Part shown: positions 1 through 39,498 of the stretch, piece after piece
Layout: each line of letters opens with the position of its first letter
Position numbering within the stretch: the first letter of the stretch is position 1
Source: a virus
Virus record (IMG/VR): IMGVR_UViG_3300035034_001051
Length of the DNA: 39,498 nucleotides
Direction: 5' to 3' (one strand)
Program-made: the position numbers and the translations under genes
The notes under the pieces: generated by a model
Seen by the model: only the letters and a program-made list of their open reading frames with translations
Database searches by the model: none
What the model was told of the DNA's origin: nothing

Positions 1-127
1 CCACAAGCCGAACTGAAGGATACCTTAAAGATTTCACTTAAGTGAATACCTGTACATTGGTTTGTATACCAGTAGTCGTAGGCCTTAAGCTTTCTTTCAG
101 AGTACCTTTCTTTGTTAGTCTTTATAG
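1..127. repeat. Exact 127-bp duplicate of 39372..39498, a contig-end overlap from a circular or permuted assembly
   Basis: Base-by-base comparison: ccacaagccgaactgaagg...gttagtctttatag occurs at both window ends. The copy falls inside the DNA polymerase locus, not in the terminase-to-early-gene intergenic region where a T7-like terminal repeat belongs. Confidence 0.95.
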
Positions 128-238
128 CTTTCTTTTGGAAAAGGCTTCGCTCAGGGTTGGCATATGATTTCATCACTTAGCTTCCTCTGAATTCACCTGA
201 TTATTCGATAGACCTTGCGATCTAAAGGCACAATGTTT
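1..238 (-). ncRNA. Group I intron in the DNA polymerase gene, 5' portion (intron nt 1-238; continues at 39371 across the contig junction)
   Basis: Exon 1 ends ...GCU UGG GUG CAU at nt 239, so the last exon base is U. Intron nt 4-11, CAUUGUGC (plus 228..235), can pair with the exon-1 end GCAU (P1, with a U.G at the splice site) and with the exon-2 start GAUG (P10). A GNRA-capped hairpin UAGAUC-GCAA-GGUCUA lies at intron nt 15-30. The exon-1 frame hits a TGA 22 codons into the intron (173..175). Confidence 0.8.
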
Positions 239-1987
239 ATGCACCCAAGCCATTTGACAGACTTGGTCGATTGTATATCCAGCTTCACGAATACGTTGGT
301 TCGCTATAACCATCCACTTCTTTGCTATGATACCACCAGCTGACTGAAGGAGGTAGTTCAATGCCTTATGTTGTGTGTCACAGTATATGACCCGGCCATC
401 AAGTCCCTTAAATTTACCATGGTCTTTGCATTTCTTTTGGATAGCGTCCTTAAGGGCACCCAGACCAATCTTTTGTTCAAAGGTTTGAGTCATACTCTTA
501 GCCTTACTCAGGGTATCAACCTTGAGGATTGCCTTAAGCTTCTCTGAGCCTGCCCCATAGACCATGGCGTAAAGGTATGTCTTTGCTATGTCATCTCGGG
601 CGTCAACGTGAGTCGGGTTCTTCTTATCTCGCTTAGTTCCCTCAGGGAATATACCAAGTAAGAGTACATTTTGCCAGTGAATATCACCTGCAAGTACCGC
701 ATTGATATACTTACCCCCATCATAAGGAGCCAAGTAGTGTGCTAGTAGCCTTACTTCGATACCAGACAAGTCCGAGCCTATTTGGTAGTAACCTTTAGGA
801 GGTCCAAAGAGCTTACGACATCTCTTACCTAAATCTTTCTTTAAGTCAGAGCCCCGAGAGGCAGGAATCTGCCCAAGGTTAGGGGAGCTATGAGCCCCTC
901 TATGGGTCGTGGTACCTATATGAAAACACCTATGACGTATTGTGTCATCGTCTTCCACAAGTTTCAGCCAGGCATTTTTACCTGTGTCTACATACCCAAG
1001 GACCTTGTTAACTACTTTGAGGTCCATGATGTAGGGCATGCAGTCATACTCAAGGTGATCTATATGCTCTGCCTTAGTTGAGGGTTGTCCAGATTCCGTA
1101 AGTACTTCAGGTTTCCAGCCATACTTCTCAGTAAGTAGAGCGATTATGTCAGCATCAGTCCCAGTAAATGTCCGGAGCTTTACTTCACAATAATTGGCAC
1201 CAGGTTCTGTACCATGTTTTATATCACCTGCCTTAAGGTTACTGCGTCTCTTAGGTTCCTTGATAATCATCTGTCCTTTCTTGTAGACTGGAACATACTT
1301 ATCAGGGGACCAAGCCTTAAGCACCTGGAGGCACTCAGTCTTCTTGATCTCACAGAATTCTTTAAGGTCCTCAGCTTCGGAGCGGTTAAATGTAAATCCG
1401 AAGTCATGCTGTTCAACATCAAGTATATATGCGGACGCATGCTCAAGGACACGAGGTCCCTCTGGAACATCCTTGAGGTACTTGTTCATAAGTCTTTCAT
1501 AGAGACGAACAGTCACATCTACGTCCAACTCACAATATTCTTGCATCTCAGGAGTCCATAGTTCCCAGGCGTTATCTTGCTTACCAAACTCTCCCTTGTT
1601 CAGTCCAACTCTGTAACCAAATGCCTCCAGCTTATGGGAGCCTATAAGTTGTCCAGGAATCTTACCTTGCTTAAAGAGTCCAAAGTCAATACGCTTCAGG
1701 AGGGAGTCGTTCCCGTCACCAAAGGCCAGCTTTGATAATATCAGGGTGTCAGTAACCTTACCCTTAAAGGTAAAGCCATAGAGTTTCTTCAAGACCCTTA
1801 GGTCATACCCTTGGATATTATGACCAATGAGTTCTCGTGCCTGCTTAAGTGTATCTAAAGCCTCTTCAAGTTCCCATGGTTTCCACGAGTACTTAGAGCC
1901 TGTGTCCAGGTCTTGTGCACATATGCAGTGTAGCTGAGTCACTTCCTTTAGGAGTCCATTGGATTCCAAGTCAAACACGAGTCTCAT
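239..1987 (-). CDS. T7-like DNA polymerase (family A), exon 1 (583 codons)
   Basis: N-terminal 3'-5' exonuclease motif MRLVFDLESNGLL. PolA palm and finger motifs (DLSGIEVRLLAHY, KTYLYAMVYGAG). Ends ...CQMAWVH exactly where T7 DNAP has ...YMAWVHDEIQ. The track ORF 173..1987 runs a further 22 codons into the intron. Confidence 0.9.
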
Positions 1988-1999
1988 TATTATTCTCCG

Positions 2000-2257
2000 T
2001 TAGTAAGTTACCAGCACCTCATCTGATTTGATAAGGGCCTTCTTTTTGTTGGTAGTCTCAAGACGTACACCAGCATACTTGCCAATGCCTACCTTAAGGC
2101 CAACCTTAAGACCTCCGGACACGTTAGGACCAAGGGCCTCAATGGTTGCTTCAAGGATCATGGAGTCCTTTGATGCTCCGGTTACAATGATACCACCAGT
2201 GGTCTTCTCTTCAACCTCTTGAAGTTCTACAAGAATATATTCGTTATAGGGTTTCAT
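2000..2257 (-). CDS. GroES/Cpn10-like co-chaperonin (85 aa)
   Basis: PYNEYILVELQEVEEKTTGGIIVTGAS aligns with E. coli GroES [27 protein letters not shown]. The C-terminus LKVGLKVGIGKYAGV...SDEVLVTY resembles VKVGDIVIF..YGV...ESDILAIV. ATGA-type overlap with the upstream gene. Confidence 0.75.
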   Translation of the reverse strand: MKPYNEYILVELQEVEEKTTGGIIVTGASKDSMILEATIEALGPNVSGGLKVGLKVGIGKYAGVRLETTNKKKALIKSDEVLVTY

Positions 2258-2487
2258 GAGTTATCCTTAGCCTTAGCATAGGCAATTTCTTCAAGCTTTT
2301 CTTGGATATAACCAAGGGCATCAGCTTCTTTCTCAAAGCCATTACCACGGGAAGGGTTGTCACCTGAGATAGCAGTGAACACATTAACAAACCAGAGGTT
2401 ACCGTTCTCGTAAGCCCGGAAGCCTGTTACTTGATCTGCACGTACTACAAAAACACTACCTTTGGTTTCTTCGAATTGAATGTACAT
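2254..2487 (-). CDS. Hypothetical protein (77 aa)
   Basis: ATG start, tightly packed in the minus-strand operon, overlaps the next gene by 4 nt. No recognisable motif. Confidence 0.6.
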   Translation of the reverse strand: MYIQFEETKGSVFVVRADQVTGFRAYENGNLWFVNVFTAISGDNPSRGNGFEKEADALGYIQEKLEEIAYAKAKDNS

Positions 2488-2496
2488 AATTATTCC

Positions 2497-2799
2497 TTAG
2501 ATATTAAAGTTGATTTTAGTTGTTAGGGTTTTCTCTGAGACGTATCGTTGTAAGCGTTTAACTGCCCGCCTTGCTAGCTCACAAGTATACTCGTAGCTGC
2601 TATACATCTCCAGGTCATGGGAATGGATACGATCAGATGAATTGAATTGAAGGCCTCCAGCCGTCCATACCTTGATAGTTACACAAACTTCGTTACACTG
2701 GACGTCAATGTCTAGGTGTACTTTCTCAAATCCAATGAGGTCTCGGCAGGCTTCTTTGTAGAAGTGCTCGATTTCTTTGATCCTCGGGTTGATAAACAT
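2497..2799 (-). CDS. Hypothetical protein (100 aa)
   Basis: ATG preceded by GGAGAAG about 5 nt upstream. Its start lies 88 nt inside the upstream ORF. Confidence 0.6.
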   Translation of the reverse strand: MFINPRIKEIEHFYKEACRDLIGFEKVHLDIDVQCNEVCVTIKVWTAGGLQFNSSDRIHSHDLEMYSSYEYTCELARRAVKRLQRYVSEKTLTTKINFNI

Positions 2800-3089
2800 A
2801 TTACTTCTCCATTCTCAATTGTGTATCGTTTATTATTAAAGTTTACTACTGCCTTGTTGCTGCCCATAAGTTCCAAAGCGTCCTTTATTGCTTCAAGCTT
2901 CTTGTCTTCCTCAATGGAGCCTATGAAATTTTTAAGGTTCATTAGTTCCTTGTAGCTTAAAGTTAACAAAGAGTCCTTGATGTTTACTTTTGGGGTGGGG
3001 GTCATTACCCGTGGAGCTTCCTCACCTTGAGGTAACTCTTGGGGTGGTCCCTGCTGTACATCTCGTACACTCATTCGGGGTATATTCAT
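2712..3089 (-). CDS. Hypothetical protein (125 aa)
   Basis: ATG start immediately after the primase-helicase stop. The last ~29 codons overlap the next gene out of frame and are low-complexity. Confidence 0.55.
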   Translation of the reverse strand: MNIPRMSVRDVQQGPPQELPQGEEAPRVMTPTPKVNIKDSLLTLSYKELMNLKNFIGSIEEDKKLEAIKDALELMGSNKAVVNFNNKRYTIENGEVICLSTRGSKKSSTSTKKPAETSLDLRKYT

Positions 3090-3091
3090 AT

Positions 3092-4792
3092 TTAAAAGTC
3101 CTGGTTATTGACTGGTGTAAAGCCATGGTCCGGCTTAGCCTTAGCTTTCTTTGTAGGTTCCGAGCTTTTATCTGGGAATTTCGCAATTGGATCTAGCCTT
3201 CCGGTGTCAAAGTTAAACCTTAGTGCATCAGTACACTGGTTGTTATACTTGCTGTATGACCTGCACTTTAGCTGCCAAAGGTAAGTTATGTATCTCTCGT
3301 CTTCATCAGTTTCATCACGGCTTGCAACAAATATATTATGTGAGTACTGACCTAGAGCTGAGCTACCCTTCAGATGGTTCTTCTTAGGTACAAGACCTTC
3401 AGACCAGTCTTTGTCATTCTCTGCTTTACGTAGATGAACAACTGTGAGGATGCCTACGTTTGTTCTATTGGCTAGCTTGTACAAATGCTTCATAAACTCT
3501 TCAATAGCCCTTGCTTCATTATCTGTCTCCATACCTGCAATAGCTATAGAGATGTGATCAAGAATAATGAAGTCACACTTCTTTGATTTTGCAAGACTCT
3601 CAAGTTTAGATAAAAGCTTTCCATGCTCCCACTCAACACTGTTCTTTGCAATGACCAGGTTATTACCAAAGAGTTTAGACGCCTCCTGGTAACCCTCCTC
3701 TGTAATGAGGTCAGGGTTCTCCTCAATCTCAACCAAAGGTATCTTATTGTGCAAGGCATAGTATCCTTTCCATGAAGTCTGGTGCTGCTCTTCCATGTAA
3801 ACATTACCAACTCGTAACCCGGTTACGTGAGCTAGATGGTAGCCTATTTCTCTCGTTAGAGTTGACTTACCAATGCCTGTCCCTGCTGCAAATAGAGTTA
3901 CTTCACCCTTACGAAAGCCTCGCATAGCATCTTGCATACCCGGAAAAGGTAGAGGGTGACCCACTTTGGGTTCCTCTTTGAGACTCTCCAAGGTAAAGTC
4001 CCCAAAGTCCATCAGGTCATTATCAACATCAGCTGTAACTGCATTCCAATACGCTGTCTTAATGTCTGCTTCACGCTTATCTACCAGTAGAGCGTTAGCA
4101 TCTTTGTAACCATCAGGATACTGTGCAACTAGGCACTTACCTGGGAGTAGATCAGCAAAAGCTTTGGTAGCTTCGCGTCCTTCCTCATCAGCGTCCATGA
4201 ACAAGACAATTTCATCAAAGTTCTTGAGCCACTCAAGGTTTTCCTCAATCACCTTTGAGGCCTTGGCGTACCCTGCCCCTGAGGGTAAAGACACTACAGG
4301 CCAGTTCGTCCCGATAACCTGAGCCACTGACATGCAATCAATCTCACCTTCAGTGATAGCCAGGCGCTTACCCTTACGGTGTAGATGTTGTCCGAAAAAT
4401 CTACGAGTGCTTAGTCCTGTCCATACAAAAGACTTGTTCTTAAAGCGTAGCTTCTGTCCTAGAAGTTGCCCATGATCGTCCTTAAATGGAGCTACCTGTA
4501 CTGTTGAACCCATGAAGGTGGCATATCCATATCCATAGTGCCTAGCCACTTTCTCCCTTATCCCTCTTACTTTCAAATCTTTGTATGTGATCTGCTCAAT
4601 GAAAGGGATAACCTTTTTAGGGGTAGGTTCCTGAGGCTCGTAACCCTCTAGATTATACGTAAAGTAATCACAAGCATAGCACTTAGCGTAGCCGGTCTCA
4701 TGCACTACTAAATTATCAGCAGCTGTATCATTGCCGTCTTTGTAACACTCTGGGCACTGCGTGCGATCTAAAATATTACCGTGCTTGCTCAT
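3092..4792 (-). CDS. Bifunctional DNA primase/helicase (T7 gp4-like, 566 aa)
   Basis: Zinc motif CPEC...CYAC, TOPRIM-like ITEGEIDCMS, Walker A AAGTGIGKST, and an acidic C-terminus ending in DF as in T7 gp4. Confidence 0.92.
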   Translation of the reverse strand: MSKHGNILDRTQCPECYKDGNDTAADNLVVHETGYAKCYACDYFTYNLEGYEPQEPTPKKVIPFIEQITYKDLKVRGIREKVARHYGYGYATFMGSTVQVAPFKDDHGQLLGQKLRFKNKSFVWTGLSTRRFFGQHLHRKGKRLAITEGEIDCMSVAQVIGTNWPVVSLPSGAGYAKASKVIEENLEWLKNFDEIVLFMDADEEGREATKAFADLLPGKCLVAQYPDGYKDANALLVDKREADIKTAYWNAVTADVDNDLMDFGDFTLESLKEEPKVGHPLPFPGMQDAMRGFRKGEVTLFAAGTGIGKSTLTREIGYHLAHVTGLRVGNVYMEEQHQTSWKGYYALHNKIPLVEIEENPDLITEEGYQEASKLFGNNLVIAKNSVEWEHGKLLSKLESLAKSKKCDFIILDHISIAIAGMETDNEARAIEEFMKHLYKLANRTNVGILTVVHLRKAENDKDWSEGLVPKKNHLKGSSALGQYSHNIFVASRDETDEDERYITYLWQLKCRSYSKYNNQCTDALRFNFDTGRLDPIAKFPDKSSEPTKKAKAKPDHGFTPVNNQDF

Positions 4793-4801
4793 AGGGGGTC
4801 C

Positions 4802-4972
4802 TTAATCGTCCAGTTGCATCTCACCTACAAGGGCAAAGATACCCTCAAGGTAATTCTCAAAGGATTTTTCATGGGTCTCTTGGTTCCATTGAGACTCATC
4901 TCGGGCATACTCATAGGCCTGGGTCCAGTCTTTAAGGTCCTGGATAAACTTCTCTTCATATAACATTTTCAT
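4802..4972 (-). CDS. Small hypothetical protein (56 aa), not in the ORF track
   Basis: Hand translation: MKMLYEEKFIQDLKDWTQAYEYARDESQWNQETHEKSFENYLEGIFALVGEMQLDD. GAAGGA lies 8 nt upstream of the ATG. It fills the otherwise empty amidase-to-primase gap on the coding strand. Confidence 0.55.
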   Translation of the reverse strand: MKMLYEEKFIQDLKDWTQAYEYARDESQWNQETHEKSFENYLEGIFALVGEMQLDD

Positions 4973-4996
4973 TTTATTATTCCTTCAGGTTATAGC

Positions 4997-5449
4997 TTAA
5001 AGGACATCTTCAAGCTTATTCATATTCACTTCGTTACACAAGGTGTCCGCAAGTTCCTTGTGTTTAACTACGTTGGCTCCAGGGTAGATTTCCTTAAGTA
5101 GGATCAATACAAATTGTAAAGTCTTGTACTGCGCCTCTGTAAAGTCATCTACGGCAGTTCCATCGGCAGCCAGGCCACCTACCATGGCAATCCCTAAAGA
5201 GCGGTTATTAAAGCCTTGTACATGGGCTCCCATGATCTTTAATGGGCGTCCTACTTCAGGGGTTCCGTCCCTCTGGATTACAATGTGGTATCCGATAGCG
5301 TCCCAACCTTGGCCTGTATGCCACTGGTGGATTTTCTGGGCATCTACAAACATAGACGCGGGTGTGGCAGTATGGTGTACTACCAGATAATCTGTTTGAG
5401 TCCGTTCGTTAAAGTTCCCGAACAGAGCTAGGGTGCTTGTGCGTTCCAT
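4997..5449 (-). CDS. N-acetylmuramoyl-L-alanine amidase (T7 gp3.5 lysozyme-like, 150 aa)
   Basis: Amidase_2/PGRP motifs LVVHHTATP, GWDAIGYHIVI and GAHVQGFNNRSLGIAMVGG. The start is moved to the internal ATG at 5449, because the track ORF extension to 5566 overlaps endonuclease I and the phage promoter at 5481..5508. Confidence 0.88.
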   Translation of the reverse strand: MERTSTLALFGNFNERTQTDYLVVHHTATPASMFVDAQKIHQWHTGQGWDAIGYHIVIQRDGTPEVGRPLKIMGAHVQGFNNRSLGIAMVGGLAADGTAVDDFTEAQYKTLQFVLILLKEIYPGANVVKHKELADTLCNEVNMNKLEDVL

Positions 5450-5480
5450 AATAGTCTCAATGTTTTTCCTTGTGTGTTTA

Positions 5481-5508
5481 GGTGTTTCTCTAATCGTGGT
5501 CCCCATTA
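5481..5508 (-). promoter_or_regulatory. Phage RNAP promoter (family member a)
   Basis: Minus strand reads TAATGGGGACCACGATTAGAGAAACACC, near-identical to the copies at 6661, 7129 and 11843. Intergenic between endonuclease I and the amidase. Architecture resembles the T7 promoter TAATACGACTCACTATAGGGAGA. Confidence 0.8.
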
Positions 5509-5513
5509 GGGAA

Positions 5514-5933
5514 CTATTTGCAAATGTAGTCAGGTACACTAGTGCCAATAAAGTACTCAAAGTCATTTTTTATAGCCCACTGACTATTTTTTGTTTTAGA
5601 GCCAGGATATATAGGCCTATCATATCTAAAAGCAATGATAAACCTAAGGTTTGGATTACACTTCTTTACTCCGATTAGTGTAGTTCTGCTTTCACGTTTA
5701 AATGTACCTCCCTTGGCTTCGATATATATACCATTCTTAACTAAAAAGTCAGGAAGGTATATATGATAAGTTATATTTACAAAATCCTTGGATAGACCAT
5801 GAGATTGTCTATGTACCTTGGTAAGTCTTTGAGCTTTAGTGAAGGGCAGGACATGGGGCTCATGTGTAAACCCCACTCCTTTTGAGTTAAGACTTGCCGC
5901 TATGATTTTCTCGTACTTACTACGATAAGCCAT
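5514..5933 (-). CDS. Endonuclease I / Holliday junction resolvase (T7 gp3-like, 139 aa)
   Basis: YLPDFLVKNGIYIEAKG matches the T7 endonuclease I core YTPDFLLPNGIFVETKG. Size and position between SSB and amidase agree. Confidence 0.85.
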   Translation of the reverse strand: MAYRSKYEKIIAASLNSKGVGFTHEPHVLPFTKAQRLTKVHRQSHGLSKDFVNITYHIYLPDFLVKNGIYIEAKGGTFKRESRTTLIGVKKCNPNLRFIIAFRYDRPIYPGSKTKNSQWAIKNDFEYFIGTSVPDYICK

Positions 5934-6634
5934 TAGAAGTCCTCGAAGTCACCTGGATTAGCCATAGGCTGCTGTTGCTGCTGAGGCTGTCCCTGGTCAA
6001 AGTTATCAAAGTCATCATAAGCTTCCAGAGGTGGTTGCTCAACGTTTTCTGGAGTCTGGGCCTTTGGCTGACCTGAGTCTTCCTGGTATCCACCGTCAAC
6101 TGGTGTAAATCCTGGGCCCTCTGGGACTGTAAAACCTCCGTCCACTGGTGCAAAGTCATGGGTAGGAGCCTCTGCCACAAACTCTACCAACTCTACAATC
6201 TGAATAGCCTCGGGCTGTAAGCGTACTCCACCCCCCTTCATACTCTTAGAGTAGGGCCTAGGTGTAATACTAACAGACACTTTGGAGCCGTTGCCAATAA
6301 GGGGTACGTTAACCACTCGGCGGGCTTGTGAGTCATAGACAACAGGTACAATATTATGCTTCTTACCTGAGGAATCTTCAACCCATGCCTGCTGCTTGCA
6401 CTTAACAATAAACTTGGTTGGGTCGTCTTTGTCTGTCTTACCTACGTCATTCGCTGCACCATCAGGGCGGAATGATCGCAGGTGCTGTACTAACTTCTTG
6501 TGCTCCGGGTTGTTCTTGTCCAGAACCAAGTCAATGTGATAAACCCCATTCTTATCATATTGTGTATCAGGGTCCTTGATATGAGCCCATCGGCATTCAA
6601 GGACTGGGGTTTTAAAAGAGGGTAGCTGTGTCAT
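5933..6634 (-). CDS. Single-stranded DNA-binding protein (T7 gp2.5-like, 233 aa)
   Basis: Size and position match T7 gp2.5. Acidic C-terminal tail ending ...GDFEDF with a terminal Phe, as in gp2.5 and gp4. Confidence 0.8.
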   Translation of the reverse strand: MTQLPSFKTPVLECRWAHIKDPDTQYDKNGVYHIDLVLDKNNPEHKKLVQHLRSFRPDGAANDVGKTDKDDPTKFIVKCKQQAWVEDSSGKKHNIVPVVYDSQARRVVNVPLIGNGSKVSVSITPRPYSKSMKGGGVRLQPEAIQIVELVEFVAEAPTHDFAPVDGGFTVPEGPGFTPVDGGYQEDSGQPKAQTPENVEQPPLEAYDDFDNFDQGQPQQQQQPMANPGDFEDF

Positions 6635-6660
6635 AAGTTTTCCTTTGGTTTTGTTGTTTA

Positions 6661-6688
6661 GGTATTTCTCTAATCGTGGTCCCCATTA
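6661..6688 (-). promoter_or_regulatory. Phage RNAP promoter (family member b)
   Basis: Minus strand reads TAATGGGGACCACGATTAGAGAAATACC. It overlaps the stop of the 86-aa gene and lies upstream of SSB. Confidence 0.8.
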
Positions 6689-6946
6689 CTTCTTGAGGTC
6701 ATTATCTACTAACATCTTAACTGCGCCATAGGCCTTACGGTCTTGGGCCTCAAAGTCTGCTGCAATATTATCTGCAATAGCCATAAGCTGAGTCAAATCT
6801 ACAATACCCTCACGGGACAAGATAGACAAAAACGTAGCATAGCTAATCACTGCCAAATCCGGCTCACTTTGAGCTTTACCAAAAGTCTCCACAATAAACT
6901 TCTGGAAGTATTGCAAGTTAACATTAGCCAATTTATTTACATTCAT
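6686..6946 (-). CDS. Hypothetical protein (86 aa), first gene after the twin promoters
   Basis: ATG start, coding strand. No recognisable motif. Confidence 0.6.
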   Translation of the reverse strand: MNVNKLANVNLQYFQKFIVETFGKAQSEPDLAVISYATFLSILSREGIVDLTQLMAIADNIAADFEAQDRKAYGAVKMLVDNDLKK

Positions 6947-6993
6947 AAAATTTCCTTCGCGGGTGTCCTTAAGTTTTACTTTAGGTAGTAATA

Positions 6994-7084
6994 ATCTTTA
7001 AGTAAAAATCTTTAAGTAGTACCTAAGGATCTTTAAGTAGTACCTAAGGATCTTTAAGTAGTACCTAAGGATCTTTAAGTAGTT
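6994..7084. repeat. Tandem array of a 21-bp unit atctttaagtagtacctaagg (3 full copies plus about 2 partial)
   Basis: Full units at 7008..7028, 7029..7049 and 7050..7070. Partial copies at 6994..7004 and 7071..7084, and a related gtctttaagtt at 7113. Non-coding, downstream of the twin phage promoters. Confidence 0.9.
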
Positions 7085-7128
7085 ATTTTTTAAATAAATT
7101 AATACTCAAAGAGTCTTTAAGTTTTTGA

Positions 7129-7156
7129 GGTATTTCTCTAATCGTGGTCCCCATTA
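7129..7156 (-). promoter_or_regulatory. Phage RNAP promoter (family member c)
   Basis: Minus strand reads TAATGGGGACCACGATTAGAGAAATACC, identical to the copy at 6661. Confidence 0.8.
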
Positions 7157-7164
7157 ATTTTACC

Positions 7165-7234
7165 TGTGGATAACTCTAGGTTTTTCTCTACTTGTGGTCC
7201 CCTTTAATTTATCTGTGGATAAGTCTGTGGATAA
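7165..7234 (-). promoter_or_regulatory. Three perfect DnaA-box 9-mers (TTATCCACA on the minus strand)
   Basis: tgtggataa on the plus strand at 7165..7173, 7214..7222 and 7226..7234. On the minus strand, one box ends 7-8 nt upstream of each twin promoter. Confidence 0.7.
7179..7206 (-). promoter_or_regulatory. Degenerate phage RNAP promoter (family member d)
   Basis: Minus strand reads TAAAGGGGACCACAAGTAGAGAAAAACC, with several mismatches to the family consensus. It lies 50 bp upstream of member c, like the T7 phi1.1A/phi1.1B pair. Confidence 0.55.
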
Positions 7235-7253
7235 CTTTATTGACAACTTAAAG

Positions 7254-7273
7254 AAAAAGCCCCATAGAGGGGC
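7254..7273 (-). terminator. Intrinsic terminator after the RNA polymerase gene (early terminator candidate)
   Basis: Minus strand reads GCCCC-UCUAU-GGGGC followed by UUUUUCUUU, 17 nt after the RNAP stop. Confidence 0.75.
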
Positions 7274-7289
7274 CTTGACATTTTAGGAT

Positions 7290-9812
7290 TTAAGCGAAGA
7301 ATCTATCAGATTCCCTCAAGGCGTCAACCTGAAGTATACCTTTCTCTGGTAAGTCTGGCAAGTCCTTATGGATTTCTTTGGGTAGCTTTGACTTAATTTG
7401 TAGATAGAAGTTTTCTAGCAGGTCCTCCTTGTGAATCTCTATAGCGGCTTCCTTAAGACATTCTACCATAGTGTCAACATTACTTGCGTGGGTGCCGTAG
7501 CTGTCATGAATCATTGCAAAATCATTAACCCCTTGGGTGTGTGTCTTGTTGATTGATAAGTACATATGTGCTGCATCTATTGCGTGAACAAAGTTTGGGC
7601 AGATTCCGTTAGCCATCTTCTTAATATCTGCGGTTTTCTCTGTCTCATCGTCAGTTACGTTCATCTTAAGGCGCTTTGTTCCTAAACGAACTTTGATATT
7701 CTTTAGTTTTTTCTTTGGGTAATGCTGGTGTACCAGTGAACCTAAGGGATTTACCCATGAAAGACCTTTGCATTCACCTTGTCCATTGTAGTACTCAACG
7801 TAAACCCTCACACACTCCTTGAGGAATTCCATAGCCCCGGCAGCTCTGCCAATAACTGAGTCCATGTTCTCATCAATAATGCGTGCCAGGTACCATGAGT
7901 TATCGAACACTTCACCCTCTGGGCGGTCATCGGATGCCTTAAGTTCCTCCTCAATCTGTTCTTTAAAGCCAAACAAGGAGGCGCTGTATACGCTGGTCAT
8001 AACTGGGCGCTTAGAAATAATTCTGGGAACCCCATGCTTTGCCCATGCTCTTGCAGGTATACTGTCCTTGTCATTCTTTACGATTTCAAGGAGCTTCTCG
8101 GCTGCATAAGTGTAAACATCGTGTCCAGTATCGTTAGGCAAGATACCTACCAGCTTTGCGGTTATCTCATCGCGCATAATCAAGCTGTAATGCTGTAAGC
8201 CATTGCAAGTCCCATCTACCTGCACTGGGACTGTAGTGTAAAATTTAAGACCTAAATTAAAGGCTTTAACTGCTTTGATGAACTCATTTACTGACTGCAA
8301 GAAAAGGAAAGGCTTGTCCGCGTTCACCCATAGATCTGCATTACTCAATGGGTCCGCTTGTAGCTCTTTAAGCATTTCTATATTGTTTATAGTCCACTGG
8401 GCCCTATCATCTAAGGCTAACTTGTCATTACCTGCATAATTTGCAACCTGTACCGCAAGCCACCACATACCATCATCGGTTAGCTCTACTGAGTTAGAGA
8501 ATTTAAGTAAGCCTTTAATATTATCAGAGCCCTGCGGGTTTAGTACTCCTGGTATGGCGTAAAGGCGTAAGCGGTAATCAGCTTGGACCGGGAAGTAAAA
8601 TTCATCGAATTCTGTGTACTCTTGGGCAATACTCACGGCGGTACTTTGACTTATAAACTTGGAAGCTCTCTCTAAATTCTTCTCAAAAATCTCTGTCTTC
8701 TTGATCTTGTAGGATTTAAGTGTCTTAAGGTGATCTTCATTTGTCTTATCGAATTCCTCACCCTCAAGTATCAACGGCCTATGAGGAGCCTCAAGCTCAT
8801 CTGAGGTGTACCATAAAGTTTTACCTTTGGCATTCTTTAAGTCCACCTTAAGGCCACTCAATTTCTTTTGTAAATCAAGAATATATGTATCAACTTGCCA
8901 TGGGGTAGCTTGAACCAAGTTCGCCGCAGCTTGCTCTTGTGAAAAGTTCCGGCTTGCCACGCTCTCATCTGTTGCATGCTTTAAAAAAGGTAGGCGGATT
9001 GTATCATAACCCCCATTATCATACGTTGTCCAAGCTTTAGGCACCTCAATCATGGGGCGGTATTCAACAACTGTTTTAGCCACTTCTTGTGTGATTTTCT
9101 TTAGCCAGTTCCGGCAATCCTCAGAGATTTTAAAGGTTGTCTTGTTTCGCTTTAGCTTTCTATTGTAGATTGTTTCAACTTCAATATCATCGCCAAGTAT
9201 CTCAATGATAAACTCAGACAAGATAAATCCTACGCTTTTCTTGTTAGCTTTTGTCCAACCATTGAACGTTATTGTTCCGTCTTTTTCGTCTGCTTTGTTC
9301 ATCTGCCAGATCAATGACCTGCGGGCGTGAGTGTACCGGCTCTGGTGGTCCTCAAAATCTTTGAGCTTGTATTTAAACCAGGTTGCCTTATTAACCTGAA
9401 GCACTGAAAAGCGGGCCTCATCCTCAAGGGCTTTACCTAAAGTAGAACTTAAAAATTCCCTTGAAATTTGGGGCTCCTTAAGGAGTAAATCCATAAAAGC
9501 TGTTAAAGCGCTTAGACATACCCGTGGATAATCAATAGGCAGCTCATGTATTTCTTTGTCTTTGCGTACCTTCACCACCTGCCCAATGAATGACCCGGCC
9601 AACGCTTGGACTCCGGGCTTTCCCCTTCGGGACTCTTCAAGGAATCCCCGGAGCTTTTCCTCAAGTCCCTCCATAGCCGCATGAACTAAGGTACCGGCGC
9701 TTGTGGTACCTGAACCGTCCCCGCGCTCCCTTTGCTCTTCTTGAGCGCGTAAGTACTTAGCCGCGCCGCTCTCTCTCATGTTTTCTTCAAGTTGTTTATT
9801 TGATATTGACAT
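7290..9812 (-). CDS. Single-subunit DNA-directed RNA polymerase (T7 gp1-like, 840 aa)
   Basis: Motifs VDGTCNGLQHYS and MIHDSYGTH, and a C-terminus ...DRFFA (T7 ends ...FAFA). Size and position are typical. Confidence 0.95.
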   Translation of the reverse strand: MSISNKQLEENMRESGAAKYLRAQEEQRERGDGSGTTSAGTLVHAAMEGLEEKLRGFLEESRRGKPGVQALAGSFIGQVVKVRKDKEIHELPIDYPRVCLSALTAFMDLLLKEPQISREFLSSTLGKALEDEARFSVLQVNKATWFKYKLKDFEDHQSRYTHARRSLIWQMNKADEKDGTITFNGWTKANKKSVGFILSEFIIEILGDDIEVETIYNRKLKRNKTTFKISEDCRNWLKKITQEVAKTVVEYRPMIEVPKAWTTYDNGGYDTIRLPFLKHATDESVASRNFSQEQAAANLVQATPWQVDTYILDLQKKLSGLKVDLKNAKGKTLWYTSDELEAPHRPLILEGEEFDKTNEDHLKTLKSYKIKKTEIFEKNLERASKFISQSTAVSIAQEYTEFDEFYFPVQADYRLRLYAIPGVLNPQGSDNIKGLLKFSNSVELTDDGMWWLAVQVANYAGNDKLALDDRAQWTINNIEMLKELQADPLSNADLWVNADKPFLFLQSVNEFIKAVKAFNLGLKFYTTVPVQVDGTCNGLQHYSLIMRDEITAKLVGILPNDTGHDVYTYAAEKLLEIVKNDKDSIPARAWAKHGVPRIISKRPVMTSVYSASLFGFKEQIEEELKASDDRPEGEVFDNSWYLARIIDENMDSVIGRAAGAMEFLKECVRVYVEYYNGQGECKGLSWVNPLGSLVHQHYPKKKLKNIKVRLGTKRLKMNVTDDETEKTADIKKMANGICPNFVHAIDAAHMYLSINKTHTQGVNDFAMIHDSYGTHASNVDTMVECLKEAAIEIHKEDLLENFYLQIKSKLPKEIHKDLPDLPEKGILQVDALRESDRFFA

Positions 9813-9847
9813 TTTAATTACCTTTTTGGGTTACTTAGGGTATCACT

Positions 9848-9866
9848 AAAGGCCCCTCTAGAGGCC
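9848..9866 (-). other. GC-rich hairpin upstream of the RNAP gene (possible attenuator or processing site)
   Basis: Minus strand reads GGCCUC-UAGA-GGGGCC followed by UUU. The short U tract makes terminator function uncertain. Confidence 0.35.
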
Positions 9867-9878
9867 CTTAAGGTTATC

Positions 9879-10067
9879 CTATGCATTTACACTTGCGTTA
9901 TCTATGTTAAGGCTGTCCAATAGATCCTCAAGGTACCAGGCCGCCGCGTTGTTGCTTGTGTAATACTTGATGAAGCCCGCCTCTTCCTTTAGTTCAATAA
10001 GAACTCTATGGGCCTTGGATGCCTTGTCTTTAAGATTCTTCGCGGTGTTCATTGATAGATTTTTCAT
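9879..10067 (-). CDS. Early hypothetical protein (62 aa)
   Basis: ATG start, coding strand, between the early promoters and the RNAP gene. Confidence 0.55.
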   Translation of the reverse strand: MKNLSMNTAKNLKDKASKAHRVLIELKEEAGFIKYYTSNNAAAWYLEDLLDSLNIDNASVNA

Positions 10068-10122
10068 TGTTATTACTCTCTTTATTTTGAGGGCTTCGCC
10101 TTATTGCTAACCCTGTATCTTA

Positions 10123-10150
10123 ATACTACCATATTGATTTTAGAATTCAA
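10123..10150 (-). promoter_or_regulatory. Candidate sigma70 promoter (TTGAAT-N16-TAGTAT with a TGn extension)
   Basis: Read on the minus strand upstream of the 62-aa gene. The -35 overlaps the stop of the preceding ORF. Confidence 0.35.
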
Positions 10151-10473
10151 GCCTTACTTTTAAATAATTTAATCTTTTTTAATATTATTTTTTCAAGCTC
10201 TTTAAATTTATCATTTATAGCAAAATCTTTAAGTTCCTCCCTGGTAAGCTCAAGGCTAACCCCACGCCCCCAAGTTTTTCTAAAGTAAAACATAAAGACA
10301 ACTTTAGCCCCTCCTATAGAGTCAGCTTTACCCTCATACCCGGCGTAACCCTCCAACCAATTTACACTGTACCCCTTGCCGTTCATGGTTTGCCTTATAG
10401 CTTCCTCAAGCCATAGCCCGGCGCTTCCTATGGCTTCAAGGTCATTCTTATGGATTTCTATTTTATTATTCAT
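10147..10473 (-). CDS. Early hypothetical protein (108 aa)
   Basis: ATG start, coding strand. No motif recognised. Confidence 0.6.
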   Translation of the reverse strand: MNNKIEIHKNDLEAIGSAGLWLEEAIRQTMNGKGYSVNWLEGYAGYEGKADSIGGAKVVFMFYFRKTWGRGVSLELTREELKDFAINDKFKELEKIILKKIKLFKSKA

Positions 10474-10547
10474 TATTTATTCTCTATTTAGGTTGATACA
10501 AAAGCGTATCCAAAAAGGGCCGGAGGCCAGCCCCTTAAAGTTAAGCT

Positions 10548-10865
10548 TTAAAACCCATAAAATCCTTGAGTTAATAGCTTATCGTAATATTCTTGTTGGT
10601 GCATTGTCTTCTTAAAGATAGCCTTAACAACTTTAGCCCCAAGGCATTTTTTAACCTCCAAGCTACTTACTATAGTAGGCTGCCCGCTTTCGTTATAATA
10701 TAGCTCAACTATAGCGTTTAAATCCGGAGTATCTCCAAAGTTGAATTCAAGCTCAACATTTAAAATTATTTTTTTGTTTTTCTTGTATAACTCACGTGGT
10801 GAGGGACCTTTACATACATCAACAAACACGCTTGTTATATCTTTTTTATTGGCTAGATTTTTCAT
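10548..10865 (-). CDS. Early hypothetical protein (105 aa)
   Basis: ATG preceded by the conserved leader AAATTAAAAGGTAATAAAA. Confidence 0.6.
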   Translation of the reverse strand: MKNLANKKDITSVFVDVCKGPSPRELYKKNKKIILNVELEFNFGDTPDLNAIVELYYNESGQPTIVSSLEVKKCLGAKVVKAIFKKTMHQQEYYDKLLTQGFYGF

Positions 10866-10934
10866 TTTTATTACCTTTTAATTTAGATTTTTGATTTTTT
10901 GCGGTTCTTTAAGGCTTCCCGCTTTCCTATTTTT

Positions 10935-10963
10935 ATAATCTCACACCTGGGGTAGCTTGTCAA
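10935..10963 (-). promoter_or_regulatory. Candidate sigma70 early promoter (TTGACA-N17-GATTAT, with TGA directly upstream of the -10)
   Basis: Perfect -35 hexamer tgtcaa (plus 10958..10963), 17-nt spacer, -10 ataatc (plus 10935..10940). Intergenic between the first two early genes. Confidence 0.5.
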
Positions 10964-10968
10964 GCATT

Positions 10969-11235
10969 CTAGATTTTATCATCTATATCGTCAAAGTTTA
11001 AAACAAGTGGAGGTTCTTGCGCAAATTCGTAAGCTTCCACCAGCTCCTCAACCAGATCGTTACTATAGCCACCTTGGAAAACTGAATAAATAATTTCATT
11101 AGTGGCCGCATCGTAAAAATTGATAATGTCTCCGTCCTTATACGTAATAGCCGCTCCTACAATATACGACGCTTGTGCAGCTGCCAAATTTGCCAAAACA
11201 TTACAATAGTTAGTGTGTATTTTTAAATGATTCAT
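10969..11235 (-). CDS. First early protein (88 aa), acidic C-terminal half
   Basis: Occupies the position of T7 gene 0.3. The tail is rich in D/E (...LVEELVEAYEFAQEPPLVLNFDDIDDKI). The leader AATTAAAAGGTAATAAAAA precedes the ATG. Confidence 0.6.
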   Translation of the reverse strand: MNHLKIHTNYCNVLANLAAAQASYIVGAAITYKDGDIINFYDAATNEIIYSVFQGGYSNDLVEELVEAYEFAQEPPLVLNFDDIDDKI

Positions 11236-11292
11236 TTTTTATTACCTTTTAATTTAAATTTAATGGCTGCTGAAGTGCGTTGCCATGATTAA

Positions 11293-11321
11293 ACTATCTC
11301 ATGATTTGATATTGAGTGCAA
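11293..11321 (-). promoter_or_regulatory. Candidate sigma70 early promoter (TTGCAC-N17-GATAGT, with TGA directly upstream of the -10)
   Basis: Same TGAGAT-type -10 architecture as the 10935 candidate. About 60 nt upstream of the first early gene. Confidence 0.4.
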
Positions 11322-11444
11322 GTAAAAAACTAAAATAATTTAAGGTATAACTAAAAGTAATTTAGTGTCCACCTCTGGAGCCCTTGAGGCCCAAGGGATT
11401 AAGGTAATAAAAATATTTTAAATTAAATTAAGTAATTACCTTGG

Positions 11445-11549
11445 GCGTACCTATAGGCGCTTATAGGAGTGTACCCGTAGGCGTACCCATGGGCGCGTAA
11501 GGCGTACATATAGGCGTACATATAGGCGTACCTATAGGCGCTTACAGAT
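11445..11549. repeat. Array of about nine 12-bp-periodic units related to GCGTAC(C/A)TATAG
   Basis: Units were read consecutively. gcgtacctatag occurs at 11445 and 11526, and gcgtacatatag at 11502 and 11514. Diverged units lie between them. The array is flanked by the near-identical 22-mers gcgtacctataggcgcttatag and gcgtacctataggcgcttacag. Confidence 0.85.
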
Positions 11550-11602
11550 ACACCCACAAGCACACCAAAGGTTAACCTTGTTCCCTTTTGGTACGCCCAA
11601 AG

Positions 11603-11685
11603 TTATCCACAGGCCTCAGGTTCTACCTATACAAATCTTGTGGTTCTACCTATACAAAACCAAGGTTATACACAGGTTATCCACA
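11603..11685 (+). promoter_or_regulatory. Three DnaA-box 9-mers (two TTATCCACA, one TTATACACA) on the plus strand
   Basis: ttatccaca at 11603..11611 and 11677..11685, and ttatacaca at 11666..11674. They bracket the 17-bp direct repeats. Confidence 0.65.
11619..11658. repeat. Two exact 17-bp direct repeats ggttctacctatacaaa, 23 bp apart
   Basis: Copies at 11619..11635 and 11642..11658, located between the DnaA boxes. Confidence 0.9.
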
Positions 11686-11734
11686 GGGCCCAGGGGGGGT
11701 TTTTCGCGCGCAGGGGTCCTGAAATACCTCCACG

Positions 11735-11763
11735 AATATCTATGGTATTTTTGAGGTCGTCAA
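11735..11763 (-). promoter_or_regulatory. Candidate sigma70 early promoter (TTGACG-N17-GATATT)
   Basis: Read on the minus strand, downstream of the left-end phage promoter. Its position is analogous to the T7 A promoters. Confidence 0.35.
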
Positions 11764-11842
11764 CCTTAAAGGGTTGCTTCGAGTATCTGAGGGTAATACC
11801 AGAGGTAAGGGTATGGGTATACTTCGGGTATTCCTAAAGACA

Positions 11843-11870
11843 GGGGTTTCTCTAATAGTGGTCCCCATTA
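11843..11870 (-). promoter_or_regulatory. Phage RNAP promoter (family member e; analogous in position to T7 phiOL)
   Basis: Minus strand reads TAATGGGGACCACTATTAGAGAAACCCC. It lies in the non-coding genome-end region and points toward the early genes. Confidence 0.7.
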
Positions 11871-11875
11871 CTGGG

Positions 11876-11895
11876 TTTACTAGTGGTCCCCAAAG
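11876..11895 (-). promoter_or_regulatory. Partial promoter-like element (family member f)
   Basis: Minus strand reads CTTTGGGGACCACTAGTAAA. It shares only the GGGGACCAC core. Confidence 0.3.
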
Positions 11896-12105
11896 AAATC
11901 TACAATAAGCAAAGGCTCTCCAGGTTAGTGAACACTAACATTAAACTTACATAATCTTTACAAACTATGTGCAAAAGTTAGTGGACACTTACACGTCACA
12001 GTGTTAAAATAAAACCTCAAAGAGCCCCTTAAGGAAGACCCAAAGGAACTACAAGGAATTTAAGGGACCCAAAGAAAAGATATTATTTTATTAAAGACAC
12101 TTAAC

Positions 12106-12157
12106 CCAAAGCCCCTAAAGGTACTTTAAGTATACCTAAAGGGGCTTTGGTCTTTTT
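12106..12157 (+). terminator. Long imperfect hairpin with a plus-strand T-tract, facing the 3' end of the large terminase gene
   Basis: ccaaagcccc (12106..12115) pairs with ggggctttgg (12141..12150), with an inner aggta/tacct stem. It is followed by tcttttt on the plus strand only. Confidence 0.45.
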
Positions 12158-12162
12158 GTAGA

Positions 12163-13995
12163 TTATCTTTTCTTAAAGAAGCTGGGATGCTTTGGTCTTG
12201 AAGGTCCTCTGGATACTCCGCCTCTAAGTTGTCCTTTAGATGCTCTACGCTTGAAGTCCTTTATCTGTTTACTCATGTCAGCTTCGTCTTGGTCAATTGC
12301 CAGGTTCCCTTGAAGCTTCCTAACTGCAAGTTCCAGTACGTCCAGCCTGTCATCATGCCCTAAGCTTTGCTTCTCCCTGGTTATCCTTGCCATCTGGTAG
12401 ATGAGCCTATAGGAGCCTTGCTCAGCTTCTGGGGCTTGTGCAGGTACATTATCATAGTCTCTTTGGATAACTCCCTCATTGACAATAAGTTTACGTCGAT
12501 TAAGAACAGGCTCCAGGGTTTCTATAATACGAACTTCCTTTTGTCCAGTAGCTCTTTCTTCAGTCACAGGGCAAGGGTAAGTTGCTTTAAGGAAGGGAGA
12601 GAACAAGTCTGCAAACATACCATCACCAAAGTTTCTTTCAATGTAGATTTCGTTTACAGCGTATTCCTTAGCCTTGTCGGCCAGTGCTTGAAGTACATTA
12701 TCTGAATAACCCTTTGAGTAACCTCCCATCCCTCCTAGGTCTAGAAGGCAGTAGTTACCATTAAGGGCTGCCACAATCGCATAGGCGGTTTCATCGGCAC
12801 CAGAACCAGAACTATCAATCGCCATGATAATACTCTCATATTCATACAGGTCCTCTGAAGTCCATGAGGGTCTATAGAAGACGTCTCCAGGTAATCCTAC
12901 GCAAGGTAGATGCTTAAGTTCATAAGGAGGCATGTTCTCTGTAAGGTACCTACCTCTAGCTCTCTTGTAGTCCAGGTCAGCAACGATAAGATCCTTAACC
13001 TTGAGGGGGTATTTATCAACGTTTTGTAGGCTAACGTCCAGCATGAACTGCTTAGCAAAGCCAGCCGATCCTTCAGTAAGTCTTTTCTTTAGGAAATGCT
13101 TTTCACTGAACCGATCAGGGTCTGTAATCTCACCTTCATCGAAGCTTGGACCATGGCCTGTAGCAAGTCTAGGGTTCTTCTCTAAGTCATCAAGTAGCAT
13201 AGGGGCTACCAGCCTACCTATAGTCTTCATAAAGGACTTATTAGGGTATCTTGCAGGCCAAATACGGAAGGTATAACCTTGAGTCATCTTGTGGTAGTAC
13301 AAAGACTCCTCAGTATGAGGGGTTCCAAGGTACATTACAAAAGGTTTAAAGTCTTTAATGATATTTGTAGACTGTGAATCGTGAATAAGGTTGTGAACCT
13401 CAGCATCTCTGGACCTTAATGAATCCCTTTTAGTGGCAGTACCACAGTTATTAGGGACCTCAATGTCGTCCATAAGGATAATATGAGCACGCCCGCCTGT
13501 AACGTTGCCTGAAATAGGGCTTGCAGTGAAGGTTGCTGTCTTACCACCAAGTGCCCCATAAACGTTAAATGAACGTGCATTATCAAGCAGGGTATGGTGC
13601 CCAAGGTTATGCTTTGGATGCAAGTGCTCAAGCTCTTCACACTCTTCATACCACATACGGCACTCAGAGGCTAGCTCTTTAGCAGTCTTGTCGTCACCTG
13701 ATAGTACCCTTATAGTTATCCTTGGGTCTCTTAAGGTCCACCATACGCAGTACGCAGAGGCTATAGTAGTCTTTGCAGCATTACGGAAGGCCATTACACC
13801 CCTATCTTCTGGGCCTTCAGCCATCCACTTTGCAATATCCATCTGGATTCGTGTAGGAGGAACACCAAAGCGTTTCTTGAATAGTACGTATATGAAGTTC
13901 TCAAAGGATACTAGAAGGGCAAAGGTATACTCATCAACCTCCTTATCGTTCCAATAGGTTAGATGCTCAATTTCTTTTATGTCTTTTCCTAGCAT
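12163..13995 (-). CDS. Terminase large subunit (T7 gp19-like, 610 aa)
   Basis: ATPase Walker-B-like HIILMDDIE. Nuclease motif MAIDSSGSGADETAYAIV. Last gene before the non-coding genome-end region. The size is similar to T7 gp19. Confidence 0.88.
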   Translation of the reverse strand: MLGKDIKEIEHLTYWNDKEVDEYTFALLVSFENFIYVLFKKRFGVPPTRIQMDIAKWMAEGPEDRGVMAFRNAAKTTIASAYCVWWTLRDPRITIRVLSGDDKTAKELASECRMWYEECEELEHLHPKHNLGHHTLLDNARSFNVYGALGGKTATFTASPISGNVTGGRAHIILMDDIEVPNNCGTATKRDSLRSRDAEVHNLIHDSQSTNIIKDFKPFVMYLGTPHTEESLYYHKMTQGYTFRIWPARYPNKSFMKTIGRLVAPMLLDDLEKNPRLATGHGPSFDEGEITDPDRFSEKHFLKKRLTEGSAGFAKQFMLDVSLQNVDKYPLKVKDLIVADLDYKRARGRYLTENMPPYELKHLPCVGLPGDVFYRPSWTSEDLYEYESIIMAIDSSGSGADETAYAIVAALNGNYCLLDLGGMGGYSKGYSDNVLQALADKAKEYAVNEIYIERNFGDGMFADLFSPFLKATYPCPVTEERATGQKEVRIIETLEPVLNRRKLIVNEGVIQRDYDNVPAQAPEAEQGSYRLIYQMARITREKQSLGHDDRLDVLELAVRKLQGNLAIDQDEADMSKQIKDFKRRASKGQLRGGVSRGPSRPKHPSFFKKR

Positions 13996-14000
13996 CTCTC

Positions 14001-14129
14001 TTATACCTCTTCCACATCATATAAATCTTTATCCCAATAACAAGGAGAAGTATTAACAGCATCTTCCCTTTCAGGTAGTTCATCTTCAATCTCTTCAATA
14101 ACTCGAATAACATCAATGTAATCTTCCAT
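14001..14129 (-). CDS. Small acidic hypothetical protein (42 aa), not in the ORF track
   Basis: Hand translation: MEDYIDVIRVIEEIEDELPEREDAVNTSPCYWDKDLYDVEEV. TAATG overlap with the upstream lipoprotein gene. Ends 5 nt before the terminase ATG. Confidence 0.4.
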   Translation of the reverse strand: MEDYIDVIRVIEEIEDELPEREDAVNTSPCYWDKDLYDVEEV

Positions 14130-14323
14130 TATGTGCAATCCTCCAGGTCTTCAATGTATATGAGTAGCTCTTCAAGCTGCTTTGAGGTAAGGTTAACACC
14201 ATCCTCAGTTCTCTCTATATTATTCCAAGTAGGCTTAGTTGCCAAACAAGGTTCAGTGTCCATGGGCTTAAGCATAGAGCACCCTGACAAAGTAGCCACC
14301 ATAAGTAATGTAAGTAATCTCAT
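14129..14323 (-). CDS. Lipoprotein (64 aa), o-spanin candidate
   Basis: Signal peptide plus lipobox MRLLTLLMVATLSG|C. The ATG at 14323 overlaps the deformylase stop as TAATG. The track start at 14332 is a GTG. Confidence 0.6.
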   Translation of the reverse strand: MRLLTLLMVATLSGCSMLKPMDTEPCLATKPTWNNIERTEDGVNLTSKQLEELLIYIEDLEDCT

Positions 14324-14751
14324 TATAGCCACCTGTCTATTAAGAGTCCATCTAAATGATCACACTCATGCTGCACACAAAAGGCTTCAGTGGTCTGTAG
14401 GTTGTGTGAAACCTGCTTACCATACATAGTCTGATAGGTTACCTTAACCTTTGGGAACCTAGGAACCTCAGCAACTACTCCAGGTACAGAGAAGCACCCC
14501 TCAAAGGACTTAACCTTAATGTTGTTCATACTAGTATACGTAGGATTTACCATAATGGTCAGCTTCCCAAGAACCTTAGCACAAATAACCCGGACGTTGG
14601 TTCCTACTTGAGGAGCTGCCATGCCCAGGCCACTTTTTTGCTTAGTCTTCTTTAAGAGTTTTTTGCAGAAGTCTTGGAGTTCCTTGTCAAAGGTTTCCAC
14701 AGGGGACGAAGATTTACTTAGGCTCTTCTCTGGTTTCGTTAGAATCTTCAT
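14323..14751 (-). CDS. def: Peptide deformylase, minimal phage type (about 142 aa)
   Basis: All three PDF motifs are present: GLGMAAPQVG, EGCFSVPG and QHECDHLDG. The protein ends only 8 residues after the HExxH motif. The start was chosen at MKILTKPE...; upstream ATGs at 14772 and 14874 are possible. Confidence 0.85.
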   Translation of the reverse strand: MKILTKPEKSLSKSSSPVETFDKELQDFCKKLLKKTKQKSGLGMAAPQVGTNVRVICAKVLGKLTIMVNPTYTSMNNIKVKSFEGCFSVPGVVAEVPRFPKVKVTYQTMYGKQVSHNLQTTEAFCVQHECDHLDGLLIDRWL

Positions 14752-14977
14752 AGTCAATTGGTGCTCCATCATCTCGTTTAAATTTATTCTCAAAAGCCGA
14801 TACAGGGTCTCTTTGGATTTCCTCCATACGAGCTTCACGTTCTTTCTTCTTGTGTATCTTAAGGCCTTTTTCAAAGAGCTTAAGTATCCATAGGATTAGT
14901 TCTACAATTTTCATAAGTGAACCTAAAAGGGACCAATAGGTCCCATAAGAGTTAGTCTTTGTTTTTTGCTTCGCCAT
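14714..14977 (-). CDS. Membrane protein with an N-terminal TM helix and a charged C-terminal domain (87 aa), i-spanin candidate
   Basis: TM segment YWSLLGSLMKIVELILWILKLF followed by a K/E-rich segment. Located directly after the holin candidate. Confidence 0.45.
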   Translation of the reverse strand: MAKQKTKTNSYGTYWSLLGSLMKIVELILWILKLFEKGLKIHKKKEREARMEEIQRDPVSAFENKFKRDDGAPIDYEDSNETREEPK

Positions 14978-15152
14978 GGTTCATGCCAATGACGTCTGCA
15001 ATTTTCTTAACGATACCTTGCACCTTGGATACAATCTTGTCATCCTTAGGTGTCTTAGTGAACCGAGCTACTGTAGCTGCGATACCTACGGCACTGAAGA
15101 TAATACCAAAGATAGCTTCGTAGTTCTCAGTAATGAATGTAATGATTTCCAT
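14952..15152 (-). CDS. Holin candidate (66 aa, single TM, charged C-terminus)
   Basis: MEIITFITENYEAIFGIIFSAVGIAATVARF..., with AAGGAG 7 nt upstream of the ATG at 15152. The track ORF extension to 15302 overlaps the upstream gene. The size is like T7 gp17.5. Confidence 0.55.
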   Translation of the reverse strand: MEIITFITENYEAIFGIIFSAVGIAATVARFTKTPKDDKIVSKVQGIVKKIADVIGMNHGEAKNKD

Positions 15153-15162
15153 AATAGTCTCC

Positions 15163-15678
15163 TTAGACTGTTTCAGTTTCACCCCATTCCAAAGTAAGGA
15201 CGCCTTGAGCATTCTGGGAACCTTGGGATGAGGAAGGGTTTGTAAGTTTAATGTGAAATAAGCTTGGTGGGTAAAATCTATTAACATCCCGTTCAGATGC
15301 AAGTGAGAATGTAGACACCTTTTGTGATGGAGTTTTCAAGACTGCCAAGTCAAGCTCCACTCCCTCCGCCGAAAACGTAGAGTCCCTGTAGACCATCCCT
15401 TGGGCTGCTTTAGCATCTACAAGATCCAAAGGATACACAGTGATCTCAGGTCCGTTGGCATTTAGGGTACTTCCAGAGAGAACCTGATACCTTAGGTCAC
15501 CATTGGATAACGTAATCCTACGGTCGATTAGCAGGAATTTAACAGGAATCTCTGCGCTAAAGTGCTGCGTAGCTCCGTCAGGAATATCAAACTCATAATA
15601 GGCTCGATACGTACGTCCTGCTTTGCGGTATCGTTTAATGTCGAACCTTGAGCTAAGGTTTGGTTGAGTAATTGGCAT
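15163..15678 (-). CDS. Hypothetical protein (171 aa), probably structural
   Basis: ATG start, beta-rich composition, part of the extra cassette between the small terminase and the holin. Confidence 0.55.
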   Translation of the reverse strand: MPITQPNLSSRFDIKRYRKAGRTYRAYYEFDIPDGATQHFSAEIPVKFLLIDRRITLSNGDLRYQVLSGSTLNANGPEITVYPLDLVDAKAAQGMVYRDSTFSAEGVELDLAVLKTPSQKVSTFSLASERDVNRFYPPSLFHIKLTNPSSSQGSQNAQGVLTLEWGETETV

Positions 15679-15682
15679 AGTC

Positions 15683-15901
15683 TTATCCCATATCAGGTTT
15701 AAACCAAGAAGGCCTTACAGGTAAATCAAAGGTTCCCTGGTCTTTAAAGACATCATCAAGAATCTTTAGGTCTTGCCTATAGTTTTTAATATCTGTCTTC
15801 TGGTTTACTGTAAGTTCCTCATAGTTGTCTACAAGCATAATGTAATCCGTCTGCCTTAGCAACCTGTTCTTAAGAATCTTAACATCTACTAATGTCATCA
15901 T
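15683..15901 (-). CDS. Tail-fiber assembly chaperone-like protein (72 aa)
   Basis: LKNRLLRQTDYIMLVDNYEELTVNQKTDIKNYRQDLKIL follows the pattern RxxLLxxSDW..L.D.......W..YRQxLRDi typical of phage tail assembly chaperones. TAATG overlap with the preceding fiber-like gene. Confidence 0.5.
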   Translation of the reverse strand: MMTLVDVKILKNRLLRQTDYIMLVDNYEELTVNQKTDIKNYRQDLKILDDVFKDQGTFDLPVRPSWFKPDMG

Positions 15902-17085
15902 TACTTGGACCTCACGTAGTAATCAAATGTTGGGTCAGGACTCACTAAAGTATAGACCAGGAATGTTGAGGATACAGGCCTCTCAGCTTTGTAAGAGTAT
16001 ACTGTGGCTCCACTTACGTCAGCTACAGAAATTCTACCACCTACGTATGAAGCATCCTTGACTACTGAGGTAGAACTAGTAGACAAAAACAGGTTAGTAA
16101 CTAGACCATCAAAGGTGTAACCTACAAAACCTGTAGTCTGTATCCATCCAAACTGCGAGAGGTTCGGAACAACAGAGACCGGAGTATCAAGAGGGAATGG
16201 AGCTGCACCAGCCGGAGCTGCAAGAGTAGATAGACCGTCAACAGACACTCCAATAACACCTGGGGTATTGACGTAGGTAAGGGGCACAGTAAGATCATTA
16301 GCAATGTAGTGTGACTGACCTGGGTCAAGCTCTCCTGCTGCTGTTGCAGAGAAGGTGCTAAAGTCTGTTGTGCGTGTGACAGGAGCTACATCATACCCTG
16401 AGTCATAGGCTACCATCAAAGCACCTCCAACCTCACCAGCAATAGAGGTTACAAAACCTGTAGTGTTAGTTGTGTCATTAACTGTGCTAAAGGAACTTAG
16501 GTCACCAGGTGCACTCACAGAAATACTTATGGGAGCAGACCCTAGGTTAGTGATAGCTAGGCGGTTACCTGCCCATGACATTGTTCTCCATGCACTAAAG
16601 ACACCTGAAGGAACATTAGGCAAAGAGGTTAGCAGACTTGTAGAAGGTCCAGAGACATCAAGCTCATAAAGCTCAGTGGCTGTTACCATAAGAAGGCTTG
16701 AAGTATTTAGTTTATTGTACATCAGACCAACTAAAGGAGCAGCTGGAAGATTTACTGTCCAATCAGTATTAAATATCTGCCCACCATCGTCTGAGGACCT
16801 TAGAGTTTCTTCAGTCGCATTGTACTTAAAAAGTAGAGACCCATTGTAGTTTTGCTGGGTAAGCGCAATACCTCCAGCTGGGTCTGAATAAGGGACTTCT
16901 GAGTCTCCATCAATTAAGTTTGGAGGAGCATTATACTCAAAGCCAGGCTTGCCTGCTAGCTTAGGATAGCTACTTGTTTGAGCGGACGATCCATCCAACT
17001 TAAGGTAGTCACTCCCAGGGTCAAAACTAAAGAGACTTACAGCCCCTAAAGGATCACCTGAGGATTTATCTTTATATAAAGGCAT
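15901..17085 (-). CDS. Putative second tail fiber / receptor-binding protein (394 aa)
   Basis: The N-terminus PLGAVSLFSFDPGSDYLKLDGSSAQTSSYPKLAG resembles the phage tail-collar motif (G.i.lF....P.G.l.cDG..l....YP.L). The remainder is S/T/G-rich and beta-like. A chaperone-like gene follows it. Confidence 0.5.
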   Translation of the reverse strand: MPLYKDKSSGDPLGAVSLFSFDPGSDYLKLDGSSAQTSSYPKLAGKPGFEYNAPPNLIDGDSEVPYSDPAGGIALTQQNYNGSLLFKYNATEETLRSSDDGGQIFNTDWTVNLPAAPLVGLMYNKLNTSSLLMVTATELYELDVSGPSTSLLTSLPNVPSGVFSAWRTMSWAGNRLAITNLGSAPISISVSAPGDLSSFSTVNDTTNTTGFVTSIAGEVGGALMVAYDSGYDVAPVTRTTDFSTFSATAAGELDPGQSHYIANDLTVPLTYVNTPGVIGVSVDGLSTLAAPAGAAPFPLDTPVSVVPNLSQFGWIQTTGFVGYTFDGLVTNLFLSTSSTSVVKDASYVGGRISVADVSGATVYSYKAERPVSSTFLVYTLVSPDPTFDYYVRSK

Positions 17086-17094
17086 ATATGTTCC

Positions 17095-17403
17095 TTAAGA
17101 ATTTGAGGTGTTTGTTACACCATTAGTGAGTAAAAGGACGTCTGAGGAAACAGTTGCAGTACTCAAAGTCGCTACGCGAATCCTTGAGGTTGGTGGAATG
17201 AACGGATCAAAGTAATCTCCAGGGCCCATCTCAATAGAACTAAGCTCTGTAGGGGTACCTTCACCAAAGTATAGGAAAATATTATCTTCGCCTTTGTTCT
17301 GAATTTGCACCAGACTCCTATAAGAATCTTGGGGTATCAGTTCAACAAAGGCTCCGATAGGTGCATTAGTTATGCTAGGGTTATATACGGAACCTTGCTT
17401 CAT
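17095..17403 (-). CDS. Hypothetical protein (102 aa)
   Basis: ATG start, coding strand. No motif recognised. Confidence 0.55.
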   Translation of the reverse strand: MKQGSVYNPSITNAPIGAFVELIPQDSYRSLVQIQNKGEDNIFLYFGEGTPTELSSIEMGPGDYFDPFIPPTSRIRVATLSTATVSSDVLLLTNGVTNTSNS

Positions 17404-17412
17404 GGTAATTCC

Positions 17413-17640
17413 TTAATGGTTATGTAGTTGTACAGGCTTAGGTAAACCTGCTGTTTTTGAGAGGCCGGTGACCCTCTCATTCTTAGCTCCGTCACAATTA
17501 ATCCCCTGGTCCTTAAGGAAGTCTGAGACAACCTTAAGATCCTTTGAGTCTATCTCATCAGGCGGGCGCTTTAGGACTTTCTCGAAGGCGTCTAGAAGTA
17601 CCTCAAAGAGGTCTTCGGCCTTTTGTCTGCGGTTACTCAT
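17413..17640 (-). CDS. Terminase small subunit candidate (T7 gp18-like, 75 aa)
   Basis: Size, helical charged composition and position after the tail fiber and small membrane protein. No strict motif. Confidence 0.45.
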   Translation of the reverse strand: MSNRRQKAEDLFEVLLDAFEKVLKRPPDEIDSKDLKVVSDFLKDQGINCDGAKNERVTGLSKTAGLPKPVQLHNH

Positions 17641-17894
17641 GTTATAAAGTCCTTTACAAAGGGTAGGATAAAGCTTACAGCCACTGATACGGCGGTAGCC
17701 ATACCAATGATCTTGGAAGTTGCGTTCTCAACCTTCTTCATACGATTATCCATATCAGCAATCTCTCGATACTGACGGTCACTCATATGTGTTAGGTTTT
17801 CCACTTTAGTCTCAAGACGAGTGGTACTCTCCAGTAACTTCATTATTGCCTCGTAGGTGCGAGTGTCTGTGTGATTCATTTCTTCCTGGCTCAT
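17637..17894 (-). CDS. Small protein with a coiled-coil N-terminus and a C-terminal TM helix (85 aa)
   Basis: C-terminal IIGMATAVSVAVSFILPFV. ATGA overlaps at both ends. Occupies the position of T7 gene 17.5. Confidence 0.55.
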   Translation of the reverse strand: MSQEEMNHTDTRTYEAIMKLLESTTRLETKVENLTHMSDRQYREIADMDNRMKKVENATSKIIGMATAVSVAVSFILPFVKDFIT

Positions 17895-19795
17895 GAGGCC
17901 CTAACCTTAATGAACGTCTTAAGTCCATCTCGCTTATTGTTACCTAAGAATTCAGGCAGGATAAACTGAGAGGAACTCTCTGTAAGATCAATAATCTCAA
18001 CAGCTTTACCATTAGCTAAATCCTTCCCACCCAGAATAAGGGTATCGTCTTTATAGTCAATGCTAAGAATATCTGTCATAATACTGTTTAAGGTAGATGG
18101 CTCTATCGTTTTAAAGTTATCTACAGTATAGCGCAGTCCAGTACTTGTTGCAATAACCCAGAGGTTTCCTGCAATCCATTTAACCGGGCCTGTAATGTCT
18201 ATACCACCAAGGCTCTCAGTGTAAATAAGGTTATCTAGCAATGTATCTGGGTCAAGGTTCAATGCCCCTAATAAATCACCTCCTCCATTGATAGATGCGT
18301 TGCGAATATAACCGTTAAGCTTAGAGATGTCAAAGGCTTGTACATCATCGAAGAGGGGTTCGTCACCGTTAACTATAGCAAGTCTAGTACCAAACACAGC
18401 ATAAGAAAGAAGGTTGCCATCTGATGATACAATAATGCGATCAACTTCATCTATAGGTGAGATAGCAGTAATTAAGCCAGGACTTTCAAAGGTTCCTGAG
18501 ATAGCTTCCCATATAACACCGTTACTTGAGCGCTCAACAGCACCATTAATATCTACAATGTAGACATGCCCGTTGAAGAGGAACTGGTCCTTAATCTCTG
18601 AAAGTCCTGTAGCAACATAGGAGTAAGTTTCACCTCCATCTAAGGAGTAAGCCATCTGTCCATCGTTATCTCCAAGGGAACTTTGGTCACCAGGGATTAA
18701 TAGGGTGCCATCAATTTCTACAAAGCGCTTAACCTGCCCTCTGATATGTGCAGAGCCATTATCAGCTGCAATCCAGGTTTCACCATCAGCTGAGTAACAA
18801 AGCTCATTCCATGTGCCTCCTCCAGGTTGGATAACATCAGCTTTAACATATGTTCCAAAGGAAGTCTTAAAGGCAATGGTCTGGTCATTGGTAGTATTAT
18901 CTGCCAAGACTCGTGTGTTAAAACTTGTAAAGTACCTGCACTTATCACCTAAGGTATTATATAAGTCTTCCTTGGTTGCTTTGGTTGTAGGTAATCCTGT
19001 GGATTCTACAAAGTTATTGGCGTTAGGGTTTGTGTAGCTTTCTACCAAAGAGCCAATACCGAACAGGTCAAAGTTATCAAGCCTTGCCTTAAGGGTCTCA
19101 GGGGTTACCGCAGTGTCACCTTCAGTCCCTTCAAGTACAGCCGCTTCAGTGGCCAGCTTAATGAGGCCTGCATCATCTACAGTAGCCTCAGGCAAAGCAT
19201 CTATGGCAGCCTTAAGAGTACTTGGAGTAATTGCAGCAGTAGCATTAAGTCCGTCCAAAGCCTCTTGGTTAGTAGCTAGGCGAATAATCCCACGGAAGGC
19301 AGTTGTTGCAAAGCCTACATCAATGTCCCCAAGGACAGCATTAAGGAGTTTTTGGTCCACATCAATAAGACGTGCCAGGTCATTATCATTACTAGGTACA
19401 CCTGAGTTAATGGCAATGTATCCGTTAAGGTCCAGGTTCTGGAAGAGCCTATTGTCAGACCCAGGAAAGCGTCCCAAAGAATTACTTAGAGCGTCTATGT
19501 TCTCCTGTATAAGGTAAATAAGTTGGTTAGAGTCTAGATCAAAATCGTCTGCCTGCTGAATAGAACCATTCACATAGTCAACAAGCCTCTCTTTGGGAGT
19601 TGTCCGGAAGACCTGAATGACCCCACCATTAGATGGAGCAGGTGAAATGCTGATGATGTTAGACGAGGTAAAGCTAAAGGACGCAGGGGAACCTTCAACT
19701 GTGACCGAGACATGGTCCTGGTCAATGAATGGGAACGAGATTACGTAACTTGTGGTTACCCCGTCCCCTATGTACTGCTGTGAGCTAAAAGCCAT
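17891..19795 (-). CDS. Tail fiber (T7 gp17-like N-terminal adaptor; divergent C-terminal Asp-box/beta-propeller-like domain, 634 aa)
   Basis: The N-terminus YIGDGVTTSYVISFPFIDQDHVSVTV...FRTTPKERLVDYVNGSIQQADDFD parallels the T7 gp17 N-terminal domain. The C-terminal half carries repeated SxDxGxT(W/Y)-like boxes (YSADGETW, YSLDGGETY, SSNGVIW, SSDGNLL). Confidence 0.85.
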   Translation of the reverse strand: MAFSSQQYIGDGVTTSYVISFPFIDQDHVSVTVEGSPASFSFTSSNIISISPAPSNGGVIQVFRTTPKERLVDYVNGSIQQADDFDLDSNQLIYLIQENIDALSNSLGRFPGSDNRLFQNLDLNGYIAINSGVPSNDNDLARLIDVDQKLLNAVLGDIDVGFATTAFRGIIRLATNQEALDGLNATAAITPSTLKAAIDALPEATVDDAGLIKLATEAAVLEGTEGDTAVTPETLKARLDNFDLFGIGSLVESYTNPNANNFVESTGLPTTKATKEDLYNTLGDKCRYFTSFNTRVLADNTTNDQTIAFKTSFGTYVKADVIQPGGGTWNELCYSADGETWIAADNGSAHIRGQVKRFVEIDGTLLIPGDQSSLGDNDGQMAYSLDGGETYSYVATGLSEIKDQFLFNGHVYIVDINGAVERSSNGVIWEAISGTFESPGLITAISPIDEVDRIIVSSDGNLLSYAVFGTRLAIVNGDEPLFDDVQAFDISKLNGYIRNASINGGGDLLGALNLDPDTLLDNLIYTESLGGIDITGPVKWIAGNLWVIATSTGLRYTVDNFKTIEPSTLNSIMTDILSIDYKDDTLILGGKDLANGKAVEIIDLTESSSQFILPEFLGNNKRDGLKTFIKVRAS

Positions 19796-19806
19796 GAGCT
19801 TCTCCT

Positions 19807-19823
19807 AAAGGGCCCGTAGGCCC
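19807..19823 (-). terminator. GC hairpin with a UACG loop between the gp16-like gene and the tail fiber
   Basis: Minus strand reads GGGCC-UACG-GGCCC followed by UUU and then the fiber RBS. The U tract is short, so it may only be a partial terminator or a stabiliser. Confidence 0.4.
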
Positions 19824-19831
19824 TATGTTAA

Positions 19832-22800
19832 TTAAAGGTTATCAAAGTTTCCAAAGGTTTCCAAGATGGACTCCTGTTTTCTACTTTGTGGAATGTCAAG
19901 GGCATCACCAAGGGCTTTACCTGGAGCAGCCGTAAGCCACTTTGGAGCGAAGGTGTCTACAAGTCTAGCATATTCGTCCCTAGATGCGCTAGTAGTGGGG
20001 TCAAGAGTTAATGAACCTAAAGCACCTGCACCCTCAACAACATCGTAGACACTTTGTATCATCATAGGAGTGTTAGTTCCTGTATTACCATATTGACTTA
20101 AGAAGGGATTACCTGTGAGCATCTGGTATGCAGTGTCAGCCAGGGTCATAGGCAGGGCAAATATAGACGTTTGTCTCATTCCTATCGCAATACGTTGTGA
20201 CATACTGTAGTCTTTCATACGGTTTTCACGTCCCTCAAGAGCAGCCCTTGCAGCTTCCCTAGCATAGGCCATAGCTGCGCCAACGGCTGTCTGAGTTATC
20301 ATAGTAACTGCTGACTGCATATCTCTTTGAGAAATATCATACTTGAACTGGTTGTTGTAAGTGCCCAGCATGAAACTCTTGAACTGTCCAAACCAACTAA
20401 ATAGTTGATTATTTATTAGGCCGGGCATCTGACCAAATCTTGATGTTTGAACTTGCCTATCAGCTAGGCGCATTACTTTTACAACAAACTCATCAGCAAG
20501 CTTAGGGTTCTGTTTCTTAAGGCCATCATAGTCAAACCCCGTTACTACACCTCCCTTAACTGTGATAAAGTTATCAGCCTCCTTTAGCTCATCAATAAAC
20601 TGTGAGTCAATTCCAATGTCTTTGTACCTTTGTCCTTCAAGAGCCCTTGGGTTCTTCCTTGAGAGAGTTACAAGGTTCTGGAATGTAGAGGCTACTGACA
20701 ATCTACGGATCAGCATATCCACAGGCTTGTATGAGTAACTTGTAGCATGCGCCCAGCCAGAGGCTAAATTCTCAGCACTGTTAAGGGCTCTTTGAGTATT
20801 ACTTGCAGCATACTCTCCTGGAGCACCATAGAAGCTTTTAGGGCCTTTAGTGCCTCCAGAGAAAATACCGTTCTCCATGTCTCCCATGATATTGTAGAAA
20901 GGTGACATCGTCTCAAGGCCCGCAGCATGTAGATCTCTTACCAGACCATTCTCAAGAGGAAGGCCTGTAGCCATGTCCTTTATACTACGCATAACTCCAG
21001 GGAGTACCTTCATAGTTGCGGTAACTCCGTTACGTGTCATAGCAGTGGCAAGCTCAACAGGAAGTGAAAACACAAGGAAGCCTAACTTCGCAGCGGCTGT
21101 AAGCTTCTTCAAGGTTCTCTTTATGCTATTAAGTGACCCTGAATCATCATACTGTGCCTGACCTTTAAAGTGTTTCCTGGTCATTTCAATACCATCCTTA
21201 GCTCTGGTAACTTGTGATGCTGGTAGTTTTTCAGCACGTTTACTTGCTTCGTTCATGGCCACATCAAACTCATCGTAGTTCTTATACCCTTTCTTCGCTA
21301 AGCCTATTGCCTTTGAATATCTGTTTATTGTGTCATGCATAACCCTTTCAATATCATCAGAGAATAAATCACCAACTCTTACCGTCTGCTCTTCACCTCC
21401 TTCACGTCCTGCCAGTTTACGGCTGTATGACATGTCCATATCAACACGTTCTTTAAAGATGTCTTGGCTACCTGCTGAACCTTTCTTTCGGTTCTTAAGG
21501 AGACTTTCTACAATAGCCCTATCTTCAGGGTCTAACTTGCGTAAGGTTTCTTCAGTAGCATTAACAACTGCATCGTCTAATGTTTCTCCTTTAATGCCAG
21601 AGACATTGTTAGGCTCCCTTCCTGTAGCTCGTGCAGTCTGGTTTTCAACATAAAGTCTTGATAGGGCCCTTGACTGAGAAGCACCAGAAGTTTCAAGAAT
21701 CTCCTCAATAACTTCATCAATAGGACGCTTCAGTATGTCAGCTCTTTCAGCCTTAAGAGTATCCAGCTTCTTTTCAAGGTTAGCCTTTTTAGATACACTA
21801 GCCTTGTCACCTAGAGCTGCTATACGCTTTTCAACTCCAGTTATCTTAAAGTCTACATCGGCTGTTATATTCCTTTTAAGAACAGCACCTTGAAATACCT
21901 TAGCAACATCGTCAGATTCAAACATGTACTTTGCACTTCTCCAGGCTGAGTCATTGCGTACCCTACTGAATGCACTAAGTTCTAAATCATCTACTATCTT
22001 AGCTTCCCATCCATTATCAATAAGATCTTTACGCAAGTCACCTACAAGCTTTTTATACTCGTTACCAAATGATACAGCAGCTGGATGGAAGGTTGTAGCC
22101 GCATTAGCATCAGTGTCTACAACCTTAAGGTACTCAGCCGTCTCGTGGGAGAACTTTCGGTATTTAGGCATGGCTGTAGCAAACTGTCGATTACCCCAGC
22201 GCCTAATACCCCCAACACCTTCAGATTTCATGTACTCATTAAACCAGGTCTGACGAGCCCCAAAGAACTTTGAGTTGGCCTTTTGGTAAGCCTGCTCTGC
22301 AAGGAAGTCAGCACCAGAAGCTACAGTTTTACCTGAAATTGCTTTTTGGGTAGAGGTGAGGAGGACTCCCATAATGTCACTAATATCATCACCATACCTG
22401 GTAAATTCCTGTCCAAGGTCCTGAAGGAATACATCTTTCCATGCACCTTCAGCCTCCCCAGGGTTGTCATCGAGAATCTTGAAGGTGCTAGGAGGTATAT
22501 CCTTAAAGTCTGTGTAGGACCCATCAGTGTTCTGATAGGAGTACTTATCAACAAACTCCATCATCTCATCATCACCTGCATCTTCAGCAGCCCTACGAAT
22601 GTCACGTAAGTCATTAAGCTTGTAAGGAATTGATGTTGTTGAATCAAAGATACCCTCAGGGTCTATCTCACTATGACGAGCTTTGTGGGCCTTGGCTCCA
22701 GCATACTTTAAGGGTGCCATGTCAATGACTTCGTCAGAATCAAACTTTTCATAAGCAGTCCTGGCAACACGCATCTCCTCAGCCTTTGCGTCGTAGTTCT

Positions 22801-24421
22801 TGAGACGATCGGTTGCCTCAACTTCTTTTTTTGTCCACTTGCTAACTTCAGACTCCAAGGCATCTAGCTCTTTTTTAAGAGGGTCAATGTTCAGTTCCCT
22901 TGAAAGAGTTCTGAACTCGCCTTTTACAGAATCATCTGCAAGCTTACGAGCAGCTACTAAGTTGTCAGCCTCAGCCTTTCCTTTTTCACCTTTACCAAAG
23001 ACTTCCTCAATATCTGTTTTCTTTGTAACAGCTTGTACACTCTCTCTACTAAGTCCAAACTTTGTAGATATTTCTTGCTCTTTCCCTTTTATAAATGAAG
23101 TAATAGAGTCAGCATCATCAGGATCAATCCCTGCACTCCTGGCTTGCTTAGAGAAGAACTCCCTTTGTTTTTCTGTAAGGCCTTTACCAAAAGACCTTGT
23201 TAGATCAGCCTCAGCAGCTTTTATCTCAGAACGCTTAGAGCCTGCCTGAGCTTCATAGTCATCTTTCCTGCGCTTGATGTTTTCAAGAAGCTCCCTTGTT
23301 TCATCAGCCTTTGTGATAGCGTTTGTTTCAAGATCTTGTTGAGCCTTTAGCACATGACCCACTTTAGGTTGTGATGTGAGCACTGAAGCTTCAACATAGG
23401 ATTCCATTTCTGCTCGTGTAAGACCCCCGTTATCATACCCGCGAGAAGGTCCACCTGTAGTGTTCGCTCCTTCATGAGAAACGTCTTCAACAACCTCACC
23501 AGCTCCATTAACCTTTTTAGTTCCTTGTAGCTGAGGAAGGTCAATCCTATTAAAGGCTCCATTAAGAACACCCCCAAGGATGGCCATACTAATCTGATCG
23601 TCAGCTGGACTGATACTTGCAAAATCCATAGAGGCTTTGTAAATGTAACCTTCAGCGGCTCCAGTAATACCCCTGCGCACTATAGTACTCTGAGTAGCTT
23701 GAATCCCTTTGGCTGATCTAGTGAGACCAGCAGCGGCTGCTTTACGTACCCCAATGGCCATAGAATTTAGTTGGAAGGTCTTTGCTCCCTTAGCTACTGT
23801 TGAGGAAGCTCTTAAAGCATTACCCGCAGTAGCAAGGACACGAGCACTGCTAGGGAGTGCACCCAACCCCAAGGCCATCTCGCCACCACCAAAGATGAGA
23901 CTTGTGGTCAAAGTCTTTCCAGGGGCCCTTGCAAAGGCCTCTTGGTTTTGTTTAGACTCTTGAGCCCGAAGTATCATCATCATAGCATGGTCAGCATTCT
24001 TTGAATCTTGAGCTATTTTTATAAGCTTTTCTTCAGGAATTCCTGTAGCAAACTTTTGGAAATCCACCAGACCCTCTGAATCAGGACCTTTAAGCTCCTC
24101 TGAGCTAGGCCCCCTAAAGATAGCCTTAAATCCATCCCAGTTAGGGTCCTTTGCATCTGAGGCACTTAAGCGAGCTTGAGTTAACGCAGAGCCCAATAGG
24201 GTATTTTCATGCATAACCCTCTGTGCTGTCTCATCCCAGTCAGGGCCTACTTGATCAGTCATTCGCTTAACAGCATCTTGACGGCGTCTAGTAGTTTCAA
24301 AGTCTACCTGGTCAAAGTACTCTGACTCCTTCCAGACTTCCTGTGAGGTATCTGCATCACTCTTCTTACGGAGATCTTGAGATAACTCTTTCATCAGCTG
24401 TTCTTCATTTTCTTGAATCAT
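19832..24421 (-). CDS. Internal virion protein D (T7 gp16-like, 1529 aa)
   Basis: Largest ORF, positioned immediately before the tail fiber as in T7. No lytic transglycosylase motif was recognised by eye. Confidence 0.75.
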   Translation of the reverse strand: MIQENEEQLMKELSQDLRKKSDADTSQEVWKESEYFDQVDFETTRRRQDAVKRMTDQVGPDWDETAQRVMHENTLLGSALTQARLSASDAKDPNWDGFKAIFRGPSSEELKGPDSEGLVDFQKFATGIPEEKLIKIAQDSKNADHAMMMILRAQESKQNQEAFARAPGKTLTTSLIFGGGEMALGLGALPSSARVLATAGNALRASSTVAKGAKTFQLNSMAIGVRKAAAAGLTRSAKGIQATQSTIVRRGITGAAEGYIYKASMDFASISPADDQISMAILGGVLNGAFNRIDLPQLQGTKKVNGAGEVVEDVSHEGANTTGGPSRGYDNGGLTRAEMESYVEASVLTSQPKVGHVLKAQQDLETNAITKADETRELLENIKRRKDDYEAQAGSKRSEIKAAEADLTRSFGKGLTEKQREFFSKQARSAGIDPDDADSITSFIKGKEQEISTKFGLSRESVQAVTKKTDIEEVFGKGEKGKAEADNLVAARKLADDSVKGEFRTLSRELNIDPLKKELDALESEVSKWTKKEVEATDRLKNYDAKAEEMRVARTAYEKFDSDEVIDMAPLKYAGAKAHKARHSEIDPEGIFDSTTSIPYKLNDLRDIRRAAEDAGDDEMMEFVDKYSYQNTDGSYTDFKDIPPSTFKILDDNPGEAEGAWKDVFLQDLGQEFTRYGDDISDIMGVLLTSTQKAISGKTVASGADFLAEQAYQKANSKFFGARQTWFNEYMKSEGVGGIRRWGNRQFATAMPKYRKFSHETAEYLKVVDTDANAATTFHPAAVSFGNEYKKLVGDLRKDLIDNGWEAKIVDDLELSAFSRVRNDSAWRSAKYMFESDDVAKVFQGAVLKRNITADVDFKITGVEKRIAALGDKASVSKKANLEKKLDTLKAERADILKRPIDEVIEEILETSGASQSRALSRLYVENQTARATGREPNNVSGIKGETLDDAVVNATEETLRKLDPEDRAIVESLLKNRKKGSAGSQDIFKERVDMDMSYSRKLAGREGGEEQTVRVGDLFSDDIERVMHDTINRYSKAIGLAKKGYKNYDEFDVAMNEASKRAEKLPASQVTRAKDGIEMTRKHFKGQAQYDDSGSLNSIKRTLKKLTAAAKLGFLVFSLPVELATAMTRNGVTATMKVLPGVMRSIKDMATGLPLENGLVRDLHAAGLETMSPFYNIMGDMENGIFSGGTKGPKSFYGAPGEYAASNTQRALNSAENLASGWAHATSYSYKPVDMLIRRLSVASTFQNLVTLSRKNPRALEGQRYKDIGIDSQFIDELKEADNFITVKGGVVTGFDYDGLKKQNPKLADEFVVKVMRLADRQVQTSRFGQMPGLINNQLFSWFGQFKSFMLGTYNNQFKYDISQRDMQSAVTMITQTAVGAAMAYAREAARAALEGRENRMKDYSMSQRIAIGMRQTSIFALPMTLADTAYQMLTGNPFLSQYGNTGTNTPMMIQSVYDVVEGAGALGSLTLDPTTSASRDEYARLVDTFAPKWLTAAPGKALGDALDIPQSRKQESILETFGNFDNL

Positions 24422-24434
24422 TGTAGAGCCTTTA

Positions 24435-26972
24435 TTAGTTAGAGTTCAATATACCCAGTCTTGATCTTTCAAGATTCTGGTTTATTTCTTTAGTTTTCTT
24501 GACTTGAGTTTTACCTCTGGAATCCCTTAGTGCTTTAGTGCTGATGTAGTAATCATTAAGTCGGTTAGTAGGTACCTTATACTGACCATAAAGATCTGTG
24601 TAAAGGTCTTCATATTCACCTGTCTCTTTACTCAAACCCTGTATAATCGTCCACTGACCTTTTGTACCTGACTGTCGATACCTGAAGTCATCATAGTTAT
24701 TCTCAACCCACTCAAGCTCGTTGTTAACAGCACGTACGTTAGTTTCTGAATTATCTCTAGTATACATCTCAGCTACCACCAAGTCCATTGTATCCCTAAT
24801 GAAGTCAGACTCATAAGCCTCAACGCGTTTCTTTGTACTTCCTAGATTATCAGGTGAAACCATAAACTGGCCCGTAGAAGAGATAAGCTGGCCATCTTCA
24901 ACGTACTTTTTAAAGGACTTCAAAAGCTGTGATGAATTAAGCTCAGGAGCTATTACCTGCATCTGTTGCATATGCTTTTCAGCTGCTGTTTTTACCATAC
25001 TATCTGACAAGTCAATGGACACTGTTTGGTCTGGAAATAGAGCGTCAAACCCAAGGGCACGTTCTACATTAACTGTAAGTTCTGTTGTCTCAAGTTCAGC
25101 TATGGCCTCTCTACGTACATTCCTTTGGTTAGAGTCAAGTACAGGATCAGTTCCTCGTGTAGTAGCTTCCTTGTAGATGTCATACATGTTGCCACGGCCA
25201 CCTAGCTGTAAGTACTTAAAGCCATTCTTAATGTTGTGTATCAGCTCTGCCTCAGTACTTGAGGCTAGAAGCTCTCTATATGATCCTGTGTTAATACGGA
25301 CCTCATCAAGCCTCTCAGCCACATTTACAAAATCTTCCTCTGAGTTAATCGAGGTGTTATCCAAAGCGTCTGAAAGAATCTTTGCAGGATTAACTTGGGA
25401 TAACTCTGACATAGAGTCAAGCTGCATAAGATTTGTTCCAAAGGTCTCAAAGTCATCTTTGAATCCTATAGGGAAGTTCCTTAGTAAAGCATCTTCAATA
25501 GCTGTGTCAGTAAGTGCCTTATCTGTTCTCTTGTAGTTTGTCATATACTTGTTAGGATCAGGCTGATCAAGCGCTTTAGTGCTAGCATTTACAATATCCG
25601 CATCTCTAAGTAGAGCTGTTTGTATGTTAGCTTCAGAGCCACTAAACCTTCCTAACATAACCTCTTTGTTTTCAGAAGGCATTTTAGATTCTATAATATC
25701 AGTCCTGTTTTTCTCAAGTAAAACTTGGGCTTCGTTAAGCTTTCCTCTTGAGGTAAGATCATTTATACGGCCTACCGTGTTTCTAATAGCCTGGTCCTGA
25801 GCAAGGTTTAAAGTCTCCCCCTTCGTAATGGACCTAAGTGTCTTATCCTTAAGGGCTTCAATTTCTTTAGACTTTCCCTGAAGAGGGCTTGTCATGTCAG
25901 CCTTACCATCTCCATTAGTATCTATAGGAGCTTGGGCTACCTCAGTTGCCTCTAGCCACTTTGCGTACTCCTCCTGGGCGAGCTGATAGTTACCTCTAGT
26001 GGCATGGAACTCTATTCTTTCAGCATGGGTTCCAAGTACGTTAAGGGCTCTCTCAGCTGCATCATCAGGGGATACATTAAGGTTTTCGGCCTTTTGCATG
26101 TTAGCCATCATATCTTTTACAAAGTTCCTAGACTCATCTGTATCATCTGAGTAGAATCTTGCAGAGTAGATATTTTCCCTACGATCAAGTTCAGAGGTTT
26201 TTATAAGGGCCCTCTGGTCTTTTGCCCATGATGCTTTGGCTGTTACAGCATTATCAATAAGATTTGTTCTTGAGTTCTGAAACTTACTTAATTGCTTGTT
26301 GATTGCAGCCTTGTCATCAGAGGCACTTTGTACGATCTCTTGTAAAGTAAGTCCATAGCCTTGTTGTGATAAAATCTCTTGTGCGTGGCGGGTAGCAGAC
26401 TCTGTTATGTTAAAGTCTTTTATAGCAGCAGTGCCTTTTATCGAGGCAAGCTCTGCTTTTGCCATTTGCATTGAGGTTGTAGTAACATCATCAAGAATAA
26501 CCTCTGCCATACCTGTTGTAATTGCAGTGTCTCCAGACTCCATAGCCTGCCTGAAATATTGACCAACACCTTGACGATCTCCTGATCCAGTAACCATGAG
26601 GAGGGTTCTTTGGTTAGCCTCAAGCCTACGTTCTTCAGCAGCTGCCTCTGAGGCTTCCTTATCAGCCTTTCTTTGAGCAGCAGCCTCTGCATCTTGCTTT
26701 TCCTGTAAACGTAATCTGAACCCTAGCTCCCGCCTTTCTTCACTTTTAACCCTCTGCTCTACAGCTAAAGCCTCTTTCTCCCTTCGGAGGTTTTCATTTG
26801 AAGCGTCTTCCATAGCAGAGGTTACTGATTGCGCAGTATCTTGGATAAGTCCTATGGAGCTAAGGAAGCTTTCAGTTTTACCTGAGGTGCTTGGTGTAGT
26901 CTTAAATGACACAGTCCTTGCAGGGGCGTTTAGTGTCATCTTTGGTATATTGGGTATGGGTGTTCTAGCCAT
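24435..26972 (-). CDS. Internal virion protein C (T7 gp15-like, 845 aa)
   Basis: Position and size. Helical, E/K/Q-rich composition. Confidence 0.7.
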   Translation of the reverse strand: MARTPIPNIPKMTLNAPARTVSFKTTPSTSGKTESFLSSIGLIQDTAQSVTSAMEDASNENLRREKEALAVEQRVKSEERRELGFRLRLQEKQDAEAAAQRKADKEASEAAAEERRLEANQRTLLMVTGSGDRQGVGQYFRQAMESGDTAITTGMAEVILDDVTTTSMQMAKAELASIKGTAAIKDFNITESATRHAQEILSQQGYGLTLQEIVQSASDDKAAINKQLSKFQNSRTNLIDNAVTAKASWAKDQRALIKTSELDRRENIYSARFYSDDTDESRNFVKDMMANMQKAENLNVSPDDAAERALNVLGTHAERIEFHATRGNYQLAQEEYAKWLEATEVAQAPIDTNGDGKADMTSPLQGKSKEIEALKDKTLRSITKGETLNLAQDQAIRNTVGRINDLTSRGKLNEAQVLLEKNRTDIIESKMPSENKEVMLGRFSGSEANIQTALLRDADIVNASTKALDQPDPNKYMTNYKRTDKALTDTAIEDALLRNFPIGFKDDFETFGTNLMQLDSMSELSQVNPAKILSDALDNTSINSEEDFVNVAERLDEVRINTGSYRELLASSTEAELIHNIKNGFKYLQLGGRGNMYDIYKEATTRGTDPVLDSNQRNVRREAIAELETTELTVNVERALGFDALFPDQTVSIDLSDSMVKTAAEKHMQQMQVIAPELNSSQLLKSFKKYVEDGQLISSTGQFMVSPDNLGSTKKRVEAYESDFIRDTMDLVVAEMYTRDNSETNVRAVNNELEWVENNYDDFRYRQSGTKGQWTIIQGLSKETGEYEDLYTDLYGQYKVPTNRLNDYYISTKALRDSRGKTQVKKTKEINQNLERSRLGILNSN

Positions 26973-26984
26973 TATAGATCCTAT

Positions 26985-27644
26985 TTATCTTAGTTGTTGA
27001 CGGATAAGTGCACCTGATTCAAACTCGTCACTGTATCCAGTTCTTTTAGCATTCTCAAGGGAGGTAACAGCCCCTGCTTTCATAAAGGTTTCAGGGTTTG
27101 AAAAGAATGAGCCAACCTGGTCAGCAGCACTTCCAAATGTAGCACCTGCCCCGAACATAGACTGTCCACCAAGGTATCCTTGTACAGCTCCACCTCCAAT
27201 TGTAAGCAAGGTTTCAAGACCACCAGGGCGAGACGCGTTAGCTGCACGTACTGCACTAGCTCTCTGAAGTTCTGTAGCTGATTTCTGTGTGTTGATTTGG
27301 GTAAGGGATTGTGTAAGGTTTCTTTCAGTTACTGCAAGGTTCTTTGCACCCTGAGCCCCTACATTACCTACAACTCTGTTTACCCCTGTTCCTGTTACAC
27401 CAGCCTCACCAGCTGATGCCCTTTGGGTAGAGATAGCCTCTGCTAGTTGAATCTTTTGTTCAGTAGCTAGCTCAGATGCTTGTGATTCTTGTTGCCTTGC
27501 CTGTGTGTTAAGCTGCTGCTGAGTCATATTTGAATCAAGTGTAGCAGACTTAACAGCAGCATCAGCCGCCTCTTGTCTTTGGTTAATCTGAGCTGCACCT
27601 GAAAGAGCACCTAACGCCCCAAAGAAGAGTAAGGGATTACACAT
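26985..27644 (-). CDS. Internal virion protein B (T7 gp14-like, 219 aa)
   Basis: N-terminus MCNPLLFFGALGALSGAAQ parallels T7 gp14 MCWAAAIPIAISGAQA. Q/A-rich. The position agrees. Confidence 0.75.
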   Translation of the reverse strand: MCNPLLFFGALGALSGAAQINQRQEAADAAVKSATLDSNMTQQQLNTQARQQESQASELATEQKIQLAEAISTQRASAGEAGVTGTGVNRVVGNVGAQGAKNLAVTERNLTQSLTQINTQKSATELQRASAVRAANASRPGGLETLLTIGGGAVQGYLGGQSMFGAGATFGSAADQVGSFFSNPETFMKAGAVTSLENAKRTGYSDEFESGALIRQQLR

Positions 27645-28089
27645 TGTTAATCTCCTTGTAGAAGTAAATAAATGAAGCGCCTGTGGAAGGTGCTGTTTGG
27701 GTATGGTTTGTAATGATAAAGCCTACTCGTCTAAGCCATTCAATATGTACAATGTTAGCACTATAAATGAAATTATGCAATAGACCTTGATATTGTCCAT
27801 AGAACTTAAGGAGTTCTGAGGTTGACTCATGGAAGTCCTTTACGTTTTCTTCAATCAGCTTGGAGGTTGTCATAGCCCAGATGACCCCTTGATCAGAGAT
27901 TCCTGACATCATGGCAATCTCACCATCAGAGTACATAGCAAAGTGGTATCCAGGGACCCTTATAGACTGCTTAAGGCAATCCACAGGGTCCTTGAATCCT
28001 CCAGCTAAGCACTCTTCTTTATCTGCGGTCCTCAGGTTAGGGGCGATTGCCTCTACATGAGCATCAGTTGCAGCTTCGAAGTAGTACAT
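27637..28089 (-). CDS. Internal virion protein A (gp13-position protein, 150 aa)
   Basis: Called on position between tail tubular B and the gp14-like gene. 8-nt overlap with the next gene. Confidence 0.55.
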   Translation of the reverse strand: MYYFEAATDAHVEAIAPNLRTADKEECLAGGFKDPVDCLKQSIRVPGYHFAMYSDGEIAMMSGISDQGVIWAMTTSKLIEENVKDFHESTSELLKFYGQYQGLLHNFIYSANIVHIEWLRRVGFIITNHTQTAPSTGASFIYFYKEINNV

Positions 28090-30548
28090 TAGTTAGCGTT
28101 CCTTCCTCGTGTTGTCCAATACCTGAGAGTTACATCAGCGAATTGGAAGTTGCTAGGTAAGTAAGTATCGTTGATAAACGAAACCTCTACAGAAGTGTTG
28201 ATAGCGTTAATAGGCACAGAGAAAATTCCTGTATCCACTGGCATCTTACCAAAGGTGTTTGTAGATACCCCCTTAGATCTACCAGAGAACTCTTTGGTTC
28301 TTGCAGTTCTGTTGTTGATTGCCACCTCAACCTTGAAGTTTGTAGAGTTAAAGTAGTTAATGTCCATCTTTAGGAGATTGGTTCTACCAGCTGTAATGGC
28401 CCTAGAGCCTTGAGAATTCCCTGAGCGCATATAGGTGGTACCTAAAGTATACTTTGACTTGTAGGTTACCCCCAGTGCCAAGGTTCCTAAGGAAGTTCCT
28501 TTTACAGTAATATCACTACCTGAGATGTCCAAGACTTCTACAGACTGGCCATAGGAATCCTCACTTAAGGACACTGCAACTGTATCTGAGGAGGGCTGCA
28601 TAGGCAAGGTGTACACTGTGTTACCTGAAGCCTCTACCGAGCTTACATCTACATTATTGGTATCTATACGGTTATCCAGATAAATGAGAAAGTCCTCATC
28701 ACTTGTAACCAAGTCAGATGATAGGTCAACTTTAAGTAGTGCAGGGCTTCTAGGTGAGTTCACATAAGAGACGAAAAGAAATAGCTCATCGTTCTTAAAG
28801 AATCCATTGTTAACCTCAAGTCTCTCAGAGTTGTCTATGACACCTGGAGTAACTACTTCAAGTTTATCCTCAAAGGTAAATGTATGCCAGGCTGATTGAA
28901 CCTTTTGTTCTCCGGACCAGAGGTACTGGTAGATGAAGATTTTACCTTTAGCCCCTACGGCCACAAGCTTTGCATCGGGTGACGCTCTAAGCCACTTAGT
29001 GTTCCTAGGGATAAAGTTAGGCACATGTGAGGTAACAGTAGATGCATCGTTTCCCTGGATAGTTTCAGCAAAGTAATACTCTTTTACCTCTGAGGAGTTT
29101 GTAGACTCGGAAGTAAAGAACAAAGAACTACCTGACAGAACAGGTGATACTGAAGGGGACACATCAAACTCAGTAACCTTAGAGGCCTCAATAGTAGAGT
29201 TTGACAGAACACCTTGCGATCTTATCACATGTTGGTGCTTGTCTGAAGTTAAGAGTAACTCCTCTCTCCAGGGGACGGCATGCTTAATGTCACTGGCATC
29301 AGGTGTATTAACTGTAACCTCAACTGGATCTGCATCAAGAAGGGCAGCCACAGAGTTCGGGAAGTAATTAAAGAAGTTACCTGACTCACTCATGGATACA
29401 GTAGACCCTGTAAAGAACCCTAAACGGTTCCTAAAGAAGAAAAGACCTTCAATGTAATTATCAACAAAAGAAGGAAATGGGGCTGTATCATCATCACCTA
29501 TCTCACGCTCTTCATAATTTATAAGGCCTACAGTAAATTCACCATTGGTTTCTTCGGTAATCTTAAATGGCACAGTACTATCAAAGTACCTAAAGAATAC
29601 TCCAGGCGCTATGGTCTCCCTCCAGACTACTCTAGGAAATCCTGTAGCATTAGGTTGGTACTCATTATCGTTAAAGGCTTCTACCCAGTAAGCATCAGCA
29701 GAGACATCATCAGCATTACCTGTGATCCTTACCTTAAACCCTAGAGGAGCTTTGCGGGGAAGGTCAGAGAATAGCTGGAGGTCTTCTTTAATAGGGTACA
29801 TAGCTGTATCCCCAAAGCCATCAGCTGAGGTAATAGAGAAGTCCTTTGACAGGTTTTCAATAGCTAGGATATTATCTCTAACCTCAAATACCCAAGTACC
29901 TACAGAGCCTATGGCATCAGCCACAAGATCAGCCTGAAGTTCAGCTGCAATATTCGCTGTATCTACATCAAAGGTGTCTGAGGATGAGCTTCCATCCGGA
30001 GTGGTATACCTACCTACAATAAAATCATCATCGTTTGTAAGAACTACCTTATAGGTTTTACCAAATTGACCTTCCTTTACGTAGATCAGAGCATTTTGAG
30101 TACTACCCCCAGTAACCAAAGAGAAGTCTTTAAGTACCTTGGTTTTTCTATTAAGTACAATAGAGGTATCTGCAATAGTGAGTATTCGAATGTCATCAAG
30201 GAAGGAAGCGGCTGTGCTCAAGTAATCTGTAATCAAAGTTTCTGCTGAGGGACTTGAGTAATTAACAACCCGATTAGTTCCATCGTCATCGTAAATCTCA
30301 ATACCATTGAAGCCTACCTGAATGAAGTAGTTATTATCCACATTACGCTTAACATAATGAATAAAGGCATCAGCGTCATACGTTTGAAGTTCTTTTACAA
30401 AGAAACTTGAAGGCCTCTTCAAGAGACCTAGAGTAGGATCAGAGTAAAAGTTAATCTGATTACGAGCCTGGGTATCAAATCGGATACTATCAGGCTGCTG
30501 GCTAATCCCATTCACAAAGGAAGGAAGCTGTTTAGTAAATGTTGGCAT
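28089..30548 (-). CDS. Tail tubular protein B (T7 gp12-like, 819 aa)
   Basis: Size and position. ATGA-type coupling with the gp11-like gene. Confidence 0.8.
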   Translation of the reverse strand: MPTFTKQLPSFVNGISQQPDSIRFDTQARNQINFYSDPTLGLLKRPSSFFVKELQTYDADAFIHYVKRNVDNNYFIQVGFNGIEIYDDDGTNRVVNYSSPSAETLITDYLSTAASFLDDIRILTIADTSIVLNRKTKVLKDFSLVTGGSTQNALIYVKEGQFGKTYKVVLTNDDDFIVGRYTTPDGSSSSDTFDVDTANIAAELQADLVADAIGSVGTWVFEVRDNILAIENLSKDFSITSADGFGDTAMYPIKEDLQLFSDLPRKAPLGFKVRITGNADDVSADAYWVEAFNDNEYQPNATGFPRVVWRETIAPGVFFRYFDSTVPFKITEETNGEFTVGLINYEEREIGDDDTAPFPSFVDNYIEGLFFFRNRLGFFTGSTVSMSESGNFFNYFPNSVAALLDADPVEVTVNTPDASDIKHAVPWREELLLTSDKHQHVIRSQGVLSNSTIEASKVTEFDVSPSVSPVLSGSSLFFTSESTNSSEVKEYYFAETIQGNDASTVTSHVPNFIPRNTKWLRASPDAKLVAVGAKGKIFIYQYLWSGEQKVQSAWHTFTFEDKLEVVTPGVIDNSERLEVNNGFFKNDELFLFVSYVNSPRSPALLKVDLSSDLVTSDEDFLIYLDNRIDTNNVDVSSVEASGNTVYTLPMQPSSDTVAVSLSEDSYGQSVEVLDISGSDITVKGTSLGTLALGVTYKSKYTLGTTYMRSGNSQGSRAITAGRTNLLKMDINYFNSTNFKVEVAINNRTARTKEFSGRSKGVSTNTFGKMPVDTGIFSVPINAINTSVEVSFINDTYLPSNFQFADVTLRYWTTRGRNAN

Positions 30549-31153
30549 TACTTATTACCCCTGAAGTAGTTACGGTTTCTTGGGTTAATACGGCTGACAA
30601 CTCTAGAGGACCTATCACCACCAAGTATATGATTGTAATCTTTAGATCGAACATCATCATTCTTAAGCTCTGCCCATGCCGTATTTTCTTCAGCACCAAT
30701 GTACCCATTAAGTACTTGGTCACCTAAGGTTCTCTGCTGGAAGACCCTTGAGGCCTTAAGTGCAATGTACCTTCGAGCTGACTGAGGTAGTTCCTCAAAC
30801 TCAAGGGCCAAGATCATGATAATCTCTAAGGGGTCCTTGAAGACATAGGTGTTCTCTTCTTTATTGTAGAGCCTATCACCTCTAATGACAACATTTTTTG
30901 AAGTATCCTTTGAGTCGGCCTCAAGGGCGTTTGCTGGTATATAAAGAAATCCGTTAACATCAGGGGATAACTTAAAGACTTCTCTGTTAAAGTTCCAGCC
31001 TACCTGTTGTACATCAAGTAAAGACTCATTAAGTACCTGCTCTGCAACTTCTGCATCAAGGTCCCCAGAGGCCAAGGATTCTACAGGACTTAGCTGAGAG
31101 TTTGCAAGTATAATGTTAATTGCTTGTAATTTTGTTAGCCTTGTTAAAGCCAT
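30548..31153 (-). CDS. Tail tubular protein A (T7 gp11-like, 201 aa)
   Basis: AINIILANSQLSPVESL vs T7 gp11 AVNDILASIGEPPVSTL. RRYIALKASRVFQQRTLG vs RYWIVTKASRQFNNRFFG. Confidence 0.85.
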   Translation of the reverse strand: MALTRLTKLQAINIILANSQLSPVESLASGDLDAEVAEQVLNESLLDVQQVGWNFNREVFKLSPDVNGFLYIPANALEADSKDTSKNVVIRGDRLYNKEENTYVFKDPLEIIMILALEFEELPQSARRYIALKASRVFQQRTLGDQVLNGYIGAEENTAWAELKNDDVRSKDYNHILGGDRSSRVVSRINPRNRNYFRGNK

Positions 31154-31171
31154 GGTTTTCTCCTAGTAAAT

Positions 31172-31192
31172 AAAAAGGGCCCCGTAGGACCC
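31172..31192 (-). terminator. Strong intrinsic terminator after the major capsid gene (T-phi analogue)
   Basis: Minus strand reads GGGUCC-UACG-GGGCCC followed by UUUUUAUUU, 30 nt after the capsid stop. Confidence 0.8.
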
Positions 31193-31221
31193 TTCAAGTT
31201 TGTAGCCAGTGGCCCTTAGGC

Positions 31222-32166
31222 TTAGTTAGCTACAGTGTTAATCTCAACGGCACACTCTGGCTGGAGGATACCATGACCAACCATCATAGTTGAGACCATC
31301 AACCAAGCTTGATACTCAGTCATGTAATCCATCTCAGTAACAATGTCCATGAGCTTAACAGTACCAACAGCTTCTTTAGTCATAACCAGACCAGATACGT
31401 TAGAAGCATCTACGTCATACTTACCACCAATAGTGCCAGTGATGTTAGACTGGGGCAGGTTGTTAGTACGGACAACTTCCATACCAGCGATACCTTTAAC
31501 CAGGCCAGTATCAAAACCACCATTAGAGTCATTGTAGTCACGGCTAACAATACGATCTTCTTGAACTAGCAAGTAGTACTCAAGAGGCTTAAGGTAGGCA
31601 TAAGCCATAGATTTAACATCTTTCTCATCAAGAGTCTGACGAGCGGCAAACATAGCCTTGAACAGCTCAGAGCCATCAGTAGAGGCAGCAGCGTTAGTTA
31701 CTTCTCCACCACCGGGCAGGCTAGTTACAGAGTTAGCAGCACGAGCGGCCAAGATACCAACCTGAGCTACAGTGCTATCCCAATACTGAGCTAGGCTTTC
31801 ACCCAGTTGCTTGGTGTGAGTTTGACGAGTGTCAAAGTGAGAGAAAGCTTCGTCTTGCTTAGAAAGGAATACAGACTCATAAAGCTGACCATCAATAGTA
31901 ATGTTTTCTTCCGCGTAAGGTACAGTAGCGTTAGTGACTGCATCACCACGTGCCAGGTACTTAGAAGCCGCTGAGAGACGTCCAGACTTAGGGAACTGTG
32001 CAGACTTACCAGAGGTAATAGACTTAACAGTATGCTTGTCTGCGAATTGAGTGGTCCGATCAAAGGAAGCGATTACTTCGCCAGCTGAGACTTTGAGGAA
32101 TAGCGCAAGATCATTACCAGCGTTGTTAACGGAACCGAAATTTGAAACAGTAGGAGTAAAAGGCAT
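31222..32166 (-). CDS. Major capsid protein (T7 gp10-like, 314 aa)
   Basis: Position between scaffold and tail tubular A, followed by the strongest terminator. The start is set at the ATG at 32166 (MPFTPTV...) with AAGGAAA upstream. The track extension to 32211 lacks an RBS. Confidence 0.85.
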   Translation of the reverse strand: MPFTPTVSNFGSVNNAGNDLALFLKVSAGEVIASFDRTTQFADKHTVKSITSGKSAQFPKSGRLSAASKYLARGDAVTNATVPYAEENITIDGQLYESVFLSKQDEAFSHFDTRQTHTKQLGESLAQYWDSTVAQVGILAARAANSVTSLPGGGEVTNAAASTDGSELFKAMFAARQTLDEKDVKSMAYAYLKPLEYYLLVQEDRIVSRDYNDSNGGFDTGLVKGIAGMEVVRTNNLPQSNITGTIGGKYDVDASNVSGLVMTKEAVGTVKLMDIVTEMDYMTEYQAWLMVSTMMVGHGILQPECAVEINTVAN

Positions 32167-32315
32167 AATAGTTTCCTTAATGGATGTAAAGTAATTTTCT
32201 ACTAAACACATTAAAGTCCACTAGTTTCCAGGATTATCCTCTCAAAGGTCTGGCCGCAGCGTTTCCAGGGGAGGGTCAAAGTTACTTATAGTACTTAAGT
32301 GTTCATGCCTACAAG

Positions 32316-32343
32316 TATATAGAGACACCCCCTGGATTGTCAA
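32316..32343 (-). promoter_or_regulatory. sigma70-like promoter upstream of the capsid gene (TTGACA-N16-TATATA)
   Basis: Perfect -35 (plus tgtcaa 32338..32343), 16-nt spacer, -10 tatata (32316..32321). About 150 nt upstream of the capsid ATG, just after the scaffold stop. Confidence 0.45.
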
Positions 32344-32351
32344 CCCCTATA

Positions 32352-33221
32352 TCAAAATAAGTTAGATCGGCCAAGCTTCTGTTCAACCATTTGGACATAA
32401 GCAGTGTCTACACGCTGACCTTGTCCTGTATACCGTGGGTCATTCATAGCAGCTACCATCTCAGCTACTGACTCAAAGGTTTCACCCGAGGTTGATTCAG
32501 GAGTTCCTTTGGCCCTTGAGCCTTCGTATCCTGTAGCTTTCTTGTAGTTACCTACGATAACCTCAAAGAGTCCTTTAGCTGTCTCAACGTCCTGGCTCTG
32601 GATTGCTGCGTTGTACGCCTTGGTGATTGCAGACTCTCCTTCTTTTGCAACCCACTGGTTGATCTTATCAAAGTTTTCCTTATCGCCTGCAATCTCATAG
32701 AAGTCTTTTGCTGTAGCTTCACTACGCATGCGGAGACCTTCCATGTAAATCTCAGTCATTTCCTTGTTAAACCCCTTAGCTTCGAGCTTCTCATAGGACT
32801 CTTTGCTCAGGTCACCTGTAGAGTAGAACTCATCATTAAATGTTTCCATATCCTCAGAGGTAATCTTAGCTCCGTCTTCAGAGTCCTTATCTTCAGAGTC
32901 CTTATCTTCAGAGTCCTTATCTTCAGAGTCCTTATCGGATTCTTCTGCATCTTCAGTGGATTCGTCTTGCTTTCCACCTTGCTTCTTTTCAAGCTCGGCA
33001 TATGCCTTGGCCATATCTTCAACGGACTTGAACTTTTCAGGCAACCACTCAGGGCGGTTAGTGTCTTTTTCCTCTTCACCCTCTTTGGCTGGCACATCTT
33101 CACCTCGCTCACGAGCTTCTGACAAGGCGATCATTTCTTTATCATGGTCACTCATGCCAATGGCGTTCGGGTCCTGATTTACATTATCGTCTTGGACTTC
33201 TTGGTTATTTACTTCTGGCAT
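32352..33221 (-). CDS. Scaffolding protein (T7 gp9-like, 289 aa)
   Basis: Highly acidic, positioned between portal and capsid. Contains a (DKDSE)x4 repeat. Confidence 0.8.
   Translation of the reverse strand: MPEVNNQEVQDDNVNQDPNAIGMSDHDKEMIALSEARERGEDVPAKEGEEEKDTNRPEWLPEKFKSVEDMAKAYAELEKKQGGKQDESTEDAEESDKDSEDKDSEDKDSEDKDSEDGAKITSEDMETFNDEFYSTGDLSKESYEKLEAKGFNKEMTEIYMEGLRMRSEATAKDFYEIAGDKENFDKINQWVAKEGESAITKAYNAAIQSQDVETAKGLFEVIVGNYKKATGYEGSRAKGTPESTSGETFESVAEMVAAMNDPRYTGQGQRVDTAYVQMVEQKLGRSNLF
32877..32936. repeat. Four exact tandem copies of the 15-bp unit ttcagagtccttatc inside the scaffold gene
   Basis: Read directly at 32877, 32892, 32907 and 32922. Encodes DKDSE x4 on the minus strand. 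Confidence 0.9.
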
Positions 33222-33230
33222 AATGATTCC

Positions 33231-33380
33231 TTAGTTAGAACGAACTTCACATCCATACACTTTACGTACGGCTGAAGTTTCTTTAGGGGGTTTTTGTGTA
33301 GCCTTTGATACGTTAATACGCTTTTTCTTAGGCTCGTTATTTACTGTCTTTGTTTCTTCTGTAATGGGTTCGTCTGTCAT
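33231..33380 (-). CDS. Small basic hypothetical protein (49 aa) between portal and scaffold, not in the ORF track
   Basis: Hand translation: MTDEPITEETKTVNNEPKKKRINVSKATQKPPKETSAVRKVYGCEVRSN. GAAGGA lies 6 nt upstream of the ATG. It fills the whole intergenic gap. Confidence 0.45.
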   Translation of the reverse strand: MTDEPITEETKTVNNEPKKKRINVSKATQKPPKETSAVRKVYGCEVRSN

Positions 33381-33383
33381 GGT

Positions 33384-34976
33384 TTATCCTTCTTGAGGTT
33401 GCTGAGTTTCTTGTTGAGCTTTAAGTAGAGCTGCCTGCTTAGCTGGGTCTGTTTGATTCTCAATACCCTTTTGAATAGCATTTGCTCCCTGGTTCTGCAT
33501 AGCTTGTTGCATCTGAGCTTGCTCTTGTTCTTGTCTAATCTGCTCTGTAGTTTTAACCAAATCGTTAGTGTCGATACCATTACCAGCACCAAGGCGCTTA
33601 ATGAGTTCTCCAACATCTAGGAATTGAGCTGTTTCAACACCAGCATTTTGGAGTTCAAGAACCTGTGAAACAAACCCACGTAGTCGGTTAAGGTCCTGGC
33701 CACGGCCAAGCGCGTCAAGTCCTGTAATAACAGAAATCTCTAGCTCAGGTGGTAACTCAAGGCCAATCTTCTGCTTCAGGCGAAACTCAAAGGCTTTAAC
33801 CAGAGGCATCTGGAATTCAAAGCTCAGGGTACTGAACATACCACCAAGGGCATTGTCCAACTCTTGAGCCATCATACGAACTTCTTCAGCTGTTACACGC
33901 TCAGCGTCCCTTTGGATGCTTGAAAGCAAAAGGAATCCTTGAGCAAGTCTCTGTTCCACAGCAGCATTTTGGGCTTGAACAACCGTGAAGTCACCACCCA
34001 GTTTTGCTTGAAGAGCCTCTATGTCACCTAGGCGTCCAGGGACTACAGAACCATTAGGGGCCCCATTAAGATCATCTACATCTGTCACTGATGATGGGTT
34101 CATGAGGAACAGAACTCGTGAGCTTGCAGCCGCCATGTCTAACAGTGATGCAGATAAGTTTTCACAAGCCCTTAGGTCTCCGATGAATTCCTCTGCGTAA
34201 GGACGTCCATAGTTTTCTCCAGTAATCTTTGCAATCCTAGGGGCAACCCAGGGTAGGGAGCCTTTAGGATACTCGGACTTAGAGTCAGGGATCATAGACT
34301 CATTGACTTCCTGGTGACTTGTAAAGCTACCATCTTCCTGACGTTTTACCCAGGTGTATACATCAATGTTCTTTTTCTTTTCACCGGTTACTGTGGTATT
34401 TTCTTCAACAAACTTCCGGGTCTTTGAGTCCAAAGTAGAAAGGTTCAAGGTTTCCTTTACAACAATCTGAAGGATATTTCCTGACTGGTCTCTCTCACAA
34501 ACAAAGTGGTCAAGTCTGAAGGTTTGAATGTTCATGTCTTCATCTACAAACAGCAGGGGGTTCCCGTCAATAAGTAGACTCATAAAGATTTCAGTAGCTT
34601 CTTTACGTAGATCGGATTTTTGCATCCACTGGTGAATAATACGTGTAATGTCTGAAAGTCTTTTCTCAACGTCACCTTTAGTAAGTCCCTCTGGTAGATC
34701 GTTTAAGATACTGTCATCTACAATGTAGTTAAAGAAAGGGGCATTTGAAGGTAACTGAGTTAACAGTAGACGTGAAGCCAGGTTACGTACACCTCGGGCA
34801 CCTACACTCTGATGAGGGTCTACCATTTCACCTCGGCTATGCTCTTGTTGGATTTCACCTGTATTGCCAACGAACATATAAGGTATTGTAAGCTCCGCGA
34901 TTTCACGGGCTCTTGATTCATAGCTATCACGATGAGTGCTTAGCCTTGCATAAACTTTACTAGCTGAAGTTACCAT
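33384..34976 (-). CDS. Portal (head-tail connector) protein (T7 gp8-like, 530 aa)
   Basis: Size (T7 gp8 is 536 aa), position before the scaffold, Q/E-rich C-terminus. Confidence 0.85.
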   Translation of the reverse strand: MVTSASKVYARLSTHRDSYESRAREIAELTIPYMFVGNTGEIQQEHSRGEMVDPHQSVGARGVRNLASRLLLTQLPSNAPFFNYIVDDSILNDLPEGLTKGDVEKRLSDITRIIHQWMQKSDLRKEATEIFMSLLIDGNPLLFVDEDMNIQTFRLDHFVCERDQSGNILQIVVKETLNLSTLDSKTRKFVEENTTVTGEKKKNIDVYTWVKRQEDGSFTSHQEVNESMIPDSKSEYPKGSLPWVAPRIAKITGENYGRPYAEEFIGDLRACENLSASLLDMAAASSRVLFLMNPSSVTDVDDLNGAPNGSVVPGRLGDIEALQAKLGGDFTVVQAQNAAVEQRLAQGFLLLSSIQRDAERVTAEEVRMMAQELDNALGGMFSTLSFEFQMPLVKAFEFRLKQKIGLELPPELEISVITGLDALGRGQDLNRLRGFVSQVLELQNAGVETAQFLDVGELIKRLGAGNGIDTNDLVKTTEQIRQEQEQAQMQQAMQNQGANAIQKGIENQTDPAKQAALLKAQQETQQPQEG

Positions 34977-35179
34977 TAGGCCTCCGAGGGTACAGTCATC
35001 ATGAGGCGCTCACGAGTTGACTTTTTCTTAAGTGATTGAATACCTTCGCCCTGGCCACGTAGCTGTTCACGTGCACCTTGACCAAGCATTAGTATGTTAG
35101 GAGGTAATACAGGGATAGCAGGCTGACGTGCACCTGGGTCTGTAGAACCACCTCCTCCTCCAAAGACTCCTACACACAT
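34976..35179 (-). CDS. Small Gly-rich protein beginning with Met-Cys (67 aa)
   Basis: MCVGVFGGGGGSTDPG... TAATG and ATGA overlaps with its neighbours. Lies immediately upstream of the portal gene. Confidence 0.55.
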   Translation of the reverse strand: MCVGVFGGGGGSTDPGARQPAIPVLPPNILMLGQGAREQLRGQGEGIQSLKKKSTRERLMMTVPSEA

Positions 35180-35361
35180 TAGGTAGTACCTCTGGTTGCT
35201 TTAGATTTAGTCTTTTTCTTTGGGGCTCTTGCAGGCATTGGACCTGTAGGACCTAAAAGCAGACTTTGAGACATAGGAGTATTAGTAGCCCCTGAACCAT
35301 TAACTGTTTTTAAACCTCCGGTAGGTCTGCTGACTTGTTTAAATAGATCTGCAAAACACAT
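35179..35361 (-). CDS. gp6.7-like small virion protein (60 aa) beginning with Met-Cys-Phe
   Basis: MCFADLFKQV... with a basic C-terminus KKKTKSKATRGTT. As I recall it, T7 gp6.7 begins MCFSPKIK and is also basic at its C-terminus. The start is at the internal ATG of track ORF 35179..35469. Confidence 0.5.
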   Translation of the reverse strand: MCFADLFKQVSRPTGGLKTVNGSGATNTPMSQSLLLGPTGPMPARAPKKKTKSKATRGTT

Positions 35362-35362
35362 A

Positions 35363-35536
35363 TTATTTCCTTTTACTGAGTTGTGACTTATGGATTCCCT
35401 CAAGATAATCAATGAGTTCCTTACGTCCTTGGGCCTTATGCAGGTCTTCAAGGGAGCTAATGAAGTCAATGTTCTCAGGGTGTGAGCGCTTTAAAGCGTC
35501 TATAAGTTCTTGTGACACATGAGGAAAATCTTTCAT
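35363..35536 (-). CDS. Small hypothetical protein (57 aa), not in the ORF track
   Basis: Hand translation: MKDFPHVSQELIDALKRSHPENIDFISSLEDLHKAQGRKELIDYLEGIHKSQLSKRK. ATGA overlap with the exonuclease stop. Its stop lies 1 nt before the next ATG. Confidence 0.55.
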   Translation of the reverse strand: MKDFPHVSQELIDALKRSHPENIDFISSLEDLHKAQGRKELIDYLEGIHKSQLSKRK

Positions 35537-36399
35537 GATTTAGGTTCCCATAGGATAGGTGTTTTGGTTTCAGAATTCCAGTCGTCTGTTCTCAGTATAC
35601 GCACAAGGCGTGCCATAGTCAAGGCGTAGGCTTCGTCAAGGTCTTTTTTCTTATACTGCTCAACGATCATAGACCACCAGTCACACTTGTCAGTTTTGTC
35701 TAAGAGCTTCTGGGCTGTCTTGTCGCCAAACCCTGGGCAACCTGGGATACCATCAGTCCTATCTCCAGTAAGACACTGAGTATAAAACTTATAGTCTGCC
35801 TCTTCATCTGTCACATAGTAAAGTTCTTTCTTATCCAAACCATAATGCCAGCCTGGGACAGTGTCAAGGTCCTTATCAATTGTGCAGATTACTTTGGTGT
35901 AACCTTTAAGATAACCTGGAGAAGTTGCTAGTATACCAAGGACATCATCAGCCTCAAGGCCGTCTATGAGAAAAGTATCATACTCCTCGTAGTATTTATT
36001 CCTGAGGTACTTCTTAAGGATAGGTCCGTAGGACTCTGGGTTATTCCTCTCGCACTTATAGGCAGGGAATACCTGATGCCTAAAGTTTGCTTCAGAGGAG
36101 AGGTTCATTACTACCTTGTCTGCCTGTAGTCTTGTCTTAAGGTAAAACATGTAGTCAGATGAGATAAGGTCAGCTTCTGATTCTCTTGCAAACCAGGACC
36201 AAACACCATCAGGCCATCTTACTTGCTTCTCTGAAGCTCGGCTAACCTTATGAACAATAACATCAGTGTCCACAAGGATAGCTACTGGACCATCAAGGAA
36301 AGGATTAGGCCCCTTCGAACTGTCCACCGGCGTATCCGTTGTTGCTATGATCTTTGAAGAGTCTACTGTAGATGTAGTCATAAGCGTGTTGCGCTCCAT
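35533..36399 (-). CDS. 5'-3' exonuclease (T7 gp6-like, FEN/PIN family, about 288 aa)
   Basis: AILVDTDVIVHK, GLEADDVLGILA, ICTIDKDLDTVPG and GDRTDGIPGCPGFGDKTA parallel T7 gp6 ILVMDGDWLV, LEGDDVMGVIA, SCDKDFKTIP and GDITDGYSGIAGWGD. The start is uncertain: ATG at 36399 or 36381. The track start at 36489 is unlikely. Confidence 0.85.
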   Translation of the reverse strand: MERNTLMTTSTVDSSKIIATTDTPVDSSKGPNPFLDGPVAILVDTDVIVHKVSRASEKQVRWPDGVWSWFARESEADLISSDYMFYLKTRLQADKVVMNLSSEANFRHQVFPAYKCERNNPESYGPILKKYLRNKYYEEYDTFLIDGLEADDVLGILATSPGYLKGYTKVICTIDKDLDTVPGWHYGLDKKELYYVTDEEADYKFYTQCLTGDRTDGIPGCPGFGDKTAQKLLDKTDKCDWWSMIVEQYKKKDLDEAYALTMARLVRILRTDDWNSETKTPILWEPKS

Positions 36400-36607
36400 T
36401 AATTGATTGTTGAATTTCGAACTGGTCAATCTTATTCTTCCATAGGAAGCATTCCTTTTGCTCACGCAACTCCCTCTGCCATCTCTCAACCTCTTGGAGG
36501 CCTAGCATATTAACTGGAATTTTATGAGCCTTTAACCAATTCTCTCCCTTCCACTGTGTCTCTTCTGTGAAGAAATCTACATATAGGGTATTACGGCGGC
36601 CTTCCAT
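36305..36607 (-). CDS. Hypothetical protein (100 aa)
   Basis: ATG start. Its 3' end overlaps the exonuclease start by about 77-95 nt out of frame. Confidence 0.55.
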   Translation of the reverse strand: MEGRRNTLYVDFFTEETQWKGENWLKAHKIPVNMLGLQEVERWQRELREQKECFLWKNKIDQFEIQQSINGAQHAYDYIYSRLFKDHSNNGYAGGQFEGA

Positions 36608-36616
36608 ATGTTCTCC

Positions 36617-36820
36617 TTATTTGTAAGCTTCTAGCTCTCGTGAGAACTGAGTTATAATGGTTCGTGCTTCCTCTGTATATCCCTTGTCAATCATGATAAG
36701 GGTTAGAGATGATGCACCTTTAGATTCAGCTTTGGCAATAGTTGCTTTGTGAGCCTTGCGTATTTGTGTAAGCTTCTTTGCTACGTCAAACATACGGTTG
36801 ATAACTTTATATACACTCAT
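36617..36820 (-). CDS. Hypothetical protein (67 aa)
   Basis: Internal ATG at 36820 (MSVYKVINRMFDV...), 1 nt after the zinc-ribbon gene stop. The longer track ORF to 36997 overlaps that gene completely. Confidence 0.5.
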   Translation of the reverse strand: MSVYKVINRMFDVAKKLTQIRKAHKATIAKAESKGASSLTLIMIDKGYTEEARTIITQFSRELEAYK

Positions 36821-36821
36821 T

Positions 36822-37007
36822 CTATTTTCTCTCTTTGTTGGATTGTCCATACCAGCCTTCCCCGGAGCCTTTAAAGCTGGGTCCTGACTTGAATATCTTT
36901 GAGACTTCAGAGTCACACTGAGTACACTGAGGCTTGTCTTGGTTAATCCCATGGAACTCTGAGAACTCATGGGAACATTGGGTACATCTATAATCATATG
37001 TAGGCAT
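36822..37007 (-). CDS. FmdB-type CxxC zinc-ribbon protein (61 aa)
   Basis: MPTYDYRCTQCSHEFSEF....PQCTQCDS matches the MP.YEYRC..CGH.FE....C..C signature of the FmdB zinc-ribbon family. GGAGG lies upstream of the ATG at 37007. Confidence 0.7.
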   Translation of the reverse strand: MPTYDYRCTQCSHEFSEFHGINQDKPQCTQCDSEVSKIFKSGPSFKGSGEGWYGQSNKERK

Positions 37008-37022
37008 TATACAGACCTCCAC

Positions 37023-37190
37023 TTAGTTGGAGTCACTGTAGGGAATACCTGTGGTTACTTTGTTAATACCTTCTTCCTTAAGGATTTCCTTAATGGCCTC
37101 TTTGCTTTGCTCTTTGGAGAGGTCATCAATACTGACCCCAGTTTTTGATTCAATCTTTTTAATCAAATCTGACATGTGTATTTCACTCAT
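37023..37190 (-). CDS. Small hypothetical protein (55 aa), not in the ORF track
   Basis: Hand translation: MSEIHMSDLIKKIESKTGVSIDDLSKEQSKEAIKEILKEEGINKVTTGIPYSDSN. GAGGAAAA lies 5 nt upstream of the ATG. Confidence 0.5.
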   Translation of the reverse strand: MSEIHMSDLIKKIESKTGVSIDDLSKEQSKEAIKEILKEEGINKVTTGIPYSDSN

Positions 37191-37215
37191 AGGTTTTCCT
37201 CGTGTCCATAGTTAA

Positions 37216-37800
37216 TTAAATCTCCACGTATTTGCAGATAAGCTCCCGTAGGCGCTCAATCTCTTTGAGTTGGTTCATGTTATTCTCATGAGCTTCCTCA
37301 AGTTCTTTCCATGGGTCAATATTTGAGACTAATACAGTAGGCTCTACAGAATCGTAGGCTTTAGAGAAGTCCAAAGGCTCACTGTAGATAGCTTGGGGAT
37401 ATACCCCTTCAGATTTAACCAAGTACTCAAGGTCCTCTTCATGGGCATAGGAATCCAAGGCTTGCTTGTACTTACCTAATGTAAACTCTGCGGTGTCAAG
37501 CCTCTCCTTAAGTTCAAGCCTTTCAGATTGTAGGTTTAGTATACTTGTGGAAGCTTCGTTAAGATGTGACTCCAGTCTATCAACAAGCTTATCCCTTGAA
37601 GTCATCCTACTAATAGTATTCTCATGTTCACATACATCTGTACGTAACCTAAGGCACTTATCTCTTAGCTGGTCACAATCGTTTTTGTACTCTTCTTCCA
37701 TGGACTCCATGGCTCCTACATAATGCTCGTAGTTCTGTACAATAACACGGTTGAAGTTATCAATCATCTGGTTTACTGTCTTTTCATTAACTGTATTCAT
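37216..37800 (-). CDS. Coiled-coil hypothetical protein (194 aa)
   Basis: ATG start, ATGA overlap with the upstream gene, heptad-like charged sequence. Confidence 0.6.
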   Translation of the reverse strand: MNTVNEKTVNQMIDNFNRVIVQNYEHYVGAMESMEEEYKNDCDQLRDKCLRLRTDVCEHENTISRMTSRDKLVDRLESHLNEASTSILNLQSERLELKERLDTAEFTLGKYKQALDSYAHEEDLEYLVKSEGVYPQAIYSEPLDFSKAYDSVEPTVLVSNIDPWKELEEAHENNMNQLKEIERLRELICKYVEI

Positions 37801-38249
37801 AGTTTTATCTCCGTTGTAATTACCAAAGCTGTGCCAAAAATCTTGAGGCTAGGCATAAGGTTATATTTAGTATAGGTTAGGCCAAGGTGACCATGAGGAC
37901 ATAAGGTTTGGCTTGTGCCAGTCCCACTGTAACACCCATGGTATCCATAGTTAAACCCTAGGCTGTAGTTAAACTCAAGGTACTTACCCACAGGGGTCCG
38001 CCAGGTTCTACTGACAAACAAAGTATCATGGTCATAGGAGTTCTTAAAGTACCCTGCTGTATAGCTTAGATACTCAAAGGCTACTAGGTTATGCTCTGAG
38101 TTTGTAGTGTCACCTGAGGTATAGTGCCATGAGTTTGCCCCAAGATGTACCCTGGTTTCTGCCCTAATGTCTTGATTGTAGAGGATGATTAGAATGAAGA
38201 GGCATATAGCATTCATTACCCAGAGGGCCTTGCTCTTTTCTCTAGTCAT
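37797..38249 (-). CDS. Signal-peptide protein with PagP-like (lipid A palmitoyltransferase) beta-barrel motifs (150 aa)
   Basis: N-terminal signal/anchor KALWVMNAICLFILIILY. The motif series ANSWH...FKNSYDHD...TWRTP...YSLGF parallels E. coli PagP AITWH(His33)...FKDS(Asp76-Ser77)WNKW...TWRP...LGLGF, as I recall that sequence. Alternating aromatic beta-strand pattern. Confidence 0.4.
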   Translation of the reverse strand: MTREKSKALWVMNAICLFILIILYNQDIRAETRVHLGANSWHYTSGDTTNSEHNLVAFEYLSYTAGYFKNSYDHDTLFVSRTWRTPVGKYLEFNYSLGFNYGYHGCYSGTGTSQTLCPHGHLGLTYTKYNLMPSLKIFGTALVITTEIKL

Positions 38250-38422
38250 TGTTGAGTGTCCTCTGGAAGGCCTGAGATACAGACATAAAGTGTTTGACTA
38301 TAGGTAGCCTCTGTAATCCCTGTTATCTCTCCATCATAGTTAAAACCATCAGGAGCCGTTAGGGATACTTCAGAATCCTCAGGGTATTCCTGTAGCTTTT
38401 CTATAAGTTCTTTAACTTTCAT
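38246..38422 (-). CDS. Small hypothetical protein (58 aa), not in the ORF track
   Basis: Hand translation: MKVKELIEKLQEYPEDSEVSLTAPDGFNYDGEITGITEATYSQTLYVCISGLPEDTQQ. TAATG overlap upstream and ATGA overlap downstream. Confidence 0.55.
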   Translation of the reverse strand: MKVKELIEKLQEYPEDSEVSLTAPDGFNYDGEITGITEATYSQTLYVCISGLPEDTQQ

Positions 38423-39039
38423 TATATTCCCCTCTGCAATTCCTTAAGGTATGCCACTTCTTCAGCAAGAGCTTTTGCAGCTTCTGATAATTGGCGGAGT
38501 AGGTTTGAAGATATTGAGTAGTTACCTTTCTCAGCGTATGTGTAAGCCTTTCCCATATAGTCAAGAAGTTCACTGCGCTTCCCTGCTATAGAGCTTCTCA
38601 TAGAAACTTCAAGCATTTCCTTCTGATGACGAAGCTCCATACGTGCTGTAACTTCAGGGCTAGGTGTGAACTTTACAGTAACCTCCTCACCGTAGTACCC
38701 ATTAGAAGTACCAAGCCACCGAAGCCATAAGGACCCTCTAGTAGTCTGTAGGTTATATAATGTCCATGTGAAAGACTCTCCACAGTATACACCATTTGAG
38801 TCGTTACCCTCACCCTCGTTAGTAGTGACTTCAGCGCTGAAGATTACAGAGTTCTCAAGGTCCTCAATGTCCCCCTCAAAGTCTACAAGAACTACTTCCT
38901 CGCAACAGTCCTGTTCGTGGTAGAACTCAACCGTACCTCCACAAGAAGTCTTGAAGGTTAACTTCTCGCTCTCCTTATGCAAGCCTTCAATCTTTACTAT
39001 ACGCAAGCCTATAAGTTCTTTTAGTGTTGTAGTTTCCAT
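38422..39039 (-). CDS. Hypothetical protein (205 aa) with an N-terminal QDCCE-motif domain
   Basis: ATG start directly downstream of DNA polymerase exon 2. Contains YHEQDCCEEVVLVDFEGDIEDL. No function recognised. Confidence 0.6.
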   Translation of the reverse strand: METTTLKELIGLRIVKIEGLHKESEKLTFKTSCGGTVEFYHEQDCCEEVVLVDFEGDIEDLENSVIFSAEVTTNEGEGNDSNGVYCGESFTWTLYNLQTTRGSLWLRWLGTSNGYYGEEVTVKFTPSPEVTARMELRHQKEMLEVSMRSSIAGKRSELLDYMGKAYTYAEKGNYSISSNLLRQLSEAAKALAEEVAYLKELQRGI

Positions 39040-39061
39040 TGTGTAATTACTCTAGTTAATG

Positions 39062-39217
39062 TTAGTGTGTGTCTGCCCAGGTAGATCCATAAGCACTTTC
39101 AGAAGCAATAGGTATCCTCATACCATAAGCCTCTCCAGCCTCAATAGAAGCTGCCTCAACGATAGCCTTGATAGGTTCAGGGTCTACGTCATTACGTACT
39201 GCAAGTTGGACTTCATC
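39062..39217 (-). CDS. T7-like DNA polymerase, exon 2 (51 codons plus stop)
   Basis: DEVQLAVRND...GMRIPIASESAYGSTWADTH parallels the T7 DNAP C-terminus HDEIQVGCRTEE...LLDTEGKMGPNWAICH. Joining it to exon 1 restores motif C as WVH-DE. Confidence 0.85.
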   Translation of the reverse strand, partial: DEVQLAVRNDVDPEPIKAIVEAASIEAGEAYGMRIPIASESAYGSTWADTH

Positions 39218-39371
39218 CTTACTGTTAACTTCCTGTGTCTCACCTTTAAATGAGTGTCGGACTATATCATCAACCACTAGGGTTGTCAGGTACTTCCACA
39301 ACTCTTCCATGAGTCATGTACTCGCTCTCGCGATAGTCTCTGCACGTTCCTTTTTCCATTCTCTTATCCAC
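39218..39371 (-). ncRNA. Group I intron in the DNA polymerase gene, 3' portion (intron nt 239-392) containing the catalytic-core R and S elements
   Basis: The minus strand reads GUGCAGAGACUA (39334..39345; classic R element GUUCAGAGACUA) and UGAUAUAGUCC (39259..39269; classic S element AAGAUAUAGUCC). GACUA/UAGUC form P7 with a bulged A. Hairpins CGC-GAGA-GCG and CAACC-CUAGU-GGUUG lie between them. The last intron nt is G (39218). Total length is 392 nt, which is not a multiple of 3. Confidence 0.8.
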
Positions 39372-39498
39372 CCACAAGCCGAACTGAAGGATACCTTAAA
39401 GATTTCACTTAAGTGAATACCTGTACATTGGTTTGTATACCAGTAGTCGTAGGCCTTAAGCTTTCTTTCAGAGTACCTTTCTTTGTTAGTCTTTATAG
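39372..39498. repeat. Second copy of the 127-bp contig-end overlap (= 1..127)
   Basis: Identical to 1..127. Confidence 0.95.

What the first reader, a model, noticed from the sequence alone, without database searches (positions are those of the whole stretch)
1..241. DNA polymerase gene is split at the WVH|DE catalytic motif; splice-site pairings fit a group I intron
The polymerase ORF stops making sense right after ...QMAWVH, where T7 has ...MAWVHDEIQ, and hits a TGA 22 codons later. The missing DEVQLAV...GSTWADTH tail lies 392 nt downstream across the contig junction (39217..39062). The intervening length is not a multiple of 3, which excludes an in-frame insertion or intein. The last exon base is U and the last intervening base is G. 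One contiguous internal guide, CAUUGUGC (228..235, minus strand), can pair with both GCAU (exon-1 end, U.G at the splice site) and GAUG (exon-2 start), which are the canonical P1 and P10. To my recollection, group I introns have been reported in DNA polymerase genes of some T7-like coliphages. This one has no homing-endonuclease ORF and would be missed by ORF callers, which would report a truncated polymerase.
Basis: partly seen in the sequence, partly recalled or inferred. Interest (0 to 1): 0.75.

Follow-up and report, generated by a model that had tools for sequence, protein, structure and literature searches.

The report
Polymerase group I intron, endonuclease deleted

Summary
The contig ends overlap by 127 nt. 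The polymerase ORF breaks after ...MAWVH. The DEVQ... tail lies 392 nt downstream across the junction, and the spliced 634-aa product aligns without a gap to T7 gp5.

The group I intron interpretation is supported:
- Both cut halves hit Rfam Intron_gpI.
- An uncut copy in a ~99.9%-identical ENA contig (L153) matches the whole model (34.4 bits, E=1.8e-6).
- Two covariance models built only from relatives each hit the window once (46 bits, E=8e-8; 62 bits, E=7e-14).
- P1, P10, P3, P4, P7.1, P8 and P9 show compensatory changes against relatives.
- The insertion site (Pol I 881|882) is the one reported for the self-splicing IA2 introns of phages PhiI and W31, and for at least 40 deposited T7-group genomes.

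One correction: the insert is not ORF-free. It carries a 76-aa remnant of an HNH homing endonuclease. L153 has the intact 153-aa gene. The window differs by a single in-frame 231-nt deletion that removes the HNH domain, and the breakpoint coincides with the contig's overlap start.

Verdict: a real feature and a new member of a known kind, of modest interest.

The parts
239..1987 (-). DNA polymerase exon 1 (582 codons, ends ...QMAWVH; last base U at 239)
   Evidence: ORF list. The spliced product aligns to T7 gp5 over residues 3-634. Pfam DNA_pol_A E=7e-28.
1..238 (-). Intron nt 1-238: P1 3' strand/guide, P2, P3 5', P4, P5, P6/P6a 5' strands, and the first part of the P6a loop with the ORF remnant
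   Evidence: Rfam Intron_gpI truncated hit 248..1, 27.6 bits, E=3e-5. Relatives-only model R1 hits 246..143, 46.1 bits, E=7.9e-8.
39218..39371 (-). Intron nt 239-392: rest of the P6a loop, P6a/P6 3' strands, P7, P7.1, GUA, P7.2, P3 3', P8, J8/7, P7 3', P9, 21-nt tail, terminal G at 39218
   Evidence: Rfam truncated hit 39498..39238, 22.6 bits, E=1.3e-3. Relatives-only model R2 hits 39347..39233, 62.4 bits, E=7.3e-14.
39372..39498 (-). Second copy of intron nt 112-238 (assembly overlap of the circularly permuted contig, not a biological repeat)
   Evidence: Exact 127-nt identity with 1..127.
39062..39217 (-). DNA polymerase exon 2 (DEVQLAV...GSTWADTH plus stop)
   Evidence: PHROG DNA polymerase C-terminal families.
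228..235 (-). Internal guide sequence CAUUGUGC. UUGUGC (233..228) pairs with exon GCAU plus intron AA (P1, U.G at the splice site). CAUU (235..232) pairs with exon-2 GAUG (P10).
   Evidence: cmscan and cmsearch alignments. P1 and P10 co-vary with the exon sequence in MQM1. U.G is invariant in 9/9 relatives.
210..223 (-). P2 hairpin AGAUC-GCAA-GGUCU
   Evidence: MFE fold. Present in MQM1, L025, L066 and L097; absent in the T7-group introns.
150..200 (-). P3 5' strand (200..195), P4 (191..185 with 156..150), P5 hairpin (181..160, holds the ORF's AUG)
137..150 (-). P6 and P6a 5' strands (GC GAAG CCUUUUCC)
   Evidence: Pairs with 39357..39344.
39344..39357 (-). P6a and P6 3' strands (GGAAAAAGG AAC GU)
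39297..39338 (-). P7 5' strand GACUA (39338..39334), P7.1 UCGC-GAGA-GCGA (39333..39322), linker GUA, P7.2 (39318..39297)
   Evidence: P7.1/P7.2 joined by GUA is the IA2 signature quoted in PMC3428280.
39239..39291 (-). P3 3' strand ACCUGA (39291..39286), P8 (39284..39272), J8/7 GAUGAUA, P7 3' strand UAGUC (39264..39260), P9 (39254..39239)
   Evidence: The motif GATGATATAGTCCGACAC is shared with more than 120 viral contigs.
1..173 (-). First 173 nt of the 76-aa ORF (AUG at 173..171, inside P5), a remnant of the HNH homing-endonuclease gene. It continues at 39371..39314 (stop TGA).
   Evidence: PHROG HNH endonuclease, positions 76-126 of 154, E=8e-8, with no HNH Pfam hit. Aligns to the C-terminal third of the MQM1, CHX131 and PC127 HEGs.
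39314..39371 (-). Last 58 nt of the 76-aa ORF remnant, overlapping P6a 3', P6 3', P7, P7.1 and the start of P7.2
127..128 (-). Breakpoint of the 231-nt (77-codon) deletion relative to the intact intron of L153. It coincides with the first base of the 127-nt terminal overlap.

Best explanation
**What it is.** The 392-nt insert is a subgroup IA2 group I intron in the T7-type (family A) DNA polymerase gene of an uncultured T7-like phage. It sits between the codons for His and Asp of the catalytic HDE motif (E. coli Pol I 881|882).

**How splicing works (inferred from the canonical group I mechanism).**
- The intron folds in the pre-mRNA.
- The guide UUGUGC pairs with exon-1 GCAU plus the first two intron bases (P1), with a U.G wobble at the splice site.
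- A free guanosine docked in P7 cleaves after U239.
- P10 (CAUU with GAUG) aligns exon 2.
- The exon-1 3'-OH attacks after the terminal G (39218). This restores CAU-GAU-GAA and yields a 634-aa polymerase.
- Unspliced message gives a 604-aa protein lacking both catalytic carboxylates.

**The endonuclease gene.** In its intact form, seen in sister genome L153, the intron carries a 153-aa HNH homing endonuclease. The ORF starts in P5, lies mostly in the P6a loop and ends in P7.2. It would drive homing into intron-less polymerase alleles. The window's copy has lost codons 16-92 (231 nt, in frame), which removes the entire HNH domain. It is therefore a splicing-competent but no longer self-mobile intron.

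**Shown versus inferred.**
- Shown: the anatomy, homology, insertion site, covariation and the deletion.
- Inferred: splicing itself, inactivity of the remnant, and the coexistence of both alleles in the sample.
For: **Exon junction.** The spliced protein aligns without a gap to T7 gp5 through MAWVH|DEVQ.

**Covariance models.**
- Rfam Intron_gpI hits both cut halves: E=3e-5 and E=1.3e-3.
- The uncut L153 intron, whose core is base-for-base identical, matches model positions 1-253 at 34.4 bits, E=1.8e-6.
- Models R1 and R2, trained only on relatives, each hit the window once, full length: 46.1 bits, E=7.9e-8 and 62.4 bits, E=7.3e-14.

**Relatives.**
- The closest DNA relative is intron 2 of the Aeromonas phage MQM1 polymerase (75% identity, E=8e-16). 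It passes Rfam's curated cutoff (61 bits vs 50).
- MQM1, Kayfunavirus CHX131, Berlinvirus PC127 and 17 unique IMG/VR introns all sit at the same H|DE boundary.

**Structure.**
- In relatives, 95% of cells are paired against 25-50% in slid-register controls. 15 of 24 and 8 of 19 pairs are compensated.
- In a hand-registered four-way comparison, 21 of 53 pairs are compensated. P1 and P10 track exon differences.
- The MFE fold of the insert recovers P1, P2, P3, P4-P6a, P7.1, P7.2, P8 and P9 in order.

**Literature.** The PhiI/W31 introns are at site 881, are subgroup IA2, carry the HNH ORF in P6a and self-splice (PMC3428280).

**Endonuclease gene.**
- The L153 ORF has an HNH_3 domain at residues 52-92, E=1.9e-13.
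- The window equals L153 minus 231 nt and is otherwise 100% identical across the intron.
Against: - No full-length hit reaches Rfam's gathering score. L153 scores 34.4 bits against a cutoff of 50. The CHX131 and PC127 introns, at the site reported for PhiI/W31, score only about 36 bits.
- The folding energy of the rejoined insert is no better than shuffles (z=-0.49).
- P4 has one A.C mismatch in the window.
- The window's P7.2 does not align to the family consensus, although it forms its own 8-bp hairpin.
- Splicing has not been observed.
- The deletion breakpoint coincides with the contig's overlap start, which raises the question of an assembly effect.
Confidence: 0.93

Rival explanations
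1. Split polymerase: the 604-aa and 82-aa ORFs are translated separately and assemble into an active enzyme without RNA splicing.
For: An ATG at 39310 opens an 82-aa ORF in frame with exon 2. Gene callers report it as a separate gene on L153.
Against: - The break falls between His and Asp of the catalytic HDE motif.
- The 30 extra N-terminal residues are encoded by the conserved ribozyme core P7.2-P9. The DDIVRH stretch is the GATGATATAGTCCGACAC motif found in more than 120 unrelated contigs.
- An in-frame start upstream of exon 2 is absent in PC127. In MQM1 and CHX131 it is only a chance ATG 6 codons upstream.
- No Shine-Dalgarno sequence is evident upstream of that ATG.
- Covariation shows selection acts on RNA pairing.
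Confidence: 0.02
2. Decayed intron or pseudogene: the element is a former intron that no longer splices, so this genome encodes a dead polymerase (a defective variant).
For: The endonuclease gene is already deleted. P4 has one A.C mismatch. The Rfam score is below the gathering cutoff.
Against: - Apart from the deletion in the P6a loop, the whole intron, including every core helix, is 100% identical to the HEG-bearing allele in an independently assembled complete-length genome.
- All of P1-P10 are formable.
- The deletion lies entirely within the peripheral P6a loop.
- The rest of the 39-kb genome has intact T7-like genes.
Confidence: 0.03
3. The 231-nt deletion is an assembly artefact. The real genome carries the full 623-nt intron, and the assembler mis-joined at the imperfect repeat ATATAAAGACCAACA / CTATAAAGACTAACA.
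For: The breakpoint (128|127) is exactly the first base of the 127-nt terminal overlap. It abuts a 9-nt exact direct repeat. No independent contig with this junction was found.
Against: - The junction is internal to the contig, with more than 110 nt of unique sequence on one side and 127 nt on the other. At k=127, reads must span it (inference from how de Bruijn assemblers work).
- A 9-nt repeat cannot confuse such a graph.
- The coincidence is what a popped bubble would leave: two alleles in the sample, with the contig starting at the former branch vertex.
- This rival does not affect the intron call.
Confidence: 0.1
4. Intein or in-frame insertion removed at the protein level.
For: None beyond the interruption of a conserved motif.
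Against: The length of 392 nt is not a multiple of 3, and a stop occurs 22 codons into the insert in the polymerase frame. There are no intein domains.
Confidence: 0

Closest known systems
[quoted passage not shown] Here they are represented by the homologous introns of Kayfunavirus CHX131, Berlinvirus PC127, K1F, 13a and at least 36 other deposited genomes.
   Same: - Same insertion site (after His881, Pol I numbering; exon UGGGUGCAU|).
- Same subgroup features: P7.1-GUA-P7.2, J8/7-P7 GAUGAUAUAGUC, and the 3' end ACAGnAAG|GAUGA.
- HNH gene in P6a whose 3' end overlaps P6-P7.2.
- HEG 51-55% identical to L153's.
   Different: - The host polymerase is only ~37% identical to any deposited phage's.
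- The window's intron has a P2 hairpin that the T7-group introns lack.
- The ORF starts in P5 rather than in P6a.
- In the window the HNH domain is deleted.
Intron 2 of the DNA polymerase gene of Aeromonas phage vB_AsaP_MQM1 (OQ628262, annotated 'HNHc ORF within a putative intron')
   Same: - Closest DNA relative (75% over 59% of the insert).
- Same H|DE site, with P2 present and near-identical P6, J6/7 and P9.
- HEG 59% identical to L153's.
- Passes the Rfam cutoff (61 bits).
   Different: - A 63-kb non-T7 phage with two introns in the gene.
- Intact 142-aa HEG with its own Shine-Dalgarno sequence and start in P6a.
- P1, P10 and P3 sequences differ through compensatory changes.
Sister allele in ENA contig ERZ27315384 k141_41315 (L153)
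   Same: Same phage: 5 substitutions in 6.1 kb. The intron is identical base for base outside the deletion.
   Different: 623-nt intron with an intact 153-aa HNH_3 endonuclease gene. The window lacks intron nt 112-342 of that version.
ORF-less site-881 introns in IMG/VR contigs L066/L120
   Same: Same insertion site and core. No endonuclease gene (only 71 nt from the J3/4-P4 motif to P7).
   Different: They have no ORF remnant at all, whereas the window retains the C-terminal 60 codons of the HEG. A different host polymerase lineage (exon 2 DEYQYQV...).
Homing-cycle model of HEG invasion, fixation, degeneration and loss (reviewed in PMC1654191)
   Same: The window/L153 pair looks like the degeneration step: a nuclease-inactivating deletion in an otherwise intact intron.
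   Different: The model is generic. Here the two stages are caught in near-identical phage genomes.

Membership tests
Group I intron (Rfam RF00028 Intron_gpI) | P1 helix formed by the 5' exon end and an internal guide, with a U.G wobble at the 5' splice site | tested here: met
   GCAU|AA pairs with UUGUGC. U.G is invariant in 9/9 relatives, and the G-C to C-G swap tracks the exon.
Group I intron (Rfam RF00028 Intron_gpI) | Terminal G at the 3' splice site and a P10 pairing with exon 2 | tested here: met
   The intron ends ...AGUAAG|. CAUU/GAUG gives 4 bp. MQM1 has CGUU/GACG, a compensated pair.
Group I intron (Rfam RF00028 Intron_gpI) | Conserved catalytic core P3-P8, with P7 flanked by J6/7 and J8/7 | tested here: met
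   Full-length cmscan alignment of the identical L153 core. R1 and R2 hits. P3, P4, P6, P7 and P8 pairs.
Group I intron (Rfam RF00028 Intron_gpI) | Score at or above Rfam's gathering threshold (50 bits) | tested here: inconclusive
   - The window cannot be scored whole because it is cut by the contig ends: 27.6 and 22.6 bits for the halves.
- L153, with a ~381-nt loop, scores 34.4 bits.
- The CHX131 and PC127 introns, at the site reported for PhiI/W31, also score only ~36 bits, while MQM1 scores 61 bits.
Group I intron (Rfam RF00028 Intron_gpI) | Guanosine-dependent self-splicing | not testable with these tools
   Needs in vitro transcription and splicing, or RNA-seq.
Subgroup IA2 | Extra hairpins P7.1 and P7.2 between P7 and P3, linked by G-U-A | tested here: met
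   GACUA-UCGCGAGAGCGA-GUA-CAUGACUC..GAGUUGUG. The criterion is as quoted in PMC3428280.
Site-881 DNA polymerase intron lineage (PhiI/W31 type) | Insertion between the codons for His881 and Asp882 (Pol I numbering) of a family A polymerase | tested here: met
Site-881 DNA polymerase intron lineage (PhiI/W31 type) | Sequence homology of intron and ORF to the T7-group introns | tested here: met
   blastn 69-74% over the ORF 3' part and P6-P7. HEG 51-59% amino-acid identity.
Site-881 DNA polymerase intron lineage (PhiI/W31 type) | Intact HNH homing-endonuclease ORF in P6a | tested here: not met
   The window has only a 76-aa remnant without the HNH motif. The feature is met in sister allele L153.
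HNH homing endonuclease (Pfam HNH_3), tested for the 76-aa ORF | HNH catalytic motif | tested here: not met
   No HNH_3 hit. Residues 16-92 of the intact protein, including HNH_3 at 52-92, are deleted.
Intein | In-frame insertion without stops, with splicing-domain motifs | tested here: not met
   392 nt is 2 mod 3, and a stop occurs after 21 codons. No intein Pfam hit.

The most novel reading that the evidence does not exclude
The in-frame deletion allele may not be mere debris. It still encodes the C-terminal, probably DNA-binding, 60 residues of the endonuclease, fused to the original N-terminus and start codon. It appears to coexist with the nuclease-positive allele in the same population, because the contig starts exactly at the breakpoint, as a popped assembly bubble would leave it. 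A nuclease-dead, site-binding remnant could compete with or modulate the active endonuclease of co-infecting phages, or it could be retained only because its 3' end is also ribozyme core. Either way, the window/L153 pair would be a natural snapshot of homing-endonuclease decay inside an essential phage gene.
Probability: 0.1. Interest if true: 0.45.

Novelty: new member of a known kind. Interest (0 to 1): 0.3.

Why it matters
**Annotation.** The polymerase of this phage should be written as a two-exon join. Gene callers split it into a truncated polymerase and small ORFs, as public calls on L153 and the deposited CHX131 and PC127 records show.

**Biology.** The finding extends the site-881 polymerase intron lineage, known from T7-group coliphages, to a distant uncultured T7-like phage. 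The lineage is common in viral metagenomes, with 17 unique copies among the loci fetched, including ORF-less ones.

**Evolution.** The matched pair of an intact and a nuclease-deleted allele in ~99.9%-identical genomes is a clean example of homing-endonuclease degeneration. It could be used to test whether the remnant or the shortened P6a loop affects splicing or homing.

None of this overturns current understanding.

Tried and rejected
**Searches that found nothing or could not be run**
- Rfam at gathering threshold on the window gave no hit, because the intron is cut by the contig ends.
- Megablast of the polymerase region against phages found nothing.
- Exact-protein look-up of the 604-aa ORF: not on record.
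- An IMG/VR scan for a junction-spanning 28-mer found nothing.
- Two JGI metagenome scans found nothing: one for the exon-1 end, which would have caught intron-less, HEG+ and deleted alleles, and one degenerate pattern for both left junctions. I therefore have no intron-less allele and no independent copy of the deletion.
- A PDB sequence search with the intact HEG found no meaningful relative.
- The original Bonocora & Shub paper is not held. Its content is cited through PMC3428280.

**Analyses that were uninformative or limited**
- Thermodynamic stability gave z=-0.49, which is uninformative.
- MAFFT on the four ORF-less cores misaligns P7.2-P3'-P8, so RNAalifold on it recovers only part of the structure. 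I replaced this with half-domain alignments of 9 and 17 relatives.
- RNAalifold on the half-domains adds spurious helices where a long-range partner is missing. These were left out of the models.
- Divergence mapping between the window and L153 showed no co-conversion signal, with too few differences to tell.
Full report
**Observation**

The window's first 127 bases are identical to its last 127. The contig is therefore a circular permutation, and its two ends are contiguous.

All genes near the ends run on the minus strand. The polymerase ORF (1987..173, 604 aa) matches T7 gp5 up to ...QMAWVH, whose last base is U at window 239. It then reads 21 unrelated codons to a TGA. The missing tail, DEVQLAV...GSTWADTH, is encoded at 39217..39062. 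The stretch between them (238..1 plus 39371..39218) is 392 nt, which is 2 mod 3, and it ends in G.

Joining 239 to 39217 gives a 634-aa protein. It aligns over its whole length to T7 DNA polymerase (E=1e-58), with MAWVHDEVQ opposite MAWVHDEIQ and no gap. It also hits Pfam DNA_pol_A. Every number in the finding is right.

**Is it a group I intron?**

Rfam at its curated threshold finds nothing in the window, but the element is cut in two by the contig ends. Searched separately with permissive settings:
- The 5' part (248..1) hits Intron_gpI at 27.6 bits, E=3e-5.
- The 3' part (39498..39238) hits at 22.6 bits, E=1.3e-3.
- No other intron-like hit exists in the window.

An exact-protein look-up of the neighbouring 205-aa gene led to ENA contig ERZ27315384 k141_41315 (L153). 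This is the same phage (5 substitutions in 6.1 kb), and it spans the junction uncut. Its intron is 623 nt. It matches the Rfam model from position 1 to 253 at 34.4 bits, E=1.8e-6.

That score is below the 50-bit gathering cutoff. However, the CHX131 and PC127 introns, which sit at the site reported for PhiI/W31, also score only about 36 bits. The closest relative, intron 2 of the Aeromonas phage MQM1 polymerase, scores 61 bits.

**Independent test**

I built two covariance models from relatives only, excluding the window and L153.
- R1 covers the 5' domain (9 sequences; P1, P4, P5).
- R2 covers the 3' domain (17 sequences; P7, P7.1, P7.2, P8, P9).

In the training alignments the canonical helices have 95% of cells paired, against 25-50% when the partner is slid by 1-3 columns. 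8 of 19 and 15 of 24 pairs carry compensatory changes.

Each model hits the window exactly once, full length and uncut:
- R1 at 246..143 (-), 46.1 bits, E=7.9e-8.
- R2 at 39347..39233 (-), 62.4 bits, E=7.3e-14.

**Anatomy** (window coordinates; the true P7 5' strand is corrected by position)

| Element | Sequence or note | Window coordinates (minus strand) |
|---|---|---|
| P1 | exon GCAU + AA with UUGUGC; U.G at the splice site | guide 233..228 |
| P10 | CAUU with exon-2 GAUG | 235..232 |
| P2 | AGAUC-GCAA-GGUCU | 223..210 |
| P3 | UCAGGU with ACCUGA | 200..195 with 39291..39286 |
| P4 / P5 | | 191..150 |
| P6 / P6a | | 150..137 with 39357..39344 |
| P7 | GACUA with UAGUC | 39338..39334 with 39264..39260 |
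| P7.1 | UCGC-GAGA-GCGA, then the GUA linker | 39333..39322 |
| P7.2 | | 39318..39297 |
| P8 | | 39284..39272 |
| P9 | | 39254..39239 |
| Terminal G | follows a 21-nt tail after P9 | 39218 |

The unconstrained MFE fold of the insert recovers all of these except P7, which is pseudoknotted with P3.

I also compared the window by hand register with MQM1, CHX131 and PC127. 53 pair positions hold up, with two non-standard cells, and 21 show changes on both sides. The P1 and P10 pairs change together with the exon sequence (GUGCAU/GAUG in the window against AUCCAU/GACG in MQM1). That count is hand-registered, so it is supportive only. The model-based tests above are the unbiased ones.

Folding energy alone says nothing (z=-0.49).

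**Same site as known introns**

MQM1, Kayfunavirus CHX131, Berlinvirus PC127 and 17 unique IMG/VR introns are all inserted after the His codon of the HDE motif, and all end ...ACAGnnnG|GAYGAR.

PMC3428280 states that the PhiI and W31 introns (Bonocora & Shub 2004) lie at Pol I site 881. It also states that they are IA2 introns with P7.1 and P7.2 joined by G-U-A, that the HNH ORF (I-TslI in W31) sits in P6a, and that they self-splice. At least 40 deposited T7-group genomes carry the PC127-type intron, usually annotated 'HNH endonuclease' or 'homing endonuclease' next to a truncated polymerase.

The window's phage is itself T7-like. It has a single-subunit RNA polymerase, T7-type helicase-primase, endonuclease I, nozzle, Gp10A capsid, portal and terminase. 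Its polymerase is at most about 37% identical to any deposited phage's and 38% to any IMG/VR contig's, and those relatives are uninterrupted.

The insert holds a 76-aa ORF (AUG at 173..171, inside P5; stop at 39316..39314).
- It matches positions 76-126 of a 154-position PHROG HNH-endonuclease family (E=8e-8).
- It has no HNH Pfam hit.
- It aligns only with the C-terminal third of the MQM1, CHX131 and PC127 endonucleases, from KTNKERY onward.

L153 explains this. Its 153-aa ORF has the same start and the same end, with an HNH_3 domain at residues 52-92 (E=1.9e-13). It is 51-59% identical to the T7-group and MQM1 endonucleases.

The window's intron equals L153's minus one 231-nt block, L153 intron nt 112-342, which is codons 16-92. 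It is otherwise identical at all 392 positions. The deletion is in frame, has no microhomology at the junction, and abuts an imperfect direct repeat (ATATAAAGACCAACA / CTATAAAGACTAACA).

The deletion lies wholly inside the P6a loop, so no ribozyme helix is touched. The window therefore carries a nuclease-deleted, presumably immobile but splicing-competent, version of the intron.

**A caution and an inference**

The breakpoint (128|127) is exactly the first base of the 127-nt terminal overlap. Chance placement is about 1 in 39,000.

The simplest reading is that the assembly graph branched there because both alleles were in the sample, and the contig starts at the former branch vertex. A mis-join is unlikely at k=127, since reads must span the junction. 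I could not find an independent contig with this junction, so I keep 'assembly artefact' at about 0.1. This does not affect the intron call.

**Rivals**

- A split polymerase made of 604-aa and 82-aa polypeptides is very unlikely.
  - The break separates His from the catalytic Asp-Glu.
  - The 82-aa ORF's first 30 residues are a translation of the conserved ribozyme core. DDIVRH is the GATGATATAGTCCGACAC motif present in more than 120 unrelated contigs.
  - An in-frame start upstream of exon 2 is not conserved among relatives.
- An intein is excluded by length and stops.
- A dead intron is unlikely, because the core is identical to that of the HEG-bearing allele in a second complete-length genome.

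**Verdict**

The feature is real and correctly interpreted. It belongs to a known lineage: IA2 introns at polymerase site 881 with an HNH gene in P6a. What is new is the host (a distant uncultured T7-like phage) and the matched intact and nuclease-deleted allele pair. I rate it a new member of a known kind, with modest interest.

Noticed in passing
window 2000..2257 (-): An 85-aa Cpn10/GroES-like co-chaperonin gene sits immediately upstream of the DNA polymerase (precomputed Pfam PF00166 on identical proteins in L151/L152). I do not recall this gene from T7-type replication modules (from memory, not checked).
   Followed up: partly
window 5473-5511, 6653-6691, 7121-7159, 7171-7209, 11835-11873: Five copies of a conserved element (minus strand: TAATGGGGACCACGATTAGAGAAA...) lie in intergenic positions. 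They are probably the phage-RNAP promoter consensus. None lies in the intron.
   Followed up: no
window 7003-7083 and 11444-11547: There is a tandem 21-nt repeat array upstream of the RNAP gene, and a cluster of GGCGTACCTATAGGCG-type repeats between the early region and the terminase gene. The latter may mark the true genome ends or concatemer junction, which would confirm that the contig ends in the polymerase are arbitrary.
   Followed up: no
window 32875-32934: An exact tandem 15-nt repeat (TCTTCAGAGTCCTTA, 4 units) lies inside the 289-aa ORF 32352..33221 (-). It would be an in-frame pentapeptide repeat in a probable scaffold protein.
   Followed up: no
L066 and L120 (IMG/VR contigs): These carry naturally ORF-less site-881 polymerase introns, with only 71 nt between the J3/4-P4 motif and P7. 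In all, 17 unique site-881 introns were found among about 120 fetched viral contigs, in diverse polymerase lineages.
   Followed up: partly
L001 1821-2072 (Aeromonas phage MQM1): The MQM1 polymerase gene holds a second, upstream group I intron scoring 75 bits in Rfam. That gene is interrupted twice.
   Followed up: no
L003 2467-3163 (Escherichia phage VTCCBPA_211, Kuravirus): Two sub-threshold Intron_gpI hits (32 and 28 bits) and a 176-aa ORF lie between a 'DNA directed DNA polymerase' CDS and downstream 'helicase' and 'DNA polymerase' CDSs. This is probably another unannotated polymerase intron related to the window's (86% identity over short stretches).
   Followed up: no
L002 157-2172 and L004 142-2124: The deposited records of CHX131 and PC127 annotate the polymerase as a single truncated CDS, with the intron ORF as 'hypothetical protein / Gp5-3' and no join to exon 2.
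   Followed up: partly
window 160..191 (-): The endonuclease ORF's AUG lies inside the P5 hairpin, and the nearest GAGG lies in the P4 5' strand. Ribozyme folding would therefore occlude translation initiation, which fits the low HEG expression discussed for PhiI/W31 in PMC3428280.
   Followed up: no

Follow-up and report, generated by a model that had tools for sequence, protein, structure and literature searches.

A divergent PagP-like gene, predicted to encode an outer-membrane barrel, in the DNA-metabolism region of a T7-like phage

Enterobacterial PagP (PF07017; structures 1THQ, 1MM4 and 3GP6), the palmitoyltransferase that moves palmitate onto lipid A from a phospholipid, is an eight-stranded outer-membrane barrel made with a signal peptide, an architecture also predicted for the phage protein described here, and its catalytic residues are His33, Asp76 and Ser77. 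The PagP barrel is preceded, at the N-terminus, by an alpha-helix of amphipathic character that is dispensable for catalysis, and the enzyme can act on substrate analogues as an esterase and a phospholipase (PMC2887491). PagP-like genes have also been annotated in phage genomes, including those of Burkholderia phages BcepIL02 and DC1 (PMC9144972) and CSP3 (PMC10269572), and in Vibrio coralliilyticus phages a PagP annotation has been used to argue that phages carry virulence factors (bioRxiv 10.64898/2026.09.21.753358). A further PagP-like gene is annotated in the early region of the T7-like Ralstonia phage phiAp1. The literature searched contained no experiments on a PagP-like protein of any phage.

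The 39,498-nt window analysed here (that is, the whole stretch of viral DNA) carries a gene that adds a divergent member to phrog_3600, a family that is already catalogued under the label "PagP" but is uncharacterised. An initial annotation had held that a middle-expressed envelope-remodelling protein in a T7-like phage would be new, a claim overtaken by both the phiAp1 annotation and the phrog_3600 label; its interpretation as a whole is partly supported. What is new here is the precise set of differences between this family and PagP, together with the chain of evidence that links the two.

Gene and genomic setting

The open reading frame is a real gene, preceded by a good ribosome-binding site and translationally coupled to both of its neighbours. 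ATGA start/stop overlaps join it to a 58-aa ORF upstream and a 194-aa ORF downstream, which makes it part of a tightly packed string of genes on the same strand (Table 1). Its placement in the DNA-metabolism region of a T7-like phage, as first annotated, holds, since the gene lies between those for the DNA polymerase and an exonuclease. As a whole, the window represents a T7-like genome that is complete and closes into a circle, its first 127 bases being identical to the last 127, and all of its genes are carried on the minus strand. They include genes for a single-subunit RNA polymerase, a gp2.5-like SSB, an endonuclease, an amidase, a primase/helicase, the DNA polymerase, the exonuclease, a portal protein and a large terminase. 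No close DNA relative of this genome was found among 50,697 phage records, and the nearest portals are those of Pelagibacter podophages, at 40% amino-acid identity. The phage is described as a marine T7-like phage.

A 23-nt element resembling a phage promoter occurs in five copies on the coding strand (at 11869, 7205, 7155, 6687 and 5507). No match to it was found from 5507 to the PagP-like gene, which would place the gene in the same transcription unit as the primase and polymerase, and co-transcription with the DNA-metabolism genes is thus the simplest reading. Recent horizontal acquisition of the gene is ruled out by a local GC content (0.40–0.44) that matches the genome (0.43). A conserved partner gene is likewise ruled out, as the neighbours of family members differ in every context examined.

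Table 1. Positions in the window of the PagP-like gene, its predicted parts and its flanking genes
Feature	Position	Strand	Evidence
150-aa precursor of a predicted PagP-like outer-membrane barrel, complete CDS	37797..38249	-	ORF list; ATG start; stop codon 37797-37799
Shine-Dalgarno GAGGA	38259..38263	-	9 nt 5' of the ATG, by reading the sequence
Predicted signal peptide of the Sec type (residues 1-30) and predicted signal peptidase I site I-R-A/E after A30	38160..38249	-	helix 3-24 in models; site in P0002
Predicted mature eight-stranded beta-barrel, residues 31-150 (~120 aa)	37800..38159	-	model with pLDDT 93; Foldseek; C-terminal residue counts
S40-W41-H42, extracellular end of strand 1	38124..38132	-	H42 in 148/148, S40 in 138/149; H42 aligns with PagP His33
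N50-S-E-H53, junction of loop 1 and strand 2	38091..38102	-	N50 in 136/149, H53 in 133/149; hhalign register
F68-K-N70-S71, strand 3/loop 2	38037..38048	-	N70 in 149/149, S71 in 145/149 (Thr in 4); aligns with PagP F74-K-D76-S77
G102-Y103, extracellular end of strand 5	37941..37946	-	G102 in 148/149, Y103 in 149/149
Loop 3, bounded by C106 (37932-37934) and C117 (37899-37901)	37899..37934	-	Cys at both positions in 137/149
DNA polymerase C-terminal exon	39062-39310	-	one flank of the PagP-like gene
Exonuclease gene	35533-36489	-	other flank of the PagP-like gene

Precursor, fold and conserved residues

Consistent with the initial reading of a 150-aa product with a signal/anchor sequence, the presequence has a basic start (R3, K5, K7) followed by a hydrophobic helix and a candidate signal peptidase site. 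The closest homologue, the metagenomic protein P0002, which at 60% identity is the nearest relative overall, has V-S-A/E where the window protein has I-R-A/E, and cleavage would be expected after Ala30. A hydrophobic presequence is present in 145 of 149 family members. The possibility of a lipoprotein was ruled out, as the presequence lacks a lipobox and its Cys16 falls within the hydrophobic core.

An AlphaFold model built on 149 relatives (pLDDT 93.2) consists of the signal helix followed by eight strands (residues 33–42, 52–60, 63–69, 75–86, 91–103, 115–126, 131–138 and 141–149) joined by very short turns and by extracellular loops of 9, 5, 11 and 2 residues. A model built on two sequences only was unusable (pLDDT 51), and there too residues 3–24 formed a helix. 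The C-terminus of the window protein is hydrophobic (I-K-L), and across the family the C-terminal residue is mostly Phe, Leu or Ile, with Phe in the majority. Foldseek searches of the PDB with the model returned small outer-membrane barrels only, headed by the OmpA transmembrane domain (1.7e-4) and then PagP 3gp6 (1.4e-3), with Ail, OmpX, PagP 1thq and 1mm4, OmpW and NspA below. This supports the fold, and the outer-membrane beta-barrel proposed at the outset is borne out; structure alone does not single out PagP, for although the model matches all three PagP structures, PagP is not ranked above OmpA. Against predicted viral structures the best matches were uncharacterised proteins of Salicola, Vibrio, Aeromonas and Salinibacter phages, with E-values down to 9e-15. 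The alternation of residues along the strands suggests that small, apolar side chains face the upper half of the lumen and charged ones (E59, E92, R82/R84, R147, K149) the lower half, a pattern that may correspond to that of the acyl-chain pocket in PagP, the hydrocarbon ruler inside the upper part of its barrel. Taken together, the product is very probably an outer-membrane barrel.

Conservation was assessed over 149 family representatives with about 30% identity to the query. A set of seven residues, Ser40, His42, Asn50, His53, Asn70, Ser71 and Tyr103, is exactly retained in 116 of them, and every invariant polar residue falls at an extracellular strand end or in loops 1–3 of the model topology. 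As the initial annotation had it, Asn stands in place of the triad Asp, Asn70 being aligned with Asp76 of PagP. This substitution is common to all of the representatives, and is therefore a trait of the family rather than a sign of decay. The Cys residues that bound loop 3 probably form a disulfide, judging from their pattern of occurrence: exactly two Cys are found in the mature part of 129 of the 149 members, and in most members that lack the pair both positions are replaced together, mostly by hydrophobic residues.

Relationship to PagP

The window protein matches phrog_3600 over residues 16–149 (E=6.2e-14), and three of its relatives (P0068, P0064 and P0108) match the same profile at 3e-33 to 2e-11. 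An exhaustive HMMER search recovered at least 316 clusters (50% identity) at E<=1e-3, a lower bound on family size, with nearly all members 135–165 aa long. Searching with P0068 identified 186 records of cultured phages, 185 of which are Vibrio phages and many of which already carry a PagP annotation, and no family member in 72,556 plasmids. The single bacterial genome contig found to hold one, in a search by one motif only, itself looks phage-like, and a search for genomic loci with a narrower alignment gave one genome locus and three viral loci. The family is common in marine and Vibrio phages. Its members occur in varied settings: as a lone opposite-strand gene beside an integrase in a myovirus-like element, in a podovirus replication module, among the small early genes of other phage contigs, and in the early or recombination regions of Vibrio phages.

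Compared directly, the family resembles E. coli PagP no more closely than control proteins do. The Pfam search that had been suggested as a check on the PagP assignment returned no match to PagP, or to any other family, even at E<=10, and scans against NCBIfam and PADLOC were also without matches. Among the 149 relatives only one matched the Pfam PagP model, at 18.4 bits against a gathering threshold of 24 bits, and sequence searches of the PDB with either the window protein or the 149-sequence profile gave chance matches only. The family profile scored enterobacterial PagP at 6.4 bits or less. Aligning the family by hhalign with E. coli PagP or with an alignment of 25 PagP sequences gave the right register at E-values of 0.03–0.05; however, the score of 16.4 does not exceed those of the OmpA and OmpW controls (about 17) or of the best shuffled PagP (18.8), and we give this alignment no weight. 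Nor was the family recruited when PagP served as the start of an iterative search against the collected proteins plus decoys.

The link to PagP instead runs through intermediates. E. coli PagP matches phrog_3600 over the same profile region (E=1.3e-6), whereas OmpX, OmpA and OmpW do not match this profile. More specifically, a tblastn search with E. coli PagP led to an ORF left without annotation in YO103_7, a T7-like Ralstonia phage; this ORF scores 27.9 bits against Pfam PagP (cutoff 24) and 30.5 bits against the family profile. Once signal peptides are removed, the scores against the family and against enterobacterial PagP are 21.8 and 27.9 bits for the YO103_7 ORF and 26.8 and 23.0 bits for gp11 of phiAp1, compared with 1.5 bits or less on both sides for the OmpX, OmpA and OmpW controls. 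Gp22 of BcepIL02 reaches only 5.8 bits against the family profile.

Further evidence comes from the register of the motifs. All four motifs named in the initial annotation are present in the window protein (S40-W-H42, F68-K-N70-S71, T82-W-R-T-P86 and S96-L-G98-F), and three of them stand as a PagP series: SWH with T31-W-H33, FKNS with F74-K-D76-S77 and SLGF with G104-L-G106-F are in register by hhalign, hmmsearch and MAFFT. The fourth does not, as W83 of TWRTP aligns with PagP W89 (in GYGW) rather than with W93 (in TWRP), and positions 82–86 are variable across the family; we consider this resemblance a coincidence. In a three-group MAFFT alignment the columns that pair His42 with His33 and Ser71 with Ser77 are invariant; Asn70 falls on Asp76, and Asn50 on Asn47, in the N47-E48 motif of PagP. 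G102-Y103 is common to the Ralstonia phage intermediates and absent from E. coli PagP. The window protein is thus probably a remote homologue within the PagP superfamily, a relationship traced by sequence through intermediates. The description as PagP-like survives in this form, with the His and Ser aligned, although the protein falls below the Pfam PagP threshold and is without the helix.

Candidate function and comparison with known systems

We consider it reasonably likely that the gene encodes a minimal, helix-less outer-membrane barrel enzyme, from a phage-borne branch of the PagP superfamily (phrog_3600), that remodels the surface of the infected cell. For this protein we infer catalytic activity, substrate and timing of expression as follows. 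The precursor would be exported by Sec and cleaved after Ala30, the Cys106–Cys117 pair would be oxidised in the periplasm, and the host BAM machinery would insert the barrel of about 120 aa by way of its hydrophobic C-terminus. The seven conserved polar residues would then lie where strands 1, 2, 3 and 5 end on the extracellular side, at the height of the ester groups and headgroups of the outer leaflet. There, His42 and Ser71, aided by Asn70 in place of Asp, could carry out acyl transfer or ester cleavage on outer-leaflet lipids. Owing to the homology to PagP, the favoured reaction would be lipid A acylation from a phospholipid donor, as in that enzyme. If the gene shares its transcription with the DNA-metabolism genes, remodelling of the infected cell's surface would take place in the latent period. 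What the phage would gain is a matter of speculation; the likeliest benefits would be reduced adsorption or superinfection by phages that depend on LPS, or an outer-membrane barrier kept until lysis, and fewer progeny might also be lost to debris. The presence of the gene both in virulent phages and beside an integrase in temperate ones fits surface conversion better than a role in lysis.

That Asn is invariant, and that the whole constellation is kept in very divergent sequences, makes a working active site likelier than a dead one. In an outer-membrane lipid enzyme a Ser/His centre can be completed by Asn, as it is in OMPLA. We lean, if only slightly, towards a catalytically active lipid enzyme; that it is a lipid A acyltransferase specifically is less likely than not.

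A protein of the same fold and ancestry might instead be a hydrolase, either a lipid A deacylase or an outer-membrane phospholipase that thins or destabilises the outer leaflet, for example to aid release or to destroy LPS receptors. The residues concerned could be Ser40-x-His42 on one face of strand 1, or Ser71 with His42, and Asn would be the third member as in OMPLA. OMPLA has a His-Ser-Asn triad, 12 strands and works as a dimer, and PagL has a His-x-Ser...Glu triad; both are barrels of the outer membrane whose Ser/His active site lies at the interface with the outer leaflet, to which the window protein can be likened. The i, i+2 spacing of S40 and H42, together with the invariant Asn at the Asp76 position, is reminiscent of the way in which H-x-S is combined with Asn or Glu in these two enzymes. 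The activity of PagP itself as an esterase and phospholipase on substrate analogues (PMC2887491) points the same way. Nevertheless, we regard a hydrolase as unlikely. Sequence comparison detects no relationship to PagL or OMPLA, including no match to PagL in Pfam or NCBIfam, PagL is only a weak structural match in Foldseek (rank 31, E=0.11, TM 0.32), and membrane damage fits poorly with lone genes beside integrases in temperate phages.

It is distinctly unlikely that the barrel is non-catalytic and brings about superinfection exclusion by binding LPS or a host protein, whether as a surface decoy, by blocking a receptor or as a conversion factor of the Lom/Ail kind. In favour of this reading, small barrels that are not enzymes do occur in phages, lambda Lom (phrog_108) being one, OmpA heads the Foldseek list, and the catalytic Asp is missing. 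However, OmpX matches phrog_108 while the window protein has no match to the Lom/Ail family, and its loops of 2–11 residues, compared with the long loops of Lom, Ail and OmpX, would offer little binding surface. Moreover, an invariant rim of His, Asn, Ser and Tyr across sequences of about 30% identity is typical of active sites. The inactive lipid A binder entertained in the initial annotation is argued against on the same grounds, namely that Asn70, His42 and Tyr103 are invariant in the representatives and Ser71 nearly so (145/149). Finally, that the product is no outer-membrane protein at all, but one held by an uncleaved inner-membrane anchor and resembling PagP by chance, has the lack of a Pfam match in its favour and is scarcely credible given the eight-strand barrel model (pLDDT 93), the hundreds of relatives with a cleavable-looking presequence and a C-terminal aromatic residue, and the intermediates that bridge the family to Pfam PagP.

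If the remodelling enzyme that we favour is active, phages would chemically edit the outer leaflet earlier in infection, besides destroying the envelope at lysis. A bolder version, which we regard as doubtful, is that the disulfide-stapled barrel with an Asn-Ser centre is a small counterpart of PagP forming a distinct, mainly phage-carried enzyme class, with chemistry possibly unlike that of PagP (for example a His-Ser-Asn esterase working on lipid A or on phospholipid of the outer leaflet), by which lytic and temperate phages of marine bacteria rewrite the outer leaflet of the host. Were this true, it would imply widespread phage control of adsorption, superinfection or outer-membrane integrity.

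Among the closest described proteins are the PagP-like proteins of phages of betaproteobacteria: phiAp1 gp11 and those of YO103_7/Anchaing (T7-like), and those of the Burkholderia phages BcepIL02 (gp22), DC1 and CSP3 (orf72). Their genes lie in early or replication regions, T7-like phages included. Like the window protein they are helix-less, of similar size, and pass from signal peptide straight into strand 1, and they share with it S-x-H and the G-Y at the end of strand 5. In contrast, they keep Asp-Ser, lack the Cys pair and His53, and have a C-terminal half nearer to PagP; identity to the window protein is about 15–19%. The phrog_3600 members of Vibrio phages K75, F89, PWH3a-P1 and qdvp001, Salicola phage SCTP-2 (gp519) and Aeromonas phages belong to the same family as the window protein, being of the Asn-Ser type with the Cys pair and precursors of 140–160 aa. 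They are about 25–40% identical to it, and their phages are mostly sipho- or myoviruses, not T7-like. Many of these members are annotated as 'antimicrobial peptide resistance and lipid A acylation protein PagP'.

PagP of Pseudomonas aeruginosa (PA1343) is also small and divergent in sequence, and was considered as a possible closer relative. Compared with enterobacterial PagP, the family shows collinear blocks, namely (S/T)-W-H, N-E, F-K-x-S, L-G-F..G, P-x-x-x-P and an aromatic or hydrophobic residue at the C-terminus, and at the extracellular rim His33 and Ser77 have counterparts in His42 and Ser71. On the other hand, the amphipathic helix of 19 residues with which PagP begins is absent from the window protein, in which strand 1 begins two residues past the predicted cleavage site and a gap of about 27 columns stands opposite the helix in the three-way alignment. 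The mature protein is about 120 aa long, compared with 161 for PagP, with shorter loops and a shorter strand 2–3 hairpin. Asp76 is retained in enterobacterial PagP and in the Ralstonia and Burkholderia phage proteins, and is replaced by the invariant Asn in the family, which adds the loop 3 Cys pair, Tyr103 and His53 and is phage-encoded. The label "PagP", copied into many genome records, rests on remote homology to proteins that pass the Pfam threshold and possess both the helix and Asp76, and the annotation is therefore better read as "PagP-like".

Genome ends and the divided DNA polymerase gene

The window represents a complete T7-like genome, with 39,371 unique bases and a GC content of 0.43, for which no near DNA match was found among the INPHARED phages. 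Its first 127 bases are identical to its last (1-127 and 39372-39498), indicating either that the assembly closed into a circle or that the genome carries terminal repeats. DNA polymerase is encoded in two pieces, and the approximately 340 nt separating the two ORFs match the group I intron model RF00028. This 5'-truncated hit on the minus strand at 39238-39498 scores 22.6 bits (E=0.0016), under the gathering score, and is cut by the window end. On the basis of this match between the ORF pieces, we posit that a group I intron probably lies in the motif C region of the polymerase.

Positions of features in the window and, in the last row, in a Ralstonia phage
Feature	Position	Strand	Remarks
DNA polymerase, 604-aa ORF	173-1987	-	stops just past ...QMAWVH
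DNA polymerase C-terminal end, 82-aa ORF	39062-39310	-	contains ...VVDDIVRH...
Junction between polymerase ORFs	about 238..1 / 39371..39240		
AATGGGGACCACnAnTAGAGAAA copies	5485-5507, 6665-6687, 7133-7155, 7183-7205, 11847-11869	-	repeated sequence
Tandem repeat array, short	7003-7083		21-nt units; directly downstream of RNA polymerase gene
GGCGTACCTATAGGCG-type repeats	11444-11547		irregular spacing, 12-36 nt; early region
Tandem repeat array, short	32875-32934		15-nt units; within 289-aa ORF at 32352-33221
Peptide deformylase gene	14323-14874	-	phrog_2890, E=1e-32
126-aa ORF	36617-36997	-	no match
66-aa ORF	36822-37022	-	weak FmdB-like zinc-ribbon match, E=1.5e-4
194-aa ORF	37216-37800	-	downstream of, and translationally coupled to, the PagP-like ORF
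PagP-like ORF, helix-less, 161 aa	L019:1276-1758 = ON170178.1 4679-5161		Ralstonia phage YO103_7 (locus L019)

Repeated elements and further genes

Five copies of AATGGGGACCACnAnTAGAGAAA, against a chance expectation of 0, are all confined to the early or DNA-metabolism part of the genome, and none precedes the structural genes in the window. The phage RNA polymerase probably uses these copies as its promoters. Tandem repeats occur at three further sites.

The peptide deformylase gene, which adjoins the large terminase gene, is an auxiliary metabolic gene. The 194-aa ORF has no PHROG match and only weak matches (E about 1e-3) to the LmuB and JetC models, which describe long coiled-coil-type defence proteins. 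The 126-aa and 66-aa ORFs overlap on the same strand as competing gene calls, and the choice between them is ambiguous.

A PagP-like ORF in Ralstonia phage YO103_7

YO103_7 is also a T7-like phage, and its record carries no annotation. Its 161-aa ORF, in which the signal peptide runs straight into the first strand, exceeds the Pfam PagP threshold and is the best bridge linking the window's family (phrog_3600) with true PagP.

What the first reader, a model, noticed from the sequence alone, without database searches (positions are those of the whole stretch)
39218..39371. Classic group I catalytic-core elements R and S, with IA-style extra hairpins
The minus strand contains GUGCAGAGACUA (39334..39345) and UGAUAUAGUCC (39259..39269). 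These nearly match the textbook R (GUUCAGAGACUA) and S (AAGAUAUAGUCC) consensus elements. They form P7 (GACUA/UAGUC plus C-G with a bulged A), the guanosine-binding helix. Between R and S lie two small hairpins (CGC-GAGA-GCG and CAUG-ACU-CAUG), in the place P7.1/P7.2 occupy in subgroup IA phage introns. A P8-like hairpin (CAACC-CUAGU-GGUUG) ends 6 nt before S. A P9-like hairpin and the terminal G follow S by 41 nt. This evidence is independent of the protein-level argument.
Basis: partly seen in the sequence, partly recalled or inferred. Interest (0 to 1): 0.7.

Follow-up and report, generated by a model that had tools for sequence, protein, structure and literature searches.

The report
Self-splicing intron in phage polymerase gene

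Summary
The window is a circular T7-like phage assembly with a 127-nt terminal overlap, so the intron is split across the window ends: 238..1, then 39371..39218, minus strand, 392 nt.

- **Splice product.** Removing the intron joins ...QMAWVH to DEVQLAV..., restoring motif C of a family A DNA polymerase. The product is collinear with intron-less relatives.
- **Rfam score.** The identical 392 nt, contiguous in a JGI contig, score 66.6 bits (E=4e-16) against RF00028, above the curated cut-off of 50.
- **Structure.** Twenty-two homologous introns at the same codon boundary show covariation for P1, P2, P3, P4, P6a, P7.1, P8, P9 and P10. P7.1-GUA-P7.2 marks subgroup IA2.
- **Known family.** This is the published PhiI/W31 type of T7-like polymerase intron.
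- **Extra finding.** The intron ORF (76 aa) is an in-frame 231-nt deletion derivative of a 153-aa HNH endonuclease that is intact in a near-identical genome. The deleted allele occurs in two other assemblies. This parallels the T4 nrdB/I-TevIII case.

It is a new member of a known kind, of modest interest.

The parts
239..1987 (-). DNA polymerase exon 1. It ends with codons ...ATG GCT TGG GTG CAT (M A W V H); the last base, T239, is the U of the U.G pair at the 5' splice site.
   Evidence: ORF list, sequence. The spliced translation is in frame. Pfam DNA_pol_A covers residues 281-632 in one stretch through the junction.
1..238 (-). Intron positions p1-p238 (window coordinate = 239 - p). Contains P1 guide, P10 guide, P2, P3 5' strand, P4, P5/P5a, P6, P6a 5' strand and most of the P6a loop/ORF. 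Window 1..127 is the same DNA as 39372..39498.
   Evidence: (exact 127-nt overlap). Rfam hit 248..1 (-) 27.6 bits, E=1.2e-4, cut off at the 3' end.
39218..39371 (-). Intron positions p239-p392 (window coordinate = 39610 - p); this is the finding's stretch. Contains the end of the P6a loop, P6a', P6', R/P7, P7.1, P7.2, P3', P8, S/P7', P9, the 3' tail and the terminal G (39218).
   Evidence: The identical sequence is contiguous in L125 3936..4327 and scores 66.6 bits.
39372..39498 (-). Second copy of the 127-nt assembly overlap (= window 1..127; intron p112-p238). Not a biological repeat.
   Evidence: Exact terminal overlap of 127 nt. L125 carries the intron without any such repeat.
228..242 (-). 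P1 and the P10 guide. Exon GCAU (242..239) pairs with guide GUGC (p8-11, 231..228), with U.G at the splice site. CAUU (p4-7, 235..232) pairs with the first four exon-2 bases GAUG (39217..39214) to form P10.
   Evidence: P1 positions -1 to -4 pair in 22/22 homologues, with a G-C to C-G swap at -4. P10 is 4 bp in 21/22, with a compensatory CGUU/GACG in MQM1.
210..223 (-). P2 hairpin AGAUC-GCAA-GGUCU (GNRA loop), p16-29.
   Evidence: (Rfam alignment). MQM1, L043, L004 and L012 have different stems with GUAA loops at the same place.
195..200 (-). P3 5' strand UCAGGU (p39-44). Pairs with ACCUGA at 39291..39286.
   Evidence: P3 is 100% paired in 22 sequences, and 5 of 6 pairs show changes on both sides.
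151..190 (-). P4 (UCAGAG p49-54 with CCCUGA p83-88; one A.C mismatch) enclosing P5/P5a (p58-79). The ORF's Shine-Dalgarno GAGGAAG (p52-58, 187..181) and start codon AUG (p66-68, 173..171) lie inside P4 and P5a.
   Evidence: P4 is 99% paired, 4 of 6 pairs covary. Also. The P5/P5a comparison with MQM1 was made by eye from the sequences.
137..150 (-). P6 (GC, p89-90) and P6a 5' strand (CCUUUUCC, p95-102). Partners are at 39345..39344 and 39357..39349.
   Evidence: P6 89% and P6a 79% paired, all 5 counted P6a pairs covary.
39334..39345 (-). Element R GUGCAGAGACUA (p265-276). Contains P6' (GU), J6/7 and the P7 5' strand G270, [A271 bulge], GACUA.
39322..39333 (-). P7.1 UCGC-GAGA-GCGA (p277-288), followed by the GUA linker (p289-291, 39321..39319).
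   Evidence: Centroid fold; RNAalifold and pair counts. GUA linker as the IA2 mark: PMC3428280.
39297..39318 (-). P7.2: CAUGACUC (p292-299) / GAGUUGUG (p306-313), loop AUGGAA. The ORF stop codon UGA (p294-296, 39316..39314) lies in its 5' strand.
Evidence: Present in the MFE and centroid folds.
39286..39291 (-). P3 3' strand ACCUGA (p319-324), preceded by the conserved GAAG (p314-317).
   Evidence: family frame GAAG-NN-P3' seen.
39271..39285 (-). P8 hairpin CAACC-CUAGU-GGUUG (p325-339). The outer two pairs may instead belong to J3/8 and J8/7.
   Evidence: RNAalifold P8 shows many changes on both sides.
39259..39269 (-). Element S UGAUAUAGUCC (p341-351). Contains J8/7 and the P7 3' strand UAGUC-C.
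39239..39254 (-). P9 hairpin CUCAUU-UAAA-GGUGAG (p356-371).
   Evidence: RNAalifold P9 shows changes on both sides in 5 of 6 pairs.
39218..39238 (-). 3' tail ACACAGGAAGUUAACAGUAAG, ending in the terminal G (39218). The last 11 nt correspond to the family's (A)AUACAGNAAG.
   Evidence: family 3' ends all ...AG|GAUGA; only this site keeps the reading frame.
39062..39217 (-). DNA polymerase exon 2: DEVQLAVRND...GSTWADTH*. The first codon is the motif C aspartate.
1..173 (-). Intron ORF, first part (p66-238). The 76-aa protein is MKSYANPERSLFQKK|AIKTNKERY... The deletion junction AAAG|CTATAAAG lies between window 128 and 127.
   Evidence: The exact 76-aa protein is present in two other assemblies.
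39314..39371 (-). Intron ORF, second part (p239-296), encoding ...CGWIREWKKERAETIARAST*. It overlaps P6a', R/P7, P7.1 and the start of P7.2.

Best explanation
[quoted passage not shown] It is 392 nt long and interrupts the family A DNA polymerase gene of a T7-like phage between the His and Asp codons of motif C (VH|DE). That is the position of the published PhiI/W31 introns of T7-like coliphages.

Mechanism (inferred from the fold; established for this class of ribozyme):
1. The 5' exon end GCAU pairs with the internal guide GUGC to form P1, with U.G at the cleavage site.
2. An external guanosine bound at the G-C pair next to the bulged A in P7 (R/S elements) attacks the 5' splice site.
3. The terminal G (39218) then takes the same pocket.
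4. P10 (CAUU with exon-2 GAUG) aligns the 3' exon, and the exons are ligated.
5. The ligated message encodes ...AWVHDEVQ... Only spliced RNA encodes a polymerase with the catalytic aspartate; unspliced RNA terminates 21 codons into the intron.

The intron carries an ORF that begins in P5a, fills the P6a loop and ends in P7.2. In a near-identical genome it encodes a 153-aa HNH (HNH_3) homing endonuclease. In this window an in-frame 231-nt deletion has removed residues 16-92, the whole HNH domain, leaving a 76-aa protein with only the C-terminal helical, probably DNA-binding, part. The intron here is therefore predicted to splice but to be unable to home by itself.
For: **Covariance model**
- The two halves in the window score 27.6 and 22.6 bits.
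- The identical 392 nt, contiguous in L125, score 66.6 bits, E=4.1e-16, over the full model, above the cut-off of 50.
- The full-ORF allele in L124 scores 34.4 bits.
- Homologues score 61 bits (MQM1) and 36/35.7 bits (PC127, CHX131).

**Exons**
- The spliced CDS is in frame, 634 aa.
- Pfam DNA_pol_A matches in one stretch to the profile end.
- The junction peptide aligns in one piece over at least 80% of its length in 1750 phage records.
- The spliced product is gap-free against intron-less relatives of 52-63% identity. L127 DNA reads ...tgggttcat|GATGAG without interruption.

**Covariation in 22 introns at the same codon boundary**
- P3, P4, P6, P6a, P7 and P7.1 are 92.9% paired against 31-39% when partners are slid.
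- 18 pairs have changes on both sides, and 0/500 shuffles reach any measure.
- P1 and P10 also covary.
- RNAalifold finds P7, P7.1, P8 and P9 unaided.
- P7.2 shows compensatory changes against MQM1.

**Literature**
- PhiI/W31 introns are IA2, with the endonuclease gene in P6a, at polymerase 'site 881' (PMC3428280).

**ORF**
- The alignment shows a clean internal deletion.
- HNH_3 gives E=1.9e-13 in the 153-aa form and no hit in the 76-aa form.
- The exact 76-aa product lies inside two independent contigs.
- No HNH paralogue exists elsewhere in the window.
Against: - No splicing experiment or transcript data exist for this phage, so catalysis is inferred.
- In the window itself nothing reaches the Rfam gathering score, because the intron is cut by the assembly ends.
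- The minimum free energy of the 131-nt 3' domain is not lower than that of shuffles (z = -0.40).
- P1 has only 4 contiguous pairs before a U-C mismatch, and P4 has one A.C mismatch.
- P7 gives no covariation evidence, because the comparison set was collected with a pattern that fixes R and S.
- The core alignment was built after cutting out the ORF loop by rule, and its structure line was derived from the window sequence.
- The DNA-binding role of the 76-aa remnant rests on sub-threshold HTH hits, a single-sequence model (mean pLDDT 73.6), and fold matches that are not significant (best E=0.34).
Confidence: 0.93

Rival explanations
1. The polymerase is a genuinely split gene: two separate polypeptides with a free-standing small gene between them, and no RNA splicing.
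For: Gene callers annotate it this way: 604-aa, 76-aa and 82-aa genes in L125, and 318+/153/82 aa in L124. An ATG at 39310 opens an 82-aa ORF that contains exon 2.
Against: - The break falls between adjacent catalytic-motif codons (VH|DE).
- The 82-aa ORF starts inside P7.2 and would add 31 unrelated residues.
- The intervening 392 nt score 66.6 bits against the group I model and show covariation for every helix tested.
- Homologous introns at this site are reported to self-splice (PhiI/W31, cited in PMC3428280).
Confidence: 0.02
2. The core is a decayed intron relic that no longer splices, so this genome (or the deletion allele) is a defective or non-viable variant.
For: - The endonuclease gene is already degenerate.
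- P4 carries an A.C mismatch and P1 is short.
- All copies come from metagenome assemblies, so viability is unknown.
Against: - All 62 modelled pairs other than that one mismatch are standard pairs.
- The deletion lies wholly in the P6a loop and leaves every core strand intact.
- The deleted allele scores higher on the covariance model than the full-ORF allele (66.6 against 34.4 bits).
- The same 392 nt are found unchanged in genomes that differ elsewhere by 0.6-3.5%, as expected for a replicating lineage whose only polymerase gene depends on splicing.
Confidence: 0.04
3. The 231-nt deletion is an assembly artefact and the real genome carries the full 153-aa endonuclease gene.
For: - The window's terminal overlap begins exactly at the deletion breakpoint (window 127/128). 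This suggests a branch in the assembly graph.
- A near-identical genome has the full gene (L124).
Against: - The junction lies inside the window, at 128/127, flanked by unique sequence on both sides. It therefore needs reads that span it.
- The exact 76-aa ORF is internal to two other contigs from other samples and assemblers: JGI 3300039191 (6.5 kb) and ENA ERZ27315555 (597 bp).
- The window differs from L124 by 7 substitutions in 6.1 kb, so it is not the same assembly.
Confidence: 0.03
4. The R and S matches are chance resemblance inside ordinary coding DNA.
For: The stretch is covered by ORFs on the minus strand, and the fold energy is unremarkable.
Against: - The pattern occurs in 0 of 100 shuffles.
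- The covariance model gives E=4e-16.
- Homology to annotated introns.
- Stop codons in the polymerase frame 21 codons after the 5' splice site.
Confidence: 0.005

Closest known systems
PhiI / W31 group I intron of T7-like coliphage DNA polymerase genes (endonuclease I-TslI; Bonocora & Shub 2004, as described in PMC3428280). Represented here by Salmonella phage PC127 (L003) and phage CHX131 (L002).
   Same: - Same host gene and same codon boundary: exon 1 ends ...TGG GTG CAT, exon 2 starts GAT GA.
- Same subgroup IA2 layout with P7.1-GUA-P7.2.
- Same P10 guide CAUU, and the same S-flank GAUAUAGUCCGACAC.
- An HNH gene placed in P6a whose 3' end is read through P6a', R and P7.1.
- The surviving part of the ORF product is 59-65% identical.
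   Different: - The host phage is distant: its polymerase is at most ~46% identical to any deposited phage over the junction region.
- This intron has a P2 hairpin, which the PhiI type lacks.
- It has a short 22-nt P7.2 and an 11-nt longer 3' tail.
- Its ORF starts earlier, in P5a, and here lacks the HNH domain.
Second intron of the DNA polymerase gene of Aeromonas phage vB_AsaP_MQM1 (OQ628262; 'putative intron' in PMC10410586)
   Same: - Closest DNA relative found: 73.7% identity over 191 nt of core plus exon 2.
- Same site, with a P2 carrying a GNRA loop, a P7.2 of the same 22-nt frame and the same extended 3' tail (GGAAG-yUAAC-rG-wAAG).
- HNH ORF ending ...WKKERAETI.
   Different: - MQM1 is a 63-kb phage with two introns in the gene.
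- Its ORF is intact (142 aa, HNH_3 E=2.7e-17).
- Its exon sequence at P1 differs (CCAU/GUGG instead of GCAU/GUGC).
Phage T4 nrdB intron with the defunct endonuclease I-TevIII, versus the intact version in phage RB3 (Eddy & Gold 1991; PMC2790892, PMC1865063)
   Same: A phage group I intron whose HNH homing-endonuclease gene carries an internal deletion that inactivates it, while a close relative keeps the intact gene. The intron still splices. Such an intron can persist or be mobilised in trans.
   Different: - Different host gene, intron subgroup and endonuclease lineage (I-TevIII binds DNA through zinc fingers).
- Here inactivity and splicing are inferred, not tested.
- No neighbouring free-standing endonuclease was found in the window.
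Pf-WMP3 cyanophage DNA polymerase intron with I-PfoP3I (PMC3428280)
   Same: An IA2 intron in a T7-like phage polymerase gene, with P7.1/P7.2 linked by GUA. Its HNH ORF starts in the P6a region and runs through P7, P7.1 and P7.2.
   Different: [quoted passage not shown]

Membership tests
Group I intron (Rfam RF00028) | Covariance-model score at or above the curated gathering score (50 bits) over the full model | tested here: met
   The identical 392-nt sequence in L125 scores 66.6 bits, E=4.1e-16, model 1-253. In the window itself it appears only as two truncated hits of 27.6 and 22.6 bits, because the assembly ends cut it.
Group I intron (Rfam RF00028) | P1 formed by the 5' exon end and an internal guide, with U.G at the cleavage site | tested here: met
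   GCAU/GUGC with U239.G. Positions -1 to -4 pair in 22/22 homologues, with a G-C to C-G swap at -4.
Group I intron (Rfam RF00028) | Conserved core P3-P8 and P4-P6 with P7 (R/S pairing, bulged A, G-C guanosine site) | tested here: met
   92.9% of cells are paired and 18 pairs have changes on both sides. RNAalifold recovers P7, P7.1, P8 and P9. P7 itself is invariant, so it is uninformative for covariation.
Group I intron (Rfam RF00028) | Terminal G at the 3' splice site, and P10 aligning the 3' exon | tested here: met
   G39218 precedes GAUGAA. P10 is CAUU/GAUG, 4 bp in 21/22 homologues with one compensatory change.
Group I intron (Rfam RF00028) | Guanosine-dependent self-splicing | not testable with these tools
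   Needs an in vitro transcript with GTP, or RT-PCR from infected cells.
Subgroup IA2 | Extra helices P7.1 and P7.2 between P7 and P3', joined by G-U-A (criterion as stated in PMC3428280) | tested here: met
   UCGC-GAGA-GCGA, then GUA, then CAUGACUC-AUGGAA-GAGUUGUG, then GAAGU and P3' (for the criterion).
PhiI/W31-type intron of T7-like DNA polymerase genes | Insertion between the His and Asp codons of motif C ('site 881') | tested here: met
   AWVH|DEVQ, the same boundary as L002, L003 and 17 further IMG/VR loci. 'Site 881' comes from PMC3428280. That 881 is the Klenow His is my own knowledge.
PhiI/W31-type intron of T7-like DNA polymerase genes | HNH endonuclease gene (I-TslI / T3 gp5.3-like) inserted in P6a | tested here: inconclusive
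   The position is met: the ORF occupies the P6a loop. The product aligns with the gp5.3-like proteins of L002 and L003 at 59-65% identity. In this window, however, the HNH domain is deleted; it is intact in L124.
HNH homing endonuclease (Pfam PF13392 HNH_3) | Presence of the HNH_3 catalytic domain in the intron ORF product | tested here: not met
   The 76-aa product has no HNH_3 hit. The 153-aa L124 product gives E=1.9e-13 over residues 52-92, all within the deleted residues 16-92. The window ORF is a remnant, not a member.

The most novel reading that the evidence does not exclude
The 76-aa nuclease-less ORF may not be decaying junk but a retained, expressed DNA-binding protein. It could occupy the intron-insertion or homing site, or the flanking polymerase DNA, so as to blunt cleavage by related endonucleases of co-infecting phages, or it could regulate the intron or the polymerase.

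On this reading the deleted allele has spread. It is seen in three assemblies with an identical intron, against one assembly with the intact gene, and it appears to coexist with another allele in the window's own sample.
Probability: 0.1. Interest if true: 0.55.

Novelty: new member of a known kind. Interest (0 to 1): 0.3.

Why it matters
- **Annotation.** The polymerase of this phage lineage is one 634-aa protein made from a spliced message, not a truncated 604-aa protein plus two small 'hypothetical' genes, as automatic callers report it.
- **Host range of the intron family.** The PhiI/W31 type of polymerase intron, known from enterobacterial T7-like phages, also occurs in a distant, uncultured T7-like lineage. 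The intron family has evidently moved between very different phages while keeping one target site.
- **Stages of endonuclease loss.** At this one insertion site, public data hold intact (about 600-640 nt), half-deleted (392 nt) and ORF-free (225-230 nt) versions. The first two occur in the same phage lineage; the ORF-free ones are in other phages. This offers a natural series for the gain and loss of homing endonucleases in introns, in a system simple enough to test.
- **Limits.** None of this changes what is known about how group I introns work.

Tried and rejected
- **Rfam at gathering threshold on the window:** nothing. The reason is the intron being cut by the contig ends, not absence.
- **Megablast of the region against deposited phages:** no match. 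Only blastn and tblastn sensitivity found relatives.
- **Thermodynamic significance of the 3' domain:** z = -0.40, not informative.
rejected on energy (-1.2 against -7.3 kcal/mol) and on comparison (1 of 4 pairs kept in MQM1).
- **First pair count:** I wrote P3 and P7 with one bracket type, so they were nested wrongly. I repeated the count with separate brackets.
- **An upstream 3' splice site after ACACAGGAAG:** considered because it resembles the family's ACAGNAAG end. Rejected because it would add 11 nt, shift the frame and bring a UAA into frame (read from the sequence), and because MQM1 shares the long tail.
- **Exact searches for either allele junction in IMG/VR, and for the shared flank in JGI metagenome contigs:** no hits.
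- **The search for related loci with the polymerase C-terminus in IMG/VR:** no relatives.
- **Look-ups of P0003 and of the window's own 604-aa exon-1 ORF product:** not on record.
- **PDB sequence search with the endonuclease alignment:** nothing meaningful.
- **Structure of the 76-aa protein:** a single-sequence model, helical, mean pLDDT 73.6. Foldseek gave no significant match (best E=0.34), although small helix-turn-helix domains dominate the list.
- **Intein:** rejected. There are stop codons in the polymerase frame 21 codons into the insert.
- **PMC529087 (Bonocora & Shub 2004):** not held. Its content is cited only through PMC3428280.
Full report
**1. What is at the coordinates**

The joint pattern AGAGACTA-N(40-70)-GATATAGTCC occurs once in the window and in none of 100 dinucleotide-preserving shuffles. 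A G at 39218 lies 41 nt after S and directly precedes GATGAA.

**2. The window is circular and the feature is larger than flagged**

Window 1..127 is identical to 39372..39498. This is the usual signature of a circular assembly, and the true length is 39,371 bp. All long ORFs lie on the minus strand. Pfam identifies a single-subunit RNA polymerase, a T7-type primase-helicase, a T7-type terminase, a portal protein, an SSB, a 5'-3' exonuclease and an amidase, so this is a T7-like phage.

- The ORF 1987..173 (minus) is a family A DNA polymerase that reads ...QMAWVH and then runs 21 unrelated codons to a stop.
- The stretch downstream of 39218 reads DEVQLAVRND...GSTWADTH*.
- Joining 239 to 39217 removes 392 nt (238..1, then 39371..39218) and gives an in-frame 634-aa polymerase.
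- Its Pfam DNA_pol_A match runs in one stretch through the junction to the end of the profile.

The finding's coordinates, 39218..39371, are exactly the part of the intron that follows the assembly overlap.

**3. Structure-aware tests**

| Sequence | Rfam RF00028 result |
|---|---|
| Window, gathering threshold | nothing |
| Window 39498..39238 (3' half) | 22.6 bits, cut off at its 5' end |
| Window 248..1 (5' half) | 27.6 bits, cut off at its 3' end |
| L125 3926..4307 | 66.6 bits, E=4.1e-16, model 1-253, cut-off 50 |
| L124 (near-identical genome, longer intron) | 34.4 bits |
| MQM1 second intron | 61 bits |
| PC127 / CHX131 | 36 / 35.7 bits |

The window alone gives nothing at gathering threshold because each end holds only part of the intron. 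An exact look-up of the intron ORF product led to a JGI contig (L125) that contains the identical 392 nt uninterrupted at 3936..4327. That copy gives the 66.6-bit score.

**4. Homologues and covariation**

- A pattern scan of IMG/VR and blastn against deposited phages yielded 22 distinct introns at the same codon boundary, exon 1 ...CAT, exon 2 GATGA.
- I cut out the ORF loop and aligned the cores (A1).
- P3, P4, P6, P6a, P7 and P7.1 are 92.9% paired, against 31-39% when the 3' partners are slid by 1-3 columns.
- 18 pairs show changes on both sides, and no shuffle out of 500 reaches any of the five measures.
- P3 is 100% paired with 5 of 6 pairs covarying; P4 is 99% paired with 4 of 6.
- P7 is invariant, but the search pattern fixed it, so it carries no weight.
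- RNAalifold on 26 3' domains predicted P7, P7.1, P8 and P9 without guidance, and 13 of 19 pairs had changes on both sides.
- P1 (U.G at the splice site, G-C/C-G swap at -4) and P10 (CAUU/GAUG, with CGUU/GACG in MQM1) also hold across the set.
- P2 is a GNRA-capped hairpin with different stems in the five members that have it.

**5. Correction to P7.2**

The segment between the GUA linker and the conserved GAAG is 22 nt, CAUGACUCAUGGAAGAGUUGUG. It also appears in the MFE and centroid folds. MQM1 has a 22-nt segment in the same frame, in which four of the eight pairs differ on both sides and still pair. P7.1-GUA-P7.2 is the stated mark of subgroup IA2 (PMC3428280).

**6. Known family**

PMC3428280 describes the PhiI and W31 introns of T7-like coliphages as follows:

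- They are IA2 introns.
- They carry the HNH endonuclease I-TslI inserted in P6a.
- They lie at polymerase 'site 881'.

PC127 and CHX131 show the same arrangement, and their 131-aa ORF is annotated Gp5-3 in CHX131. MQM1's authors proposed 'putative introns' from the HNH ORF alone (PMC10410586). The present intron shares the insertion site, the guide sequences and the core with these. It is closest to MQM1, at 73.7% identity over 191 nt.

**7. Intron-less relatives**

- The nearest polymerases in the large protein collection, apart from a 97%-identical 604-aa exon-1 product, are 634-639-aa proteins at 52-63% identity. They cover 100% of the spliced query and read ...QMAWVHDELQLAV... without a gap.
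- In L127 the DNA is ...tgggttcat|GATGAG, uninterrupted, in the same gene order: primase-helicase, Cpn10, polymerase, exonuclease.
- No relative translates the 392 nt as polymerase.

**8. The intron ORF**

- A 76-codon ORF starts at AUG p66-68 inside P5a, with GAGGAAG in P4/J4-5 as its likely ribosome-binding site. It fills the P6a loop, runs through P6a', R/P7 and P7.1, and stops in P7.2.
- L124, from ENA ERZ27315384, is the same phage (7 substitutions in 6.1 kb). It has 231 extra nt (L124 1005..1235) that make the ORF 153 aa, with an HNH_3 domain at residues 52-92.
- The window protein lacks residues 16-92 exactly. The breakpoints abut two imperfect copies of TATAAAGAC.
- What survives is a helical C-terminal part. 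The evidence is sub-threshold HTH hits, a single-sequence model with pLDDT 80-91 over residues 25-65, and fold matches that are not significant but are mostly small HTH domains.
- The exact 76-aa product lies inside two other contigs, JGI 3300039191 and ENA ERZ27315555, so the deletion is real.
- The window's overlap begins precisely at the breakpoint. For a de Bruijn assembly this suggests a branch, meaning two alleles in that sample. This is an inference only.
- No other copy of the HNH core exists in the window.
- The precedent is the T4 nrdB intron, whose HNH endonuclease I-TevIII has an inactivating internal deletion while RB3 keeps the intact gene. The T4 intron is mobilised in trans by a neighbouring endonuclease (PMC2790892; PMC1865063).

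**9. How it most likely works**

Shown:
- the fold
- the splice-site geometry
- the in-frame ligation product
- the homology to introns reported to self-splice
- the loss of the nuclease domain

Inferred:
- guanosine-initiated two-step transesterification with P7 as the G site
- dependence of polymerase activity on splicing, since the motif C aspartate is the first exon-2 codon
- masking of the ORF's ribosome-binding site by P4/P5a
- inability of this allele to home on its own

**10. Verdict**

This is a new member of a known kind. The half-deleted endonuclease gene, seen next to its intact form in the same phage lineage, is a tidy natural example but has a textbook precedent. Interest is about 0.3.

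Noticed in passing
window 1..127 and 39372..39498: Exact 127-nt direct repeat at the two window ends. It is an assembly overlap of a circular 39,371-bp genome, not a biological terminal repeat. It starts exactly at the endonuclease deletion breakpoint, which hints that two intron alleles coexisted in the reads.
   Followed up: partly
window 2000..2257 (-): An 85-aa Cpn10/GroES-like co-chaperonin gene sits directly upstream of the DNA polymerase gene (Pfam PF00166, E=4e-11, above the cut-off). It is conserved at the same place in the intron-less relative L127 and in L125. I believe this is an uncommon gene for a T7-like phage.
   Followed up: partly
L065, L004, L012, L091 (IMG/VR contigs): ORF-free introns of 225-230 nt at the same polymerase codon boundary (exon ...CAT | GATGA...). 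Together with the 392-nt and ~600-640-nt forms they make a length series at one insertion site.
   Followed up: partly
L001 1903..2154 (Aeromonas phage MQM1): MQM1's polymerase gene has a second, ORF-free group I intron upstream of the homologous one. It scores 75.1 bits on RF00028.
   Followed up: no
L076 2310..2390 and 2758..2838: One IMG/VR contig has two R...S core matches about 450 nt apart, possibly two introns close together in one gene.
   Followed up: no
window 134..114 (-) (intron p105-125): GCUAUAAAGACUA at the deletion junction imitates the R element. The covariance model used it as R in the truncated 5' hit. It is part of the imperfect TATAAAGAC repeat that flanks the deletion.
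   Followed up: partly
window 39238..39218 (-): The 3' tail holds two similar octamers, ACAGGAAG and ACAGUAAG. Only the second gives an in-frame product. MQM1 shares this longer tail. Use of the first as an alternative 3' splice site would truncate the polymerase.
   Followed up: partly
window 38422..39039 (-) versus L125 4506..4760: The 205-aa DUF7448 gene just downstream of polymerase exon 2 is replaced by an 84-aa gene in the otherwise 96-99% identical L125. This is local mosaicism next to the intron.
   Followed up: no
window 36822..37022 (-): A 66-aa FmdB-type zinc-ribbon protein (PF09723, E=7e-13) among the small early/middle genes.
   Followed up: no
window 39314..39371 (-) and homologues: The most conserved stretch of the endonuclease proteins (CGWIREWK...ERAETI) is encoded by the P6a', J6/7, R and P7.1 RNA core. 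Its conservation may therefore reflect RNA constraints rather than protein constraints.
   Followed up: no
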